From positions 1 through 39,002 of the forward strand of contig CAYIKG010000001.1 of the NCBI GenBank assembly GCA_964363955.1: a stretch of DNA of 39,002 bases, read 5' to 3'. The notes below the pieces were generated by a model. It did no database searches. It saw nothing but the letters and a program-made list of their open reading frames with translations, and was not told where the DNA came from. Position numbers and translations under genes: made by a program. This document shows positions 1-39,002 of this stretch, in pieces; positions within the stretch are counted from its first letter, which is position 1; each line of letters opens with the position of its first letter. Origin of the DNA: an uncultured archaeon. GTDB lineage: Archaea > Aenigmatarchaeota > Aenigmatarchaeia > GW2011-AR5.

Positions 1-1106
1 GTTTTGTTATTGATGGGTACGCAGACAATGCAAAAATTGATTGGGCTTCAGTGGAAGAGGCAGCAGAAACACTGACAAGATTCCTTGACGCAGTTGTCAT
101 CTGGAATGAACTTCTGAATCCACTGGAAAAGCAGAGAAAAGCAGCTTCTGAGACACGAAGATTGGGCATTGGCGTCATGGGCATTGCAGACATGCTGAAC
201 CAATTGGGGATAAGCTATGACAGTGACGAAGCTATAGAATTATGCGAAAAAATAGCCAAGAAAATTGCTAATGCAACTTACAGGGCATCAGCAGAACTTG
301 CAGAAGAAAAAGGACCTTCGCCTATATTTGAATACGAGGCGTACAGCAGGTGCCCATTCTTCAGGGAAGCACTGGACATAGAAACAAAAGAGCTGATACG
401 CAAGAAAGGCTTGAGAAACATTGCAATACTTTCTATTGCACCGACAGGGACGATAAGCAGCGTTGTGCTTGGCTATAAAAATGGCAACAAAAATTACATA
501 GGGGTGTCTGGCGGCGTAGAGCCGGTCTTTGCATTGTTTTATACCCGACGCTCTGAAAGTTTTGGCAACAGGACATTCAAGATATTCCATTCGACTGTGG
601 CTGCGTACATTGACAAGTATGGCCTTATGGAAAAAGCGCAGGAGAGTAATGAAGAAGAACTGAGAAAAATATTGCCAAAACATTTTTTCCGGACAGCACA
701 TTATATCGAGCCAGAACAACGTGTGCGCATACAAGGCATGTGGCAAAGATACATTGACCATTCTATCTCAAGCACGGTCAATTTGCCAGAAGACATAGAT
801 CCTGAGACAATAAGCAATATTTACATGAATGCGTGGAAACACGGCTTGAAAGGTATAACAATATATCGAGCTGGATCGAGGTATCCTATACTGAGCACAG
901 AAAGTGAGCGCAATGAATTCCATCAATACAAAGAAAAGCAGTTCGAAGTCCATATAAACGGGACAAGTGCACTGATGCACGCTGACAATTTCATAACAAT
1001 GCCAAATGGGACACTAACAACGGTCTATCATGCAATAAAAGATGGTACATTAAAAATAGAAGAAGGGGAAAGAGAAATAATTAAAGCCGTAGCGGAATTG
1101 CAATAA
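1..1106 (+). CDS. nrdJ: Class II (adenosylcobalamin-dependent) ribonucleotide reductase paralog, C-terminal part; the 5' end lies upstream of the window
   Basis: Frame 3 is open from nt 3. RRLGIGVMGIADML, ILSIAPTGTISS, GVSGGVEPVFA, STVNLPED and GLKGITIYRAGSR are colinear with the complete NrdJ at 2694-4796. It ends at TAA 1104-1106 with no C-terminal Cys pair. Confidence 0.9.
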   Translation, partial: FVIDGYADNAKIDWASVEEAAETLTRFLDAVVIWNELLNPLEKQRKAASETRRLGIGVMGIADMLNQLGISYDSDEAIELCEKIAKKIANATYRASAELAEEKGPSPIFEYEAYSRCPFFREALDIETKELIRKKGLRNIAILSIAPTGTISSVVLGYKNGNKNYIGVSGGVEPVFALFYTRRSESFGNRTFKIFHSTVAAYIDKYGLMEKAQESNEEELRKILPKHFFRTAHYIEPEQRVRIQGMWQRYIDHSISSTVNLPEDIDPETISNIYMNAWKHGLKGITIYRAGSRYPILSTESERNEFHQYKEKQFEVHINGTSALMHADNFITMPNGTLTTVYHAIKDGTLKIEEGEREIIKAVAELQ

Positions 1107-1120
1107 AACAAATATTTTTG

Positions 1121-1291
1121 TTAGTTTCTGGATAGTTTAATTTTATCAATTGGATATTCGGTAATAACGTCTATAGCATCTGGATAGATTTCTGGGATGC
1201 ATCGAGTTACTTGTTGAAGGTATTCTGGTAATGTGTAGCCTTCTTTCATTTTTCCATCTTTTGTTAAAATATATATTGTAAGAGGTCTCAT
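1121..1291 (-). CDS. Hypothetical 56-aa protein (MRPLTIYILTKDGKMKEGYTLPEYLQQVTRCIPEIYPDAIDVITEYPIDKIKLSRN)
   Basis: Hand-translated ATG-to-TAA ORF, below the ORF-track length cutoff. The palindromic TATA-like ATTTAAAT (1314-1321) lies about 25 nt upstream of its ATG. No family recognised. Confidence 0.35.
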   Translation of the reverse strand: MRPLTIYILTKDGKMKEGYTLPEYLQQVTRCIPEIYPDAIDVITEYPIDKIKLSRN

Positions 1292-1313
1292 GAAAATCGG
1301 ATGTTTTCAATGT

Positions 1314-1321
1314 ATTTAAAT
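1314..1321. promoter_or_regulatory. Palindromic TATA-like box ATTTAAAT, candidate bidirectional promoter
   Basis: It reads identically on both strands. Its centre is about 26 nt from the minus-strand ATG at 1291 and about 25 nt from the plus-strand ATG at 1343, the spacing expected for leaderless archaeal transcripts. Confidence 0.4.
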
Positions 1322-1342
1322 GAAATAGAAGTAAGTGAGATC

Positions 1343-1465
1343 ATGGAAAATTCTGAATCCCAGATGCTGGCGCAGTGTCCGGCATGCGGACAGCGCACGC
1401 TCAAGAGCGAAGCTGGCTGCCACGAATGCATCAATGCTGACTGCGGCTACGGTGTTTGCGATTGA
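1343..1465 (+). CDS. Stand-alone 40-aa Cys-rich zinc-finger peptide resembling the C-terminal Cys-rich tail of class II RNRs
   Basis: Hand-translated MENSESQMLAQCPACGQRTLKSEAGCHECINADCGYGVCD*. Cys spacing is CX2C-X10-CX2C-X4-C-X4-C. In-frame alternative ATGs at 1301 and 1310. It lies 236 nt downstream of the RNR body stop, in a different frame. Confidence 0.55.
   Translation: MENSESQMLAQCPACGQRTLKSEAGCHECINADCGYGVCD
1415..1465 (+). repeat. Direct repeat copy A: intact 3' end of the RNR-tail mini-ORF
   Basis: ggctgccacgaatgcatcaatgctgactgcggctacggtgtttgcgattga. It shares a perfect 19-mer ggctacggtgtttgcgatt (1445-1463) with copy B. Confidence 0.85.
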
Positions 1466-1499
1466 GGAATTTGTTTTAAAATTATTAATTGTGAGTCTA

Positions 1500-1919
1500 A
1501 TGAATATAATGAAAATAGATTACGATGATGAAGCAAAATTATCACCTGATGGACGTATAGATAATCCGAGATTTATGCAAATTAACATAAACGTAGATCC
1601 TTCTATGACGTCTCCTATACGTGAAAAGGGGACGTCTGACGTATATTTTATAACACTACATGGACCACTTTCACTAGCTGATCTAATGAGACTTTCTGAC
1701 TATGCTAAAGGGCGCGGTGCTGAAAATGCCAGACCTTTGTCTGTTCATTCGAGAACTTATTATATGGAAGGTTCTGGCAAAGCTCCTGTAATGTACGGTA
1801 TCATGAGATCTGTGCCTGAAGATCCTAATGATATAAATTGTGTTGATCTATACGGTGGGGAAAGATTTGTCAAAAGATTTTTCCCATCCAAAACTGAAGT
1901 CTTGCATCTAATACCGTAG
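1500..1919 (+). CDS. Hypothetical 139-aa protein (ORFan) between the two RNR-tail repeat copies
   Basis: ATG 1500 is preceded by the A/T-rich TATA-like ttttaaaattatta (1474-1487). Uninterrupted ORF ending at TAG 1917-1919. No motif recognised. The ORF-track start at 1335 overlaps the zinc-finger ORF and is unlikely. Confidence 0.6.
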   Translation: MNIMKIDYDDEAKLSPDGRIDNPRFMQININVDPSMTSPIREKGTSDVYFITLHGPLSLADLMRLSDYAKGRGAENARPLSVHSRTYYMEGSGKAPVMYGIMRSVPEDPNDINCVDLYGGERFVKRFFPSKTEVLHLIP

Positions 1920-1969
1920 CGGTGTCACAAGTGCATCAATCTTGAATTGGCTACGGTGTTTGCGATTAA
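1919..1969 (+). pseudogene. Direct repeat copy B: degenerate relic of an RNR Cys-rich tail 3' end
   Basis: gcggtgtcacaagtgcatcaatcttgaattggctacggtgtttgcgattaa aligns codon by codon with 1415-1465 (GCHKCINLEL-GYGVCD*). One Cys codon is lost (TGC to TTG) and there is a 1-nt deletion. Perfect 19-mer at 1949-1967. Confidence 0.7.
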
Positions 1970-2643
1970 TTCTTGATTCTCTTCTGAACAGCATCGCTTT
2001 GCAGCTCCTTCAATGCATCATTGGCAATCCATTTAGCGCTTTTTGAATCAATTTTTTGTATTTCCTTCGCAGTCTTTATTGACTTTTTCTGCAATCTTGC
2101 ATTTCTCTTTCCTATTTGCCGCAATGCCCAGTTTACTGCTTTTTTCACGTATAACCTTTCATCTGTTGCCTCTCGCTTTATTATTGGAAGAAATTTCTCC
2201 AATTTTCTGTCAGAAATTGTTCGGTCGTTCCACGCATAATATGCCATCAGCGCAAAAGCAGTGCGTTTGACGAATTCTTCTTTTCTTTTACTGTATTCAA
2301 AACATTTCTTATATGCATAAGGTGTTTTTCTAAAAACATTGTTACAAGAAAGATCGACAATGTCCCAGGAACTGCTTTCTGCTGCCCATTTTTCCATATT
2401 TCTTTCGCTGAATTTTTCTGGCTCCTCAACAATGCCAGCGAGTATGCGCGCTTCGTGGGCGCCAGAATCCCAAAGCTGCTGCGCGAGTTCGTGGTTTTTG
2501 CCGATTTTTCTTGCATATTTTCTTAGCTTTGTAACAGATATGCCAAATGCTTTTTCTGTATTTATGCCAAACCTGGCCATGCCTTCGCGATCTCTTTGAT
2601 TGCCCATGGCTTTCAGTTCTTTCATGATTCTCTGGTATTGCAT
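1966..2643 (-). CDS. DNA alkylation repair protein (AlkD-like HEAT-repeat family)
   Basis: 225 aa. FGI..TKLRKYARKIGKNHELAQQLWDSGAHEARILAG...WDIVD...WALRQIGKRN matches the DNA_alkylation family pattern and its typical length. Confidence 0.8.
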   Translation of the reverse strand: MQYQRIMKELKAMGNQRDREGMARFGINTEKAFGISVTKLRKYARKIGKNHELAQQLWDSGAHEARILAGIVEEPEKFSERNMEKWAAESSSWDIVDLSCNNVFRKTPYAYKKCFEYSKRKEEFVKRTAFALMAYYAWNDRTISDRKLEKFLPIIKREATDERLYVKKAVNWALRQIGKRNARLQKKSIKTAKEIQKIDSKSAKWIANDALKELQSDAVQKRIKN

Positions 2644-2664
2644 TAAGAGACTGATTCAATATCC

Positions 2665-2672
2665 TTTAAAAA
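2665..2672. promoter_or_regulatory. TATA-like box tttaaaaa in the 50-nt divergent alkD/nrdJ gap
   Basis: Its centre is about 26 nt upstream of the nrdJ ATG at 2694. No SD motif lies between, consistent with a leaderless transcript. Confidence 0.4.
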
Positions 2673-2693
2673 TCCTTCTGCAATTATTTTATT

Positions 2694-4796
2694 ATGCTTA
2701 CGCAGATAAGAAAACGCGATGGAAGGATTGTGAAATTCCGGAAAGAAAAGATAGCAGCAGCGATACTCAAAGCAGTAGAAGCTAGTGGCGAAAGTGATGA
2801 GAAATTGTCCAATGAAATTGCAGAAAAGGTAATAAAAGAATTTGAGCACAAAGGCAAAAAGTTCATTCCGAGTATTGAGCAAATACAAGACACCATCGAG
2901 AAGGTGCTTGTAGACGAAGGTCATGCAAAAATAGCTAAGGCGTATATTCTTTATCGCCAGAAACGCGCTGAAATACGCGAGGCAAAAGCCATTATAGGCA
3001 TCAAGGATGATTTGAAGCTCAGTATAAATGCTGTAAAGGTTCTTGAGCGCCGTTATCTTCGCCGTGACGAGAACGGCAAGGTCGTTGAAACACCTTCTGG
3101 CATGTTCAGGCGTGTGGCAAAAGCCATTGCACAGGCTGATCTGCTTTACGGCAGCGAAGAAGATGTAAAAAAAAGTGAGAAGGAATTTTATGACATTATG
3201 AGCAGCCTGGAATTTCTTCCAAATTCGCCTTGCCTGATGAACGCAGGTCTGCACGACAATCAGTTGGCTGCGTGTTTTGTCCTTCCTGTCGAAGATTCGA
3301 TGAAAGGTATTTTTGAGACATTGAAGCATGCTTCCTTGATCCATATGACTGGCGGCGGTACGGGTTTCAGCTTTAGCAAGATCAGACCTCGCGGCGATAT
3401 TGTCCATTCTTCAGGCGGAATGGCATCAGGTCCTATGAGCTTTATCCGTGTTTACAATGCAGCGACTGAAGCAACAAAAGAAGGCGGACGTCGGCGCGGC
3501 GCAAACATGGGCATTCTTCGCGTAGACCACCCAGACATCATTGAATTCATAATTTCAAAGGAAAAGGATACATCATTGGCCAATTTCAACCTGAGCGTGG
3601 CGCTAACAGACGAGTTCATGCACAAGGTCGAGGCAGATGAAGATTATAATCTGACAAATCCGCGTACAGACGAGATGGCAAACCGCCTGAACGCGCGGCG
3701 TGTCTTTGATCTGATCGTGACAATGGCATGGAAATGCGGTGATCCTGGAATAATTTTCATCGACCGCATAAATAACAGCAACTCAAACCCGACGCCGGCA
3801 ATAGGGCGCATAGAAGCAACAAACCCTTGCGGCGAAGCTCCATTGCTGCCATACGAATCGTGCATACTTGGCAGCATAAATCTTTCTAAAATGTTAGAGG
3901 ACAAGAAAATTGATATAGACTGGAATAAATTGCGAAAGACTGTTCACATGGCTGTTCATTTTCTTGACAATGTAATTGACGCGAACAAATACCTGCTCAA
4001 AGAAATAGGTAATGTAACAAAAGCGAACAGGAAGATAGGCCTTGGCGTCATGGGATTTGCTGATATGCTGATCAAGCTTAGTATTCCCTATAACTCTGAG
4101 GAAGCGGTAAAGATAGCAGATCGTCTTATGCACTTCATCAACGAGGAGGCAAAAAAAGCTAGTGTAGAGCTTGCGAAGCAACGCGGATCATTTCCCAATT
4201 TTGAGCGCAGCATATGGCCGGGAAAAGGCTACAAGATGCTTAGAAATGCGACAACAACTACCATTGCGCCGACAGGGACGATAAGCATCGTCGCTGATTG
4301 CAGCAGCGGCATCGAGCCATTGTACGCTGTGTCTTACATACGCACTATTATGGATACTACAGATCTCATAGAAGTAAACAAGCAGTTTGAGGCAGTCGCG
4401 CACGAACATGATTTTTACAATGAAACCCTTATGCGCATTATTGCCAGAAAGGGGTCAGTACAAGACATAAAAGAAATACCTGATGAGATCAAGAAGCTAT
4501 TTGTTACAACACATGATATTGCTCCAGAATGGCATGTTCTTGTGCAGGCAGCTTTTCAAAGGCATACAGACAATGGTGTTTCAAAAACAGTTAATTTCCC
4601 GCACGAAGCTTCACTTGAGGATGTGGAAAAGACATACGTGCTTGCTTACAGACTTGGCTGCAAGGGAATTACCATATATCGCGATCGCAGCAAGGAAGAG
4701 CAGGTATTGCATACCCAATTGCTTGCAAAGAAAACAAAGTCAGAGGAATTTGACGAGCGTTTGCTCGAGTTAACACAAGCCTGCAAAACATGTTAG
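2694..4796 (+). CDS. nrdJ: Class II (adenosylcobalamin-dependent) ribonucleotide reductase with N-terminal ATP-cone
   Basis: 700 aa. ATP-cone start (IRKRDGRIVKFRKEKI), NPCGE active-site loop, TIAPTGTIS, GCKGITIYRDRS, and a terminal ACKTC Cys pair. Confidence 0.95.
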   Translation: MLTQIRKRDGRIVKFRKEKIAAAILKAVEASGESDEKLSNEIAEKVIKEFEHKGKKFIPSIEQIQDTIEKVLVDEGHAKIAKAYILYRQKRAEIREAKAIIGIKDDLKLSINAVKVLERRYLRRDENGKVVETPSGMFRRVAKAIAQADLLYGSEEDVKKSEKEFYDIMSSLEFLPNSPCLMNAGLHDNQLAACFVLPVEDSMKGIFETLKHASLIHMTGGGTGFSFSKIRPRGDIVHSSGGMASGPMSFIRVYNAATEATKEGGRRRGANMGILRVDHPDIIEFIISKEKDTSLANFNLSVALTDEFMHKVEADEDYNLTNPRTDEMANRLNARRVFDLIVTMAWKCGDPGIIFIDRINNSNSNPTPAIGRIEATNPCGEAPLLPYESCILGSINLSKMLEDKKIDIDWNKLRKTVHMAVHFLDNVIDANKYLLKEIGNVTKANRKIGLGVMGFADMLIKLSIPYNSEEAVKIADRLMHFINEEAKKASVELAKQRGSFPNFERSIWPGKGYKMLRNATTTTIAPTGTISIVADCSSGIEPLYAVSYIRTIMDTTDLIEVNKQFEAVAHEHDFYNETLMRIIARKGSVQDIKEIPDEIKKLFVTTHDIAPEWHVLVQAAFQRHTDNGVSKTVNFPHEASLEDVEKTYVLAYRLGCKGITIYRDRSKEEQVLHTQLLAKKTKSEEFDERLLELTQACKTC

Positions 4797-4806
4797 ATGG
4801 TTTTTT

Positions 4807-5415
4807 ATGCGAACTAAAGATAAGTCAGCCCCGCCGATAAAGAATGAGCTTGGCCTAATACATGTTTACACAGGCAGCGGAAAAGGCAAGACAACGGCAA
4901 GCCTTGGTCTGGCTATGCGCGCTGTTGGCCATGGCTTCAAGGTTTATGTCATTCAGTTTATGAAAGGTGGCCGTTTTGTCGGTGAATTACTTGCTGCTGA
5001 AAAATATCTGAAAGGCAAAATAAAGTTCGCGCAGTTCGGCCAGTCCACACCGTTCGAAGAAGAAATCAAAAAAGGTGAATTAAAGCCAAGCGTTGATATT
5101 TTCCTGCCTTTTGAGAATGAGAGCGAGCAGATGTATAAGGCCTTGCATTTTGCGCACAAGATAATAAAATCGAGAAAATATAACCTGGTAATACTTGATG
5201 AAATAAATGTTGCTATGAACATGGGTCACATAAAGCCAGAACACGTCCTGCAATTGATGCTTGCAAAGCCGAAGAATATAGAACTAGTACTTACAGGCCG
5301 CAACGCGCCACCTGAGATAATCGACGCGGCAGATTATGTAAATGAAATAAAGCCAGTAAAGCACCCGTTTGACAAAAAGAAAAAGATAATTGGCCGTCGT
5401 GGAATCGAATATTAA
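4807..5415 (+). CDS. cobO: Cob(I)alamin / cob(I)yrinic acid a,c-diamide adenosyltransferase (CobA/CobO/BtuR family)
   Basis: GLIHVYTGSGKGKTTASLGLAMRAVGHGFKVYVIQFMKG plus LDEIN is the signature of the family. It starts 10 nt after the nrdJ stop. Confidence 0.9.
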   Translation: MRTKDKSAPPIKNELGLIHVYTGSGKGKTTASLGLAMRAVGHGFKVYVIQFMKGGRFVGELLAAEKYLKGKIKFAQFGQSTPFEEEIKKGELKPSVDIFLPFENESEQMYKALHFAHKIIKSRKYNLVILDEINVAMNMGHIKPEHVLQLMLAKPKNIELVLTGRNAPPEIIDAADYVNEIKPVKHPFDKKKKIIGRRGIEY

Positions 5416-5439
5416 AACTTTTCTTAATCAGATGTCTAT

Positions 5440-5640
5440 ATGGAAAATAAAACATGTCCAGTTTGTCATAAAGTTATGTACCCGAAGGAGGTAAAGGGAA
5501 TACATATTGACATATGCGACCAGCATGGCGTATTTCTTGATAAAGGAGAGCTCCAGCATCTTGCAGATGAATTCAAGAAAGAGGGCTTTGGCCAGGGTTT
5601 TTCATCGAGTTTGCGCACTCTGTGGAGAACAGACGTATAA
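5440..5640 (+). CDS. Small zinc-ribbon protein (zf-TFIIB-like, CPxC...ID.C...G.FLDKGEL pattern)
   Basis: 66 aa, CPVCHKVMYPKEVKGIHIDICDQHGVFLDKGELQHL. Confidence 0.6.
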   Translation: MENKTCPVCHKVMYPKEVKGIHIDICDQHGVFLDKGELQHLADEFKKEGFGQGFSSSLRTLWRTDV

Positions 5641-5659
5641 GAAATGATTAACTAAAAGA

Positions 5660-5950
5660 ATGAAAAGTAAAAGAATGATTATGCATATACAACACGAGGA
5701 TGATAAGTTCTTTGTCGTTATAGATGGCATCAGAGCTGAATTAATTTACAACGTATACGAAGACAAAATGGACATATTCCACGTGTTCACGCCGCCAGAA
5801 TTGCGCGGCCGCGGCATCGCAGAGCAGCTTGCTTTAGCTGCGTTTGAGCGTGCCAGGGAACAGAAGTTAAAAGTTATTCCTAACTGCTCTTATATAAAAG
5901 ATACGTTTTTGAGCAAGCATCCTGAATTTAAAGATATTGTAGAAGATTGA
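5660..5950 (+). CDS. GNAT-like small acetyltransferase-fold protein (YjdJ/NATD1-type)
   Basis: 96 aa. FTPPELRGRGIAEQLALAAFERAREQKLKVIPNCSYI...KHPEF matches the Acetyltransf_CG-type pattern. Confidence 0.7.
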   Translation: MKSKRMIMHIQHEDDKFFVVIDGIRAELIYNVYEDKMDIFHVFTPPELRGRGIAEQLALAAFERAREQKLKVIPNCSYIKDTFLSKHPEFKDIVED

Positions 5951-5964
5951 ATTATTGTGATATT

Positions 5965-6264
5965 ATGCCTTTGAAAGATGACGTCATGAATGAGCTGAAA
6001 ACAGTCAATGATCCAGAGCTGGGCGTCAACATAGTTGATCTTGGTCTTGTATACGAAGTTGAAGAAAGATCAGAAAAAGACGTATTCATAAAATTAACGC
6101 TGACATCGCCTGCGTGCCCGCTCGGGCCCCAGATAATAGATGAGATAAAGCAGAAGCTTAGTGCCATAGGCCTTACAGCAGAAATAGAAATAACGTTCAA
6201 CCCGCCTTGGGGGCCTGACATGATGAGCGAGGATGCGAAGTTTGAATTAGGTATTATGGGTTAG
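5965..6264 (+). CDS. DUF59/MIP18-family Fe-S cluster assembly protein (SufT/PaaD-like)
   Basis: VNDPELGVNIVDLGLVYEV...LTLTSPACPLGPQIIDEIK. ATG 5965 is preferred; the ORF-track TTG start at 5947 is the alternative. Confidence 0.8.
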   Translation: MPLKDDVMNELKTVNDPELGVNIVDLGLVYEVEERSEKDVFIKLTLTSPACPLGPQIIDEIKQKLSAIGLTAEIEITFNPPWGPDMMSEDAKFELGIMG

Positions 6265-6561
6265 TCATTTTATCGAATATACAGTATAATTTCCATAGTG
6301 CATAGAATATTGGACACGGCACCCAACTGATTTAACGCCTTTTCTTACTGCATTGTCTAATTTTTCAGCGTGCGGGTCGTACACAATCACTTCAGCAACA
6401 AAATATGGCGCACTGCCAATTCTCATGAAAAGAGGGTATTCCAGGTTTCGGTGCAGAAACATAGCAGAATGATCTGTTGGCCATATAACACAATCTTTAT
6501 ACTGCTTTGGTAATTTTTTCTGAATAGATTGTTCGAGATCATTTATCCTATTTTCACCCAT
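6265..6561 (-). CDS. Hypothetical 98-aa protein
   Basis: Clean ORF, convergent with the DUF59 gene with zero spacing. No family recognised. Confidence 0.5.
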   Translation of the reverse strand: MGENRINDLEQSIQKKLPKQYKDCVIWPTDHSAMFLHRNLEYPLFMRIGSAPYFVAEVIVYDPHAEKLDNAVRKGVKSVGCRVQYSMHYGNYTVYSIK

Positions 6562-6582
6562 ATCATATACTCTGTCTGGATA

Positions 6583-6591
6583 TTTTTATAT
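6583..6591 (+). promoter_or_regulatory. TATA-like box tttttatat upstream of the aminotransferase gene
   Basis: Its centre is 25 nt upstream of ATG 6612, with no SD motif. Confidence 0.4.
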
Positions 6592-6611
6592 CACGCACGC
6601 AAATACTTATC

Positions 6612-7751
6612 ATGCACATATCAGAGCGAGAGAAAGAGCTTCCGGACGCAGTGATCGGCGAGCTGATAAAGTTGGCTGCTGAAAAGAGGGGCATTGTTTC
6701 TCTTGGCCACGGTGAGCCGGATTTTGACCTGCCGAAGCCACTGCAAGCTTATGCGAAAAAGATTGCTGGAAAATACAACCATTATGCTCCACCCGGTGGG
6801 GTAAAGGAATTAAGAGAGGGTATTGCTAAAAAATTAAGAAAAGATAACAAAATCCGTGCTGACCCTGAAAACGTAGTAGTCACGTGCGGCTCGCAGGAGG
6901 CGCTCATGCTGGCTGTCGCGTGCTCGTGCGACGTTAGCGAGCAGATAATCATCCCGAACCCGAGCTTTCTTGGCTACCTTCCAACATTGGAATTACTCGA
7001 TGCTTTCCCAGTATTTCTAGAATTAAAGGAAGAAGATAAATGGCAAATAAACCCGGATATTTTAAAAAAATTAATTGACAAGAAAAAAACAACAGCAATA
7101 CTCATAAATACGCCGGCCAATCCAACAGGCACTGTGCTTGACAAAAAGATTTTAGAGGAAATAGCCGACATAGCAGTGGAGCATGACCTTTATGTGTTCA
7201 GCGACGAAGCATACGAGAAAATAATTTATGAAAAAAAGCACACGTCCATTGGCAGCTTTAATGGCATGGAAGATTATGTTGTAACGTTCCAGACATTCTC
7301 GAAGAGCTATGCAATGGCTGGCTATCGCTTAGGCTACGCAGCTGCACCGCCGAAGCTGGCGCAAGCGATTACAAAGACGCACGTATACTCGACGATCTGC
7401 GCGCCTACGTTCTCGCAGATGCTCGGCATAAAGGCACTTTCATTGCCAAAGAAATATATTACAAAGATGGTCGGCGAATACAAAAAAAGAAGAGATTATA
7501 TCCATAAACAGCTGAATGAAATAGGCCTGCGTACAATAAAGCCAGAAGGTGCCTTCTACGCGTTTTCAAATATTGGCAAGAAAAACAGCCAGAAATTCGC
7601 GAAGCAATTGCTCGCAAAAGCTCATGTTGCTGTAGTACCTGGCAGCGAGTTCGGAAGCCACGGCGAATCATTCATCAGATGCTCTTATGCAACAGGACTC
7701 GATAAAATAAAGATTGCTTTGAATAAAATGGAGAAATTCCTAAAGCATTAA
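6612..7751 (+). CDS. Class I/II PLP-dependent aminotransferase (aspartate aminotransferase-like)
   Basis: 379 aa. INTPANPTG, SDEAYEK, and SFSKSYAMAGYRLGY (PLP lysine). Confidence 0.9.
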   Translation: MHISEREKELPDAVIGELIKLAAEKRGIVSLGHGEPDFDLPKPLQAYAKKIAGKYNHYAPPGGVKELREGIAKKLRKDNKIRADPENVVVTCGSQEALMLAVACSCDVSEQIIIPNPSFLGYLPTLELLDAFPVFLELKEEDKWQINPDILKKLIDKKKTTAILINTPANPTGTVLDKKILEEIADIAVEHDLYVFSDEAYEKIIYEKKHTSIGSFNGMEDYVVTFQTFSKSYAMAGYRLGYAAAPPKLAQAITKTHVYSTICAPTFSQMLGIKALSLPKKYITKMVGEYKKRRDYIHKQLNEIGLRTIKPEGAFYAFSNIGKKNSQKFAKQLLAKAHVAVVPGSEFGSHGESFIRCSYATGLDKIKIALNKMEKFLKH

Positions 7752-8269
7752 TGTTTTTCTGCAATTCTATATACATGGTTACAGCTTTATCAAATGCAGA
7801 AACTGAAAGTCAACTAAGGCAATTGCACCAAGATTTTGGTAACTCTCCGTTTCGTTCAAGAAACAATGAAATTTTTGATCGTCTTTCTGAATTAGGTTAT
7901 TTGACTCGTGCACCATTGGGATCTAATCCACATGATCCAGTTGAATATAGATTAAAACCTGATGTAATTGAATCAATCTCTTCGAACTTCAGATGGGAAG
8001 AAAGGCCTTATACTTATGCAGGGCCTACTAATAGACGCCAAAGTTTATTTGAGCCATATAAACTAGAATTTGTTTCCTTGTTTTCAGGTAATGTTTTTAC
8101 TTATATGGAATTTTCTCAATTTCTTGATTATAAGGGAATAGAAATGCCTAATCCTGCATCATTTCTATCCGAATTGTTCGGTGGCGGTTTTTTAAAAAGA
8201 CGGCGCCTTTATGTAAACGGTAACAGTAGATACGAATACGTGATTATCGAAAAGGCTTTTGGTGGTTGA
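7751..8269 (+). CDS. Hypothetical 172-aa protein, possibly two winged-helix-like halves
   Basis: Its ATG overlaps the aminotransferase TAA (taATG), and its TGA is followed directly by the lplB ATG. IFDRLSELGYLTR...EYRL and FLSELFGGGFLKRR...YEYVI look winged-helix-like, which is weak evidence. Confidence 0.55.
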   Translation: MFFCNSIYMVTALSNAETESQLRQLHQDFGNSPFRSRNNEIFDRLSELGYLTRAPLGSNPHDPVEYRLKPDVIESISSNFRWEERPYTYAGPTNRRQSLFEPYKLEFVSLFSGNVFTYMEFSQFLDYKGIEMPNPASFLSELFGGGFLKRRRLYVNGNSRYEYVIIEKAFGG

Positions 8270-8551
8270 ATGCACGGTGTCGCAACTGAGAAAGTGCCCA
8301 GCGGCAAGCTTTTGCGCGTCAAAGTCGATTATGACGATATTATTAGACACGTTTCTATTACAGGCGATTTCTTCCTTCATCCAGAAGAGGGCATAGAAAA
8401 AATAGAATCAGCGTTGTTTGGATTGAACGCAAATGATGGCGAAGAAAAAATAACAAGCATCATCAAAGAAGTTATTGAAGAAAACAATATAGAGCTTATC
8501 GGCGTCGATGCAGAAGCAATTGCAAGAAATATCAAAGCGGCGATGAAATGA
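8270..8551 (+). CDS. lplB: Lipoate-protein ligase accessory (C-terminal domain) subunit
   Basis: 93 aa. GKLLRVKVDYDD..I..VSITGDFFLHPEE is typical of the separate C-terminal-domain subunit found in Thermoplasma-type split ligases. It overlaps lplA by 4 nt. Confidence 0.75.
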   Translation: MHGVATEKVPSGKLLRVKVDYDDIIRHVSITGDFFLHPEEGIEKIESALFGLNANDGEEKITSIIKEVIEENNIELIGVDAEAIARNIKAAMK

Positions 8552-9291
8552 ACTGGCGTGTGATTCCATTAGCAGCAAATGATGCGTTCATGAATATGGC
8601 TATAGACGAAGCTGTCACTGAAAGTGTTGCTGAAGGCTCTGCGCCAACTATAAGATTTTTCAGGTGGCTGCCATCTGCAGTGAGCATCGGGTATTTCCAA
8701 GGCCTTCGCGATGAAGTGGATGTTGAAAGATGCGGCGAGCTTGGCATTCACATAGTGCGCCGCCGCACTGGCGGAGGAGCTGTATATCATGATTACGATG
8801 GCGAGATAACTTACAGTATTATAGCTCCAGAAAACATGTTCCCGCACGGCATCAGGGAGTCTTACAATGTAATATGCGAATTGATAATAAGAAGCCTGAA
8901 GCATTTAGGCATCGAAAGCGAGTTCAAGCCAATAAATGACATAATCACGAGTGGCAAGAAAATCTCTGGCAATGCGCAGACAAGAAGGAATGGTATCCTG
9001 CTGCAGCACGGCACCATACTTTATGATCTTGATGTGCGAAAGATGTTCTCTCTGCTGAAAGTAGGCCAGGAAAAAATATCAGATAAACTGATACAAGCTG
9101 TTGAAGACCGCGTTACGTGCGTGAAAAAGCTGAAAGAAACGAGCATGGATGAACTATACCAAGCGCTTGTCAAAGGATTTACAGAAGACAAAGACCACAC
9201 GTTCGAACAACTTACAGATACTGAGCTAAATCGTGCAAAAGAATTGGCAGAAGAAAAGTATTCAAGAGAGGAATGGAATTTTATGCGGTGA
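8548..9291 (+). CDS. lplA: Lipoate-protein ligase A, catalytic subunit
   Basis: NMAIDEAV, TIRFFRW.PSAVSIGYFQ, RRRTGGGAVYHD, GKKISGNAQTRR, LLQHGTILYD. Confidence 0.9.
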   Translation: MNWRVIPLAANDAFMNMAIDEAVTESVAEGSAPTIRFFRWLPSAVSIGYFQGLRDEVDVERCGELGIHIVRRRTGGGAVYHDYDGEITYSIIAPENMFPHGIRESYNVICELIIRSLKHLGIESEFKPINDIITSGKKISGNAQTRRNGILLQHGTILYDLDVRKMFSLLKVGQEKISDKLIQAVEDRVTCVKKLKETSMDELYQALVKGFTEDKDHTFEQLTDTELNRAKELAEEKYSREEWNFMR

Positions 9292-9331
9292 GTTTCTCTG
9301 CAACTACGTCCCTTTCATTAATAAATTCAAT

Positions 9332-9343
9332 ATGAAAACGCCT
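9332..9343 (+). repeat. 12-nt direct repeat atgaaaacgcct: orphan copy of the cobW-like start codon region
   Basis: Identical to 9888-9899, the first four codons (MKTP) of the CobW-family gene. Here it opens only a 10-codon ORF, MKTPGCAAAR*. Confidence 0.7.
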
Positions 9344-9349
9344 GGCTGT

Positions 9350-9417
9350 GCTGCAGCACGGTAGAAGAGCTCGTAGAAGAAAAGTACTCAAAGAAGAATG
9401 GAATTTACAGGGTCTGA
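9350..9417 (+). pseudogene. Fragmentary relic of a second, diverged lplA
   Basis: gctgcagcacgg (9350-9361) is identical to lplA 9000-9011 (LQHG). 9364-9417 (gaagagctcgtagaagaaaagtactcaaagaagaatggaattt...tga) aligns with the lplA 3' end at 9241-9291 (ELAEEKYSREEWNF) with one indel. Confidence 0.5.
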
Positions 9418-9770
9418 CCGCCGTATGACGGAGACCTACGTCTTCGCCCTAGTACAGGTTCTCCTGGTTCTTCTATTTGCATAAAACAGTGCGGCTCTAA
9501 AAAGCCGTGCTCGGCAAAATATCGCTTGAGCAAAGCTGCTTCATCTCGCGATACTGTGCATATTTCAACAACACGATCACGACTGCCATTTTCAGGCTTT
9601 ACGTCTCCTACATATCCGGCTGCAAAACTTCCTCTATCCAGGCTTGTTTTTGGATTATATTCGCCAACAAGATAAAGTTTACCGCCAAGATAGATTATTT
9701 CCGGAGGCCTACTATATTCGCCAAGATCTCCGCTAATGTCTGGCTTTGGGAATCTGAAAGATACTGCCAC
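9405..9770 (-). CDS. Hypothetical 121-aa protein (ORFan)
   Basis: Clean ORF whose 3' end overlaps the lplA relic. There is an A/T-rich stretch about 25 nt upstream of its ATG. No family recognised. Confidence 0.5.
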   Translation of the reverse strand: MAVSFRFPKPDISGDLGEYSRPPEIIYLGGKLYLVGEYNPKTSLDRGSFAAGYVGDVKPENGSRDRVVEICTVSRDEAALLKRYFAEHGFLEPHCFMQIEEPGEPVLGRRRRSPSYGGQTL

Positions 9771-9858
9771 ATTGATTTATTTACTGTAAAGCTAATAAAA
9801 CTCTGTTCCAGGACTGCCAGAAAATAAATTATATATATACTGATATTTCTTGCATGAC

Positions 9859-9865
9859 TATAAAA
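9859..9865 (+). promoter_or_regulatory. TATA-like box tataaaa upstream of the CobW-family gene
   Basis: Its centre is about 26 nt upstream of ATG 9888. Confidence 0.4.
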
Positions 9866-9887
9866 CGTCTCTGCATAATAGTCGTAC

Positions 9888-10748
9888 ATGAAAACGCCTA
9901 TAACTATAATTACTGGCTATCTTGGCAGCGGGAAGACATCGTTGATAAGGCATATCCTTGACAACGCTGACAGGCGATTTGCAGTAGTCATGAACGAATT
10001 CGGCGAGCTCGGTATAGACGGCAAAACCATCAAGGGAAAAAATATCGACATAATCGAGCTTTCTGGCGGCTGCGTCTGCTGCTCCATGAGCGGAGAATTT
10101 GCACAGGCAGTGGATGAGATCGTGGCCTTGCAGCCTGACCATATAATAATCGAAACAACAGGCGTTGTCGATCCAGAAGCTCTCATCTACGATGTCCTTG
10201 AAAACATGCCACAGTTAAAATTAGACAGCGTTGTGTGCGTTGTCGATTCATACGCTGCAGCGAATTACGGCATTGGCCATACGGCACGTAGCCAAATCGA
10301 GATGGCGGACATATTGCTCGTTAACAAAGCCGATCTCATAGACAAAGACAAGATTCTAGAAATTCAAGAGCAATTAGAAAAAATAAACTCGACAGCAGCA
10401 AAAATACGCACCATAAAATGCAGGACAGAACCTGGCCTGATTTTCGGCATGTACACAGAAAAAATTGCGAAACACGGAAAACATGATACAGAAGACGTGA
10501 AAACATTTGTTTTTGCAACTGAAAGAAAAACAGATAAAGTGAAGTTTGAAAATTTCCTGCGTGAAATGAAAGGAGTTGTTCGTGCAAAGGGCTTCGTTGT
10601 CTTAGAGGACAGTTCTTATTTATTCAACTACGTGAACGGCAGGTTTGATTTCGAGAAATTTCCTGCTGAAAAGACCGAGCTTGTATTTATCGGGGAGAAA
10701 TTTGATAAGGAGAAGTTAGAAAAAGACCTAGAAAGCTTATTCAGCTAA
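9888..10748 (+). CDS. CobW/COG0523-family metallochaperone GTPase
   Basis: ITGYLGSGKTSLI (P-loop), GCVCCS metal motif, IIIETTG, LVNKADL. Confidence 0.9.
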   Translation: MKTPITIITGYLGSGKTSLIRHILDNADRRFAVVMNEFGELGIDGKTIKGKNIDIIELSGGCVCCSMSGEFAQAVDEIVALQPDHIIIETTGVVDPEALIYDVLENMPQLKLDSVVCVVDSYAAANYGIGHTARSQIEMADILLVNKADLIDKDKILEIQEQLEKINSTAAKIRTIKCRTEPGLIFGMYTEKIAKHGKHDTEDVKTFVFATERKTDKVKFENFLREMKGVVRAKGFVVLEDSSYLFNYVNGRFDFEKFPAEKTELVFIGEKFDKEKLEKDLESLFS

Positions 10749-11978
10749 AAGCAGTTCTGTATTCTCAAGATACATTATTATTTTGTTTACAAATCTCGCT
10801 GCTTCTGCGCCATCGACAATCCTGTGGTCAAAGCTCAATGACAGCGGCAGGACTTTTCTGGTTCGCGGAATCCCGGCTTTCATAACCACTTTATCTCTTA
10901 CCCTTCCTGTTGCGAGTATTGCGGCCTCTGGTGGGTTTATTATAGGTGTTGCATGAATGCCGCCTATGACACCGACATTCGTTATCGTGAACGTTCCTCC
11001 TTTCAAATCAGCTAGATCAATTTTCCTCTCTTGGGCCCTCCGAGCCAAAGACTCTATTTCCCTTGCTAGTGCATAGATGTCTTTCTGGTCAGCGCCCTTG
11101 ATAACAGGCACGATCAAGCCATCAGGTGTGTCTACAGCAATGCCAATGTTGTAATATTTTTTCAGTATTATCTCTTCATGCTCATCGTCGAGCATTGCAT
11201 TCATGTATGGATGAGCCTGCAATGCCTTTACAACAGCTCTGATGGCATATGGAAGGTATGTAATGTGTATTCCTTTTTCTAATGCCTTTCTTTTTTCCTC
11301 ATTCCTTATTTTATACAATTCAGTCACATCTGCCTCGTCCATATGCGTTACGTGCGGCGCTGTGTAGAATGATTTTGACATGTTTTTTGCTATTGCCTTA
11401 CGCACACCTTTTAGTGGCACGTGTTCGATGTAGCCGTACACATCGTATTTTTTTGTTATTTTTATGGTTGGTGCTTCTTCTTTAGATTCTTCTTGCTTCA
11501 ATGATTGTGCGTATTTTCTCACGTCTTCTTCAGTTATGCGGTTATCACTGCCCGTGCCCTTTACCTGAAATAAATCAACATTAAGTTCACGGGCAAGGCG
11601 CCGTGTTGCAGGTGTTGCGAGTACTTGCGGCTCTTGCCTTTCTATTGCTTTTTTCATCAGAGGCTTTTCAACGTCTGCTGCCTCCTCAAGGTAGCCGACA
11701 GCTCCGGCTGGCTTTACTTCAGGTGTTTTTTCTGTAATTTCTCCAGTATCAATAATAACTAAAACTTCTCCTACCTTTACAGTATCGCCTTCTTTGTGAA
11801 AGATCTTAGAAATCGTGCCGCTCTTCGGAGAAGGCATTTCAACTATGGCTTTGTCTGTCTCGATTTCTGCAAGTATATCATGCTCCTTAACAGCACTACC
11901 TTCCTTAACGTGCCACTTTACTATTTCGCCTTCGGTTATACCTTCGCCAACATCAGGGAATTTAAACTCATAAGCCAT
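10737..11978 (-). CDS. Dihydrolipoamide acyltransferase (E2) of a 2-oxoacid dehydrogenase complex
   Basis: Lipoyl domain (AEIETDKAIVEMPSP), E1/E3-binding domain (ATPATRRLARELNVDL), and catalytic domain with DHRIVDG. Confidence 0.95.
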   Translation of the reverse strand: MAYEFKFPDVGEGITEGEIVKWHVKEGSAVKEHDILAEIETDKAIVEMPSPKSGTISKIFHKEGDTVKVGEVLVIIDTGEITEKTPEVKPAGAVGYLEEAADVEKPLMKKAIERQEPQVLATPATRRLARELNVDLFQVKGTGSDNRITEEDVRKYAQSLKQEESKEEAPTIKITKKYDVYGYIEHVPLKGVRKAIAKNMSKSFYTAPHVTHMDEADVTELYKIRNEEKRKALEKGIHITYLPYAIRAVVKALQAHPYMNAMLDDEHEEIILKKYYNIGIAVDTPDGLIVPVIKGADQKDIYALAREIESLARRAQERKIDLADLKGGTFTITNVGVIGGIHATPIINPPEAAILATGRVRDKVVMKAGIPRTRKVLPLSLSFDHRIVDGAEAARFVNKIIMYLENTELLLAE

Positions 11979-12153
11979 GTAAAAAGTTGTTAAAGATGGT
12001 TTAAAAATCTATTTTGATTTGATCTCCTTCAGGAATTCCTCTATATCTTTCTCTAATTCCTTCTCATCAATATTTATTTTGTATTTCTCAGCTAACCGAA
12101 GCGCAAAAACAAACAGAAGCATCTTCCTGTCATTTATTTTCAGAAACAGTATT

Positions 12154-12213
12154 TATAGCACTGCAAAGGGACTTTGCGTGCTATAAGTGAAGTCAGAATG
12201 ACTTCACATTATA
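12154..12213 (-). terminator. Two abutting near-perfect hairpins at the 3' end of the 12209-13060 ORF
   Basis: 12154-12185: tatagcac(t)gcaaag / gga / ctttgcgtgctata. 12182-12213: tataagtgaagtca / gaa / tgacttcac(a)ttata. Each has a 14-bp stem, one bulged base and a 3-nt loop. They share TATA at 12182-12185, and the second overlaps the stop codon. Confidence 0.5.
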
Positions 12214-13060
12214 ACTTGTATTTCTTCAAAAGCTCTGGAAACGGGAGTTCCACTAGGTCTGATGCAACTTGGGCCAACAGCTCTTGTCTGACCTTTTCAA
12301 TATCAACATTAGCAGAAATTACATCAATTTTCCCTTCTGGAGCAGAACCCCGAACCAGGCGAAACCCATCAAGGGAATTCGCATCCCAGCGCCCAAAGCC
12401 CGCGTCGACGAGCAGGCACCCCCCGGCCTCATCGAGGAGCCAGCCGGACCTGCGACCTACGGCAACGTCATAATGACCTGATGTGCCGTCTAAGCTAGGA
12501 GTTGCGTTAAACCAAAAATGAGTAGTATAAGGATTATGAGGAAAATGTCTATTTTCTATTGTAACTCTCGGAACGCCAAAAACTTCGTCCCATTCAGCAA
12601 CAAGGCGTCCGCCGCCTTCTGGAACCAGAATTTCTCCAACTACTTTGTCCCCTTCGAGTACTTCTCTGATCCAATACTTTCTGCCCAAGACATCTGTTTC
12701 ATACTTACCTGTTTCCCTTCCTTTCGGCACGCGAAGTCTTGTTTCTGTCCGTTGCCAGGCATACCAGCCGTCGTTTTTTCTGCCGAAGAGGTCGTTGAAA
12801 ACTTCTGCTTTTCTCGGGTCATTGCCGGCGCGCTCTAATGCAAGCTGGATAGCAAGCTCTTCGCCAGCTGTAGACATCCTCATGCCTTCTGGAATCTCGG
12901 CTTTAGAATCATAATAATGTTTGCCTGTCCTTACAAGACCTCTTGAATAATTTACATCACCGCCTGCGTGCTTGTAAGCCACTCCAAGCGTTGGATAGAC
13001 GGAACTAACAGCCGGTACAACGAGTCTTTCCTTCAGTTCTGGTAAAGATGCTGTCGCCAT
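12209..13060 (-). CDS. Hypothetical ~283-aa protein (ORFan) inserted between E1beta and E2
   Basis: Long clean ORF. ATG 13060 is preceded by AAGTGA; the alternative GTG at 13069 gives 286 aa. No motif recognised. It contains a GC-rich patch at 12361-12480. Confidence 0.7.
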   Translation of the reverse strand: MATASLPELKERLVVPAVSSVYPTLGVAYKHAGGDVNYSRGLVRTGKHYYDSKAEIPEGMRMSTAGEELAIQLALERAGNDPRKAEVFNDLFGRKNDGWYAWQRTETRLRVPKGRETGKYETDVLGRKYWIREVLEGDKVVGEILVPEGGGRLVAEWDEVFGVPRVTIENRHFPHNPYTTHFWFNATPSLDGTSGHYDVAVGRRSGWLLDEAGGCLLVDAGFGRWDANSLDGFRLVRGSAPEGKIDVISANVDIEKVRQELLAQVASDLVELPFPELLKKYKL

Positions 13061-13328
13061 GAAATTCACTTATATCGTTTAAACCGTAAAGTATTTAACC
13101 TTTACCATCACTGTTTGGTAGCGACTTTCTGATAGTTGATAATTTCCAGATTACATGACTCACGCATTATCGCTGCTTTGATGCGCAATTGGCGATGGCC
13201 AAGACTACGATGTGAAGAAATTGAATTTCTGTCAAGAAACAATTGCTCAGAGAGGGTGCTTTGTATTTTACCCTCTTTTCTTCCAGTTGCTGTTAAGCTC
13301 GTCAAGAATCTGATCGCCCAGCTCATAA

Positions 13329-14297
13329 TTAAAACTTCATTACATCTTCGATGCTTTTATTTATGCGCTCTGCGTTTGGCATATAATTTGCTTCGAGCTT
13401 TGGCAAAGGCACAACAATGTCATAGCCTGTGACGCGCTTCACAGGTGCTTTCAGATAGAGCAATGATTTTTCAGCTATTAATGCTGCAAGCTCTGATGAG
13501 AAGCTGCATGTCCTTTGAGCTTCCTGAACGATAATGGCGCGACCTGTCTTTTGCACAGATTTTATTATTGTCTCTTCATCCAGTGGTGATAGTGTGCGAA
13601 CATCGATGAGCTCTATGCTGTATTTGCTATTTGCAATAACTTCTTTGCACGTGCGCAGCACAGCGCCCCAGCTTATGATTGTGATATCAGTTCCATCTTG
13701 AATAACTTTACATTTAGATAATGGAATTGTATATTCTTCTTCAGGTACTTCTTCCTTTATTGCACGGTAAACACGCTTTGGCTCTAAAAAGACTACTGGA
13801 TCCGGATCGCGTATCGCAGATATAAGAAGGCCCTTTGCTTCGTAAGGTGTTGAAGGCACAACAACCTTGATGCCTGGCGTATGGCAGAAATAAGCTTCTG
13901 GTGAATCACTGTGGTGCTCTAATGCGCGTATGCCTCCGCCGTATGGAACGCGAACAACAAGGGGCACGTGAAAACGTCCTCTTGATCGATTTCTGATACG
14001 ACCTGCGTGATTTATTATCTGGTTGAGCGTGAGAAAAGAGAATCCATCAAATTGTATTTCTGCTATCGGCTTCATGCCATATACAGCTAAGCCAATTGAG
14101 ACACCGGCAATAGCTGCTTCAGCCAATGGCGTGTCAATAACACGGTTATCGCCATATTGCTGCCACAATCCTTCTGTGACGCGAAACACTCCGCCGTTTT
14201 TGCCAACATCCTCGCCCAGCATGATTACTGTACTGTCTTTTGCCATTTCCTGTCTCAATGCCAAATTAATTGCCTGGACCATGTTCATCACGGGCAT
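13329..14297 (-). CDS. 2-oxoacid (pyruvate/branched-chain) dehydrogenase E1 component, beta subunit
   Basis: 322 aa with transketolase-like pyrimidine-binding and C-terminal domains (DTPLAEAAIAG, EIQF.DF). GGTGAT SD motif 3 nt upstream. Confidence 0.95.
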   Translation of the reverse strand: MPVMNMVQAINLALRQEMAKDSTVIMLGEDVGKNGGVFRVTEGLWQQYGDNRVIDTPLAEAAIAGVSIGLAVYGMKPIAEIQFDGFSFLTLNQIINHAGRIRNRSRGRFHVPLVVRVPYGGGIRALEHHSDSPEAYFCHTPGIKVVVPSTPYEAKGLLISAIRDPDPVVFLEPKRVYRAIKEEVPEEEYTIPLSKCKVIQDGTDITIISWGAVLRTCKEVIANSKYSIELIDVRTLSPLDEETIIKSVQKTGRAIIVQEAQRTCSFSSELAALIAEKSLLYLKAPVKRVTGYDIVVPLPKLEANYMPNAERINKSIEDVMKF

Positions 14298-14597
14298 CTA
14301 ATCACCGTCTCCATCAGAATCATAAACTTCGTCTATCATCTCTGCCAGCTCAAAATCCTTTTCAGTAAGCCCGCCTTCTGAATGCGTTGTTATCAAAAAA
14401 GTTATATTCTGGTAAGTGAGAAAAACATCAGGATGGTGGTTAATTTTTTCAGCTACACCTGCAATCTTGTTGAGAAAATTCGTGCCAGCAATAAAGCTGC
14501 CTGTGCTGAACGTCTTTTTTATAGCAATGCCTTCCTTTTTCCAGCCCTCAAGCTTGGCTAATTCGTTTTCTATCTCATTTTCAGATAGCTTCATCAC
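14298..14597 (-). CDS. Pterin-4a-carbinolamine dehydratase (PCD/DCoH)-family protein
   Basis: 99 aa. L..LEGW...I.K.F.F, then AEKINHHPD......ITFLITTHSEGGLTEKD. Its start overlaps the E1alpha stop (ATGTGATG), its stop abuts the E1beta start, and GGAGG lies 7 nt upstream. Confidence 0.85.
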   Translation of the reverse strand: MMKLSENEIENELAKLEGWKKEGIAIKKTFSTGSFIAGTNFLNKIAGVAEKINHHPDVFLTYQNITFLITTHSEGGLTEKDFELAEMIDEVYDSDGDGD

Positions 14598-15640
14598 ATT
14601 TCCTCCATCTCATCTTTCAATTGCTGCGGCATTTCTGCGAACGTGTAATTGAAAATATCCTGCTTCTCCGGTGCTTGCAGTGCCTCTGCTTTCTTCACAG
14701 CTTCCTCGACCTTGGCAACAGCTTCGTCGCGCACATTCTTTTCATATTCTTCGCTCCAAAGATCTTTGGCTGACATGTATTTTTTCAGTCTGTCTATCGG
14801 ATCTTTTTTCATCCATTCATCAACTTCTTCCTGCGTGCGGTAACGCTTTGCATCATCCGCTGTCGTATGATCAGACAAGCGGTACGTGATGCACTCTACA
14901 AGCGTCGGGCCTTTTTTTGCCTTTTCAAGCGCTTCCCTTGTTGCACGGTAAACAGCAAAAACGTCGTTGCCATCGACTTGTACGCAGTCAAAGCCGTAGG
15001 CTATTGCCTTTTGCGCCAATGTTTCAGACGCGGTCTGCCTGCTTCTTGGCACAGATATTGCCCACTGGTTGTTCTGGCAGACAAAGACAATTGGAAGTTT
15101 GAACACGCCAGCGAAATTCAGGGCCTCGTGGAAGTCGCCTTCAGAAGTTGCGCCGTCGCTAAAATAAACAATTACTGCTAAGTCATCGCCTTTGAGCTTT
15201 GCGCCCCACGCAAAGCCAACAGCATGAGGTATTTGCGAAGCCACGGGTATTGCCATTGTAAAAATATTTATGCCATCAGGCACCTTCATGCCGCGCTCAT
15301 CGCCGCTCCAGTACTGATAAAGCATCTCCATCGGATAACCGCGCGCAATAAATGCTGCATTCTCGCGGAAGGCGGGGAATACCCAGTCTTTTTCATTTGC
15401 AGCGAGCGCTGAGCCAATCTGGCATGCTTCCTGACCTTTGCCAGAAGCATAAGTCAAGATGCGACCTTCTCTTTGAAGACGCACTGCATATTCATCAAAC
15501 GTGCGTGAAAGAATCATGAGCTCGTACATCTTTTTTATTTCAGCTTCACTCAGTTTTGGCATTAATTGCTCATCGCAAACGCCATTTTCATCAAGTATCT
15601 GCAGGTAATCGACATTAAAAGATGCAATTACTTTTTTCAT
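14594..15640 (-). CDS. 2-oxoacid dehydrogenase E1 component, alpha subunit (ThDP-binding)
   Basis: 348 aa with the GDGATSEGDFHEALNFA ThDP motif region. Confidence 0.95.
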   Translation of the reverse strand: MKKVIASFNVDYLQILDENGVCDEQLMPKLSEAEIKKMYELMILSRTFDEYAVRLQREGRILTYASGKGQEACQIGSALAANEKDWVFPAFRENAAFIARGYPMEMLYQYWSGDERGMKVPDGINIFTMAIPVASQIPHAVGFAWGAKLKGDDLAVIVYFSDGATSEGDFHEALNFAGVFKLPIVFVCQNNQWAISVPRSRQTASETLAQKAIAYGFDCVQVDGNDVFAVYRATREALEKAKKGPTLVECITYRLSDHTTADDAKRYRTQEEVDEWMKKDPIDRLKKYMSAKDLWSEEYEKNVRDEAVAKVEEAVKKAEALQAPEKQDIFNYTFAEMPQQLKDEMEEM

Positions 15641-15665
15641 ATTGATTTTTACATTTGTACGATAT

Positions 15666-16526
15666 TTATTGTTTTTTTATCAAACGAAAGAACTCGCCTG
15701 CGCGATAACTGCTGCGGACAAATGGACCAGATGCGCAGTAGAGAAAGCCCATATCCTCGGCTATTTTTTTGAAGTGCTCAAATTTATCTGGATGTACGTA
15801 TTCAGTTATCTGTACGTGTTTATTGCTTGGTTGCAAATACTGGCCAAATGTTATTATATCAACGCCTATTGCACGCAAATCGCGCATTGCTTCGATAATT
15901 TCCTGCTCTGTTTCGCCAAGGCCCAGCATCAGCGAGGATTTTGAATATTTTATTCCAAATTCTTTTGACTTTTTCAGCACAAATAATGACTGCTCATAGC
16001 TGGCGCGTGCATCGCGGACATTTTGCAATCTTCTAACTGTCTCGATATTGTGTGCAAAAACATCTGGGCAAGCAGAAACAATAGTTTTTATGCATTCTTC
16101 ATTGCCGCGGAAATCAGGAACAAGAACTTCTATCAGAGTTTTGGGATTTTCTCTTCTAGCTTCTTGAATACATGAAGCAAAATGCTGGGCCCCTTGATCT
16201 GGCAAATCATCGCGATCAACAGAAGTAATGACAATATAGCCAAGCCCCCATTCTTTTACAGCACGAGCCAGCTTTCTTGGCTCTTCATGGTCAAGTACAA
16301 GAGGTCTGCCACTTTTTACAGCGCAGAATCTGCAGCCGCGTGTGCACACATCGCCCATTATCATGAATGTTGCAGTGCCGCTGTTCCAGCACTCACTGAT
16401 GTTAGGACAGTGCGCTTCTTGGCAGACTGTATGGAGATTGTATTTTTTCATTGTGGCATCTATTTTGTCAAAGCTTTCTTCACGCTTCAATTGTATTTTC
16501 AGCCACGGGGGTTTCACAAGTGCCAT
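15666..16526 (-). CDS. lipA: Lipoyl synthase (radical SAM)
   Basis: CEEAHCPNISEC auxiliary cluster motif and CTRGCRFC radical-SAM motif. Confidence 0.95.
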   Translation of the reverse strand: MALVKPPWLKIQLKREESFDKIDATMKKYNLHTVCQEAHCPNISECWNSGTATFMIMGDVCTRGCRFCAVKSGRPLVLDHEEPRKLARAVKEWGLGYIVITSVDRDDLPDQGAQHFASCIQEARRENPKTLIEVLVPDFRGNEECIKTIVSACPDVFAHNIETVRRLQNVRDARASYEQSLFVLKKSKEFGIKYSKSSLMLGLGETEQEIIEAMRDLRAIGVDIITFGQYLQPSNKHVQITEYVHPDKFEHFKKIAEDMGFLYCASGPFVRSSYRAGEFFRLIKKQ

Positions 16527-16677
16527 ATGTAATTTAATGTTTTTCCATTAAATAAACTTGTTTGACATGAAATTTCTTTATCATGAACAGTTTCTTTGAC
16601 AGATTCAGTAGAACGTGCCTTGATCGAAGCATAGCATGAATTCTCTTTATTTAAAATTTTTATGACAAGCTTCAAAG

Positions 16678-17358
16678 ATGGCAAAGAAAATAAAAGCCGT
16701 AATTTTTGATCTTGACAATACTCTAATAGATTTCATGGGAGCTAAAGAAGCGTCTATAAATGCATCAATAGATGCAATGATAAAAGCTGGCTTACGAATG
16801 GAGAAAAAGAAAGCTTGGAAAATTCTCTTTGAGCTTTACAAGAAATATGGCATAGAGCATGGCAAGATATTCCAGAAATTTCTCATGAAGACAACGGGCA
16901 GCGTGGACATGAGATTGCTGTCAGCTGCAATAGTCGCTTACCGAAATGTCCAAGCTGGCTATCACAAACCTTATCCAAATGCAGAACGCACAATAAAATA
17001 TCTGCAAAGCAAAGGCTACAAACTTGCCATAATTTCTAATGCACCAGTAATAAAGGCGTGGATAAGATTGACAGAAATAGGGCTTGCTAATTATTTTACT
17101 GTCATCATAGCTTCTGATGTCGGTAAAAAACCATCTTCAAAGCCTTTCAGGGCTGCGCTGAAAAATCTTGGAGTAAAGCCGCAAAACGTGCTTTACGTGG
17201 GCGATGACCCAAGGCGCGACATAAAAGGTGCAAAAAACATGGGGATGAAGACAGCATTGGCTCTGTATGGATTGCACAAATCACACGAGAAATACGTGAA
17301 GAATCATCAACCAGACTACAAGCTGAAGAAAGTCAGCGACTTGCTGCGCATTGTCTGA
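16678..17358 (+). CDS. HAD-superfamily hydrolase
   Basis: AVIFDLDNTLIDF (motif I), ISNAP (motif II), GDDPRRDIKGA (motif IV). Confidence 0.85.
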   Translation: MAKKIKAVIFDLDNTLIDFMGAKEASINASIDAMIKAGLRMEKKKAWKILFELYKKYGIEHGKIFQKFLMKTTGSVDMRLLSAAIVAYRNVQAGYHKPYPNAERTIKYLQSKGYKLAIISNAPVIKAWIRLTEIGLANYFTVIIASDVGKKPSSKPFRAALKNLGVKPQNVLYVGDDPRRDIKGAKNMGMKTALALYGLHKSHEKYVKNHQPDYKLKKVSDLLRIV

Positions 17359-17521
17359 ATACACTGTGTAAAATATATACTAGAGTAAATAAATATATAT
17401 ATCCCAGAACATAAATGCTTATAAGATATTATTGTTACTATAAAGTAATGAATAGCCAAATAAGATGCCGGGATGTTTATTACCAACTGTAATAACTTAG
17501 GTGAAAAGGGATGAAAATACG

Positions 17522-18154
17522 ATGAACTATTATCAGGACTATTATCAAATACTTGGTGTGCATAGAAATGCAACAGAAAAAGAGATAAAAAAGGGTTATC
17601 TTCAGAGAGCTTTCAGGTACCATCCTGACCGCAATCAATCACCAGACGCCAACGAGAGAATGAAAGAAATAAACATTGCTTATGAGACTTTATCCGATCC
17701 TAAAAGAAGAGCAGATTATAATAGACGATCTTATTCTGGTTCAACAACTAGAAGTCATGCTGAAGCACGATCAGCTAGTCCAAATTACACATCAAGACAT
17801 TATACAGGACAAGAATACGAGTTTCGAGTACCTGATGCCATGGAGATGGTAAGAAAAGCTAAACAGAAAGTAACTGAAGTGCCTGGTGTATTGCGAAGGA
17901 ATTTGACACGTGAAAGAATGCTTGCATATTCTCCGCTAATGGGCGGTGTTGCAGTGAGTGGTTTGGCCGCACTAGGTTTGGAATTATTCAGATCTGATGA
18001 AGTATACAGTATAATTGATAATTCGAGGGTAAGTGCTGAAACTATGCGTTTACAAAATGTCGCTTATAGTACTATTGCTGGAACTGCATCTTCTGTCGGC
18101 TTCTATATGATAAGAAGAAAGAGAAGATCGAAAAACAATAAACTTTCTAAATGA
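17522..18154 (+). CDS. J-domain protein with two predicted C-terminal hydrophobic segments
   Basis: DYYQILGV...YRKLAxxYHPDRN-type J domain (YHPDRNQSPDANERMKEINIAYETLSDPKRRADYN). Hydrophobic stretches GGVAVSGLAALGL and IAGTASSVGFYMI. ATG 17522 is preferred over the ORF-track GTG at 17501. Confidence 0.8.
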   Translation: MNYYQDYYQILGVHRNATEKEIKKGYLQRAFRYHPDRNQSPDANERMKEINIAYETLSDPKRRADYNRRSYSGSTTRSHAEARSASPNYTSRHYTGQEYEFRVPDAMEMVRKAKQKVTEVPGVLRRNLTRERMLAYSPLMGGVAVSGLAALGLELFRSDEVYSIIDNSRVSAETMRLQNVAYSTIAGTASSVGFYMIRRKRRSKNNKLSK

Positions 18155-18196
18155 TATTAACAGTTTGCAAAATTTTCCCCTCTTGCAGAATCTTGG

Positions 18197-19285
18197 TCAC
18201 TTGAACTTGGCCTTCAGTTTGTCCATTATTGCTTGGTAGCCCTTATTATATTCAAGCTCTTCTGGAATCAATGTTGCTGGGTGCACAAAGCCCTGCTCGC
18301 GCATATATTCTGCTTTTATCGTTGCTTTTTTTCTGAAATAATCCCAGTCAGGTGTTGCAAAGGCATCTACTGGGCCAGTAAACTTTCCTTCATGCACACT
18401 GAACAATGCGCAGCTTACAATAGGTATGCAATAATTAGCACTTGCCGTGCTGTTTATCTTGACAGGCATCAGCGGCACGTGATGGCTCCCTCTTGTATTG
18501 CCTGCAACATAATGAGCTGTCTTGAAAACAGAGCAAGCTTCTTCAGTAGCTGGGAACTGTTTCTGCAGTCTTATTAGTGCAGCTGGATCATCTTTTCCGA
18601 CGTACGTGCCTGCTATATTATGAAGCCTGTCTGTGGTTGCATTGAGTATAGGCTCTCCATCCCTTGTGAAAACAGAATCAACTACATAACGGCCTGGGTA
18701 CATGAGGGCAGCAGCAATGGTAAAAATGTCCTCAGGTGTATAAAGATCGGCTTTCTTTCCTTCTATTACGTCCATGACAATGAATTTAACGCCTTTTGTG
18801 AGCTCTGGATTTAAAAGCAAGCCAGAATGCGCCGAAGGCTCGCAGAACATGCGATAAAACGGGAAGTTAAACGCACCTGGCTCTGTTTTATCAGCTGTTA
18901 CAAGTGCAAATGCCTCATTTGGTCGCTCTTCAAATTCGAGCTCTGCAACACCAGGCCCCATGCCTTTGACATTGCCGGAAAATGCTGTCTTAAGCAGGTC
19001 TTGTCCTGCACCATAAAGGCCCTGCTGCTTGGCAACATCTGTGCCTTGCATAAAGGCATCGAATGCAAGCTTGTGCACGTCTGGATGGCCAATGCCCTTT
19101 TTGTGGGTCATCAGTATATGAATGTCGTCGCCTGTGTAGCCTAAATAAACATCTATGAGAAGGCCTTTTTTTATGCCATTGTTTATTACAAAATCCCTAA
19201 CAGCAGCAAGAACTTCATCACTTGGTCTTGTATGTCCGCCAATAGAGCCTATATCTGCTTTGATTGCTGTGAGAGTAATTTTCAT
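18197..19285 (-). CDS. fbp: Bifunctional fructose-1,6-bisphosphate aldolase/phosphatase (class V FBPase)
   Basis: 362 aa. The N-terminus MKITLTAIKADIGSIGGH and the overall length match the archaeal FBP aldolase/phosphatase family. Confidence 0.95.
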   Translation of the reverse strand: MKITLTAIKADIGSIGGHTRPSDEVLAAVRDFVINNGIKKGLLIDVYLGYTGDDIHILMTHKKGIGHPDVHKLAFDAFMQGTDVAKQQGLYGAGQDLLKTAFSGNVKGMGPGVAELEFEERPNEAFALVTADKTEPGAFNFPFYRMFCEPSAHSGLLLNPELTKGVKFIVMDVIEGKKADLYTPEDIFTIAAALMYPGRYVVDSVFTRDGEPILNATTDRLHNIAGTYVGKDDPAALIRLQKQFPATEEACSVFKTAHYVAGNTRGSHHVPLMPVKINSTASANYCIPIVSCALFSVHEGKFTGPVDAFATPDWDYFRKKATIKAEYMREQGFVHPATLIPEELEYNKGYQAIMDKLKAKFK

Positions 19286-19319
19286 ACAACTTTCTACAAT
19301 GTTAAAGAATATAAACTTA

Positions 19320-19583
19320 TTACTTTCCTAATGCCCATTTCTTAAAATTTTCATAGCTTGTCGAGCCGCAGATCCACTTGCCTGTTTTTGTGTTGAAGAA
19401 AAAAGGCACCCCGCCGCATTTGCCCTTGTCATAACTATCCATGAGCCTTGCGTTTGCCTCGTTGTGCCAGACTTCGATACGCTTTATCTTTACACCTTCT
19501 TCTTTTTCCAGTCTCTCGATTAATGGCTTCATATCATTGCAGTGGACGCATTCAGTTCCATAGAATTCAAGTAGCTCATCCAT
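19320..19583 (-). CDS. Small thioredoxin-fold protein (glutaredoxin/thioredoxin-like, CVHC)
   Basis: 87 aa with a CxxC near the N-terminus (YGTECVHC) and a GVPFFF cis-Pro loop region. Confidence 0.75.
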   Translation of the reverse strand: MDELLEFYGTECVHCNDMKPLIERLEKEEGVKIKRIEVWHNEANARLMDSYDKGKCGGVPFFFNTKTGKWICGSTSYENFKKWALGK

Positions 19584-19592
19584 TTTATAACC

Positions 19593-20948
19593 TCATTTTT
19601 TTGAATTGCTGTATTCAACAAGCTTTGCTATAGATTCAACTGCTTCTTCTGGAAATGTATAGCATGATACATTATTTGCTTCTACATTCTTTTTCAGCAA
19701 TTCTGTGAATTCGCCGCCAGTAGAAACAACGATTATCGGCTTTTTCTTCAGGTCATTTGCCTCGATTATAACATCAACTATGTCCGTAGTCACAAGTGGC
19801 GTCTGATAAAGGACTACAAGCAATATAATATCAACATTTGGATCGCTCATTGCTATATTAATAGCTGTTTTATATCTTTCAGTCGTTGCGTCGCCAAGCA
19901 GGTCGAGTGGATTTTCTGTTTTAAGGCCAAGCTTTTTTATCGCTTTTACTGATTCCCTATTCAGCTTTGCCATGTTCAAGCCATTTTTTACAATTGCGTC
20001 AGAGCTCAATATGCCGTAGCCACCGCCATTTGTGATGACCTGTATCCTTTTTCCTTTTGGCTTTATGCATTTTTCAAATATTTTTGCAAAGTGAAACATC
20101 TTGCCGAGCGTATCTGCTATTACCATGTTGCTTTGCTTGAACGCACCATGATAAATGTCCGCGCTACCTGCTAAAGATCCGGTATGAGACATTATTGCCT
20201 TTGAACCTTGATCTGTTGTGCCGCCCTTAATGGCAATAATAGGCTTCTTACTCGAAACTTTGCTTGCGATGCGCATGAATTTTTTTCCGTCCTTTATGCC
20301 TTCAACATACAGGCAGATTACCTTTGTTTTTTCATCCTTGCCAAGATACTCGATGAGGTCTGACTCGTCAATGCTCATAGCATTGCCGTAGCTGATAAAT
20401 TTAGAAAAGCCATAGCCCTGTTCTGTTGCCAAATCGAGTATCGCAGATCCAATGGCACCTGATTGGCAGACAAAGCTTATGCCGCCTTCTTTAGGGCGTG
20501 AAAGACGGTACCTTGGAAGGAATAATGTATCCAGCTTTGTATGCGCATCAAAACAGCCAAGACAGTTAGGACCTATGCATCTTATCTTGTACTTCTTGAG
20601 CAATGATTCTAACCGCTTATCCAGACTGTAATTGCCCTCTTCCTTAAAGCCAGATGAAACTATGATAACATCTCTGATACCTTTCTTGCCGCATTCCCTT
20701 ACAACTTCTGGCACAGCAGGTGCTGGCACTGAAATTACTGCAAGGTCTATTTTTTCTTCTATATCAAGAACACTTTTGTATGCTTTGTAGCCGATTATTT
20801 TGTCTGCGTTCGGGTTTACAATAAATATCTTGCCCTGGAAGCCGCCGTCCAAAAAGTTTCTGAGTATGACGTGGCCAACCTTTTTCGGGTCTCTGGACAC
20901 GCCGATTATGGCAATATTTTTTGCGCAGAAAAAATTGTCAAGATTCAT
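19593..20948 (-). CDS. acdA: ADP-forming acetyl-CoA synthetase, alpha subunit (CoA-binding and ligase-CoA domains)
   Basis: NIAIIGVSRDPKKVG, PNCLG, GAIG..., MSHTGSLAG (phosphohistidine loop). Start set at ATG 20948 (MNLDNFF); the 48-codon upstream extension is hydrophobic read-through of the promoter gap. Confidence 0.9.
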   Translation of the reverse strand: MNLDNFFCAKNIAIIGVSRDPKKVGHVILRNFLDGGFQGKIFIVNPNADKIIGYKAYKSVLDIEEKIDLAVISVPAPAVPEVVRECGKKGIRDVIIVSSGFKEEGNYSLDKRLESLLKKYKIRCIGPNCLGCFDAHTKLDTLFLPRYRLSRPKEGGISFVCQSGAIGSAILDLATEQGYGFSKFISYGNAMSIDESDLIEYLGKDEKTKVICLYVEGIKDGKKFMRIASKVSSKKPIIAIKGGTTDQGSKAIMSHTGSLAGSADIYHGAFKQSNMVIADTLGKMFHFAKIFEKCIKPKGKRIQVITNGGGYGILSSDAIVKNGLNMAKLNRESVKAIKKLGLKTENPLDLLGDATTERYKTAINIAMSDPNVDIILLVVLYQTPLVTTDIVDVIIEANDLKKKPIIVVSTGGEFTELLKKNVEANNVSCYTFPEEAVESIAKLVEYSNSKK

Positions 20949-20997
20949 GAAGATATTTATTAAAAGAAGAATAAAAACTTGAGGAACCAACAAGAAA
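20949..20997. promoter_or_regulatory. 49-nt divergent acdA/acdB promoter region with A/T boxes
   Basis: atatttattaaaag and aataaaaac lie about 22-35 nt from the two divergent ATGs. Confidence 0.4.
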
Positions 20998-21627
20998 ATG
21001 ATGAATATGATAGTTCTAGGCAAAGAAGCAGAAAAAATCCTTCGCTTGCCGACTGCCCGGAGCGAATACGTAAAGAATTCGGAACACCTCATAAGGATTT
21101 CAAAGAAGTCCGGATTTCCAATTGTTCTAAAAATAATCTCAGGAAAAGCAGTTCATAAAACCGAAGTAAATGCTGTGCGCATAGTGCAAGATTCAGCCGA
21201 ACTCAGGAAACATTACATCGACCTTGGCATGAGAGCAAAAAAAATGAACGGCAAATTACTTGCCCAGGAATTTGTAAGGGGCAGAGAGTTCGTCGTAGGC
21301 ATAAAGAAGGATCCTGTTTTTGGCCATGCGATTATGTTTGGTATCGGCGGCACGTTGGTAGAAGCCCTACACGACGTTTCTTTCCGAATATGCCCAATAA
21401 GCAGCCATGACGCGAATTCGATGATAAACGAATTAAAATACAAGAGCCTTCTCTACGGATTTCGCGGCGAGAAACCGGTTAACGTAAAGGCGATAAAATC
21501 AATACTCGTTAAAGTTTCAAAGCTAAAAGCACTGAAAAAGATAAGCGAACTGGACATAAACCCCCTCATAGCCAACGAAAAAACAGCAAAGGTAGTCGAT
21601 GTCAGAATAAGCGTAATATCGGTTTAA
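20998..21627 (+). CDS. acdB: ADP-forming acetyl-CoA synthetase, beta subunit (ATP-grasp)
   Basis: 209 aa. GFPIVLKIIS...HKTEVNAVRI, MFGIGGTLVE, ELDINPL. Confidence 0.85.
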   Translation: MMNMIVLGKEAEKILRLPTARSEYVKNSEHLIRISKKSGFPIVLKIISGKAVHKTEVNAVRIVQDSAELRKHYIDLGMRAKKMNGKLLAQEFVRGREFVVGIKKDPVFGHAIMFGIGGTLVEALHDVSFRICPISSHDANSMINELKYKSLLYGFRGEKPVNVKAIKSILVKVSKLKALKKISELDINPLIANEKTAKVVDVRISVISV

Positions 21628-21651
21628 ATCATTTTTCTGCTTATCTAATTT

Positions 21652-22275
21652 ATGGAACTTCAAGAACATTATGAAAAAAGAAAGGACGAAATCAAAGGCC
21701 GCCTCAACGAATTTTCAAAAATGATGCAGAAAAGCGATGAAGAAATATTCGAGGAGCTTGTTTTCTGTCTGCTCACGCCTCAATCAAAAGCGCGCACATG
21801 CGACAAAGCTGTGAAAAAGCTGAAAGAAAAAGGTCTGCTCTTCAATGGCGACGTAAAAGACGTGAAGGCTTGGATAGCAGGCGTCAGGTTCCCCAATGAA
21901 AAAGCAAAACACGTTGTTGCAGCCCGCAAAACTTTTGTTAATGGGAATAATGTTAAATTGAAGGACAAATTAAATGGCGATAACAAAGAGATCAGAGAAT
22001 GGCTGGTAAAGAATGTGAAAGGCCTTGGCTATAAAGAAGCGTCGCACTTTTTGCGCAATATAGGCATTGGCTTTGATTTTGCTATACTGGACAGGCACAT
22101 AATGAAAAATCTCAAAAAATATAGCGTTATCGATGATGTGCCGAAAACACTTACGCCAAAGAAATATCTGGAAATAGAAGAGAAAATGAAGCAATTCTCT
22201 GAGCGCATAGGAATATCGCTACCGGAACTGGATCTGCTTTTCTGGAGTATGGAGGCAGGAGAGGTTTTCAAATAA
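21652..22275 (+). CDS. ogg: N-glycosylase/DNA lyase (archaeal Ogg2-type 8-oxoguanine glycosylase, HhH-GPD)
   Basis: 207 aa. LLTPQSKA, VRFPNEKAKH, GLGYKEASHFLRNIG, ILDRHI. Confidence 0.9.
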   Translation: MELQEHYEKRKDEIKGRLNEFSKMMQKSDEEIFEELVFCLLTPQSKARTCDKAVKKLKEKGLLFNGDVKDVKAWIAGVRFPNEKAKHVVAARKTFVNGNNVKLKDKLNGDNKEIREWLVKNVKGLGYKEASHFLRNIGIGFDFAILDRHIMKNLKKYSVIDDVPKTLTPKKYLEIEEKMKQFSERIGISLPELDLLFWSMEAGEVFK

Positions 22276-22970
22276 TGACCCAATATCTTTTCATGGAAGA
22301 CAGCTACACGAAGGAATTTTCAGCAACCGTGGCAAACGCAAACGGCAATGAGGCAGAATTGGACAAGACTGCTTTTTATCCAGAAGGCGGCGGGCAGCCA
22401 TGTGATCTTGGAATGGTTGAAAGTGACGGTGTTATATATAACATAATTCATGTGAGAAAAGAAGATGGCAAAATTATTCACGTTGTAGATAAGGAAGGCC
22501 TGAAAAACGGTGATGAAGTCAACTGCAAACTAGACTGGCAAAGGCGATATGCACTAATGCGCAACCATACTGCTGCGCATATATTAAGCGAAGTTGTTCA
22601 CAGGGAGACAGGCGCAATGATAACAGGGAACCAGCTTGGCGTTGATAAGACGCGCATTGATTTCTCGCTTGAAGATTTTAATAAATAAAAAGTGAGCGAA
22701 TATATTGAAAAGACAAACGAGCTTCTCAAACAGAATGTGCCCATAAAAACTTATTTCATTTCATGGGATGAAGCTGATGAAAATATAACAAAGCTGGCGA
22801 TGGGTATAGCTGGCCATGAGAAGGTGCGCATCGTCGAGATAGGCAATATAGACAAGCAGGCAGACGGCGGGACTCATGTTGCAAATATCAATGAAGTCGG
22901 GCACATAGAGCTTGTGAAAATAGAGAACAAAGGCAAAAACAACAGGCGTATTTATTTCAGAGTTGTCTAA
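22275..22970 (+). pseudogene. alaX: AlaX-type alanyl-tRNA editing protein interrupted by one in-frame TAA (22686-22688)
   Basis: ORFs 22275-22688 and 22692-22970 are in the same frame and together give a colinear ~230-aa AlaX-M. HTAAH is in the first part. The second zinc motif reads DGGTH instead of the usual CGGTH. Confidence 0.75.
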
Positions 22971-23656
22971 TTAACTATCTTTATTATCTTTGCAACTTCT
23001 TTCGACTTCCTTATCTCGACGACATCGCCATCGTGCAGGCGCAGCATATTCGGATCATTGTCATAGGATAATAATGCAACGCCACGAACCATTTTTATCT
23101 TGATTGTAGAATTTTCTTTTAAGACCATGTGTGGCATCTTTTTTACGAGATTGTTGAATGCGATGCCTATACCCTTGCTAAATTTTTTTCTTGTTATAGA
23201 ATAAAAATAGCCAGTAGAGCCAAACGGTGTTGAAGCAATAAGCCCGTCACCAATAAGAACATCGTCGATCTGCTTTTTGTTTACGCTGATTACGAACCTT
23301 GTGGCGTGTATCTGAGAAGCATTTCTTAAAGTGAATTCATTCATGCAATACATCTTTCGCTGCTTTGCGGTTGCCTGGAGCTTTGTCTTCTTTTCTATCC
23401 GGTATTTCTTTGATTTTATTTTATTGATTAGCCCGTGCAGCGAGTCCCAGTCGCAGTTATAACATATAGACTTATCGCGTATAGGAAGCTTTGGCACTCC
23501 TGGGTACCAGCGCTCAGCTAAAAGCAAAGTTCCATCGCCACCAAGAGATATTACAATATCAGGCTTATGGGAATAAATAAAACCAGATTTCTTCAGGACT
23601 CTTTTGTAATACCGTACGACATAACTGTCTCTGCCGACTATTGCGATTTTCATCAT
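22967..23656 (-). CDS. nadK: NAD kinase
   Basis: 229 aa with GGDGTLL and a downstream NE...D region typical of NAD kinases. Confidence 0.9.
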   Translation of the reverse strand: MMKIAIVGRDSYVVRYYKRVLKKSGFIYSHKPDIVISLGGDGTLLLAERWYPGVPKLPIRDKSICYNCDWDSLHGLINKIKSKKYRIEKKTKLQATAKQRKMYCMNEFTLRNASQIHATRFVISVNKKQIDDVLIGDGLIASTPFGSTGYFYSITRKKFSKGIGIAFNNLVKKMPHMVLKENSTIKIKMVRGVALLSYDNDPNMLRLHDGDVVEIRKSKEVAKIIKIVN

Positions 23657-24942
23657 AATATCTCTCTTATAGAATCTTCAAAAATATCCAATCCGCGTAA
23701 AGCTTGATTTTTTGTTATTATGAGAGGCGGACATATTCTTATGGTACTTCTGCCTGCGGGAAGCAGAAGCAATCCCTTTTCGCTGGCTTTGCACAATATT
23801 GCTCCTCTTTCTTTATCTCCGTATTTCTTGCTTCTTTTGTCTTTGACTATTTCTACGCCAATCATAAGGCCAATGCCACGCACATCTCCAACAATTTCAT
23901 GCTTGTCTTTGATTTCTTCAAGTCGCTTAAGCATTATCTTTCCAATCTTTTTTGCATTTTCTCCTAATTTCTTCTGCCTCATAAAATCCAAGGAAGCAAT
24001 GCCAGCTGCGCACGCAAGCAAGTTGCCGCCAAATGTATTTGCATGAGACCCGCTTGACCAATCCATTATTTCTTTTCTTGCTATTGTCGCACCAAGAGGA
24101 ATGCCTCCGCCTACGGCTTTGCTCATTGAAACTATGTCAGGCTTTGCACCAAAATTTTCTATTGCCAGGAACTTGCCTGTTCTGAAGCAGCCAGATTGAA
24201 CTTCGTCGTCGCACATAAGAATATTGTATTCATTGCACAATTTACGCACACCGCGAATAAATGATTTTGGTGGCACCACATATCCGCCTTCGCCTTGTAT
24301 TGGCTCAAGAAAAATTGAAGCAACATCTCTTGTCTGTTTTATCTCTTTTTCCAGTTCATTTAAGCAATGCTCTGCACAATTGTCGCCCATCCTATATGGA
24401 TAAGGGTATTTCACATGCTTTACTGGCAAAAAAGGATCAAATCTTTTTCTTTGCACGGGCTTTGAGTTTGTCAGTGAAAGTGATCCCATCGTACGGCCAT
24501 GGAATGCATTTTCAAAAGCTATTGTCCATTTTTTTTTTGAGTGCCACCTGGCAAGCTTGTACGCGCACTCTACAGCTTCTGTGCCTGAATTTGATAAAAA
24601 TACTTTGTCAAATCCAGGGAGAAACGCAAGAAGTTTTTCTGCAAAGCGCACGGGCAATTCAGCATAGAAATCAGAAAAAGCTGAGTGAATACCATATTTC
24701 ATTTGCCTTTGTACAGACTTTGTTACAGCTGGGTTTGTGTGGCCTATGTTTGCAACAGCCACAGCAGCTGAAAAATCCAGATAGCGCCGGCCATCGACAT
24801 CCCAAACATAGCAGTCTTTTGCCCTGCGAAAGACAAAAGAATACTCCCGCGTCACAGAAGGTGATATAGCTTTATGATCCCTTTGTACTATTTTCACAGA
24901 TCTTCTTCCTGGCTTGCGACAGATAAATTTTATTTTTTCCAT
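23653..24942 (-). CDS. Class III PLP aminotransferase (4-aminobutyrate/acetylornithine aminotransferase-like)
   Basis: SNSGTEAVE, DEVQSGCFRTGK, SKAVGGG (PLP lysine). ATG 24942 sits 2 nt after the upstream stop; the alternative start at 24978 would overlap by 35 nt. Confidence 0.9.
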   Translation of the reverse strand: MEKIKFICRKPGRRSVKIVQRDHKAISPSVTREYSFVFRRAKDCYVWDVDGRRYLDFSAAVAVANIGHTNPAVTKSVQRQMKYGIHSAFSDFYAELPVRFAEKLLAFLPGFDKVFLSNSGTEAVECAYKLARWHSKKKWTIAFENAFHGRTMGSLSLTNSKPVQRKRFDPFLPVKHVKYPYPYRMGDNCAEHCLNELEKEIKQTRDVASIFLEPIQGEGGYVVPPKSFIRGVRKLCNEYNILMCDDEVQSGCFRTGKFLAIENFGAKPDIVSMSKAVGGGIPLGATIARKEIMDWSSGSHANTFGGNLLACAAGIASLDFMRQKKLGENAKKIGKIMLKRLEEIKDKHEIVGDVRGIGLMIGVEIVKDKRSKKYGDKERGAILCKASEKGLLLLPAGRSTIRICPPLIITKNQALRGLDIFEDSIREIL

Positions 24943-24943
24943 A

Positions 24944-26101
24944 TTACCTTGCCTTTCTTTCCATGGCTTTGCGAACACGCTGGACAGCTATTTCCATAGC
25001 AGCATCGCGAGGCTTCGTTCTTTCTTTTTTTGACTTTTCAAGTATAAGCTTCACGTTCTTTTTTATTTTGCGCTCTACAAGTGCAAACATATCCTTTGGG
25101 TTGTAGCCACGGTATTCGGCGTAGCTCGATATGACACCTCCTGCATTAGCAACAAAGTCAGGGACGACAAGAGTACCACGCTTGTGCAGTTCGCTTTCTA
25201 TTTCAGCTGTCATTGGTATATTTGCACCTTCGACAACTATTTTTGCTTTTATTGAATTGACGTTTCCTTTGTTTATCGAATCTGGCAGCGCTGATGGGAT
25301 CAGTATATCAACAGTCAATGAGAACAGCTCTTCATTCTTCAGAACTTTTCCTGGCTTGTAATTGATCACGCTACCAGTTGACTTTTTTACATCCTCAAGA
25401 TTTTTTATATCCAGACCATTTTCATTGTATATAGTGCCTTTGCTGTCGCTGACTGCAACGATATTTGCACTAAATTTTTTCAAATATTCTGCTGCAAAAC
25501 TACCAACATTGCCAAAACCTTCTATTGCGACAGAAGCGCTGTTTATATCCATATCCCTGTGCTGGACAGCAATGGCAGTCGCATGAGCAACGCCAAAGCC
25601 AGTTGAACCAAATTCGTGCGGGATGCCGCATTTCTCGCCTTCCTTGCCGAATATTTTCATGCAGACATTTGCTGGTTTGCCTGTGCAGCTTTTCCACGAG
25701 CCATTTGCTTCAGCATACCATTTCATTTCTTCCTCAGCTGTATTAACATCTGGCGCTGCTATGTAGTGTCGGGGTGAAAGGGGCTTCAGTGCACGTGCAA
25801 ATGATTGGACAATTGCTTTTTTCTGATCTTTGCTGAGTTTTTTTGGATTAGCAATAATGCCAGATTTTGCCCCGCCAAATGGCAAATCAGCTAATGCGCA
25901 CTTCCATGTCATCGTTCGTGCCAAACGAAATACTTCCTCAACATCAACTGTAGGTGTCATTCTTATGCCACCTTTACCAGGCCCGCGCGCAGTATTATCG
26001 ATGACGAGAACTCCTTTCAAACCAACACTTGAATCGTATACTTCTATGACTTTTTCTGGTCCGAACTCGTCTGCAAATTTTTCTAGCTCCATAAAAATCA
26101 T
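24944..26101 (-). CDS. Glu/Leu/Phe/Val-family amino-acid dehydrogenase (glutamate dehydrogenase-like, short form)
   Basis: 385 aa. GPGKGGIRM, PFGGAKSGI, and a Rossmann motif GFGNVG. Confidence 0.85.
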   Translation of the reverse strand: MIFMELEKFADEFGPEKVIEVYDSSVGLKGVLVIDNTARGPGKGGIRMTPTVDVEEVFRLARTMTWKCALADLPFGGAKSGIIANPKKLSKDQKKAIVQSFARALKPLSPRHYIAAPDVNTAEEEMKWYAEANGSWKSCTGKPANVCMKIFGKEGEKCGIPHEFGSTGFGVAHATAIAVQHRDMDINSASVAIEGFGNVGSFAAEYLKKFSANIVAVSDSKGTIYNENGLDIKNLEDVKKSTGSVINYKPGKVLKNEELFSLTVDILIPSALPDSINKGNVNSIKAKIVVEGANIPMTAEIESELHKRGTLVVPDFVANAGGVISSYAEYRGYNPKDMFALVERKIKKNVKLILEKSKKERTKPRDAAMEIAVQRVRKAMERKAR

Positions 26102-27555
26102 TATTCCAGGTCGATCTGGGCTTTTTGCAACTTGCCGCTGTAATCAATGTAGACAGATTTTTCTTCTGAGAATTCTTCGATTCCTGTCCAGCCAGCTTCG
26201 CGTGTATTACCGCTGTGCTTTACACCACCAAAAGGCAAGTGAACTTCTGCGCCAATTGTGGATGAATTTATGTAAGTAATGCCAGCTTCTATGCGTTCGA
26301 TTGCTGCAAATGCATTTTTTATATTGTTTGTGTATATGCTAGACGATAATCCATATTCAATGCTGTTCATTACATCTATGGCTTCATCCAGATTTTTTAC
26401 TGATATTATGCTGAGTATAGGACCGAATATCTCTTCCTGGGCTATGCGCATATCATTATCGACATTAGCAAAGACAGTTGGCTGGAAGAAATATCCTTTG
26501 CCAGAAATCTTATTGCCGCCACAAACAAGCTTTGCGCCTTCGTCTTTGCCAATTTCTGTATATCTCTGTGTTTTTTCAAGTGCTGCTTTGTTGACAAGTG
26601 GTCCCATCTCGGTTTTTGACAGCAATCCATTACCTATACGTAATTTTTTTGCTCTTTCAACAATCATTTTCTGCAATTTCTCTTTTATTTTTTCGTGCAC
26701 AATAACCCGCGAACACGCTGTGCACCGCTGCCCTGTGGTGCTGAAAGCGCCCCATATGACGCCGTCAAGGGCTAGAGCCAAATCCGCGTCGTCCATGACT
26801 ATGATGCCATTTTTGCCGCCAAGCTCTAATCCAACTTTTTTTATGCCAGCTTCTTTGGCTATTATTTCGCCTGTTTCTCTATTTCCAGTAAATGAAATGC
26901 CACGCACTTTTTTGTGCCGCACGAGAGCCATTCCTGCTGTACTGCCAGGACCTGTAACTATATTTATCACTCCGCTAGGAACACCAGCTTTCACAAGTAT
27001 TTTCACAAATTCTATCGCGCACAGAGGCGTATCAGATGACGGTTTAAAGATCACTGTATTGCCGCAAGCCAGTGCAGGTGCAATTTTCCATGAAGGTATT
27101 GCTATTGGAAAGTTCCACGGTGTTATAAGGCCAGCAATGCCAATAGGGTGGCGCACTGTCATGCAGAATTTATTGCGCAATTCAGATGTTGTTGTGCGGC
27201 CAAAGAGCCGTCGGCCTTCGCCTGCCATATATTCAAATGTGTCTATAGCTTCCTGCACATCGCCACGCGCTTCAGCAAGTACTTTTCCCATCTCAATTGT
27301 CTCTAGACGCGCAAGCTTTTCTTTTTCAGTGCGCAACAATTGCGCAGCCTTTAGCAGTATCAATCCGCGCTTTGGTGCAGGCATTGCTGCCCATTTTTCT
27401 TTTGCTGATTCTGCTGCCTCGACAGCTGCTTCTATATCTTCCTCATTGCCCTGCTGAAAATGGCCAACAGCTTTTTCTGTTGCTGGATTTAAGCTTGAAA
27501 ATGTCTCGCCAGAAGAAGGCAGCCATTTTCCACCGATGAATAAGCCATATCGCAT
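26101..27555 (-). CDS. NAD(P)-dependent aldehyde dehydrogenase (succinate-semialdehyde dehydrogenase-like)
   Basis: 484 aa. FTGNRETG, ELGGKN, GQRCTACSR (catalytic Cys), EEIFGP. Confidence 0.9.
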   Translation of the reverse strand: MRYGLFIGGKWLPSSGETFSSLNPATEKAVGHFQQGNEEDIEAAVEAAESAKEKWAAMPAPKRGLILLKAAQLLRTEKEKLARLETIEMGKVLAEARGDVQEAIDTFEYMAGEGRRLFGRTTTSELRNKFCMTVRHPIGIAGLITPWNFPIAIPSWKIAPALACGNTVIFKPSSDTPLCAIEFVKILVKAGVPSGVINIVTGPGSTAGMALVRHKKVRGISFTGNRETGEIIAKEAGIKKVGLELGGKNGIIVMDDADLALALDGVIWGAFSTTGQRCTACSRVIVHEKIKEKLQKMIVERAKKLRIGNGLLSKTEMGPLVNKAALEKTQRYTEIGKDEGAKLVCGGNKISGKGYFFQPTVFANVDNDMRIAQEEIFGPILSIISVKNLDEAIDVMNSIEYGLSSSIYTNNIKNAFAAIERIEAGITYINSSTIGAEVHLPFGGVKHSGNTREAGWTGIEEFSEEKSVYIDYSGKLQKAQIDLE

Positions 27556-27634
27556 AATAGAATATGTACTTTGCCAATTAAAGATTTTTATTTCATAGAA
27601 CTACAGCATAAAACTTTTATAAGACAGTCAATAT

Positions 27635-28261
27635 ATGAGTCTTATGGTATGGAGAATATTTGTAGCTATAATTATAGCTCTTGCTATAATTGCTGTCATA
27701 CTTTCATCAAATCCGCAGGTATCAGAATTCTTCTCCAATATTTTCGGCAAATTTTCTTTCGAACAAGAAGAAGAAAAAAGGAATATTAAGTTCACATTAC
27801 TATTGGACAGTTATGAAAAAATATCATACATTTCTTCAAGACCTGTGAACATATCAATGAGTGCAAAACAGTTTGAAACCACTATAGGCGAAGCTTTTGT
27901 AAACGTGACAGAGAAGGACGTTTCTGTAACCAACTACAAAGGTAAGATAGAAATAAATGGCAGCAACGTCGATCTCGAAGGCAGTTTTGAAGGCTTGCTC
28001 ATACCAGGTATAGCAAGCTTTTCAGGCGGAAATATAGGTGTTTTAACAGAATTCAATAACCTGCAGTTAGAGAATTTCGGACCAAAGAAATTATCAATTA
28101 ACACTACAGGAACACTTGTCATCGGCTCATCTGAAAGCAGATTCAATGGAACAATAAACATTGACTCAGCTATTGGCAATTTTACATTCGGCGATAAATT
28201 AAATATGATCGGCAAAGCAAAGAAGATATCAATACCTAGTGCTGGTATTAGTATTGGGTAG
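27635..28261 (+). CDS. Hypothetical membrane-anchored protein
   Basis: N-terminal hydrophobic helix (WRIFVAIIIALAIIAVIL), then a beta-rich repetitive body. No family recognised. Confidence 0.55.
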   Translation: MSLMVWRIFVAIIIALAIIAVILSSNPQVSEFFSNIFGKFSFEQEEEKRNIKFTLLLDSYEKISYISSRPVNISMSAKQFETTIGEAFVNVTEKDVSVTNYKGKIEINGSNVDLEGSFEGLLIPGIASFSGGNIGVLTEFNNLQLENFGPKKLSINTTGTLVIGSSESRFNGTINIDSAIGNFTFGDKLNMIGKAKKISIPSAGISIG

Positions 28262-28263
28262 AT

Positions 28264-28584
28264 ATGAAACAACTGAAATTTTCTGAACCATTGCCTAAGC
28301 TGATTCTTCAGGGCAAGAAGCATACAACGTGGAGAATACACGACAAAAGGGGCATTAAAGCAGACGATATCTTGTCTCTTTGCTATAATAATGGTAAAGA
28401 ATTTGCAAGAGTAAGGACGATTAAAATAAGACTAACTACCTTCGGAAAATTGACAAAAGAAGATAAGGAAGGCCATGAAGAATTCTTGTCAGACAAAGAA
28501 ATGTACCAGACTTATTCAAAATATTACAAAATTAAAGTTACACCAAAAACAAAAGTGAAGATTATTAAGTTCAAGCTAATCTAA
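28264..28584 (+). CDS. ASCH (PUA-like) domain protein
   Basis: 106 aa. The F.EPLPKLILQGKKHTTWR start is typical of ASCH domains. Confidence 0.7.
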   Translation: MKQLKFSEPLPKLILQGKKHTTWRIHDKRGIKADDILSLCYNNGKEFARVRTIKIRLTTFGKLTKEDKEGHEEFLSDKEMYQTYSKYYKIKVTPKTKVKIIKFKLI

Positions 28585-28613
28585 TTCTATTCCTCTTCCC
28601 CATCTTCTTTTTC

Positions 28614-28937
28614 TTATTCCTTCTTCTTGCCATTTCGCGGCTTGGAGATTTTTTTCACACCCTTTTCAGCAGCGCCGAGTATGGTGTATACAGATTTTGT
28701 TATAATATAAAAGACGTAAAGGCCAAGACCGAGTGTAATGAAAAATATTACTGATGCGATGTCTGCTGCCACTGGAAGACCAAACCAGTTTGTCACTATA
28801 GGAAATAGTGCAGATGCCACCGCAATGAAAATAGAGTTTTTTATTATCTGCAGTGCCTTTTTGAATGCAAGGATAAAAAGTATAAAAATAATAATAATCA
28901 GAACAGACTCTGTTCCGCCAAAAAGATCAAATGCCAT
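28614..28937 (-). CDS. Small integral membrane protein (about 3 transmembrane segments), Lys-rich tail
   Basis: Three long hydrophobic segments. It overlaps the PHP gene stop by 11 nt. Confidence 0.5.
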   Translation of the reverse strand: MAFDLFGGTESVLIIIIFILFILAFKKALQIIKNSIFIAVASALFPIVTNWFGLPVAADIASVIFFITLGLGLYVFYIITKSVYTILGAAEKGVKKISKPRNGKKKE

Positions 28938-29778
28938 AAATCTTGTTTCCTATTTCTTTCGCAGCGCTGTAAGTTATCACGCTTCCAAGGGAGAAATATG
29001 CTATGGATTTGAAAAGAAAGTCTGTCCGACCAGGGTAACAGTTTACAAGCGAGAGCATTCTCTTGCTAATAAGCTTTTTTGGCTGTCCATAATTCTCGTC
29101 TATATAGTTTGAAACAAAATCATAAGAAATTTTAAGTCTGTGTAAGCTCCAGTCCATTATGATCTTTATCGGTATGTATTTCTTTGTGGCCACGCTCGCC
29201 CGACCTTTTTTTATGGCATTTAGTACGTGATCCATGCTATTCGCATCAGGCAGCTCAGTGAGTCCAAGTCCCATCATGTCAATGGAATGTGCGTCGCTTC
29301 CTGCTATCATAGGCACTTTATTTTTCATTGCAAATCTCAGGCTCTTGAAATTTGATATCCTGTCGACATTTATTGAATTGAACACTTCCATGGCGTCGCA
29401 TTCTTTTGCAAGGTCTTTTATGCCATCATTGTTTATGTCAAAAGCATGTGGTGCAGTAGCTATACCACCTTGGTCATGTATAGCATCGATGGTCTCGTGC
29501 ACGCTCATCCCTGGCTTTACTTTCTCTTGTATACCCAGTGCTATCATGTGACCGCTTGCTGTAGTGATTTCCTCTGCTGGTACGACTATTAAACCAAGCT
29601 TCTTTCCTAGCTTTACAGCCTCCTGAGAACCGCGAAACTCATCATGATCAGAAATAGCTATAATGTCTATACCAAGGCGTTTTGCATGAATCAGTATATC
29701 CTTTGGCGAATCCATGCCTTCGTGCGGCACTTTTATGCGCTTCGAATATATCGAGTGACAGTGCAATTCTGCTAACAT
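28927..29778 (-). CDS. PHP-domain metal-dependent phosphoesterase
   Basis: AELHCHSIYS, IIAISDHD, and GSDAHS motifs. Confidence 0.85.
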   Translation of the reverse strand: MLAELHCHSIYSKRIKVPHEGMDSPKDILIHAKRLGIDIIAISDHDEFRGSQEAVKLGKKLGLIVVPAEEITTASGHMIALGIQEKVKPGMSVHETIDAIHDQGGIATAPHAFDINNDGIKDLAKECDAMEVFNSINVDRISNFKSLRFAMKNKVPMIAGSDAHSIDMMGLGLTELPDANSMDHVLNAIKKGRASVATKKYIPIKIIMDWSLHRLKISYDFVSNYIDENYGQPKKLISKRMLSLVNCYPGRTDFLFKSIAYFSLGSVITYSAAKEIGNKIYGI

Positions 29779-29819
29779 AACAATCTATAATTGACATCCA
29801 ATTTTATAAAGGTTTTCTG

Positions 29820-30086
29820 CTATCCATATCTCTTCTTGAGAACGGCTAGTATGAATACTGCGATTGCAAGAAGCGAATTGGTGATGTATATGAAGGGATC
29901 TGCTTTGATTAAACCGTAGGCAATCCAGAAAAGATCATTTGCTATTCCTATCAGTATAGTGAACCACGCTAAATCTTTTGTTTTTTTTGTCTTCCAAGAG
30001 GTATAAACCTGCGGAAAGAAAAGGCTTGCGGCTGTAATGGAGCCAAATAAACCAATTACAGATACGAGCTCAGCCATAAACATCAA
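29820..30086 (-). CDS. SemiSWEET / PQ-loop family transporter (3 transmembrane segments)
   Basis: 88 aa. FFPQVYTSWKTKKTKDL PQ-loop motif, three hydrophobic helices, family-typical length. Confidence 0.8.
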   Translation of the reverse strand: MMFMAELVSVIGLFGSITAASLFFPQVYTSWKTKKTKDLAWFTILIGIANDLFWIAYGLIKADPFIYITNSLLAIAVFILAVLKKRYG

Positions 30087-30871
30087 ACATAAATCTCGAT
30101 TACGTCGCCGTCTTCAAGCTTATAATTTAATCCTGCCTGCACAAACTTGTTGCCGCGCATTATGCGCGCAAAACGGAAGTTCTTGACAAAGTCTTTGTGC
30201 ACACGCTCTGCAAAGTCACGGACAATAGAGTTTTTTTCCAATGCCATAGGAGTACCAGTTTTTTTAGCATAAACGATTATCAAGCCAAGCATGCCCCATA
30301 TGTCTTTCCTTATCTGCTGCAGATCGTTTTTCCACGGATTTGCAAAAAGATAATTCTGCTTTATGTAATGCGCTTCTAAAAGTTCTTTCAGGTGCTGCTT
30401 ATCACTGTCATTCCTATAAGCCAAAACAACTGCATCACTATTTCTCGCGATGCTGATGTATTCTGGCAAAAATGTAGATGGTATCTCGATGAGCTGTAGT
30501 TTGATGCCATTATAATCCATTGTGCCTATTGCTGGCCTTGTCGTTGTGTAAGCATTCTCTGAAATTTTTGGCTCTGCCCTTGTAAGCTTTGACAAGAGCC
30601 ACGATTTTCCAGAATTTGTCAGGCCAATAATGCATATTTGTGCCTCGCCTTCTTTTTTGATGCCTTCTTTGTGTGCGCCGCCTTTTTTCGATGTTTCTTT
30701 CCTTAGTTTTGCAAGCCTCGATTTGAGCTGTGCGTACATCTTCTCGCTGCCATGATGCCTTGGCAATAAGCGGATCATATCTTCTAAAGCGAGCACTTTC
30801 TCTTCATGCGTCTTGGCACTCTTGAATCGCTCTTCTGCCTTGAAATATTCGACTGGGGCGTTGACTGGCAT
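30083..30871 (-). CDS. DRG/Rbg-like GTP-binding protein with TGS-like C-terminus and degenerate G3/G4 motifs
   Basis: N-terminal helical LKSRLAKLRKE, G1 GLTNSGKS, G2 TTT. IEIPS replaces DxxG, there is no NKxD, and the C-terminus is LEDGDVIEIYV. Confidence 0.75.
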   Translation of the reverse strand: MPVNAPVEYFKAEERFKSAKTHEEKVLALEDMIRLLPRHHGSEKMYAQLKSRLAKLRKETSKKGGAHKEGIKKEGEAQICIIGLTNSGKSWLLSKLTRAEPKISENAYTTTRPAIGTMDYNGIKLQLIEIPSTFLPEYISIARNSDAVVLAYRNDSDKQHLKELLEAHYIKQNYLFANPWKNDLQQIRKDIWGMLGLIIVYAKKTGTPMALEKNSIVRDFAERVHKDFVKNFRFARIMRGNKFVQAGLNYKLEDGDVIEIYV

Positions 30872-30914
30872 GATAAATAAAGCATGAGAAAGGAAATAAA
30901 GTTATTTGCAATGG

Positions 30915-33863
30915 TTATGCTTGACTGATGCAGAATGCGCCGTAGCTCCTGCACACAAGAGTTTGCCCTGCGTCACACGGTCTGTAGCATTTTTTGCCGC
31001 ATATTATTGAATCTGAAGATTTGCATGTTATAGGGGTATCTTTGCCGCCTCTTTCTGCTTCTTCTACGCAGTAGGCGCCGTAGCTTCTGCATACAAGAGT
31101 CTGTCCTGATGCACAAGGCCTGTAGCATCTCTTATTGCAGATTATTGAATCTGGAAGATTGCACGTTATCGGCAGTGTCGTTGCAGTAGTTGAACTTGTC
31201 GTCGTGCTAGTTGTCGTAGTCGTCACGCAAGTTCCGACGCAGTCAGTGCAGCCTTCTGGAATATCGCATATAGATCCGTCTGGGCATTGTACACCATCAA
31301 TGCCGCCGCAGGCAATAGGTGTTGTAGTTGTCGTTGTAGTCGTGCATTCGCCATTTGTGCACGTCCTTCCAAGAGGGCAGTGTGATAACGGGCTCCACTC
31401 AAGGCAATCGTCATTATCAAAGTAGCCGCATATTCTGAAATCATCTCCACTGCAGCCAGCTTGCAGAAAAGATGGGCATTCGTCTGAGCAACCACCAGAC
31501 GTTGTCGTGCTTGTAGTTGATGATGATGTGGAGCTACTCGAAGTTGACGTACTCGAGCTGCTTGATGTTGAGCTTGAAGTACTTGAACTTGACGATGTTG
31601 AACTCGTTGAGCTGCTTGTAGTAGTTGACGACGTTGTCGTACTCGAACTTGTCGTCGATCCAGTGCAGCTTGGGCTTTCAACGCATTGGACCTGGATATC
31701 GCATCCGCTGTTGCATATCCTTGTTCTTAGCAGCTGATTAGGCAGGCAATAGTCTCCGCATACTGCGTCTGTCCATGGAGTGCAGGAACAACCGCCTGGC
31801 TGTGTTGAAGGTGTCCCACTTGCTTGGCAAATCCCGCCAGAGCACGTTCCAGAGGGGCAGTTCACAACAGGACTCCACTCAAGGCAATTATCGCCATCAA
31901 GATTGCCGCAAACCATGAAACCATTGCCACTGCATTGGAGTTGCCCCCATGATGAACATTCATTCGAGCAAGCAGCTGGCTGGGTTGTTGTAGTGCTGCT
32001 GCTTGTTGTGGTGCTGCTTGTCGTTGCACTGCCAGCTACAACTGTAAGCTTATTTTTAACACAGTTGTTATTTTCATCTGATTCAGCAACTGCATTGTTG
32101 ATATCTGCACAAATTTCGAATTCATGTACTCCTACAGCCGCAGTCCATATATTGGACCAAGTCTCAAATTCATATCCATTGACTGCCAAAGAGCCTGTTG
32201 AAGTTACTTGCTGGATATTCCATGACCCATCAGAACCTATGTCAAGCCTGAAGCGCGTTGTTGACGAGCCAGCAGCAGCACCAGCATTTTTTACAATGCC
32301 AGAGAAAGTCATTTTACTGCCTGCTACGGGATTTAGCGGCTCTGTTGCACGCGGCTCTATAGTCAAGTCAGGTTTGAATATTGTTGTGACTGTCGTTACA
32401 GTTGTTGGAGTAGTTGTTGTCGAATCAATAACGCAATAGCATTGTGTATTAGGATATACACTTGAACAGCTGTTAGTGCCTGTATCGCCTGCAGAATTGT
32501 GCTGCCATCTTTTTATGTCCCCTCCTTGTATATTGACCCCTCTGATTTCACCATAAGACAATGGCCAGCACATGGCTTTCCAAAGATTCTCGCCAGTCAT
32601 TGATTTGGCGACTAATGCCTGACCTCCGCACGCTGTGTGGCATCTTGTAGCTTCCTGTGCAGGAGGGGCGGTTGGTGTTGTTGTGGTGGTTGTCGTTGGT
32701 GTGCTAGTTGGTTTGCAGCAAACACCAGAGCTAGTAGATGTTCCGCCAGAGAATAGCTGGCATGTTCCAGATTTGGTTTCAGTGCTTAAGCAAGAAGATT
32801 TGCATGTATAACCAGAAGTGCAAGACTGTGCTGTTGTGCTTTTTGCTTTACAGCCATAAACAGGGAGACCGCCAGAAGATCCTGTCTGAGCCCATTCACA
32901 ACCTGTTACACTAGTACAAGCTGATTGCGAGCATGATCCACAGTTTGATGATGAACAGCCAGGTTGTGTTGGAGTTGTAGCAGATACAGTCAGGCTTCGT
33001 GATCCAGATTCTCCGGAATCTGCAGTGTCGCCATCGCCGTTCCTATCAAAACATGCGTAGTAAGTATAAGTTCCTGTGGATGAAGGTGCTTGGAATCTAG
33101 CAGAACAAGCTTGCCCCTCTGATATGCAGGCTATTACTTGATTCCCTGAACAGGAGCCTTGTCTTATATCGATCCTTTTTCCATTGCAATTCATTAGATT
33201 TGTGGCAAAAAATGTGACTGTGGCACTTGGTGCAACAGAAACTGAATCAAGTGTTAATAAGATATTGCCTGAACATGTCGTTGGTGTGCTAGTTGGTTTA
33301 CAACAAACACCATTAGCTGTACCTTGAGGGCCGATAAGAGGACATCTTTTGTTGAATTCTGTAATTTGGCCACTTGGGCAAGCAGCACCAGCTGTGCATG
33401 TATAAGTAGAAGCACATTGTTGGGTTGGAGTTGTTGTGGTGGTTGTGGTTCCGCCTATACATCCGCTAGTAGCACTGCACGACTGCCCAGTCCTTAATGT
33501 GCACTTGCTCAAGCTACACGTGCCAGCTGAATTGCATGCAGACGAACCATAATAACATGTGCCACTACTAACAGTTCCGGAAACAGGGCAGTAATCTTTA
33601 TACCCGCATACTGGTCGGGAGTTATCATAATAGCTATAAAAGCAAAAGTTATTGACCCTACAATAGGCGGGTCCGTTGCATACTGAAGGCCCACTGCATG
33701 GATTACTACTCTGTGGAAGCCCTATTTGAAATCCGGTAATCGGCGATATGCCATAGCTCCCGTAGAAGAACTTGGTTAATTCACTTGCAAAGTCAATTGG
33801 AGCAGCGAATGCGAGAGATGATAAAATGATGGATGCTAGTATAATTTTAGCTGATTTGGCCAT
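30915..33863 (-). CDS. 982-aa secreted or cell-surface modular protein, Cys-rich with poly-Thr/Ser linkers and a CARDB-like domain
   Basis: N-terminal signal/anchor (MAKSAKIILASIILSSLAFAAP). Cys-rich throughout, with three pairs of duplicated Cys-rich modules, T/S linkers, and a CARDB-like segment (KPDLTIEP...GSKMTFSGIVKNAG...ESDENNNC). Confidence 0.8.
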   Translation of the reverse strand: MAKSAKIILASIILSSLAFAAPIDFASELTKFFYGSYGISPITGFQIGLPQSSNPCSGPSVCNGPAYCRVNNFCFYSYYDNSRPVCGYKDYCPVSGTVSSGTCYYGSSACNSAGTCSLSKCTLRTGQSCSATSGCIGGTTTTTTTPTQQCASTYTCTAGAACPSGQITEFNKRCPLIGPQGTANGVCCKPTSTPTTCSGNILLTLDSVSVAPSATVTFFATNLMNCNGKRIDIRQGSCSGNQVIACISEGQACSARFQAPSSTGTYTYYACFDRNGDGDTADSGESGSRSLTVSATTPTQPGCSSSNCGSCSQSACTSVTGCEWAQTGSSGGLPVYGCKAKSTTAQSCTSGYTCKSSCLSTETKSGTCQLFSGGTSTSSGVCCKPTSTPTTTTTTTPTAPPAQEATRCHTACGGQALVAKSMTGENLWKAMCWPLSYGEIRGVNIQGGDIKRWQHNSAGDTGTNSCSSVYPNTQCYCVIDSTTTTPTTVTTVTTIFKPDLTIEPRATEPLNPVAGSKMTFSGIVKNAGAAAGSSTTRFRLDIGSDGSWNIQQVTSTGSLAVNGYEFETWSNIWTAAVGVHEFEICADINNAVAESDENNNCVKNKLTVVAGSATTSSTTTSSSTTTTQPAACSNECSSWGQLQCSGNGFMVCGNLDGDNCLEWSPVVNCPSGTCSGGICQASGTPSTQPGGCSCTPWTDAVCGDYCLPNQLLRTRICNSGCDIQVQCVESPSCTGSTTSSSTTTSSTTTSSSTSSTSSSSSTSSSTSSSSSTSTSSSSTSSSTTSTTTSGGCSDECPSFLQAGCSGDDFRICGYFDNDDCLEWSPLSHCPLGRTCTNGECTTTTTTTTPIACGGIDGVQCPDGSICDIPEGCTDCVGTCVTTTTTSTTTSSTTATTLPITCNLPDSIICNKRCYRPCASGQTLVCRSYGAYCVEEAERGGKDTPITCKSSDSIICGKKCYRPCDAGQTLVCRSYGAFCISQA
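30918..31175 (-). repeat. Tandem duplication of a ~40-aa Cys-rich C-terminal module
   Basis: PITCNLPDSIICNKRCYRPCASGQTLVCRSYGAYC (31044-31175) versus PITCKSSDSIICGKKCYRPCDAGQTLVCRSYGAFC (30918-31037). The two copies are clearly alignable at nucleotide level. Confidence 0.85.
31497..31661 (-). repeat. 55-codon Ser/Thr-only low-complexity tract
   Basis: Encodes STTSSSTTTSSTTTSSSTSSTSSSSSTSSSTSSSSSTSTSSSSTSSSTTSTTTS. The DNA consists of degenerate short tandem units (gtNgaNga on the plus strand). Confidence 0.85.
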
Positions 33864-33885
33864 ATTCTTAATTTCATTTGAACGG

Positions 33886-33897
33886 TATATATAATTA
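33886..33897 (-). promoter_or_regulatory. TATA-like box (taattatatata on the minus strand) upstream of the large surface-protein gene
   Basis: Its centre is about 28 nt upstream of ATG 33863. Confidence 0.4.
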
Positions 33898-34059
33898 CTG
33901 GTGAGATTACCTTAACTAAGCGGATGATAAACATCTCCAAAATTTCATTTTTGTAGGTTTGCGACCATTTCTTACTGTGGTAGGGCCACAGTTCTGGCAC
34001 AACATAGTAATCACCAATTACATGTTTGCCAAGGCCCTTCCTTATAAATCATCCTTTAA

Positions 34060-34203
34060 GTTAATAGAATCATACAACTTGATAAAAGAATTGTAAAAAA
34101 ATTAAAGGAGATTAAGGAGTATCCAGAACAAACATATCAAACATATAATACGCTTATTGAAAAGATGATTGAAACATTCAAAAGAGCAAAGGATAATGCT
34201 TAA
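34060..34203 (+). pseudogene. Possible start-less relic of a short VapB/RHH-type antitoxin-like gene
   Basis: 47-codon open frame, VNRIIQLDKRIVKKLKEIKEYPEQTYQTYNTLIEKMIETFKRAKDNA*, bounded upstream by TAA 34057. It has no ATG/GTG/TTG start before codon 36. The pattern resembles small archaeal putative antitoxins, which is weak evidence recalled from memory. Confidence 0.25.
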
Positions 34204-34248
34204 TCCTGGCAAGACTTCCAAACACGTTCGTGTCTATAAGCTTCCTTG

Positions 34249-35115
34249 TTAATTATATCCTAATTCCCTTAGCAAATCTGGCGGAAGTTTTTCTACTGGA
34301 ACTAAAACATGAGTGTTTGGCGGCAATATGCCAGTCTGCAAAAGCCTCTCTTCAACATAACCAGTATTTCCAAGTCCTGATGTTTCGTATGCATTTCTTG
34401 CCAGTTTTACGTATTCTCCTCCCCTGCTTGTGTCATCTTGTGCAATCTTCTGCAGTGCATCACCAAAACCAACAAGACTTAGTCCAGCACATGGAGCACC
34501 TTGAAAAAACCATTCAGGAACCACAGCATCCCCTTTAAGCGCAACTATGTCCGCAACTATACGTTCTTCCAGTTTCTGTAGATATAACTCCAAGGCGCTT
34601 ACAGGGTCTGGTACAAGTTTTCCTGAAACCAGCATCCTTCTTTGAGCTCTTATAGGATCATCTGAAATCTTCCAATTTGTAGTTCCCATATTGATCGTGT
34701 CACCACGTTCACGAGCTGGTCTGGCCGGGCCTAGGTACAGGGTTGCGGCATTTTGATGGCCAGAAGCATAGGCATATGCTACATCTTCTTGGCTAATTAC
34801 GTAAGGCATTTCAGCAACATGGTTTTCTGCCGATTCTTTTAAACTGATACCTAGCCAACGTGATCTAAGAGCTCCTGAAAGTGAATGCGCTGCCCCAGCC
34901 TCTTCATTTAGACCTGACAGAATATTCTCAAGGTCTCTTCTGTAACGATTAAAATTATTTTTAAATTGGTCACGCAACCCGCTTTCATATTCTTCAGCGG
35001 TTTGCCTGCTCGGTGGATATGATTCCATGCGTCTAAATTCTTCAACGGCTGCTCTATACGCGTCGAATGTGATTACGCCTTCTGATTCAAACAGTCTTCT
35101 TAGGTTATCTGCCAT
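34249..35115 (-). CDS. Hypothetical 288-aa protein, paralog 2 of a tandem pair (ORFan)
   Basis: ATG 35115 is preceded at 4 nt by GGAAGTGAT (plus-strand atcacttcc, 35120-35128); the alternative GTG is at 35124. The C-terminal ~170 aa align with the upstream paralog. Confidence 0.75.
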   Translation of the reverse strand: MADNLRRLFESEGVITFDAYRAAVEEFRRMESYPPSRQTAEEYESGLRDQFKNNFNRYRRDLENILSGLNEEAGAAHSLSGALRSRWLGISLKESAENHVAEMPYVISQEDVAYAYASGHQNAATLYLGPARPARERGDTINMGTTNWKISDDPIRAQRRMLVSGKLVPDPVSALELYLQKLEERIVADIVALKGDAVVPEWFFQGAPCAGLSLVGFGDALQKIAQDDTSRGGEYVKLARNAYETSGLGNTGYVEERLLQTGILPPNTHVLVPVEKLPPDLLRELGYN

Positions 35116-35130
35116 TTTTATCACTTCCGA

Positions 35131-35997
35131 TTAAGTGCGCCCAATGCTAATTATGGGCGTTGGCGGCAAATCTCCGATCTGTCGGCGTCTATTTACGACA
35201 TATGGAGTATCTTCAAGTCCGGAAGAATTATACCCCCTGAGTGCCAATCGCAAATAATCTCCCCCATCTGATGGCATAGTTTGGGCAGCTTTTACCGAAG
35301 CATCGGCAGAGCCCACATAGCTTAAACCAATTTCTGGACCAAGATGAAAATATTCTCCGAGATTTGGATTACCGTCTTGTAAAGTAACTATGCGATCTCC
35401 TACACTTTCGTCCAAAGCATCAAGATATGCCCTTACAGCACTTACAGCATCTTTGCTTCTTATCGGCCTATCTGAAATTGGAAAAAAATCATCTATATGT
35501 CTACCTGTTGAAAGAGAATTTAAGCTAGCACGAACGTTTACATATGGTTCTAGCTCTATACCCTGAACATTATGCGAATCGCGACTTTGGTTTCCAAGCG
35601 GATCCATGACCAATCTCGCTACATTAACATATCCAGAAGCGTAAGGGGTAACATAGAGAAAGTATACACCCCCATGTAACACAAAAGCACCTGGACTGGG
35701 TTTACGTGCCGCATCTGCTAAATCAGATCCTTGCACATCATGGATTAAGCGAGCTGCAACAGAAGCGGCATGTCCAGAATAACCGGTAGATGCGGGGTTT
35801 GTCGTCAATATTTGTCGAACATTTCTAAGTGATTCTTTGAAAGAAGGTAATTTTCTATAATGAAAGGAGAATTCTTCATCTGATAACGAAACCATATCTG
35901 GCGGTGGTTCATATGTGGTATAAAAGTCAGTTGCAAACAATACTCCTAAAGGACCATTTCCAGTTGTTCCATTCGTGCCGTTTGTCATATGTACCAT
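35131..35997 (-). CDS. Hypothetical 288-aa protein, paralog 1 of a tandem pair (ORFan)
   Basis: Clean 867-nt ORF with an A/T box (aaagtatttaag, minus strand) about 30-40 nt upstream. It shares YASG, ISD(R/D)PIR, GLS.VG, GG(D/E)Y..LA and SGL motifs with 34249-35115. Confidence 0.75.
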   Translation of the reverse strand: MVHMTNGTNGTTGNGPLGVLFATDFYTTYEPPPDMVSLSDEEFSFHYRKLPSFKESLRNVRQILTTNPASTGYSGHAASVAARLIHDVQGSDLADAARKPSPGAFVLHGGVYFLYVTPYASGYVNVARLVMDPLGNQSRDSHNVQGIELEPYVNVRASLNSLSTGRHIDDFFPISDRPIRSKDAVSAVRAYLDALDESVGDRIVTLQDGNPNLGEYFHLGPEIGLSYVGSADASVKAAQTMPSDGGDYLRLALRGYNSSGLEDTPYVVNRRRQIGDLPPTPIISIGRT

Positions 35998-36237
35998 CTA
36001 AATTTCACTACTAACAAGTAGCTTCTCAAGCTTAAATACTTTTCTATCGGGCAACTATTCTGTTAACTATAATTATTATGTTGCTTCTACTGCACTATTT
36101 ATATATTTTAAGTTTTGTATGCAATTCTTATTGGTTATCTCTAAAACCTGAATGCTGATTTATGTCCAAATTTTTATATAGTTTCATAGAAATTTGACAA
36201 GAATAAAGCTTAGCATTCAAGTTTTATGGGTTACCGT

Positions 36238-36804
36238 CTAAAGCTTTGCTTCAAATACAACAAGCTCTTCCCAAGGAACTTTCTTTCTTGTAAGCACTGC
36301 ATATTTGTAGCCATTTTTTTCGATAAGAGCAGTAATTTCTTTCTCCTGCGCTGTCAGGGTTGAAGCGAGAAAGATTATTTTCCCATGCTCTTTCAGGTGG
36401 CTCTTTGCATCTTTCAGAAATCGCTCTATAATATCAATTCCTCCAGACCATTGCAGATCGTATGGCCCGAATGGCAAATAAGGCGGGTTGAAAACAATCA
36501 GGTCAAATTTATCTCTTATATTTTCAAACAGATTAGAATGAATTACAGTTATGTTAATTCCGTTTATTGCCGCGTTCTTTTCTGCTATAGCAATTGCTTC
36601 TGGATTTATGTCAGCTGCAGTAACAATTGCTTTATTTCTTGCCATGAGTATGGCTAAGAATCCAGAGCCACATCCCATGTCAAGGACATTTTTGCCATTC
36701 GTGCTGATTTTTTCTATGATTTCTGCAAGTGTCAGAGAATCTTCTCTGGGAAAATAGACAGAATTTGGTACTTCAACAACGATATCCTTGTGAAAGAATT
36801 GCAT
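36238..36804 (-). CDS. HemK/PrmC-related (Mtq2-like) SAM-dependent methyltransferase
   Basis: 188 aa. VLDMGCGSGFLAI SAM motif and the FNPPYLP (NPPY) substrate motif. Confidence 0.85.
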   Translation of the reverse strand: MQFFHKDIVVEVPNSVYFPREDSLTLAEIIEKISTNGKNVLDMGCGSGFLAILMARNKAIVTAADINPEAIAIAEKNAAINGINITVIHSNLFENIRDKFDLIVFNPPYLPFGPYDLQWSGGIDIIERFLKDAKSHLKEHGKIIFLASTLTAQEKEITALIEKNGYKYAVLTRKKVPWEELVVFEAKL

Positions 36805-36866
36805 TTTTCAATTATTATCTGGAACATCTAAATAGTTTCTTAAATTCGCTGAAATATTCTATTATC

Positions 36867-38504
36867 ATGGATTCTGTATTGTATGATTTAATAAAAAAAT
36901 ATGCATTGAAAAATGCTGTAGAGCATGAAGGCAAGGCGCAGGCAAAAAGCGTTCTTGGAAAATTACTTGCAGAGCAGCCAGAACTGCGCGATAATATATC
37001 AGAAATACGGACAAAAGTCGATGACATTGTGGAGCAGGTTAATAGAATGAGTCTGGCAAAGCAGAAGGCAGAGCTAGGCGAGGTGCCTACGCCAGAAAAG
37101 AAAGTTGAGAAAAAAGAGCTGCCAGACCTGGAAAGAAGGGAGAAATTTGTTGTGCGCTTTGCACCAAATCCAGATGGCGCACTGCACCTTGGCAATGCGA
37201 GACCAGCTATACTCTGTGATGAATATGCAAAGAAATATAAGGGAATATTTATTCTGCGATATGATGATACAGACCCTAAGATAAAAGTACCGGAAAAGCA
37301 GTACTACAAATGGATAAAGGAAGACCTTTTCTGGTTAAAGATAAGGGTTGACAAAATTGTCACAGCATCAAAGCGTCTTAGTATTTATTACAAGTATGCA
37401 GAAAAGCTTGTGAAAGAAAATAGAGCTTATGTGTGCACCTGTAACAAAGAGTCGTGGAAGAATCTCATAACACGCTCAAAGCCGTGCCCTTGCAGACAGC
37501 TTGACGCGGCAAACCAAACACGCAGGTGGAAAAAGATGTTTTCTGGCTACAAAGAAGGCGAGGCAGTAATGCGCGTAAAGACCGATCTTGACGCAAAAAA
37601 CCCTGCTGTGCGCGATTGGCCTGCATTTCGCATCGTGGACAAACCAGAGCATTCTGTCAAAAAAAAACTATGGCCACTTTACAACTTTGCCTCAGCAATA
37701 GATGATCATCTTCTTGGCATTACGCATATTTTCCGCGGACAAGAGCATTCGACAAATGAAACTAAACAGAGATACGTATACCAATATTTCAAGTGGAATT
37801 ATCCATATGTCATCGTACTTGGCAGGTTCTCTGTTTCTGACATGGTTCTTAGCAAAAGTGAAATCAGGGAAGGTATAAGGCTTGGCAAGTTTGCAGGGTG
37901 GAACGACACAAGACTGGGCACAATAAGAGCATTGAAGAGAAGGGGATTTACCCCCCAGTCAATAAGACAGATTATAGTAGATATAGGGCCAAAGCCGAAT
38001 GATGTAACGATATCTTTGGAAAATTTATCAGCGTACAACAGAAAGATTATTGACAAAACAGCAAACAGGTATTTCTTCATACCAGACCCGAAAAAGATAA
38101 TTGTAAAGGGCATGAAATTAAAGAAAGTTAAGATAGCACTGCACCCAGAAATGAAAAAGGGCTTTAGAACATTCTCCCTTAGCAATACATTCTTCATTGA
38201 TGCAAAGGATTTTGAAACTTATGATGGTCTGGAGGTAAGACTAAAGGATTTATGCAATATAAAGCTTGGTAAAAATTCTGTTTTTACAGATACAAAATTA
38301 AAGCCATTGCCAAAGATACAGTGGGTGCCTGCAAAAAATATACCGGTCCGTGTATTGATGCCAGGAAAAGAGATAAAAGGATATGGGGAAACGAACATAG
38401 CTAAAGAGAATCCAGGCAATGAAATCCAATTCGAACGCTTTGGTTTTGTTCGGCTTGAGAAAATCGCCAAAAATAACATAGTAGCGGTATTCAGCCACGA
38501 GTGA
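36867..38504 (+). CDS. gltX: Glutamyl-tRNA synthetase, archaeal type
   Basis: FAPNPDGALHLGNAR (HIGH-type motif), VLSKS (KMSKS variant), archaeal/eukaryal-type C-terminal domain. ATG 36867 was chosen because the ORF-track start at 36729 overlaps the methyltransferase gene. Confidence 0.95.
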   Translation: MDSVLYDLIKKYALKNAVEHEGKAQAKSVLGKLLAEQPELRDNISEIRTKVDDIVEQVNRMSLAKQKAELGEVPTPEKKVEKKELPDLERREKFVVRFAPNPDGALHLGNARPAILCDEYAKKYKGIFILRYDDTDPKIKVPEKQYYKWIKEDLFWLKIRVDKIVTASKRLSIYYKYAEKLVKENRAYVCTCNKESWKNLITRSKPCPCRQLDAANQTRRWKKMFSGYKEGEAVMRVKTDLDAKNPAVRDWPAFRIVDKPEHSVKKKLWPLYNFASAIDDHLLGITHIFRGQEHSTNETKQRYVYQYFKWNYPYVIVLGRFSVSDMVLSKSEIREGIRLGKFAGWNDTRLGTIRALKRRGFTPQSIRQIIVDIGPKPNDVTISLENLSAYNRKIIDKTANRYFFIPDPKKIIVKGMKLKKVKIALHPEMKKGFRTFSLSNTFFIDAKDFETYDGLEVRLKDLCNIKLGKNSVFTDTKLKPLPKIQWVPAKNIPVRVLMPGKEIKGYGETNIAKENPGNEIQFERFGFVRLEKIAKNNIVAVFSHE

Positions 38505-38508
38505 TTGG

Positions 38509-38973
38509 ATGTTGCAATTATTCAGGATACTAAAAGACGAGCTTGCTTCAGATCTGTCTTCTCCAGGCAGTTTTTATATATACGCACTTGTCGTTGTTGC
38601 ATTTCTCATATCAGGAGAATATGGTTTTGCACTGCAGCTCTTTGTAGCTGCATTCTCAGTTAGCGCAGCAATATACGTGATAAAGCTGTTATATTTTAAA
38701 CCAAGACCTGATAATCCGAAAAAAGTTAAATACAAAGACATTTTCATGAGGCTTAATGAATCCTCATTTCCAAGCATTCATGCTGCAAGGGCGTCACTTC
38801 TCGCAATTGCTTTTATGTCGCGTTATCAGAATGAAATTGCAATAATCTTTTCTGCTTTCATCATAGCCAGCGTTAGCATTTCGCGAATCATGCTAAAAAG
38901 GCATTACACGTCGGATGTAGTTGCAGGTATTATTCTTGGCCTTGTTACTGGCTATTTTCTTTTCCTCGCGTAG
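38509..38973 (+). CDS. PAP2-family membrane phosphatase
   Basis: KPRP, SFPSIHA and SRIMLKRHYTSDV correspond to the three PAP2 motifs; multiple hydrophobic helices. Confidence 0.85.
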   Translation: MLQLFRILKDELASDLSSPGSFYIYALVVVAFLISGEYGFALQLFVAAFSVSAAIYVIKLLYFKPRPDNPKKVKYKDIFMRLNESSFPSIHAARASLLAIAFMSRYQNEIAIIFSAFIIASVSISRIMLKRHYTSDVVAGIILGLVTGYFLFLA

Positions 38974-39002
38974 CTTGCTATCCTAGACGGCTCCACGATG
39001 CC

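Follow-up and report, generated by a model that had tools for sequence, protein, structure and literature searches.

A single-gene unit between duplicated ends of a ribonucleotide reductase tail gene in a DPANN archaeon: a possible scar of horizontal gene insertion

Introduction

Att-flanked islets without recombination genes are known from streptococcal ICEs as cis-mobilizable elements (CIMEs). Archaeal mobile elements integrate in the 3'-distal part of protein genes and supply a new stop codon, as in 14 of 68 cases in Thaumarchaeota, where a gene for a Zn-finger protein is among the integration targets (PMC6563490). C-terminal displacement in the effector loci of Rhs, CDI and T6SS systems leaves orphaned 3' ends, for which homology-facilitated illegitimate recombination (HFIR) has been proposed as the origin (PMC5361080). 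Bacterial genomes contain short strain-specific segments, some of them bounded by short direct repeats, for which illegitimate recombination, or recombination over short homology, is held responsible (Touzain et al., 2010, PMC2884548). DPANN genomes are tiny and gene-dense, and gene acquisition in these archaea is little understood.

The window analyzed here, the whole stretch of 39,002 nucleotides, belongs to the metagenome-assembled genome (MAG) of a groundwater DPANN archaeon (G000; 0.71 Mb, 80% complete); it was compared with G001, a genome of the same genus, and with other relatives. Near its beginning, the 3' end of a mini-gene for a ribonucleotide reductase (RNR) tail occurs twice, on either side of a single small gene. 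We tentatively interpret this 504-bp unit as a scar that horizontal gene insertion left behind, through a single att-like reciprocal crossover of the Campbell type.

Results

The host locus

The features of the locus are listed in Table 1. The class II RNR gene (RNR1) is truncated by the contig start and ends without a Cys-rich tail; its orthologues in G001 and G005 share 81 and 76% identity with it, respectively. The tail is encoded by a separate mini-gene, within an ORF that is open from position 1301, and in G001 and G005 the mini-ORF tail is likewise separate from RNR1 and downstream of it; a TATA-like TTTAAAT approximately 27 nt upstream of ATG 1343 may act as the tail promoter. The 56-aa ORF in the spacer is missing from the shorter spacers of G001 and G005, and its exact protein was found only on contigs of the same population. 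The alkD gene, convergent on the tail, has a GC3 of 0.39 that is typical of the genome. According to exact-protein look-ups, alkD lies beside the tail only in the source population; an empty site with the tail joined to alkD was found in none of the relatives, where alkD orthologues are 48-57% identical and located elsewhere.

Table 1. Positions of the features discussed in the text, in window coordinates.
Feature	Position	Strand	Basis
Class II ribonucleotide reductase (RNR1), C-terminal part	3..1106	+	Pfam Ribonuc_red_lgC, E = 3e-56
56-aa lineage-specific ORF in the spacer between RNR1 body and tail	1121..1291	-	GC3 0.21; no family matches
RNR zinc-ribbon/redox tail, separate 40-aa mini-gene, putative insertion target	1343..1465	+	CX2C-X10-CX2C-X4-C-X4-C
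Proximal functional copy of the duplicated segment	1408..1463	+	local alignment to 1915-1967
19-bp perfect core, copy 1	1445..1463	+	exact-match search
A/T box TTTTAAAATTATTA, likely archaeal TATA element for the cargo gene	1474..1487	+	sequence; putative function
Cargo gene, 139-aa protein of a very rare archaeal family	1500..1919	+	three full-length homologues
Distal relic of the tail 3' end	1915..1967	+	three 1-nt deletions, Cys34 codon lost
19-bp perfect core, copy 2	1949..1967	+	exact-match search
alkD-like DNA alkylation repair gene	1966..2643	-	Pfam DNA_alkylation, E = 4e-33
Second unit: 12-nt copy of the cobW start (ATGAAAACGCCT)	9332..9343	+	40 nt after lplA stop
Second unit: two joined relic fragments from a diverged lplA	9345..9417	+	similarity to lplA
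Second unit: 121-aa ORF, no known family	9405..9770	-	GC3 0.32
Second unit: real cobW start, second copy of the 12-mer	9888..9899	+	repeat comparison

The duplicated gene end

The 19-mer GGCTACGGTGTTTGCGATT is present in the window in exactly two copies, as an earlier sequence-only reading of this DNA had stated, and no third copy was found even when up to two mismatches were allowed; 100 shuffles produced no match, and a uniform-composition estimate predicts approximately 0.01 exact local repeats of at least 19 nt within 4 kb per 710-kb MAG. The flanking homology had been described as a stretch of about 51 nt with a single deletion; the local alignment extends it to 56 nt of the tail end and 53 nt of the distal copy, with 7 substitutions and three 1-nt gaps, while the reported loss of a Cys codon (shrunk to 'TT') and the broken reading frame were borne out. 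The distal copy was rightly taken for a dead relic whose stop overlaps that of alkD; the relic stop TAA occupies 1967-1969, the alkD stop lies at 1966-1968 on the opposite strand, and the two overlap within TTAA. All 10 differences between the copies are confined to the left 37 of the 56 alignment columns (P = 0.0098 for sparing of the last 19 columns), and at the decay rate of the left arm the right 19 nt would have remained unchanged with P = 0.0025; a left arm that is 27% diverged and frameshifted lies beside a perfect 19-mer. The codons for GYGVCD read GGC TAC GGT GTT TGC GAT in the window, GGG TAC GGG ATT TGT GAT in G001 and GGG TAC GGC GTG TGC GAC in G005; since the synonymous sites vary among these orthologues, protein conservation does not explain the 19-bp identity.

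When polarized against four relatives, the differences of the relic represent mostly decay. At one site the relic has CTT (CCT-like; all relatives encode Pro), where the intact copy has GCT (Ala), which hints that the intact tail end may be derived or imported. For the previous suggestion that the element brings a replacement end with it, this single site is no more than a hint; a crossover core would account for an unchanged 19-mer bordering a strongly degraded arm no less well than an imported replacement end. Intact gene, new downstream DNA and orphaned old 3' end follow each other in the order of a 3'-end displacement; at the same time the insert lies between direct repeats, of which one coincides in part with the target gene's 3' end, as att sites do. 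Terminal inverted repeats were not found, the ends of the insert pairing only as a weak 12/15 match; an 8-bp stem across the relic (ACCGTAGC/GCTACGGT) was discarded as a candidate, being within chance expectation and not conserved in G001.

The cargo gene

The space between the copies contains only an A/T box, which reads ttttaaaattatta, and the 139-aa ORF, in agreement with the initial description; the TAG of the ORF (1917-1919) falls within the first bases of the relic. The true start is probably ATG 1509, which would give a leaderless transcript. The ORF had been said to lack a recognizable family, and this holds for Pfam, NCBIfam, PHROGs and PADLOC; yet an exhaustive search of 1.8 billion representatives recovered three distant, full-length homologues with 31-45% identity, each in a different, unrelated archaeal chromosomal context. 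A second family search (word-indexed, with protein and profile) returned the same four proteins and no others. The cargo protein and its homologues have the motifs LxGPLS, YYxEG, EDPxxIDxVDLYxG and FPGET in common; judged by this conservation the ORF is a real gene, and a very rare one. Its GC3 of 0.257 (genome mean 0.41) ranks in the lowest 1.8% of 139-codon windows from long ORFs of the genome. PADLOC, Pfam and PHROGs yielded no match of the cargo to a toxin, antitoxin or defence family. An AF2 model reached a pLDDT of 37 from the single sequence and 59 with the four-member alignment, and Foldseek returned nothing better than E = 1.3 against the PDB. No further copies were found in the MAG beside other duplicated gene ends, and the ORF was not detected in 60 relatives.

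Recombinases, free forms and assembly support

The cargo gene is the sole ORF of the unit and no recombinase is present, so that the characterization of the unit as tiny and recombinase-free stands; in the 80%-complete MAG, neither integrase or resolvase domains (PF00589, PF00239) nor TnpB or Cas1 were found. Tail-like sequences were not found in JGI metagenome contigs, using a tail profile and a degenerate DNA pattern of the tail end, and IMG/VR yielded neither tail-like nor cargo-family sequences; in neither resource was a virus or other free form with a tail-like attP or with the cargo detected. The proximal junction is present in three independent assemblies and the whole unit in two; an ENA contig that spans positions 498-2853 has the same arrangement with 100% identity, and a Logan contig (run ERR3858114) that spans 929-1899 reproduces the proximal junction, also with 100% identity.

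The same site in relatives

In G001, the tail is followed by a different cargo, a winged-helix (wHTH) nucleotidyltransferase and its partner (PADLOC PDC-M05A/B; a nucleotidyltransferase/HEPN-like pair), and then by a 43-nt in-frame copy of the tail end with 86% identity, the stop of which overlaps the stop of a convergent gene, as in the window. Cargo and right flank are unrelated between the two genomes. A GTTTTAAATA box after the G001 tail stop is analogous to the A/T box of the window, and of the six differences between the G001 copies, five affect third codon positions (P = 0.018). The overlap of convergent stops that both genomes have may mark a cassette boundary, or may result simply from genome compaction. 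In G005/L105, L114/L115 and L116 no relic was found beside the mini-tail in the sequence available there, and the downstream genes are other than alkD. The proposed insertion scar at a gene 3' end, with duplication of that end, is supported, and it is not an isolated case, given the different cargo at the G001 site and the further units of the MAG; the differences in cargo and right flank between the two genomes, and the relatives without a relic, speak against an ancient tandem duplication inherited by all relatives, the case that the sequence-only reading had named as contrary to its own. Of 36 relatives, 22 encode tyrosine recombinases, G001 and G005 among them.

Further units in the same genome

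The second unit that had been pointed out at 9332-9899 is real, but its structure is more complex than the same logic would give, as the relic precedes the ORF and it is the start of cobW that is duplicated. One of the lplA relic pieces is internal and similar to 8994-9012, and the other resembles the 3' end at 9239-9291. G001 has no assembled orthologues of lplA and cobW, and G005 has the two on different contigs. A search of window positions 1-12000 gave no Rfam match.

The C2 unit consists of a YbaK-like gene, a 221-aa methyltransferase and a 24-codon relic with a 16-bp perfect core, followed by ThrRS; G001 has the corresponding empty site, where the YbaK stop overlaps the ThrRS start. The relic is 92% identical to the G001 end and the intact copy 77%; at 12 of 14 differing sites the distal copy agrees with G001, so that the native-like copy is the distal one. 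This polarity can, however, be mimicked if the relic was held constant as the ThrRS promoter. In the C4 unit, a ParE/RelE-like pair (ParE_toxin match) lies between two exact 23-bp copies of a tRNA 3' end; this tRNA unit is common to G000 and G001 at 76% identity, and its repeats covary by species, with GAGATG in both copies in G000 and GAGAAG in both in G001. The C4 locus gave no Rfam match, and ARAGORN misses the multi-intron tRNA there.

The perfect cores of 19, 23 and 16 nt lie in segments of 23-72 nt. Repeated segments range from 16 to 72 nt and differ between units, which argues against one dedicated enzyme. In all units a promoter lies within approximately 35-45 nt after the proximal copy and the cargo stop touches the distal copy; no integrase fragment, other pseudogene or spare DNA was found in any of them.

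Discussion

A single crossover and its rivals

In the reading that we tentatively prefer, the incoming DNA, probably a circular intermediate, would have consisted of a tail-like segment, a promoter and one gene, and nothing else. A crossover between the chromosomal 3' end of the RNR tail and the tail-like segment, presumably within, or adjacent to, the 19 bp that the two copies share today, would convert an empty site, in which the intact tail was joined directly to ...GCGATTAATTCTTG, into the present arrangement: an intact tail that now ends in TGA, the cargo gene with its own TATA box, and a partial second tail end that now adjoins the former neighbor alkD, this distal copy being functionless and decaying. 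Since the unit contains no recombinase, the exchange would have relied on the homologous recombination machinery of the host, with short homology, or on an integrase provided in trans. The uneven conservation of the copies, the foreign-looking cargo, the recurrence in the sister species and the sister units, including one empty site, support a single crossover. On the other side, neither a recombinase in the unit or in the 80%-complete MAG, nor a free or viral form of attP or cargo in IMG/VR or JGI metagenomes, nor a relative with an empty site between tail and alkD was found, and the three frameshifts of the left arm would need later decay if the attP arm came from a working tail gene. The native-like distal copy of C2 is the opposite of what a crossover with a right-hand core predicts; C2, at least, fits 3'-end displacement better.

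Such a displacement (HFIR) is rather unlikely for the window, although its chance is appreciable. A linear fragment with RNR1/tail and the ORFan from a related archaeon would have paired with homologous sequence in RNR1 or the tail, and an illegitimate joint would have linked its far end to the interior of the resident tail; the intact end would be imported, and the relic would be the old end of the resident. The C2 polarity and the CCT-like codon of the window relic point in this direction, as does the third-position bias in G001, which would be expected if each end had remained part of a functional gene in a lineage of its own; this model has also been put forward for the orphaned 3' ends of the Rhs, CDI and T6SS loci (PMC5361080). 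It leaves the perfect 19-mer beside the diverged arm unexplained, unless later gene conversion is added, and would require that the illegitimate joints of two species fell at tail positions no more than approximately 14 nt apart; moreover, the RNR1 identity to G001 is ordinary at the amino acid level, the RNR1 part on the contig has no visible breakpoint, and the C2 polarity could also stem from promoter constraint. Distinctly improbable is the origin of the unit from a larger integrated provirus or plasmid with an integrase, for which the tail 3' end had served as attB and which genome streamlining whittled down to one gene or, in the sister cases, to an addictive toxin-antitoxin or defence pair. 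Direct repeats over a gene 3' end and a tRNA 3' end in one genome are classical att anatomy (PMC6563490), the cargo in G001 and on C4 is of the toxin-antitoxin or defence type, tyrosine recombinases are widespread among the relatives, and the conservation of the tRNA unit in two species indicates that such islets persist long. The lack of integrase fragments, pseudogenes and spare DNA, and the tight fit of promoter and cargo stop in every unit, are difficult to reconcile with whittling; the smallest cryptic integrated element of the cited survey measures 2.6 kb and has an integrase (PMC6563490).

A local event without import, in which the tail end was duplicated by slippage around an ORF that was resident or arose de novo, appears very unlikely. 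Small local duplications of the tail region do occur, since in the DPANN relatives L103 and L104 relic copies of the tail end follow at a distance of 80-230 nt, and no ORF separates them from it; yet tandem duplication puts no unrelated DNA between the copies, G001 holds another cargo at the same place, the GC3 of the cargo gene is atypical for the genome, and its full-length homologues in distant archaea imply that the ORF did not arise de novo. The probability that two strains were misassembled into a chimera at the repeat is slighter still. The source is a MAG, the contig begins inside RNR1, and the ENA contig has a low coverage, given as 3.6x in its record name; against these points stand the identity of the whole unit in that separately assembled contig and of the proximal junction in the Logan contig, and the same architecture in the unrelated assembly of G001. 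A 19-bp repeat is also shorter than the k-1 overlap of usual assemblers, which counts against a chimeric join.

Implications for gene gain in DPANN archaea

The single crossover could be an instance of a general route, although this extension is doubtful: DPANN archaea would gain genes through recombinase-free 'homing-arm' cassettes, each with a promoter, one gene or a toxin-antitoxin/defence pair and a short copy of a host 3' end or gene junction, that enter by a single host-mediated crossover. If so, duplication of the junction would leave both neighbors with coding end, stop, promoter and start without spare intergenic DNA, the RNR tail mini-gene would be a recurrent landing pad, and the repeat covariation in the tRNA unit would represent continuing excision and re-integration or gene conversion.

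The window locus and its sister units have a repeatable anatomy of gene gain at gene ends and junctions, in which the neighbors are kept working and no recombinase is on board; one mini-gene hit in two species with unrelated cargo suggests a preferred landing site or a selection filter for compactness. If host short-homology recombination is responsible, it would offer a simple, general route for the spread of defence genes among uncultured archaea, and a gene-end relic with a small ORF of atypical composition would be a signature of recent acquisitions in MAGs. Should the units be only decayed islets made by integrases, their value would be mainly descriptive.

Comparison with described systems

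The window unit differs from transposons and casposons in having no terminal inverted repeats and no fixed repeat length, with neither Cas1 nor TnpB in the MAG. Integron cassettes are similar in that they are single genes of 0.5-1 kb, typically ORFans, toxin-antitoxin or defence modules; in contrast, the MAG has no IntI-type recombinase, no attC-like element was recognized by indirect examination, the repeats are duplicates of host gene ends, and every cassette comes with a promoter. The strain-specific segments of Touzain et al. (2010) are also short and variable and have short direct repeats, whereas the repeats described here are gene ends or junctions that keep both neighbors intact, and the segments are whole genes.

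The Rhs, CDI and T6SS loci share with the window the order of intact gene, newcomer downstream gene and displaced old 3' end, the repeated use of a site with varied cargo in related genomes, and the lack of a dedicated recombinase. However, the C-terminus of the RNR tail is conserved rather than polymorphic, the cargo is no immunity gene for a variable toxin tip, and the host genome is archaeal and ultra-small. CIMEs have in common with the window unit an att-like repeat on both sides, a small cargo and no recombinase; unlike them, the unit has an archaeal host, no cognate element or integrase is known for the tail site, and its mobility is hypothetical. The integrated archaeal elements with att sites (PMC6563490) differ in their integrase and other mobile-element genes and in size (at least 2.6 kb, vs. 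0.5 kb here), and the core-flanking arms in the window are themselves homologous to the target. They resemble the unit in the direct repeats that flank the insert, one of which ends a still-intact target gene, in the new stop on the element side (TGA in place of the old TAA in the window), and in their targets, which include a small zinc-finger gene as well as tRNA 3' ends of the kind used also in G000. The perfect 19-mer with its diverged left arm matches the anatomy of attL and attR, a common core with diverged arms. Among known systems, att-flanked islets and 3'-end displacement are the closest kinds to this unit.

Duplication of the Tail End

Two copies of the 3' end of a Cys-rich RNR zinc-ribbon mini-gene (the tail) enclose a single gene in the window. 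The two positions that the sequence-only reading gave for the 19-mer GGCTACGGTGTTTGCGATT, 1445-1463 and 1949-1967, are its only occurrences in the window (0 matches in 100 shuffles); the surrounding homology, which that reading put at about 51 nt with one 1-nt deletion, is present but extends by local alignment over 1408-1463 versus 1915-1967. The aligned copies differ by seven substitutions and three gaps of 1 nt each, which all fall within the left 37 columns (chance of such a distribution 0.0098); at the divergence of the left arm the right 19 nt would have remained unchanged with P = 0.0025. Protein conservation does not account for the 19-bp identity: GYG[VI]CD is shared by the orthologous tails, but its codons differ among them at synonymous positions. 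The distal copy (the relic) was correctly described as dead and overlapping the alkD stop: a Cys codon and the reading frame are both gone, and its TAA at 1967-1969 overlaps that stop (reverse complement of 1966-1968).

The window covers the initial 39 kb of contig C1 in a MAG of 710 kb and 72 contigs, with a completeness of about 80%, whose relatives are recorded as Candidatus Aenigmatarchaeota, a group of the DPANN archaea. Downstream of RNR1 follow a 56-aa minus-strand ORF, the tail, the insertion unit, alkD (minus strand), a second RNR and a corrinoid adenosyltransferase. The second class II RNR (2694-5415) is complete, only 30% identical to RNR1, and ends in ...ACKTC; the adenosyltransferase, of BtuR/CobO type, starts 10 nt after it, and the same-family genome G005 has a PduO-type enzyme instead, a few genes downstream of its tail. 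The 56-aa ORF (1121-1291; GC3 very low, 0.21) occupies the RNR1-tail spacer and may be a small insertion in its own right, but it lacks visible flanking repeats; the spacers in G005 and in the same-genus genome G001 are shorter and unrelated. The RNR1 orthologue of G001 (L032 1557-4751) is interrupted by an intein (CVAGDS...VVHNC), located some 25 residues before the position at which our contig starts; intein presence/absence heterogeneity may account for the contig break inside RNR1.

Features of the tail locus, its counterpart in G001 (stretch L032) and the sister units
Feature	Position	Content
RNR1, class II RNR	3-1106	window begins inside gene
TTTTAAAATTATTA box	upstream of cargo ORF	
ORF between copies (cargo)	1500-1919	TAG inside first bases of relic
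G001 tail	L032 4879-5010	two genes begin after 39 nt
G001 cargo gene 1		wHTH-nucleotidyltransferase, 171 aa
G001 cargo gene 2		partner, 142 aa
G001 second tail-end copy	L032 5993-6035	43 nt, directly after cargo pair; 86% identical, ungapped, in frame
C2 unit	G000:C2:18240-19424 (L117 1741-2925)	YbaK-like editing-domain gene, 221-aa SAM methyltransferase, YbaK-end relic, ThrRS
C4 unit	G000:C4:9717-10233 (L057 1718-2234)	ParE/RelE-like gene (88 aa), 57-aa partner
lplA/cobW unit	window 9332-9899	12-nt cobW start duplicated, 40 nt after lplA stop
C6 segment	G000:C6:9548-10842	41-nt promoter-like repeat (93% identical) around 1.25-kb two-gene segment, after thermosome-like gene
C18 segment	G000:C18:9134-9913	34-nt repeat (97% identical) around 0.75-kb divergent pair of small ORFs

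The Cargo Gene

The 139-aa cargo protein had been called an ORFan of no recognisable family; it has no match in Pfam, NCBIfam, PHROGs or PADLOC, but an exhaustive HMMER search of 1.84 billion representatives recovered three distant full-length relatives (31-45% identity). These share clear motifs with it, and the cargo is therefore a real gene, not a chance ORF. The relatives reside in ordinary archaeal chromosome, at three different loci (a ribosomal protein/NusA cluster, aCPSF1/proteasome, and the AlaRS region); an 85-aa ORF beside one homologue, P0002, lies between 20-nt repeat copies that are 95% identical and spaced 442 bp apart (L049 5170-5631). The cargo has a GC3 of 0.257 where the genome averages 0.41, which puts it in the bottom 1.8% of long-ORF windows of equal length; alkD and the RNRs have GC3 typical for the genome. 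No fold match was obtained for the structure model (pLDDT 59). Homologue starts and TATA spacing suggest ATG 1509 as the true start, on a leaderless transcript.

Recurrence at the Tail in Relatives

A separate tail ORF 3' of RNR1 also occurs in G001 and G005; in three Aenigmatarchaeota genomes (window 3-1465; L032; L033) the tail is thus its own gene of roughly 40 aa. The same Cys motif closes a 200-265-aa open frame in the majority of the other DPANN genomes and in some bacteria, Calditrichota among them; these frames look like the second subunit of a split RNR. A 39-aa tail-like mini-protein, P0009 (...CHECLNIECGYGVCD; L109 6001-6120), lies within a glycosyltransferase/epimerase cluster and overlaps the end of an epimerase gene, with no RNR nearby.

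In the comparison with relatives that the sequence-only reading proposed, G001 carries another cargo at the same site, a gene pair matching the PADLOC candidate defence pair PDC-M05A/B, followed by a second tail-end copy (translated ECMNPECGYGVCD vs. ECMNPECGYGICD, each with its stop) that holds five of its six differences in third codon positions (P = 0.018) and whose stop overlaps that of a convergent PolB-exonuclease-like ORF (207 aa); none of these cargo and flank genes is present in our MAG. No relic was detected within roughly 9 kb downstream of the tail in G005 and strain variants, nor in the 250-450 nt of downstream sequence of the short contigs L114/L115 and L116. Downstream of the G001 unit (L032 4879-6036), the PolB-exonuclease-like gene and those for an 89-aa Zn-ribbon protein and a 61-aa ORF look element-like. 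Two Woese-/Nanoarchaeota-like genomes (L103 8210-8319, L104 7246-7366) have their own tail-end relic pieces 80-230 nt downstream, 95-96% identical and with no ORF between; such pieces are absent from the related L099. The copies and relics across genomes indicate that this gene end has been rearranged repeatedly.

Sister Units in the Same MAG

Screening the MAG for local direct repeats yielded the sister units listed in the table. In the C2 unit the methyltransferase ATG overlaps the YbaK stop (GAATGAA), the relic comprises 24 in-frame codons of the YbaK end and terminates in the 16-bp perfect core GATGTGAGCGAATGAA, and the ThrRS ATG overlaps the relic stop. G001 (C28) has the empty site: its YbaK and ThrRS genes overlap, stop on start, with no methyltransferase between them. 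The relic is 92% and the intact copy 77% identical to the G001 YbaK end, and the relic agrees with G001 at 12 of the 14 positions where the copies differ (genome-wide nucleotide identity of the two genomes, 73-76%); the relic is therefore the ancestral-like copy, and its intact counterpart either came in with the cargo or evolved faster once freed from the ThrRS promoter role.

The C4 unit is flanked by a 23-bp exact repeat of a multi-intron tRNA 3' end (spacing 494 bp). G001 (C143) shares it at 76% identity, which makes the unit old; in each of the two species the repeat copies vary in concert. Neither ARAGORN nor Rfam recovered the tRNA (L057 2213-2395, minus strand), which seems to be split by several introns; its acceptor reads GCCGGGG...CTCCGGCA, and its anticodon region is CAT-like. 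The lplA/cobW unit had been claimed as a second unit with the same logic; it is real, but it duplicates the start of cobW, and its relic (two fused pieces of a diverged lplA, after the 12-nt copy) precedes the ORF, which is 121 aa long and on the minus strand. The C6 and C18 segments may be additional such units.

Origin of the Units

The tail unit is built as a crossover within a short stretch of shared sequence would leave it: a diverged homologous arm ends on its right side in the perfect core, the target is intact and has a new stop, the cargo has a probable promoter of its own, and the relic is joined to the old neighbour. We tentatively rank single-crossover or att-like insertion first, at somewhat below even chances. 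Homology-facilitated illegitimate recombination (HFIR), proposed for 3'-end displacement at Rhs, CDI and T6SS loci (PMC5361080), would instead push the resident 3' end aside with a homologous end that arrives together with new downstream DNA; it fits the native-like C2 relic and the third-position bias of the G001 copy, and we consider it a less likely but serious alternative. The two models disagree about the native copy and about the involvement of a circle. The sequence-only reading had seen the footprint of an insertion that brings a replacement end; the insertion-type anatomy at a gene 3' end stands; the relic arm is mostly decayed, and only one informative site bears on which copy is native. 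There the relic reads CTT and the intact copy GCT; CTT is one change from the Pro codon of all relatives.

Decay of a larger element is rather improbable, as no unit contains leftover DNA. Local duplication is very unlikely, and an assembly artefact, which the sequence-only reading had wished to see excluded, scarcely credible: an ENA contig from a separate assembly (Hainich groundwater well H51) contains the whole unit, with 100% identity across window 498-2853, and a Logan contig (run ERR3858114) contains part of it, with 100% identity across 929-1899. The unit encodes no recombinase, as previously noted, and no tyrosine recombinase, serine recombinase, TnpB or Cas1 was matched in the entire, 80%-complete MAG; tyrosine recombinases are present in 22 of 36 relatives, G001 and G005 included. 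Convincing inverted repeats were not found at the unit ends.

The finding is of moderate interest: it recurs at one mini-gene and has sister units, of which one has an empty site, so that gene gain on a small scale in DPANN archaea can be pictured in concrete and testable terms. Archaeal elements documented to integrate at the 3'-distal part of protein genes (PMC6563490) show the same kind of site use as the tail unit, but the smallest of them measures 2.6 kb and has its own integrase. The tail insertion is real and part of a wider pattern, a variant of known processes and not a separate category.

What the first reader, a model, noticed from the sequence alone, without database searches (positions are those of the whole stretch)
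11979..13328. ~285-aa ORFan with a GC-rich patch inserted between E1beta and E2
- A 1.35 kb segment separates E1beta (stop 13329) from E2 (start 11978), genes that are normally adjacent.
- It carries one long ORF (12209-13060/13069) with no recognisable motif, preceded by its own A/T boxes and an AAGTGA SD-like motif.
- By hand count, 12361-12480 has 38-39 G+C per 60 nt. A nearby stretch of the same gene has 24 per 60 (12541-12600), and the flanks are AT-rich.
- The patch encodes GRRSGWLLDEAGGCLLVDAGFGRWDANSLDGFRLVRGSAPEG.
- The 3' end is marked by twin hairpins, and 259 nt of apparently non-coding DNA lies on the other side.
- This is either a horizontally acquired passenger or an uncharacterised accessory subunit of the complex.
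Basis: partly seen in the sequence, partly recalled or inferred. Interest (0 to 1): 0.6.

Follow-up and report, generated by a model that had tools for sequence, protein, structure and literature searches.

The report
Orphaned DGR variable-protein gene in operon
The "ORFan" between E1beta and E2 belongs to a small archaeal protein family that relatives rewrite with a diversity-generating retroelement (DGR); its GC-rich patch is the hypermutated variable region, and this genome holds no rewriting machinery beyond a short relic.

Summary
In detail: the 1350-nt segment, the ORF (12209-13060, 283 aa), the GC-rich patch and the twin hairpins are all there. The gene is not an ORFan. It has about 100 homologs, nearly all in Aenigmarchaeota (DPANN) genomes, often several per genome.

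In relatives (L007, L030, L031, L035) a homolog is followed by a template repeat (TR) and a DGR-type reverse transcriptase. Their TR and variable-region (VR) copies differ almost only at TR adenines.

The window's patch (12356-12466) aligns to those VRs:
- It has 68% GC, 8% A and GC3 of 73%, against 36% GC3 in the rest of the gene.
- Family-wide variation falls on the codons that carry A in the TRs.

The assembled genome (80% complete) has no RT and no TR. A 38-nt relic of the conserved template-RNA leader lies just upstream (13170-13207).

So this is a DGR target gene. It was either orphaned recently or is served by an unassembled cassette. It is not a 2-oxoacid dehydrogenase subunit, and the patch is not foreign DNA.

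This is a new member of a known kind. The scan had already found DGR variable regions, and intron-bearing TRs, in other DPANN genomes. I reached both independently here.

The parts
12209..13060 (-). Gene for a 283-aa DGR variable (target) protein. No signal peptide or membrane segment is visible.
   Evidence: ORF. The exact 283-aa product is in public collections. 97 homologs, mostly Aenigmarchaeota. Homologs lie next to a TR and an RT in L007, L030, L031 and L035. AF2 model pLDDT 86.5.
12356..12466 (-). Variable region (VR): 37 codons, VAVGRRSGWLLDEAGGCLLVDAGFGRWDANSLDGFRL.
   Evidence: 68% GC, 8% A, GC3 73% against 36% in the rest of the gene. It aligns to the VRs and spliced TRs of L007, L030 and L031. 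Against the L007 TR, 18/28 A-sites and 17/95 non-A sites differ, Fisher p = 6e-6. Family-wide, columns whose TR codon has A in position 1 or 2 carry 8.8 distinct residues, the others 4.4, p = 3e-5.
12344..12355 (-). GTTCGGGGTTCT, the conserved 3' boundary of the VR. TR and VR diverge here in relatives, so it is IMH-like. This is inferred.
   Evidence: TR/VR alignments of L007, L030 and L031 lose identity right after ...CGCC/CGTC. The motif also encodes the conserved VRGS, so nucleotide and protein constraint cannot be separated.
12153..12207 (-). Twin hairpins (9-bp and 15-bp stems) starting 2 nt after the stop codon. Probably a 3'-end or terminator structure. They lie about 150 nt from the VR, so they are not the VR-adjacent hairpin of the BPP-1 type.
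   Evidence: -32.6 kcal/mol, z = -6.3, 0 of 200 shuffles fold as well.
13070..13126 (-). The gene's own upstream region, with A/T boxes TTAAATAC (13091-13098) and TTTAAA (13078-13083) and AAGTGA (13066-13071).
   Evidence: 82-88% identical to the stretch just upstream of the closest homologs in L004 and L005. Sequence read. The promoter role is inferred.
13170..13207 (-). Relic of the 5' leader of a DGR template RNA (GTCTTGGCCATCGCCAATTGCGCATCAAAG...). The pairing partner, the TR and the RT are missing.
   Evidence: A profile built from the leaders of L005, L007, L031 and L035 gives nhmmer E = 3.8e-7, the only hit in the 710-kb genome, covering profile positions 8-45 of about 89. In L007 and L031 this leader lies between target and TR and is complementary to GGCCAAGAC right after the TR.
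11979..12152 (-). Spacer to E2. TTTTTAAA at 12000-12007 lies 22-29 nt before the E2 ATG, so E2 may have its own promoter and a leaderless mRNA. This is inferred.
   Evidence: Sequence. No homology to related loci except one 37-nt match. No Rfam family.
13329..14297 (-). E1beta, the upstream flank of the insertion.
   Evidence: Pfam Transket_pyr and Transketolase_C.
10737..11978 (-). E2 acyltransferase, the downstream flank of the insertion.
   Evidence: Pfam Biotin_lipoyl, E3_binding and 2-oxoacid_dh.

Best explanation
The ORF encodes a variable protein of a diversity-generating retroelement (DGR).

How it works in related Aenigmarchaeota (shown):
- A copy of this gene is followed by a non-coding template RNA gene and a reverse transcriptase. 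The RNA gene consists of a leader, a template repeat (TR) and a closing stem.
- TR and VR differ almost only at TR adenines. This is the signature of adenine-mutagenic reverse transcription followed by replacement of the VR by the cDNA.

What the window shows:
- The 111-nt patch 12356-12466 is such a VR.
- About 18 of its 37 codons are the rewritable ones.
- The invariant W, C, L, V, A, R, G and F codons, which lack A in the templates, form the scaffold.
- The result would be a protein with a hypervariable surface near its C-terminus, presumably for binding. The ligand is unknown (inferred).

State in this genome:
- The cassette itself is not present. No RT and no TR lie in the assembled 80%.
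- Only a 38-nt relic of the template-RNA leader remains upstream of the gene.

My reading of that state:
- About 55%: the gene is a recently orphaned 'fossil' target. Its VR composition (8% A, GC3 73%) is still as extreme as in live VRs, so the loss is recent.
- About 35%: it is still rewritten in trans by a cassette in the unassembled part.

The gene landed in a variable spot between E1beta and E2 and has no functional tie to the dehydrogenase.
For: Family and cassette:
- 97 homologs, multi-copy, Aenigmarchaeota.
- An RT ORF lies downstream of the homolog in L007 and L030. It matches RVT_1 at 1e-22 to 1e-25 and the PHROG reverse transcriptase family at 2e-97, and carries IGNLTSQ and YLDDF motifs.
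- Further adjacent pairs occur at G042:C3 and G174:C22.
- Cognate TR/VR pairs mismatch at 14-16 of 27-30 A-sites and at 2-3 of 78-95 non-A sites.

The window's VR:
- It aligns to those VRs and TRs.
- A-sites differ at 18/28 against 17/95 for non-A sites, p = 6e-6.
- Composition is 8% A and 68% GC, in the top 0.04% of the window.
- GC3 is 73% against 36% in the rest of the gene, like live VRs (60-81%) and unlike decayed paralogs (43-51%).
- Variable columns across 31 members coincide with A-containing TR codons, p = 3e-5.
- Between the close orthologs L004 and L005 the VR is 66% identical and the rest 86%.

Local relic: leader fragment at E = 3.8e-7.

Fold: the BFVD top hits are phage tail-fibre proteins and one SUMF1-like protein, the class that DGRs usually diversify. 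They are weak, with best E = 1.4e-3 and probability 0.98.
Against: - No TR and no RT were found in the genome. Tested by RVT_1 profile, tblastn with two cognate-family RTs, and blastn with the VR. The defining TR/VR pair is therefore not shown for this copy.
- 11 of 13 sampled genomes with the family also lack a detectable RT.
- No read-level data could be obtained, so present-day diversification is untested.
- 18% of non-A sites differ from the nearest available TR, which comes from another genus.
- Foldseek against the PDB gives no match to any C-type-lectin DGR target, either for the whole model or for the trimmed domain.
- The VR assembled cleanly inside a 39-kb contig, which argues weakly against high population diversity.
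Confidence: 0.82

Rival explanations
1. The gene is a live remote target. A complete DGR cassette (leader, TR, RT) lies in the unassembled roughly 20% of the genome and still rewrites this VR in trans.
For: - VR A-content (8%) and GC3 (73%) are indistinguishable from cognate VRs of complete cassettes. Clearly decayed paralogs have drifted to 19-22% A and 43-51% GC3.
- Cassettes seem to break assemblies. The contig of the close homolog L005 ends exactly at the leader, just before where the TR should start.
- Several homolog fragments stop inside the VR.
- The genome is only 79.8% complete.
Against: - No RT or TR on any of the 72 contigs.
- The leader relic next to the gene suggests the local cassette was deleted.
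- In G042, which has a cassette, only the adjacent copy matches the TR at non-A sites (2%). The three dispersed copies mismatch at 9%, 27% and 41%.
- Two metagenome pattern scans found no cognate TR.
Confidence: 0.35
2. The gene is a horizontally acquired passenger, and the GC-rich patch marks foreign DNA of different base composition.
For: - The gene interrupts an otherwise conserved E1beta-E2 junction.
- The patch deviates strongly in composition.
Against: - The deviation is confined to 111 nt inside one reading frame. The rest of the gene has the local GC3 (36%).
- The skew is specifically a loss of A on the coding strand.
- The same patch is GC-rich in all family members whatever the genome.
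- Its variable positions follow template adenines.
- The family is restricted to the same archaeal lineage and is absent from viral contigs.
Confidence: 0.03
3. The protein is an uncharacterised accessory subunit of the 2-oxoacid dehydrogenase or lipoylation system.
For: Besides the window, three other loci place a homolog within 4 kb of lipoate or OADH genes:
- L027: about 2 kb upstream of lipA-E1-E2.
- L016: next to lplA.
- L026: 3.6 kb from a CobW-like gene.
Against: - The positions differ in every case.
- 23 of 27 other loci show no such neighbours.
- 8 relatives have E1beta and E2 adjacent with no insert, and other relatives have different inserts.
- The closest homologs (L009, L004, L005, L008) are in unrelated contexts.
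- Several paralogs occur per genome.
Confidence: 0.03
4. The patch is hypervariable through ordinary diversifying selection or gene conversion among paralogs, without any retroelement.
For: - Most genomes with the family lack a detectable RT.
- Multi-copy families can exchange segments.
Against: - It cannot explain why variation tracks template adenines.
- It cannot explain why synonymous sites of the patch stay GC-rich in a 42% GC genome.
- It cannot explain why non-coding TR copies with A at exactly those sites sit next to RT genes in relatives.
Confidence: 0.05

Closest known systems
DGR variable proteins and RT-less 'DGR fragments' of Nanoarchaeota and DPANN archaea (Paul et al. 2015, PMC4372165; CPR/DPANN set in Wu et al. 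2018, PMC5758913)
   Same: - A small archaeal symbiont lineage.
- A target protein with no database homology.
- The VR lies near the C-terminus with adenine-directed variation.
- Some VR-bearing genes sit at sites without an RT. Paul et al. discuss these as fossils or remotely diversified targets.
   Different: - A different protein family, with no sequence match to anything in Pfam or the PDB.
- Here a relic of the template-RNA leader survives beside the orphan gene.
- The gene sits inside a metabolic operon.
Bordetella phage BPP-1 DGR (mtd VR, TR, bRT, Avd)
   Same: - TR-to-VR information flow with A-to-N changes.
- AAC-rich template codons.
- The VR lies at the 3' part of the target.
- TR and VR diverge at the 3' boundary.
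   Different: - No Avd-like gene was seen in the archaeal cassettes I looked at.
- The target is cellular and has no tail-fibre context.
- The window copy has no cassette.
- The hairpins here lie 150 nt from the VR, not directly after it.
C-type-lectin / formylglycine-generating-enzyme (SUMF1-like) fold, the usual DGR target fold
   Same: By eye, the motifs R-M-S-T-A-x-E-E-L-A, W-Q-W-T-E and D-G-F-R-x-V resemble the FGE-sulfatase landmarks LPTEAEWE, WEWT and GFR. This is a lead from memory. The order of secondary-structure elements fits: strand, two helices, strands, final GFR strand. BFVD hits include tail fibres and a SUMF1-like protein.
   Different: - No Pfam hit in any of 33 members.
- No PDB sequence hit.
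- No Foldseek PDB hit for either the full or the trimmed model.
- A four-strand beta insertion sits in the middle of the domain.
Engineered td-intron-tagged TR of BPP-1 (Naorem et al. 2017, PMC5703328)
   Same: It shows that a spliced TR RNA can serve as the template for a DGR RT. This is the only described parallel to the intron-like inserts I saw in the relatives' TRs.
   Different: That one is an artificial self-splicing group I intron. The inserts here are natural, 15-53 nt long, and shaped like archaeal bulge-helix-bulge introns. None lies in the window.

Membership tests
DGR target (variable protein) gene | Homology to genes shown to be paired with a TR and a DGR RT | tested here: met
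   50-62% identity to the targets in L007 and L030, which are followed by a TR and an RT. The gene is in the same tree, sister clade to L007.
DGR target (variable protein) gene | A VR whose differences from a template fall at template adenines | tested here: met
   Only against TRs of other genomes: 18/28 A-sites against 17/95 non-A sites, p = 6e-6. Family-wide variability tracks A-codons.
Complete DGR (as a system in this genome) | A cognate TR in the same genome, identical to the VR except at adenines | tested here: not met
   No TR-like copy in the 710-kb assembly. The assembly is 79.8% complete, so absence is not proven. Metagenome scans were empty.
Complete DGR (as a system in this genome) | A DGR-clade reverse transcriptase in the genome | tested here: not met
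   The RVT_1 profile and tblastn with the L007 and L030 RTs give no hit. The same caveat on completeness applies.
Complete DGR (as a system in this genome) | Present-day VR diversity in the population | not testable with these tools
The only second assembly (L111) ends before the VR.
C-type-lectin / FGE-like fold | Structural or profile similarity to solved CLec DGR targets or to FGE | tested here: inconclusive
   Foldseek against the PDB gives no hit with E < 0.1. No Pfam or PDB sequence hit. BFVD gives weak hits to tail fibres (E = 1.4e-3, probability 0.98) and a SUMF1-like protein (E = 0.13).
2-oxoacid dehydrogenase complex component | Recurrent co-location with E1/E2 genes, or a domain of the complex | tested here: not met
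   No complex domain. Only 1 of 27 other loci is near E1/E2, and at another position. 8 relatives have E1beta-E2 with no insert.
Archaeal bulge-helix-bulge intron (inserts in relatives' TRs, not in the window) | A 4-bp helix flanked by two 3-nt bulges, with cuts that give the VR-length product | tested here: met
   13 of 17 clean inserts have a perfect 4-bp helix at the rule positions. Control pseudo-inserts average 2.2 (maximum 7 in 300 trials). MFE folds show ((((...hairpin)))) in 11 or more. Splicing itself was not tested.

The most novel reading that the evidence does not exclude
The VR is still being rewritten in trans by an unassembled cassette of the kind seen in the relatives. In that kind, the template repeat is interrupted by two or three bulge-helix-bulge mini-introns that the host tRNA-splicing enzymes must remove before reverse transcription. 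The window would then show a dispersed, operon-embedded target of an intron-dependent archaeal DGR. The leader relic would mark where a cassette once sat.
Probability: 0.3. Interest if true: 0.6.

Novelty: new member of a known kind. Interest (0 to 1): 0.35.

Why it matters
- **Composition islands.** A sharply bounded GC-rich, A-poor island inside an AT-rich archaeal gene can be read directly as a DGR variable region, even when no reverse transcriptase is in sight. This helps annotate 'hypothetical' proteins of DPANN genomes.
- **A new target family.** This is a target-protein family of about 150 clusters, missing from Pfam, with a confident predicted fold that has no PDB neighbour.
- **Orphaned targets.** It is a clean example of an RT-less target with a cassette relic beside it. 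That bears on how often DGR targets outlive their retroelement, or how often cassettes are lost from metagenome bins.
- **The operon.** The practical point is negative: the inserted gene is not a new subunit. E2 probably needs its own promoter.

Tried and rejected
- Pfam, NCBIfam and PHROGs on the protein and on 33 family members gave nothing.
- A PDB sequence profile search gave nothing.
- Foldseek against the PDB with the full model and the trimmed-domain model gave no hit below E = 0.1.
- An HMMER profile search over 1.8 billion representatives found only the family itself, plus a few repeat-rich giants (TPR, CarboxypepD_reg). I take those as spurious.
- Searches for a TR or RT in the genome by BLAST, profile and tblastn were negative.
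- Two metagenome pattern scans for a cognate TR failed. The first was empty. The second gave 33 matches, all by chance.
- The viral contig scan found no relative.
- The same-genus genome G205 has no homolog.
- Rfam on the segment gave only sub-threshold noise.
- The bacterial promoter and terminator scan was uninformative for an archaeon.
- The 72-aa ORF at 13108-13326 and a 37-aa ORF in the 3' spacer have no homologs. I do not treat them as genes.
- A 9-nt TR-like word (AGCAACTGG) in the 5' spacer is within chance expectation and was dropped.

Full report
**1. Observation.**

E1beta (13329-14297) and E2 (10737-11978) lie on the minus strand. They carry their expected Pfam domains and are separated by 1350 nt. 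The segment holds one long ORF, 12209-13069 from GTG or 12209-13060 from ATG. The ATG form (283 aa) is the product held in public collections, and homologs begin MATASLPE.

- The stretch 12360-12479 is 64% GC.
- The 109-nt core is 68% GC and only 8% A on the coding strand, against 30% A in the rest of the gene. It is the most extreme stretch of that length in the 39-kb window, in the top 0.04% for both measures.
- The twin hairpins at 12153-12207 are real: -32.6 kcal/mol, z = -6.3.
- An independent 1.6-kb assembly from a groundwater sample shows the same E1beta-spacer-gene order at 98.7% identity.

The one part of the observation that fails is 'ORFan'. The protein has 97 homologs with E <= 1e-3, nearly all from Aenigmarchaeota MAGs, and often two to four per genome. 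It matches 153 representative clusters in 1.8 billion proteins. A 36%-identical paralog lies on contig 4 of the same genome.

**2. What the patch is.**

In the family alignment, the columns encoded by the GC-rich patch alternate between invariant residues (W, C, L, V, A, R, G, F) and hypervariable ones. That pattern suggested a DGR variable region, so I fetched 27 related loci.

In L007 and L030, a non-coding copy of the patch lies 300-500 nt downstream of the homolog. It is followed by an ORF with RVT_1 (1e-22 to 1e-25) and the PHROG reverse transcriptase family (2e-97), carrying IGNLTSQ and YLDDF motifs. A genome-wide search added two more adjacent target-RT pairs, G042:C3 (L031) and G174:C22 (L035).

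In the cognate pairs, the non-coding copy (TR) and the gene copy (VR) differ at 14-16 of 27-30 TR adenines but at only 2-3 of 78-95 other positions. This is the defining DGR signature.

The window's patch aligns to these VRs and TRs codon for codon.
- Against the L007 template, 18 of 28 A-sites differ but only 17 of 95 non-A sites, Fisher p = 6e-6.
- Across 31 family members, columns whose template codon has A in position 1 or 2 carry 8.8 distinct residues on average. The others carry 4.4, p = 3e-5.
- Between the close orthologs L004 and L005, the VR is 66% identical and the rest of the protein 86%.

The GC-rich patch is therefore the VR (12356-12466) of a DGR target gene. Its GC-richness is the expected by-product of replacing template adenines with random bases on a G/C-rich scaffold.

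**3. State of the element in this genome.**

The assembly has 709,874 bases in 72 contigs and is 79.8% complete. It has no RVT_1 match, no tblastn match to the two cognate-family RTs, and no TR-like copy of the patch.

The 259-nt upstream spacer nevertheless contains a 38-nt match (13170-13207) to a conserved element. In L005, L007, L031 and L035 that element lies between the target gene and the TR. The match has nhmmer E = 3.8e-7 and is the only hit in the genome. In L007 and L031 the element (GTCTTGGCC...) is complementary to GGCCAAGAC immediately after the TR. It looks like the 5' arm of a stem that closes the template RNA. In the window only the first half survives, with no partner, no TR and no RT, so it is a relic.

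The last 57 nt before the start codon are conserved with the closest homologs. I take them as the gene's own promoter region.

Two lines of evidence pull in opposite directions on whether the VR is still being rewritten.
- *For recent or ongoing rewriting:* its A content (8%) and GC3 (73%, against 36% for the rest of the gene) match the VRs of complete cassettes. Evidently decayed paralogs have relaxed to 19-22% A and 43-51% GC3. Cassettes also seem prone to break assemblies: the L005 contig ends exactly at the leader.
- *For orphaning:* the relic, and the absence of RT and TR. In addition, 11 of 13 sampled genomes with the family lack an RT. Within G042, only the RT-adjacent copy matches the TR at non-A sites (2%), against 9%, 27% and 41% for the dispersed copies.

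I put about 55% on a recently orphaned target and 35% on a live remote one. Two metagenome pattern scans found no cognate TR.

**4. The protein.**

There is no signal peptide or membrane segment in the sequence. AlphaFold models are confident: pLDDT 86.5 for the whole protein and 87.2 for residues 55-247.

- Foldseek against the PDB gives nothing for either model.
- No sequence profile links the family to Pfam or PDB entries.
- Against predicted viral structures, the best hits are phage tail(-collar) fibre proteins and one SUMF1-like protein. They are weak, with E = 1.4e-3 at best and probability 0.98.
- By eye, the motifs RMSTAxEELA, WQWTE and DGFRxV recall the FGE / C-type-lectin landmarks, and the order of secondary-structure elements fits. 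That is a lead from memory, not a test.

I therefore call the fold assignment inconclusive. By analogy with other DGR targets, the protein most likely presents a variable binding surface near its C-terminus. Its ligand and cellular location are unknown.

**5. Relation to the operon.**

- In the same taxonomic family, E1beta and E2 are directly adjacent in 8 loci.
- Four loci have unrelated inserts of 135-800 nt. One of them, in G053, is a 120-aa Cys-rich membrane ORF.
- In at least two loci, E1beta is more than 1.5 kb away from E2.
- None of these gaps holds the target family.

The junction is therefore a variable spot and the insertion is specific to this lineage.

Homologs elsewhere sit in unrelated contexts. 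Only L027, L016 and L026 have lipoate or OADH genes within 4 kb, each at a different position. The window's nearest relatives in the tree are not operon-linked. This rules out an accessory subunit.

An A/T box lies 22-29 nt before the E2 start, and strong hairpins follow the inserted gene. Together they suggest that E2 is transcribed on its own. This is inferred only.

**6. Comparison and novelty.**

DGRs, their orphan-family targets and RT-less 'DGR fragments' are described for Nanoarchaeota and other DPANN archaea (PMC4372165; PMC5758913). This gene is a new member of that known kind. It belongs to a target family not yet in Pfam, and a cassette relic lies beside it.

The scan had already reported a GC-rich island that turned out to be a DGR VR in another DPANN genome, and a cassette with a related target. 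I reached the same reading independently before looking those up.

**7. Seen in passing.**

In all 13 DGR loci of this phylum that I aligned, the TR carries one to three extra segments of 15-53 nt that the VR lacks. Seventeen have clean flanks.
- 13 of the 17 have a perfect 4-bp helix flanked by two 3-nt bulges at exactly the positions where cutting would give the VR-length product. Control pseudo-inserts average 2.2, with a maximum of 7 in 300 trials.
- One insert (L030, 20 nt) is not a multiple of three, so it cannot be carried into the gene.
- They look like archaeal bulge-helix-bulge introns removed from the template RNA before reverse transcription.

I found no paper holding both terms. 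The nearest precedent is the engineered td-intron TR of BPP-1 (PMC5703328). Earlier agents of this scan reported the same on other genomes. None of this lies in the window, and splicing was not tested.

Noticed in passing
L007:11090-11340; L030:11130-11320; L031:880-1130; also L032-L034, L036-L040, L042: The template repeats of DGRs in this archaeal phylum carry 1-3 inserts of 15-53 nt that are absent from the VRs. 13 of 17 clean inserts fit a bulge-helix-bulge intron (4-bp helix, 3-nt bulges), with cuts that yield the VR-length product. Controls average 2.2 of 17. This suggests that the TR RNA is spliced before reverse transcription. The scan has already reported this on other genomes.
   Followed up: partly
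L007:10870-10964 and 11325-11340; L031:700-787 and 1120-1137; L035:976-1058; L005:11094-11171: A conserved leader element (GTCTTGGCC...GCCNNTTGCRCATCA) lies upstream of the TR. It is complementary to GGCCAAGAC just after the TR and right before the RT start. It looks like a closing stem around the roughly 400-nt template RNA. The L005 contig ends exactly at this leader.
   Followed up: partly
L092-L110 (E2 loci of family relatives); L027:5573-5933: The E1beta-E2 junction is a variable insertion point. The genes are adjacent in 8 relatives. Four relatives have 135-800-nt inserts of other content, including a 120-aa Cys-rich membrane ORF in G053. In at least two, E1beta is more than 1.5 kb away.
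   Followed up: partly
G000:C4:18798-19445 (L002:1411-2160): A second, 36%-identical paralog in the same genome (249 aa). Its VR-like patch is also A-poor (9% A, GC3 78%) but diverges at scaffold residues (W to Q). It has no DGR parts nearby and lies next to a ThiI-like gene.
   Followed up: partly
L027:138-668; L016:10001-10678; L026:10001-10771: Three other family members lie within 4 kb of lipoate or OADH cluster genes (lipA-E1-E2, lplA, and a CobW-like gene), each at a different position. This is more than I would expect by chance, but the loci may share ancestry. It remains unexplained.
   Followed up: no
window 14298-14597 (-): A pterin-4a-carbinolamine dehydratase (PCD/DCoH) gene sits between E1alpha and E1beta: Pfam 7e-29, NCBIfam equivalog 6e-31. 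It is a second non-canonical gene inside the same operon.
   Followed up: no
L111:1-1621 (ENA ERZ1292623, Hain_H51_01um contig): An independent low-coverage assembly from groundwater carries the same E1beta-spacer-target arrangement at 98.7% identity and ends before the VR. It points to the likely habitat and to a sample whose reads could test VR diversity.
   Followed up: partly
L024 (CAZSPA010000041.1): A homolog lies on a 5.9-kb contig whose record is titled Candidatus Saccharibacteria. All other members are archaeal, so this is probably a binning error.
   Followed up: no
window 12021-12134 (-): A 37-aa ORF (MLLFVFALRLAEKYKINIDEKELEKDIEEFLKEIKSK) sits in the spacer before E2. Its 'EKYKI' recalls the family's C-terminal KKYKL. 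It has no detectable homolog.
   Followed up: partly

What the first reader, a model, noticed from the sequence alone, without database searches (positions are those of the whole stretch)
34249..35997. Tandem pair of paralogous 288-aa ORFans: best candidate for an undescribed two-gene module
- Two minus-strand genes lie 15 nt apart (6 nt with the alternative GTG start at 35124), each exactly 867 nt when the downstream one starts at its SD-led ATG at 35115.
- N-terminal halves have diverged: MVHMTNGTNGTTGNGPLGVLFATDFY... versus MADNLRRLFESEGVITFDAYRAAVEEF....
- C-terminal ~170 aa are clearly homologous:
  - YASGY / YASGH;
  - ISDRPIRSK / ISDDPIRAQ;
  - VSAVRAYLDALDESVGDRIVTL / VSALELYLQKLEERIVADIVAL;
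  - GLSYVGSADASVKAAQ / GLSLVGFGDALQKIAQ;
  - GGDYLRLALRGYNSSGLEDTPYV / GGEYVKLARNAYETSGLGNTGYV;
  - G.LPP.
- There is no signal peptide, transmembrane segment, nucleotide-binding loop or catalytic motif that I can name.
- G+C appears higher than in the AT-rich flanks (for example 34/60 in 34681-34740).
- The first gene has its own promoter-like box and the second has a strong SD motif, so they look co-expressed, as a heteromer would be.
- They sit next to the giant surface protein and are bracketed by long AT-rich gaps with relics.
Basis: partly seen in the sequence, partly recalled or inferred. Interest (0 to 1): 0.7.

Follow-up and report, generated by a model that had tools for sequence, protein, structure and literature searches.

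The report
Paired genes of unknown archaeal family
Two adjacent genes in a small groundwater archaeon are real, diverged copies of a rare protein family found only in DPANN archaea; the family matches no known family or solved structure, and its function remains unknown.

Summary
Two minus-strand genes, U (35131-35997) and D (34249-35115), each encode 288 aa. They lie 15 nt apart in the same frame and are true paralogs (BLASTP E=9e-20; both match the family profile full-length).

They are not strict ORFans. An exhaustive profile search of 1.84 billion proteins found 26 clusters. Every named one is a 'hypothetical protein' from Aenigmarchaeota or Woesearchaeota genomes.

- **No known relative:** Pfam, NCBIfam, PHROGs, PADLOC, PDB sequences, phage, plasmid and viral-contig searches all gave nothing.
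- **Structure:** AlphaFold2 models are confident (pTM 0.85 and 0.83). They share one mostly helical architecture and match nothing in PDB or BFVD (best E about 0.4, TM below 0.25).
- **Pairing:** tandem paralog pairs recur in only 3 of 11 loci. In 3 others the gene is tightly coupled to an unrelated second unknown family.
- **Evolution:** among related Woesearchaeota the gene always sits between DnaG, RIO1 and FtsZ. It is 30-40% identical where FtsZ is 91-93%.
- **Sequence features:** no polar residue is conserved family-wide, and there is no transmembrane segment.

Best guess, at low confidence: a soluble, non-catalytic protein that assembles with the co-translated product of the next gene. 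Function is unknown.

The parts
35131..35997 (-). Gene U: upstream paralog, 288 aa from the ATG at 35997. The NCBI call P0033 is 285 aa, so it probably starts at Met4.
   Evidence: The ORF is listed. It scores 228.7 bits full-length against the family HMM. The AF2 model has pLDDT 79.9 and pTM 0.83. It keeps the PYASGY, D.VSA..YL, GLSYVGSADA, GY.SSG..T.YV and GDLPP motifs. Relative to D, residues 152-169 are a low-confidence insertion where D has two beta-hairpins, and the C-terminal tail is missing. P0033 is hidden in the database under a 115-aa representative.
34249..35115 (-). Gene D: downstream paralog, 288 aa from the ATG at 35115 (alternative GTG at 35124).
   Evidence: The ORF is listed and is identical to P0001. 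It scores 275.6 bits against the family HMM. The AF2 model has pLDDT 86.9 and pTM 0.85. Its closest relatives are P0002 to P0005 at 36-38% identity.
35116..35130 (-). A 15-nt spacer carrying the Shine-Dalgarno-like GGAAGTGAT (35128-35120). U and D are in the same frame, separated by one TAA.
   Evidence: Sequence; translation through the junction. The role as a ribosome-binding site is inferred.
36031..36045 (-). Candidate archaeal BRE/TATA box (AGAAAAG TATTTAAG), about 38 nt upstream of the U start codon.
   Evidence: Read from the sequence. This is inference only; no transcript data exist.
35998..36237 (.). Upstream AT-rich intergenic gap (GC 0.28) between the MTS-type methyltransferase gene (36238-36804, -) and U.
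   Evidence: No family relic was found here.
33864..34248 (.). Downstream AT-rich gap (GC 0.33) between D and the CARDB surface-protein gene (30915-33863, -).
   Evidence: No family relic was found here. It contains a 47-codon ORF without a start codon on the + strand.

Best explanation
**Shown**
- U and D are two intact, diverged tandem paralogs (about 28% identity overall, 42% over the C-terminal 121 aa).
- They belong to a rare protein family of about 250-350 aa. It is seen only in DPANN archaea (Aenigmarchaeota- and Woesearchaeota-type genomes, mostly from groundwater).
- Both are predicted with confidence to adopt the same compact, mostly helical architecture with short beta-hairpins. That architecture matches nothing in PDB or BFVD.
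- The proteins are acidic, soluble and lack a TM segment.
- The only near-universal residues are small or aromatic ones: G216, A239, Y243, S246, G247 and V254.

**Inferred**
- The two genes are transcribed together from a TATA/BRE-like box upstream of U. D is translated from its own Shine-Dalgarno motif 15 nt after U's stop codon.
- The protein is most likely non-catalytic: a structural, scaffold or adaptor subunit that works as an oligomer with the product of the gene immediately downstream.
- In this genome, and in L006 and L010, that partner is a diverged paralog, so a U/D hetero-oligomer would form. In other lineages it is an unrelated second unknown family.
- The pair arose by tandem duplication. 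It is one variant of a single-gene family, not an obligatory two-gene system.
- The cellular process served is unknown.
For: - **Real genes and paralogy:**
- **Family size:** 26 clusters with E<=1e-3 among 1.84e9 representatives.
- **Taxonomy:** the only names given are 'hypothetical protein' from Cand. Aenigmarchaeota, Woesearchaeota or 'archaeon' MAGs. Neighbouring genes are archaeal housekeeping genes.
- **Shared confident architecture:** D has pLDDT 86.9 and pTM 0.85. U has pLDDT 79.9 and pTM 0.83, with the same order of helices and the last hairpin.
- **No structural match:**
- **No family match:**
- **Non-catalytic hint:** only G247 is invariant. G216, A239, Y243, S246 and V254 are at least 90% conserved. 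D219 of clade 1 is replaced by K, H, F or A in the Woesearchaeota clade.
- **Soluble and acidic:** pI is about 5-6, GRAVY is negative and no TM segment is present.
- **Tight coupling to a second gene in 6 of 11 loci:**
  - window: +15 nt with a Shine-Dalgarno-like motif;
  - L006: +3 nt;
  - L010: 8-nt overlap with a Shine-Dalgarno-like motif;
  - L014 and L016: ATGA overlaps;
  - L003: +7 nt.
Against: - No interaction, expression or oligomeric state was tested. AF-Multimer was not available.
- Five of 11 loci show no recognisable partner. A single copy therefore suffices, or the partner is encoded elsewhere.
- 'Non-catalytic' rests on the absence of conserved polar residues in a 26-28 sequence alignment. 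Clade-specific polar residues (Y116, S118, N122, D170, D219, T251 in clade 1) could still form a ligand site.
- U has lost two hairpins and the C-terminal tail, so it might be drifting rather than acting as a dedicated partner.
Confidence: 0.4

Rival explanations
1. Conflict system. The family gene plus its variable downstream gene would form a rapidly evolving cytoplasmic two-component system, for example an antiviral defence, a toxin/immunity-like pair or a symbiont-host conflict system. The second gene would be swapped between lineages.
For: - Among related Woesearchaeota loci, FtsZ is 91-93%, DnaG 71-78% and RIO1 64-70% identical. The family gene at the same position is only 30-40% identical.
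- Copy number varies between 1 and 2, and one locus has a C-terminal-only version.
- The downstream gene differs between loci: a paralog, the partner family or an unrelated unknown gene.
- Codon usage is atypical, with low GC3.
- In the window, the pair plus the CARDB gene interrupt a TGS-GTPase/methyltransferase neighbourhood that is contiguous in the related MAG L007.
Against: - No PADLOC hit.
- No nuclease, NTPase or other effector motif. No conserved polar site.
- No mobile-element genes or flanking repeats.
- Absent from phage, plasmid and viral-contig collections.
- The stable position beside housekeeping genes in Woesearchaeota argues against a mobile defence island.
- A neighbouring unknown 422-438 aa gene also evolves quickly (41-48% identity). 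The family is the fastest in the block but not an extreme outlier.
Confidence: 0.12
2. Lineage-specific accessory factor of a core informational process. It would be a partner, substrate or regulator of the RIO1-type kinase (small-subunit ribosome maturation), or would be linked to FtsZ or DnaG.
For: - In all five Woesearchaeota-type loci with more than 2 kb of flank (L003, L006, L009, L010, L013) the family gene is co-directional with RIO1, separated only by a paralog or by the partner-family copies. It lies in the DnaG-FtsZ interval.
- Its position relative to RIO1 flips between upstream and downstream, yet adjacency is kept.
- In the window and in L007, a TGS-domain GTPase and an MTS-type methyltransferase lie nearby.
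Against: - The five loci come from closely related genomes (FtsZ above 90% identical), so synteny may be inherited rather than selected.
- RIO1 adjacency is absent in the window, L001, L007, L008, L011 and L014.
- A factor bound to conserved machinery would not be expected to be the fastest-evolving gene in the block.
Confidence: 0.1
3. Only D is functional. U would be a redundant duplicate that is degenerating, so there is no heteromer.
For: - U scores lower against the family HMM than D (228.7 against 275.6 bits).
- It lacks the two hairpins (a low-confidence insertion at 152-169) and the C-terminal tail.
- It has no close orthologue other than its own fragment.
- In L010 the upstream copy is almost unrecognisable, at 28 bits.
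Against: - U is an uninterrupted ORF of exactly the same length as D.
- It retains every core motif and gives a confident model with pTM 0.83. That would not be expected of a decaying pseudogene.
- U is the promoter-proximal gene.
Confidence: 0.15
4. A small-molecule-binding protein or an enzyme of a new fold.
For: - Clade 1 conserves polar residues at helix termini: PY-A-S-G..N, D170, D219, Y243, S246 and T251.
- The weak Foldseek hits are dominated by ligand-binding helical sandwiches. They are not significant.
Against: - These polar residues are not conserved across the whole family.
- The Foldseek hits have probability of 0.13 or less and TM below 0.25.
- No metabolic gene is consistently adjacent.
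Confidence: 0.08

Closest known systems
Unnamed 'hypothetical proteins' of DPANN MAGs (MBI2971670.1 and MBI2578527.1, Cand. Aenigmarchaeota; MBI4438651.1 and MBI3051647.1, Cand. Woesearchaeota; MFH0875004.1, 'archaeon')
   Same: They are true homologues: same length class, same motifs and the same profile. P0007 (MBI2971670.1) lies in a genome that shares the window's neighbouring genes, with the TGS GTPase 59% and the MTS methyltransferase 46% identical.
   Different: None is characterised. Identity to D is only 21-46%. Most occur as single copies rather than as a pair.
Translin and nuclear-receptor ligand-binding domains (top Foldseek hits)
   Same: They are all-alpha or mostly alpha proteins of similar size.
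   Different: The matches are not significant: E of 0.5 or more, probability 0.13 or less, TM 0.10-0.23, rmsd 13-22 A. There is no sequence similarity. This is not a fold match.
Heteromeric complexes built from diverged tandem paralogs (for example archaeal proteasome alpha/beta, prefoldin alpha/beta, thermosome subunits; named from general knowledge)
   Same: The architecture is similar: two diverged paralogs of equal length, adjacent, co-directional and translationally coupled.
   Different: There is no homology. The pairing is facultative (3 of 11 loci), whereas those complexes have fixed subunit sets. No oligomer has been shown here.
Bicistronic toxin/antitoxin or toxin/immunity pairs (named from general knowledge)
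   Same: A fast-evolving first gene is tightly coupled to a variable, lineage-specific second gene, with ATGA-type overlaps.
   Different: There is no known toxin or antitoxin domain and no DNA-binding antitoxin. The proteins are much larger than typical type II toxins. There is no PADLOC hit. The second gene can be a paralog of the first.

Membership tests
New DPANN family defined here (profile of alignment A2/A5) | Full-length match to the family profile | tested here: met
   D scores 275.6 bits and U 228.7 bits, each as one domain spanning the HMM. The exhaustive search recovers D at 6.4e-136. U appears only through its 115-aa cluster representative P0012, at 2.3e-21.
New DPANN family defined here (profile of alignment A2/A5) | Motif set: N-terminal xLxxLF; PY(A/S)SG..N; D..SA(L)..YL; G(L)SLVG.GDA (AMCLLG.A.G in the Woesearchaeota clade); A..AY..SG...T.YV | tested here: met
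   Present in both U and D.
New DPANN family defined here (profile of alignment A2/A5) | Shared predicted architecture | tested here: met
   The order of helices and the last hairpin is the same in both models, with pTM 0.85 and 0.83.
Any curated protein family (Pfam-A, NCBIfam, PHROGs, PADLOC) | Score above the family's curated cut-off, or a consistent hit across members | tested here: not met
   The best hits have E of about 0.005 or worse, lie far below the cut-offs, and each is seen in only 1 of 26-28 members.
Any solved structure (PDB) or predicted viral structure (BFVD) | Foldseek E<=1e-3 or TM>=0.5 | tested here: not met
   Zero hits at E<=1e-3. The best E is 0.44-0.8 and TM is 0.23 or lower. 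PDB sequence and profile searches were empty.
Viral or mobile-element protein (for example a capsid) | Homologues in viral contigs, phage or plasmid records, or mobile-element neighbours | tested here: not met
   No relative was found in IMG/VR with three pattern sets, nor in phage or plasmid records by tblastn. Neighbours are housekeeping genes.
   Pairs occur in 3 of 11 loci: the window, L006 and L010.
Bicistronic unit with a coupled partner gene (generalised module) | A second gene within about 15 nt or overlapping, belonging to a recurring family | tested here: inconclusive
   This holds in 6 of 11 loci: a paralog in 3 and the partner family in 3. The other 5 loci have unrelated or no small downstream ORFs.
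Type II toxin-antitoxin system | A known toxin fold plus a DNA-binding antitoxin, with autoregulated small proteins | tested here: not met
   No Pfam or PADLOC TA domain was found in U, D or the partner family. Toxicity is not testable with these tools.

The most novel reading that the evidence does not exclude
The family is the founding component of a DPANN-restricted, rapidly evolving bicistronic system with a previously unseen fold. A conserved first subunit would pair with an interchangeable second subunit, either a diverged paralog as here or the unrelated 'GYH / WGA..DVLPHA' partner family. Such a system might be a new kind of intracellular conflict or defence system, or a lineage-specific regulator tied to RIO1 and cell division in ultra-small archaea.
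Probability: 0.15. Interest if true: 0.7.

Novelty: categorically new. Interest (0 to 1): 0.42.

Why it matters
DPANN archaea have tiny genomes, yet a large share of their genes have no assigned function. A family that stays intact across two DPANN phyla probably does something specific to their biology. This one also folds with high predicted confidence into an architecture with no match in PDB, and it is repeatedly coupled to a second gene.

The family is small, with 26 clusters, and the proteins are soluble and about 30 kDa. That makes it a tractable target for structure determination and pull-downs.

The novelty here is by exclusion. No relative was found by sequence or by fold, but nothing yet demonstrates a new mechanism. 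Families like this are common in uncultivated lineages, so the finding is a solid lead rather than a surprise.

Tried and rejected
**Homology and structure searches that found nothing**
- Sequence-to-family searches against Pfam, NCBIfam, PHROGs and PADLOC. I ran these on U and D and on all 26-28 family members.
- PDB sequence and profile searches.
- Foldseek of both models against PDB, and of D against BFVD.

**Collection scans**
- The word-indexed homologue search missed almost everything. U had no hit because its database copy is hidden under a 115-aa representative.
- Genome, metagenome and viral contig scans recovered only loci already known, plus L016. Two scans failed because the alignment lacked a sufficiently conserved stretch.
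- tblastn against phage and plasmid records found nothing.

**Ideas tested and dropped**
- The partner family (A8) as a cryptic paralog of the main family: rejected by hhalign, probability below 1%.
- An NJ tree to date the duplication: star-like, with support below 60 for most of the small clades listed and below 30 for every grouping that places U or D. I cannot say whether the pairs are ancient or independent. Neither U/D nor the L006 pair are sisters.
- Island boundaries: no flanking direct repeats, no tRNA genes and no Rfam hits.
- Relics of the family in the AT-rich gaps: none.
- The sigma-70 promoter and intrinsic-terminator scan is not informative for an archaeon and showed no excess over shuffles.
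- Two literature searches found nothing on this family.

**Not attempted**
- A fused or multimer AF2 run.
Full report
**1. Observation**

Each is 867 nt including the stop codon and encodes 288 aa. They are 15 nt apart, or 6 nt if the GTG at 35124 is used.

Translation through the junction gives ...SIGRT*SEVIKMADNL. The two genes therefore share one reading frame, interrupted by a single TAA. A Shine-Dalgarno-like GGAAGTGAT sits at 35128-35120.

BLASTP of the two products gives 42% identity over 121 C-terminal residues, E=9e-20.

**2. Host and setting**

The window carries ordinary chromosomal genes:
- ribonucleotide reductase, corrinoid adenosyltransferase and lipoate ligase and synthase;
- a 2-oxoacid dehydrogenase complex, the archaeal-type FBPase (FBPase_3) and an ADP-forming acyl-CoA synthetase;
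- Ogg, NAD kinase, glutamate dehydrogenase and aldehyde dehydrogenase;
- a TGS-domain GTPase, an MTS-type methyltransferase, an archaeal-type Glu/Gln-tRNA synthetase and a PAP2 phosphatase.

There are no tRNA genes and no Rfam hits. An identical copy of the locus is on an ENA contig named Hain_H51_01um, a name that points to a groundwater 0.1-um filter fraction.

The nearest genome with shared neighbours is a groundwater Candidatus Aenigmatarchaeota MAG. Against it, the TGS GTPase is 59% and the methyltransferase 46% identical. The host is therefore most likely an Aenigmarchaeota-like DPANN archaeon; this is an inference.

**3. The family**

Curated libraries and PDB sequences give nothing for either protein.

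The word-indexed search found only one relative of D (P0002, 37% identity) and none of U. U is in the database as P0033 (285 aa) but is hidden under a 115-aa cluster representative.

An exhaustive HMMER profile search of 1.84 billion representatives found 26 proteins with E<=1e-3, 20 with E<=1e-10 and 11 with E<=1e-30. They are 250-350 aa long, apart from a few fragments. The only names attached are 'hypothetical protein' from Cand. Aenigmarchaeota, Cand. Woesearchaeota or 'archaeon' MAGs.

The alignment (A2) shows these conserved features:
- an N-terminal xLxxLF motif, present in both U and D;
- PY(A/S)SG..N;
- D.(V)SAL..YL;
- a hydrophobic G(L)SLVG.GDA helix;
- A..AY..SG...T.YV.

Only G247 is invariant. 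G216, A239, Y243, S246 and V254 are at least 90% conserved. The acidic D219 of clade 1 is replaced by K, H, F or A in the Woesearchaeota clade. No polar residue that could serve catalysis is universal.

The proteins are acidic (pI about 5-6), hydrophilic and lack a TM segment.

No relative was found in viral contigs, in phage or plasmid records or in the PADLOC defence library.

**4. Structure**

With the family alignment, AlphaFold2 gives D a confident model: pLDDT 86.9 and pTM 0.85. It is mostly helical with three short beta-hairpins.

U gives pLDDT 79.9 and pTM 0.83, with the same order of helices and the last hairpin. A low-confidence insertion at 152-169 replaces the first two hairpins, and the C-terminal tail is absent. 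The 'diverged N-terminal halves' are therefore still homologous.

Foldseek found no hit with E<=1e-3 in PDB for either model, or in BFVD for D. The best hits are translin and nuclear-receptor ligand-binding domains, with probability 0.13 or less and TM 0.23 or lower. The fold is unmatched within the limits of those libraries. AlphaFold DB was not available.

**5. Do pairs recur?**

I recovered 11 distinct loci.

| State | Loci |
|---|---|
| Tandem paralog pair | window; L006 (P0023+P0019, 3-nt gap, same frame); L010 (very diverged upstream copy at 28 bits, 8-nt ATGGTTGA overlap with a Shine-Dalgarno-like motif) |
| Single copy | L001, L003, L007, L008, L009, L011, L013, L014, L016 |

L013 holds only the C-terminal half.

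In three of the single-copy loci the next gene belongs to a second, unrelated unknown family. It is about 170-200 aa, with motifs N.L...YL, GYH and WGA.I.DVLPHA.
- L003 carries three tandem copies, starting 7 nt downstream.
- L014 has an ATGA overlap.
- L016 has an ATGA overlap.

This partner family is unrelated to the main family by hhalign, with probability below 1%. It has no convincing PDB relative and is not present in the window.

In 6 of 11 loci, then, the family gene is the first cistron of a tightly coupled unit. The second cistron is either a paralog or a partner-family member.

**6. Neighbourhood and rate**

In the five Woesearchaeota-type loci (L003, L006, L009, L010, L013) the gene always lies between DnaG (Toprim) and FtsZ. 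It is co-directional with a RIO1-type kinase, either upstream or downstream of it.

Across the four full-length loci (L003, L006, L009, L010), pairwise identities are as follows:

| Gene | Identity |
|---|---|
| FtsZ | 91-93% |
| DnaG | 71-78% |
| RIO1 | 64-70% |
| FeS-assembly protein | 62-71% |
| Unknown 422-438 aa gene | 41-48% |
| This family | 30-40% |

It is the fastest-evolving gene of the block.

In the window, the pair and a 982-aa CARDB, Cys/Thr-rich surface protein sit between the TGS GTPase and the MTS methyltransferase. These two genes are separated only by a response regulator in the related MAG L007, where the family gene lies about 5 kb away next to TrmB. No flanking repeats mark an insertion. 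The CARDB adjacency is unique to the window.

The G+C of the pair (0.428) is ordinary for coding DNA here. GC3 (0.27 and 0.29) and codon usage are atypical.

An NJ tree is star-like. U is not sister to D, and the L006 copies are not sisters. Support is too low to date the duplications.

**7. Interpretation**

Shown:
- The genes are real and are full-length paralogs.
- They belong to a rare DPANN-restricted family.
- The predicted fold is confident and unmatched in PDB and BFVD.
- The products are soluble and acidic, with no universal catalytic residue.
- A second gene is frequently translationally coupled.
- The family evolves quickly.

Inferred:
- The pair is co-transcribed from a BRE/TATA-like box (36045-36031).
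- The protein has a non-catalytic structural or adaptor role.
- It assembles with the product of the downstream gene, here as a U/D hetero-oligomer.

I put about 0.4 on this composite statement. The descriptive part is close to certain; the mechanistic part is weak. The rivals are:
- a conflict or defence-like two-gene system (0.12);
- a RIO1 or cell-cycle accessory factor (0.10);
- U as a decaying duplicate (0.15);
- a ligand-binding protein or enzyme (0.08).

**8. Novelty and verdict**

No sequence or structural relative exists among characterised proteins. By exclusion this is a new family with an unmatched predicted fold. It cannot be filed under any known kind.

That is not evidence of a new mechanism, and unknown families are abundant in DPANN genomes. 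The most useful new lead is the recurrent coupling to an interchangeable second gene, together with the rate contrast against highly conserved neighbours.

Noticed in passing
L003 10995-12760; L014 5153-5671; L016 2679-3266: A second unknown family of about 170-200 aa (motifs N.L...YL, GYH, WGA.I.DVLPHA) lies immediately downstream of the main-family gene in three independent loci. L003 carries three tandem copies; L014 and L016 show ATGA overlaps. It is unrelated to the main family by hhalign, has no Pfam or convincing PDB match, and is absent from the window.
   Followed up: partly
L003, L006, L009, L010, L013 (Woesearchaeota-type loci): A conserved block runs archease, two unknown genes, DnaG(Toprim), [family gene and RIO1 in either order], FtsZ, FeS_assembly_P. 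FtsZ is 91-93% identical across the four full-length loci (L003, L006, L009, L010), while the family gene is only 30-40% identical. Copy number and order relative to RIO1 vary between loci.
   Followed up: partly
window 34249-35997 and L006 7092-8843: In both tandem pairs the two paralogs are in the same reading frame, separated by one TAA stop plus 5 codons (window) or 1 codon (L006). This could be chance (about 1 in 9), a split former fusion, or a site of occasional readthrough.
   Followed up: no
window 34060-34203 (+): A 47-codon ORF without a start codon, convergent on gene D: VNRIIQLDKRIVKKLKEIKEYPEQTYQTYNTLIEKMIETFKRAKDNA*. It looks superficially like a ribbon-helix-helix protein but has no ATG, GTG or TTG start and no Pfam hit. 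It may be a relic or a non-canonical small gene.
   Followed up: partly
window 30083-36804 compared with L007 13521-15359: The TGS-GTPase and MTS-methyltransferase genes are separated only by a response-regulator gene in the related Aenigmatarchaeota MAG. In the window they are separated by about 5.3 kb holding the CARDB surface-protein gene and the U/D pair. No flanking repeats were found.
   Followed up: partly
window 34249-35997: GC3 of U and D is 0.27 and 0.29, against about 0.35-0.48 for most genes in the window. Their codon-usage distance is among the highest. Three other unannotated or poorly conserved ORFs share this bias: 1335-1919, 7751-8269 and 17501-18154.
   Followed up: partly
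window 51-1106 (+) and 2694-4796 (+): Two ORFs hit the ribonucleotide-reductase barrel domain. The first covers only the C-terminal part (profile positions 250-523). It lies upstream of a 700-aa RNR with an ATP-cone, and a DNA-alkylation-repair gene sits between them. It may be a second, truncated or interrupted RNR gene near the contig start.
   Followed up: no
window 30915-33863 (-): A 982-aa secreted-looking protein has a hydrophobic N-terminus, one CARDB domain, many Cys-rich modules and long Thr/Ser linkers. Its internal DNA repeats include a 120-nt unit at 30915-31172. It is not associated with the family in any other locus.
   Followed up: no
L013 655-1089: P0021 is a 144-aa version containing only the C-terminal half of the family (HMM positions 136-272), next to RIO1 and FtsZ. 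No N-terminal half is detectable upstream. P0006 (160 aa) is similar. The conserved C-terminal half may be a separable domain.
   Followed up: partly
L010 1-2695: The RtcB RNA ligase gene is interrupted by an intein carrying a LAGLIDADG homing endonuclease. In L003 a free-standing LAGLIDADG gene sits between RtcB and archease.
   Followed up: no
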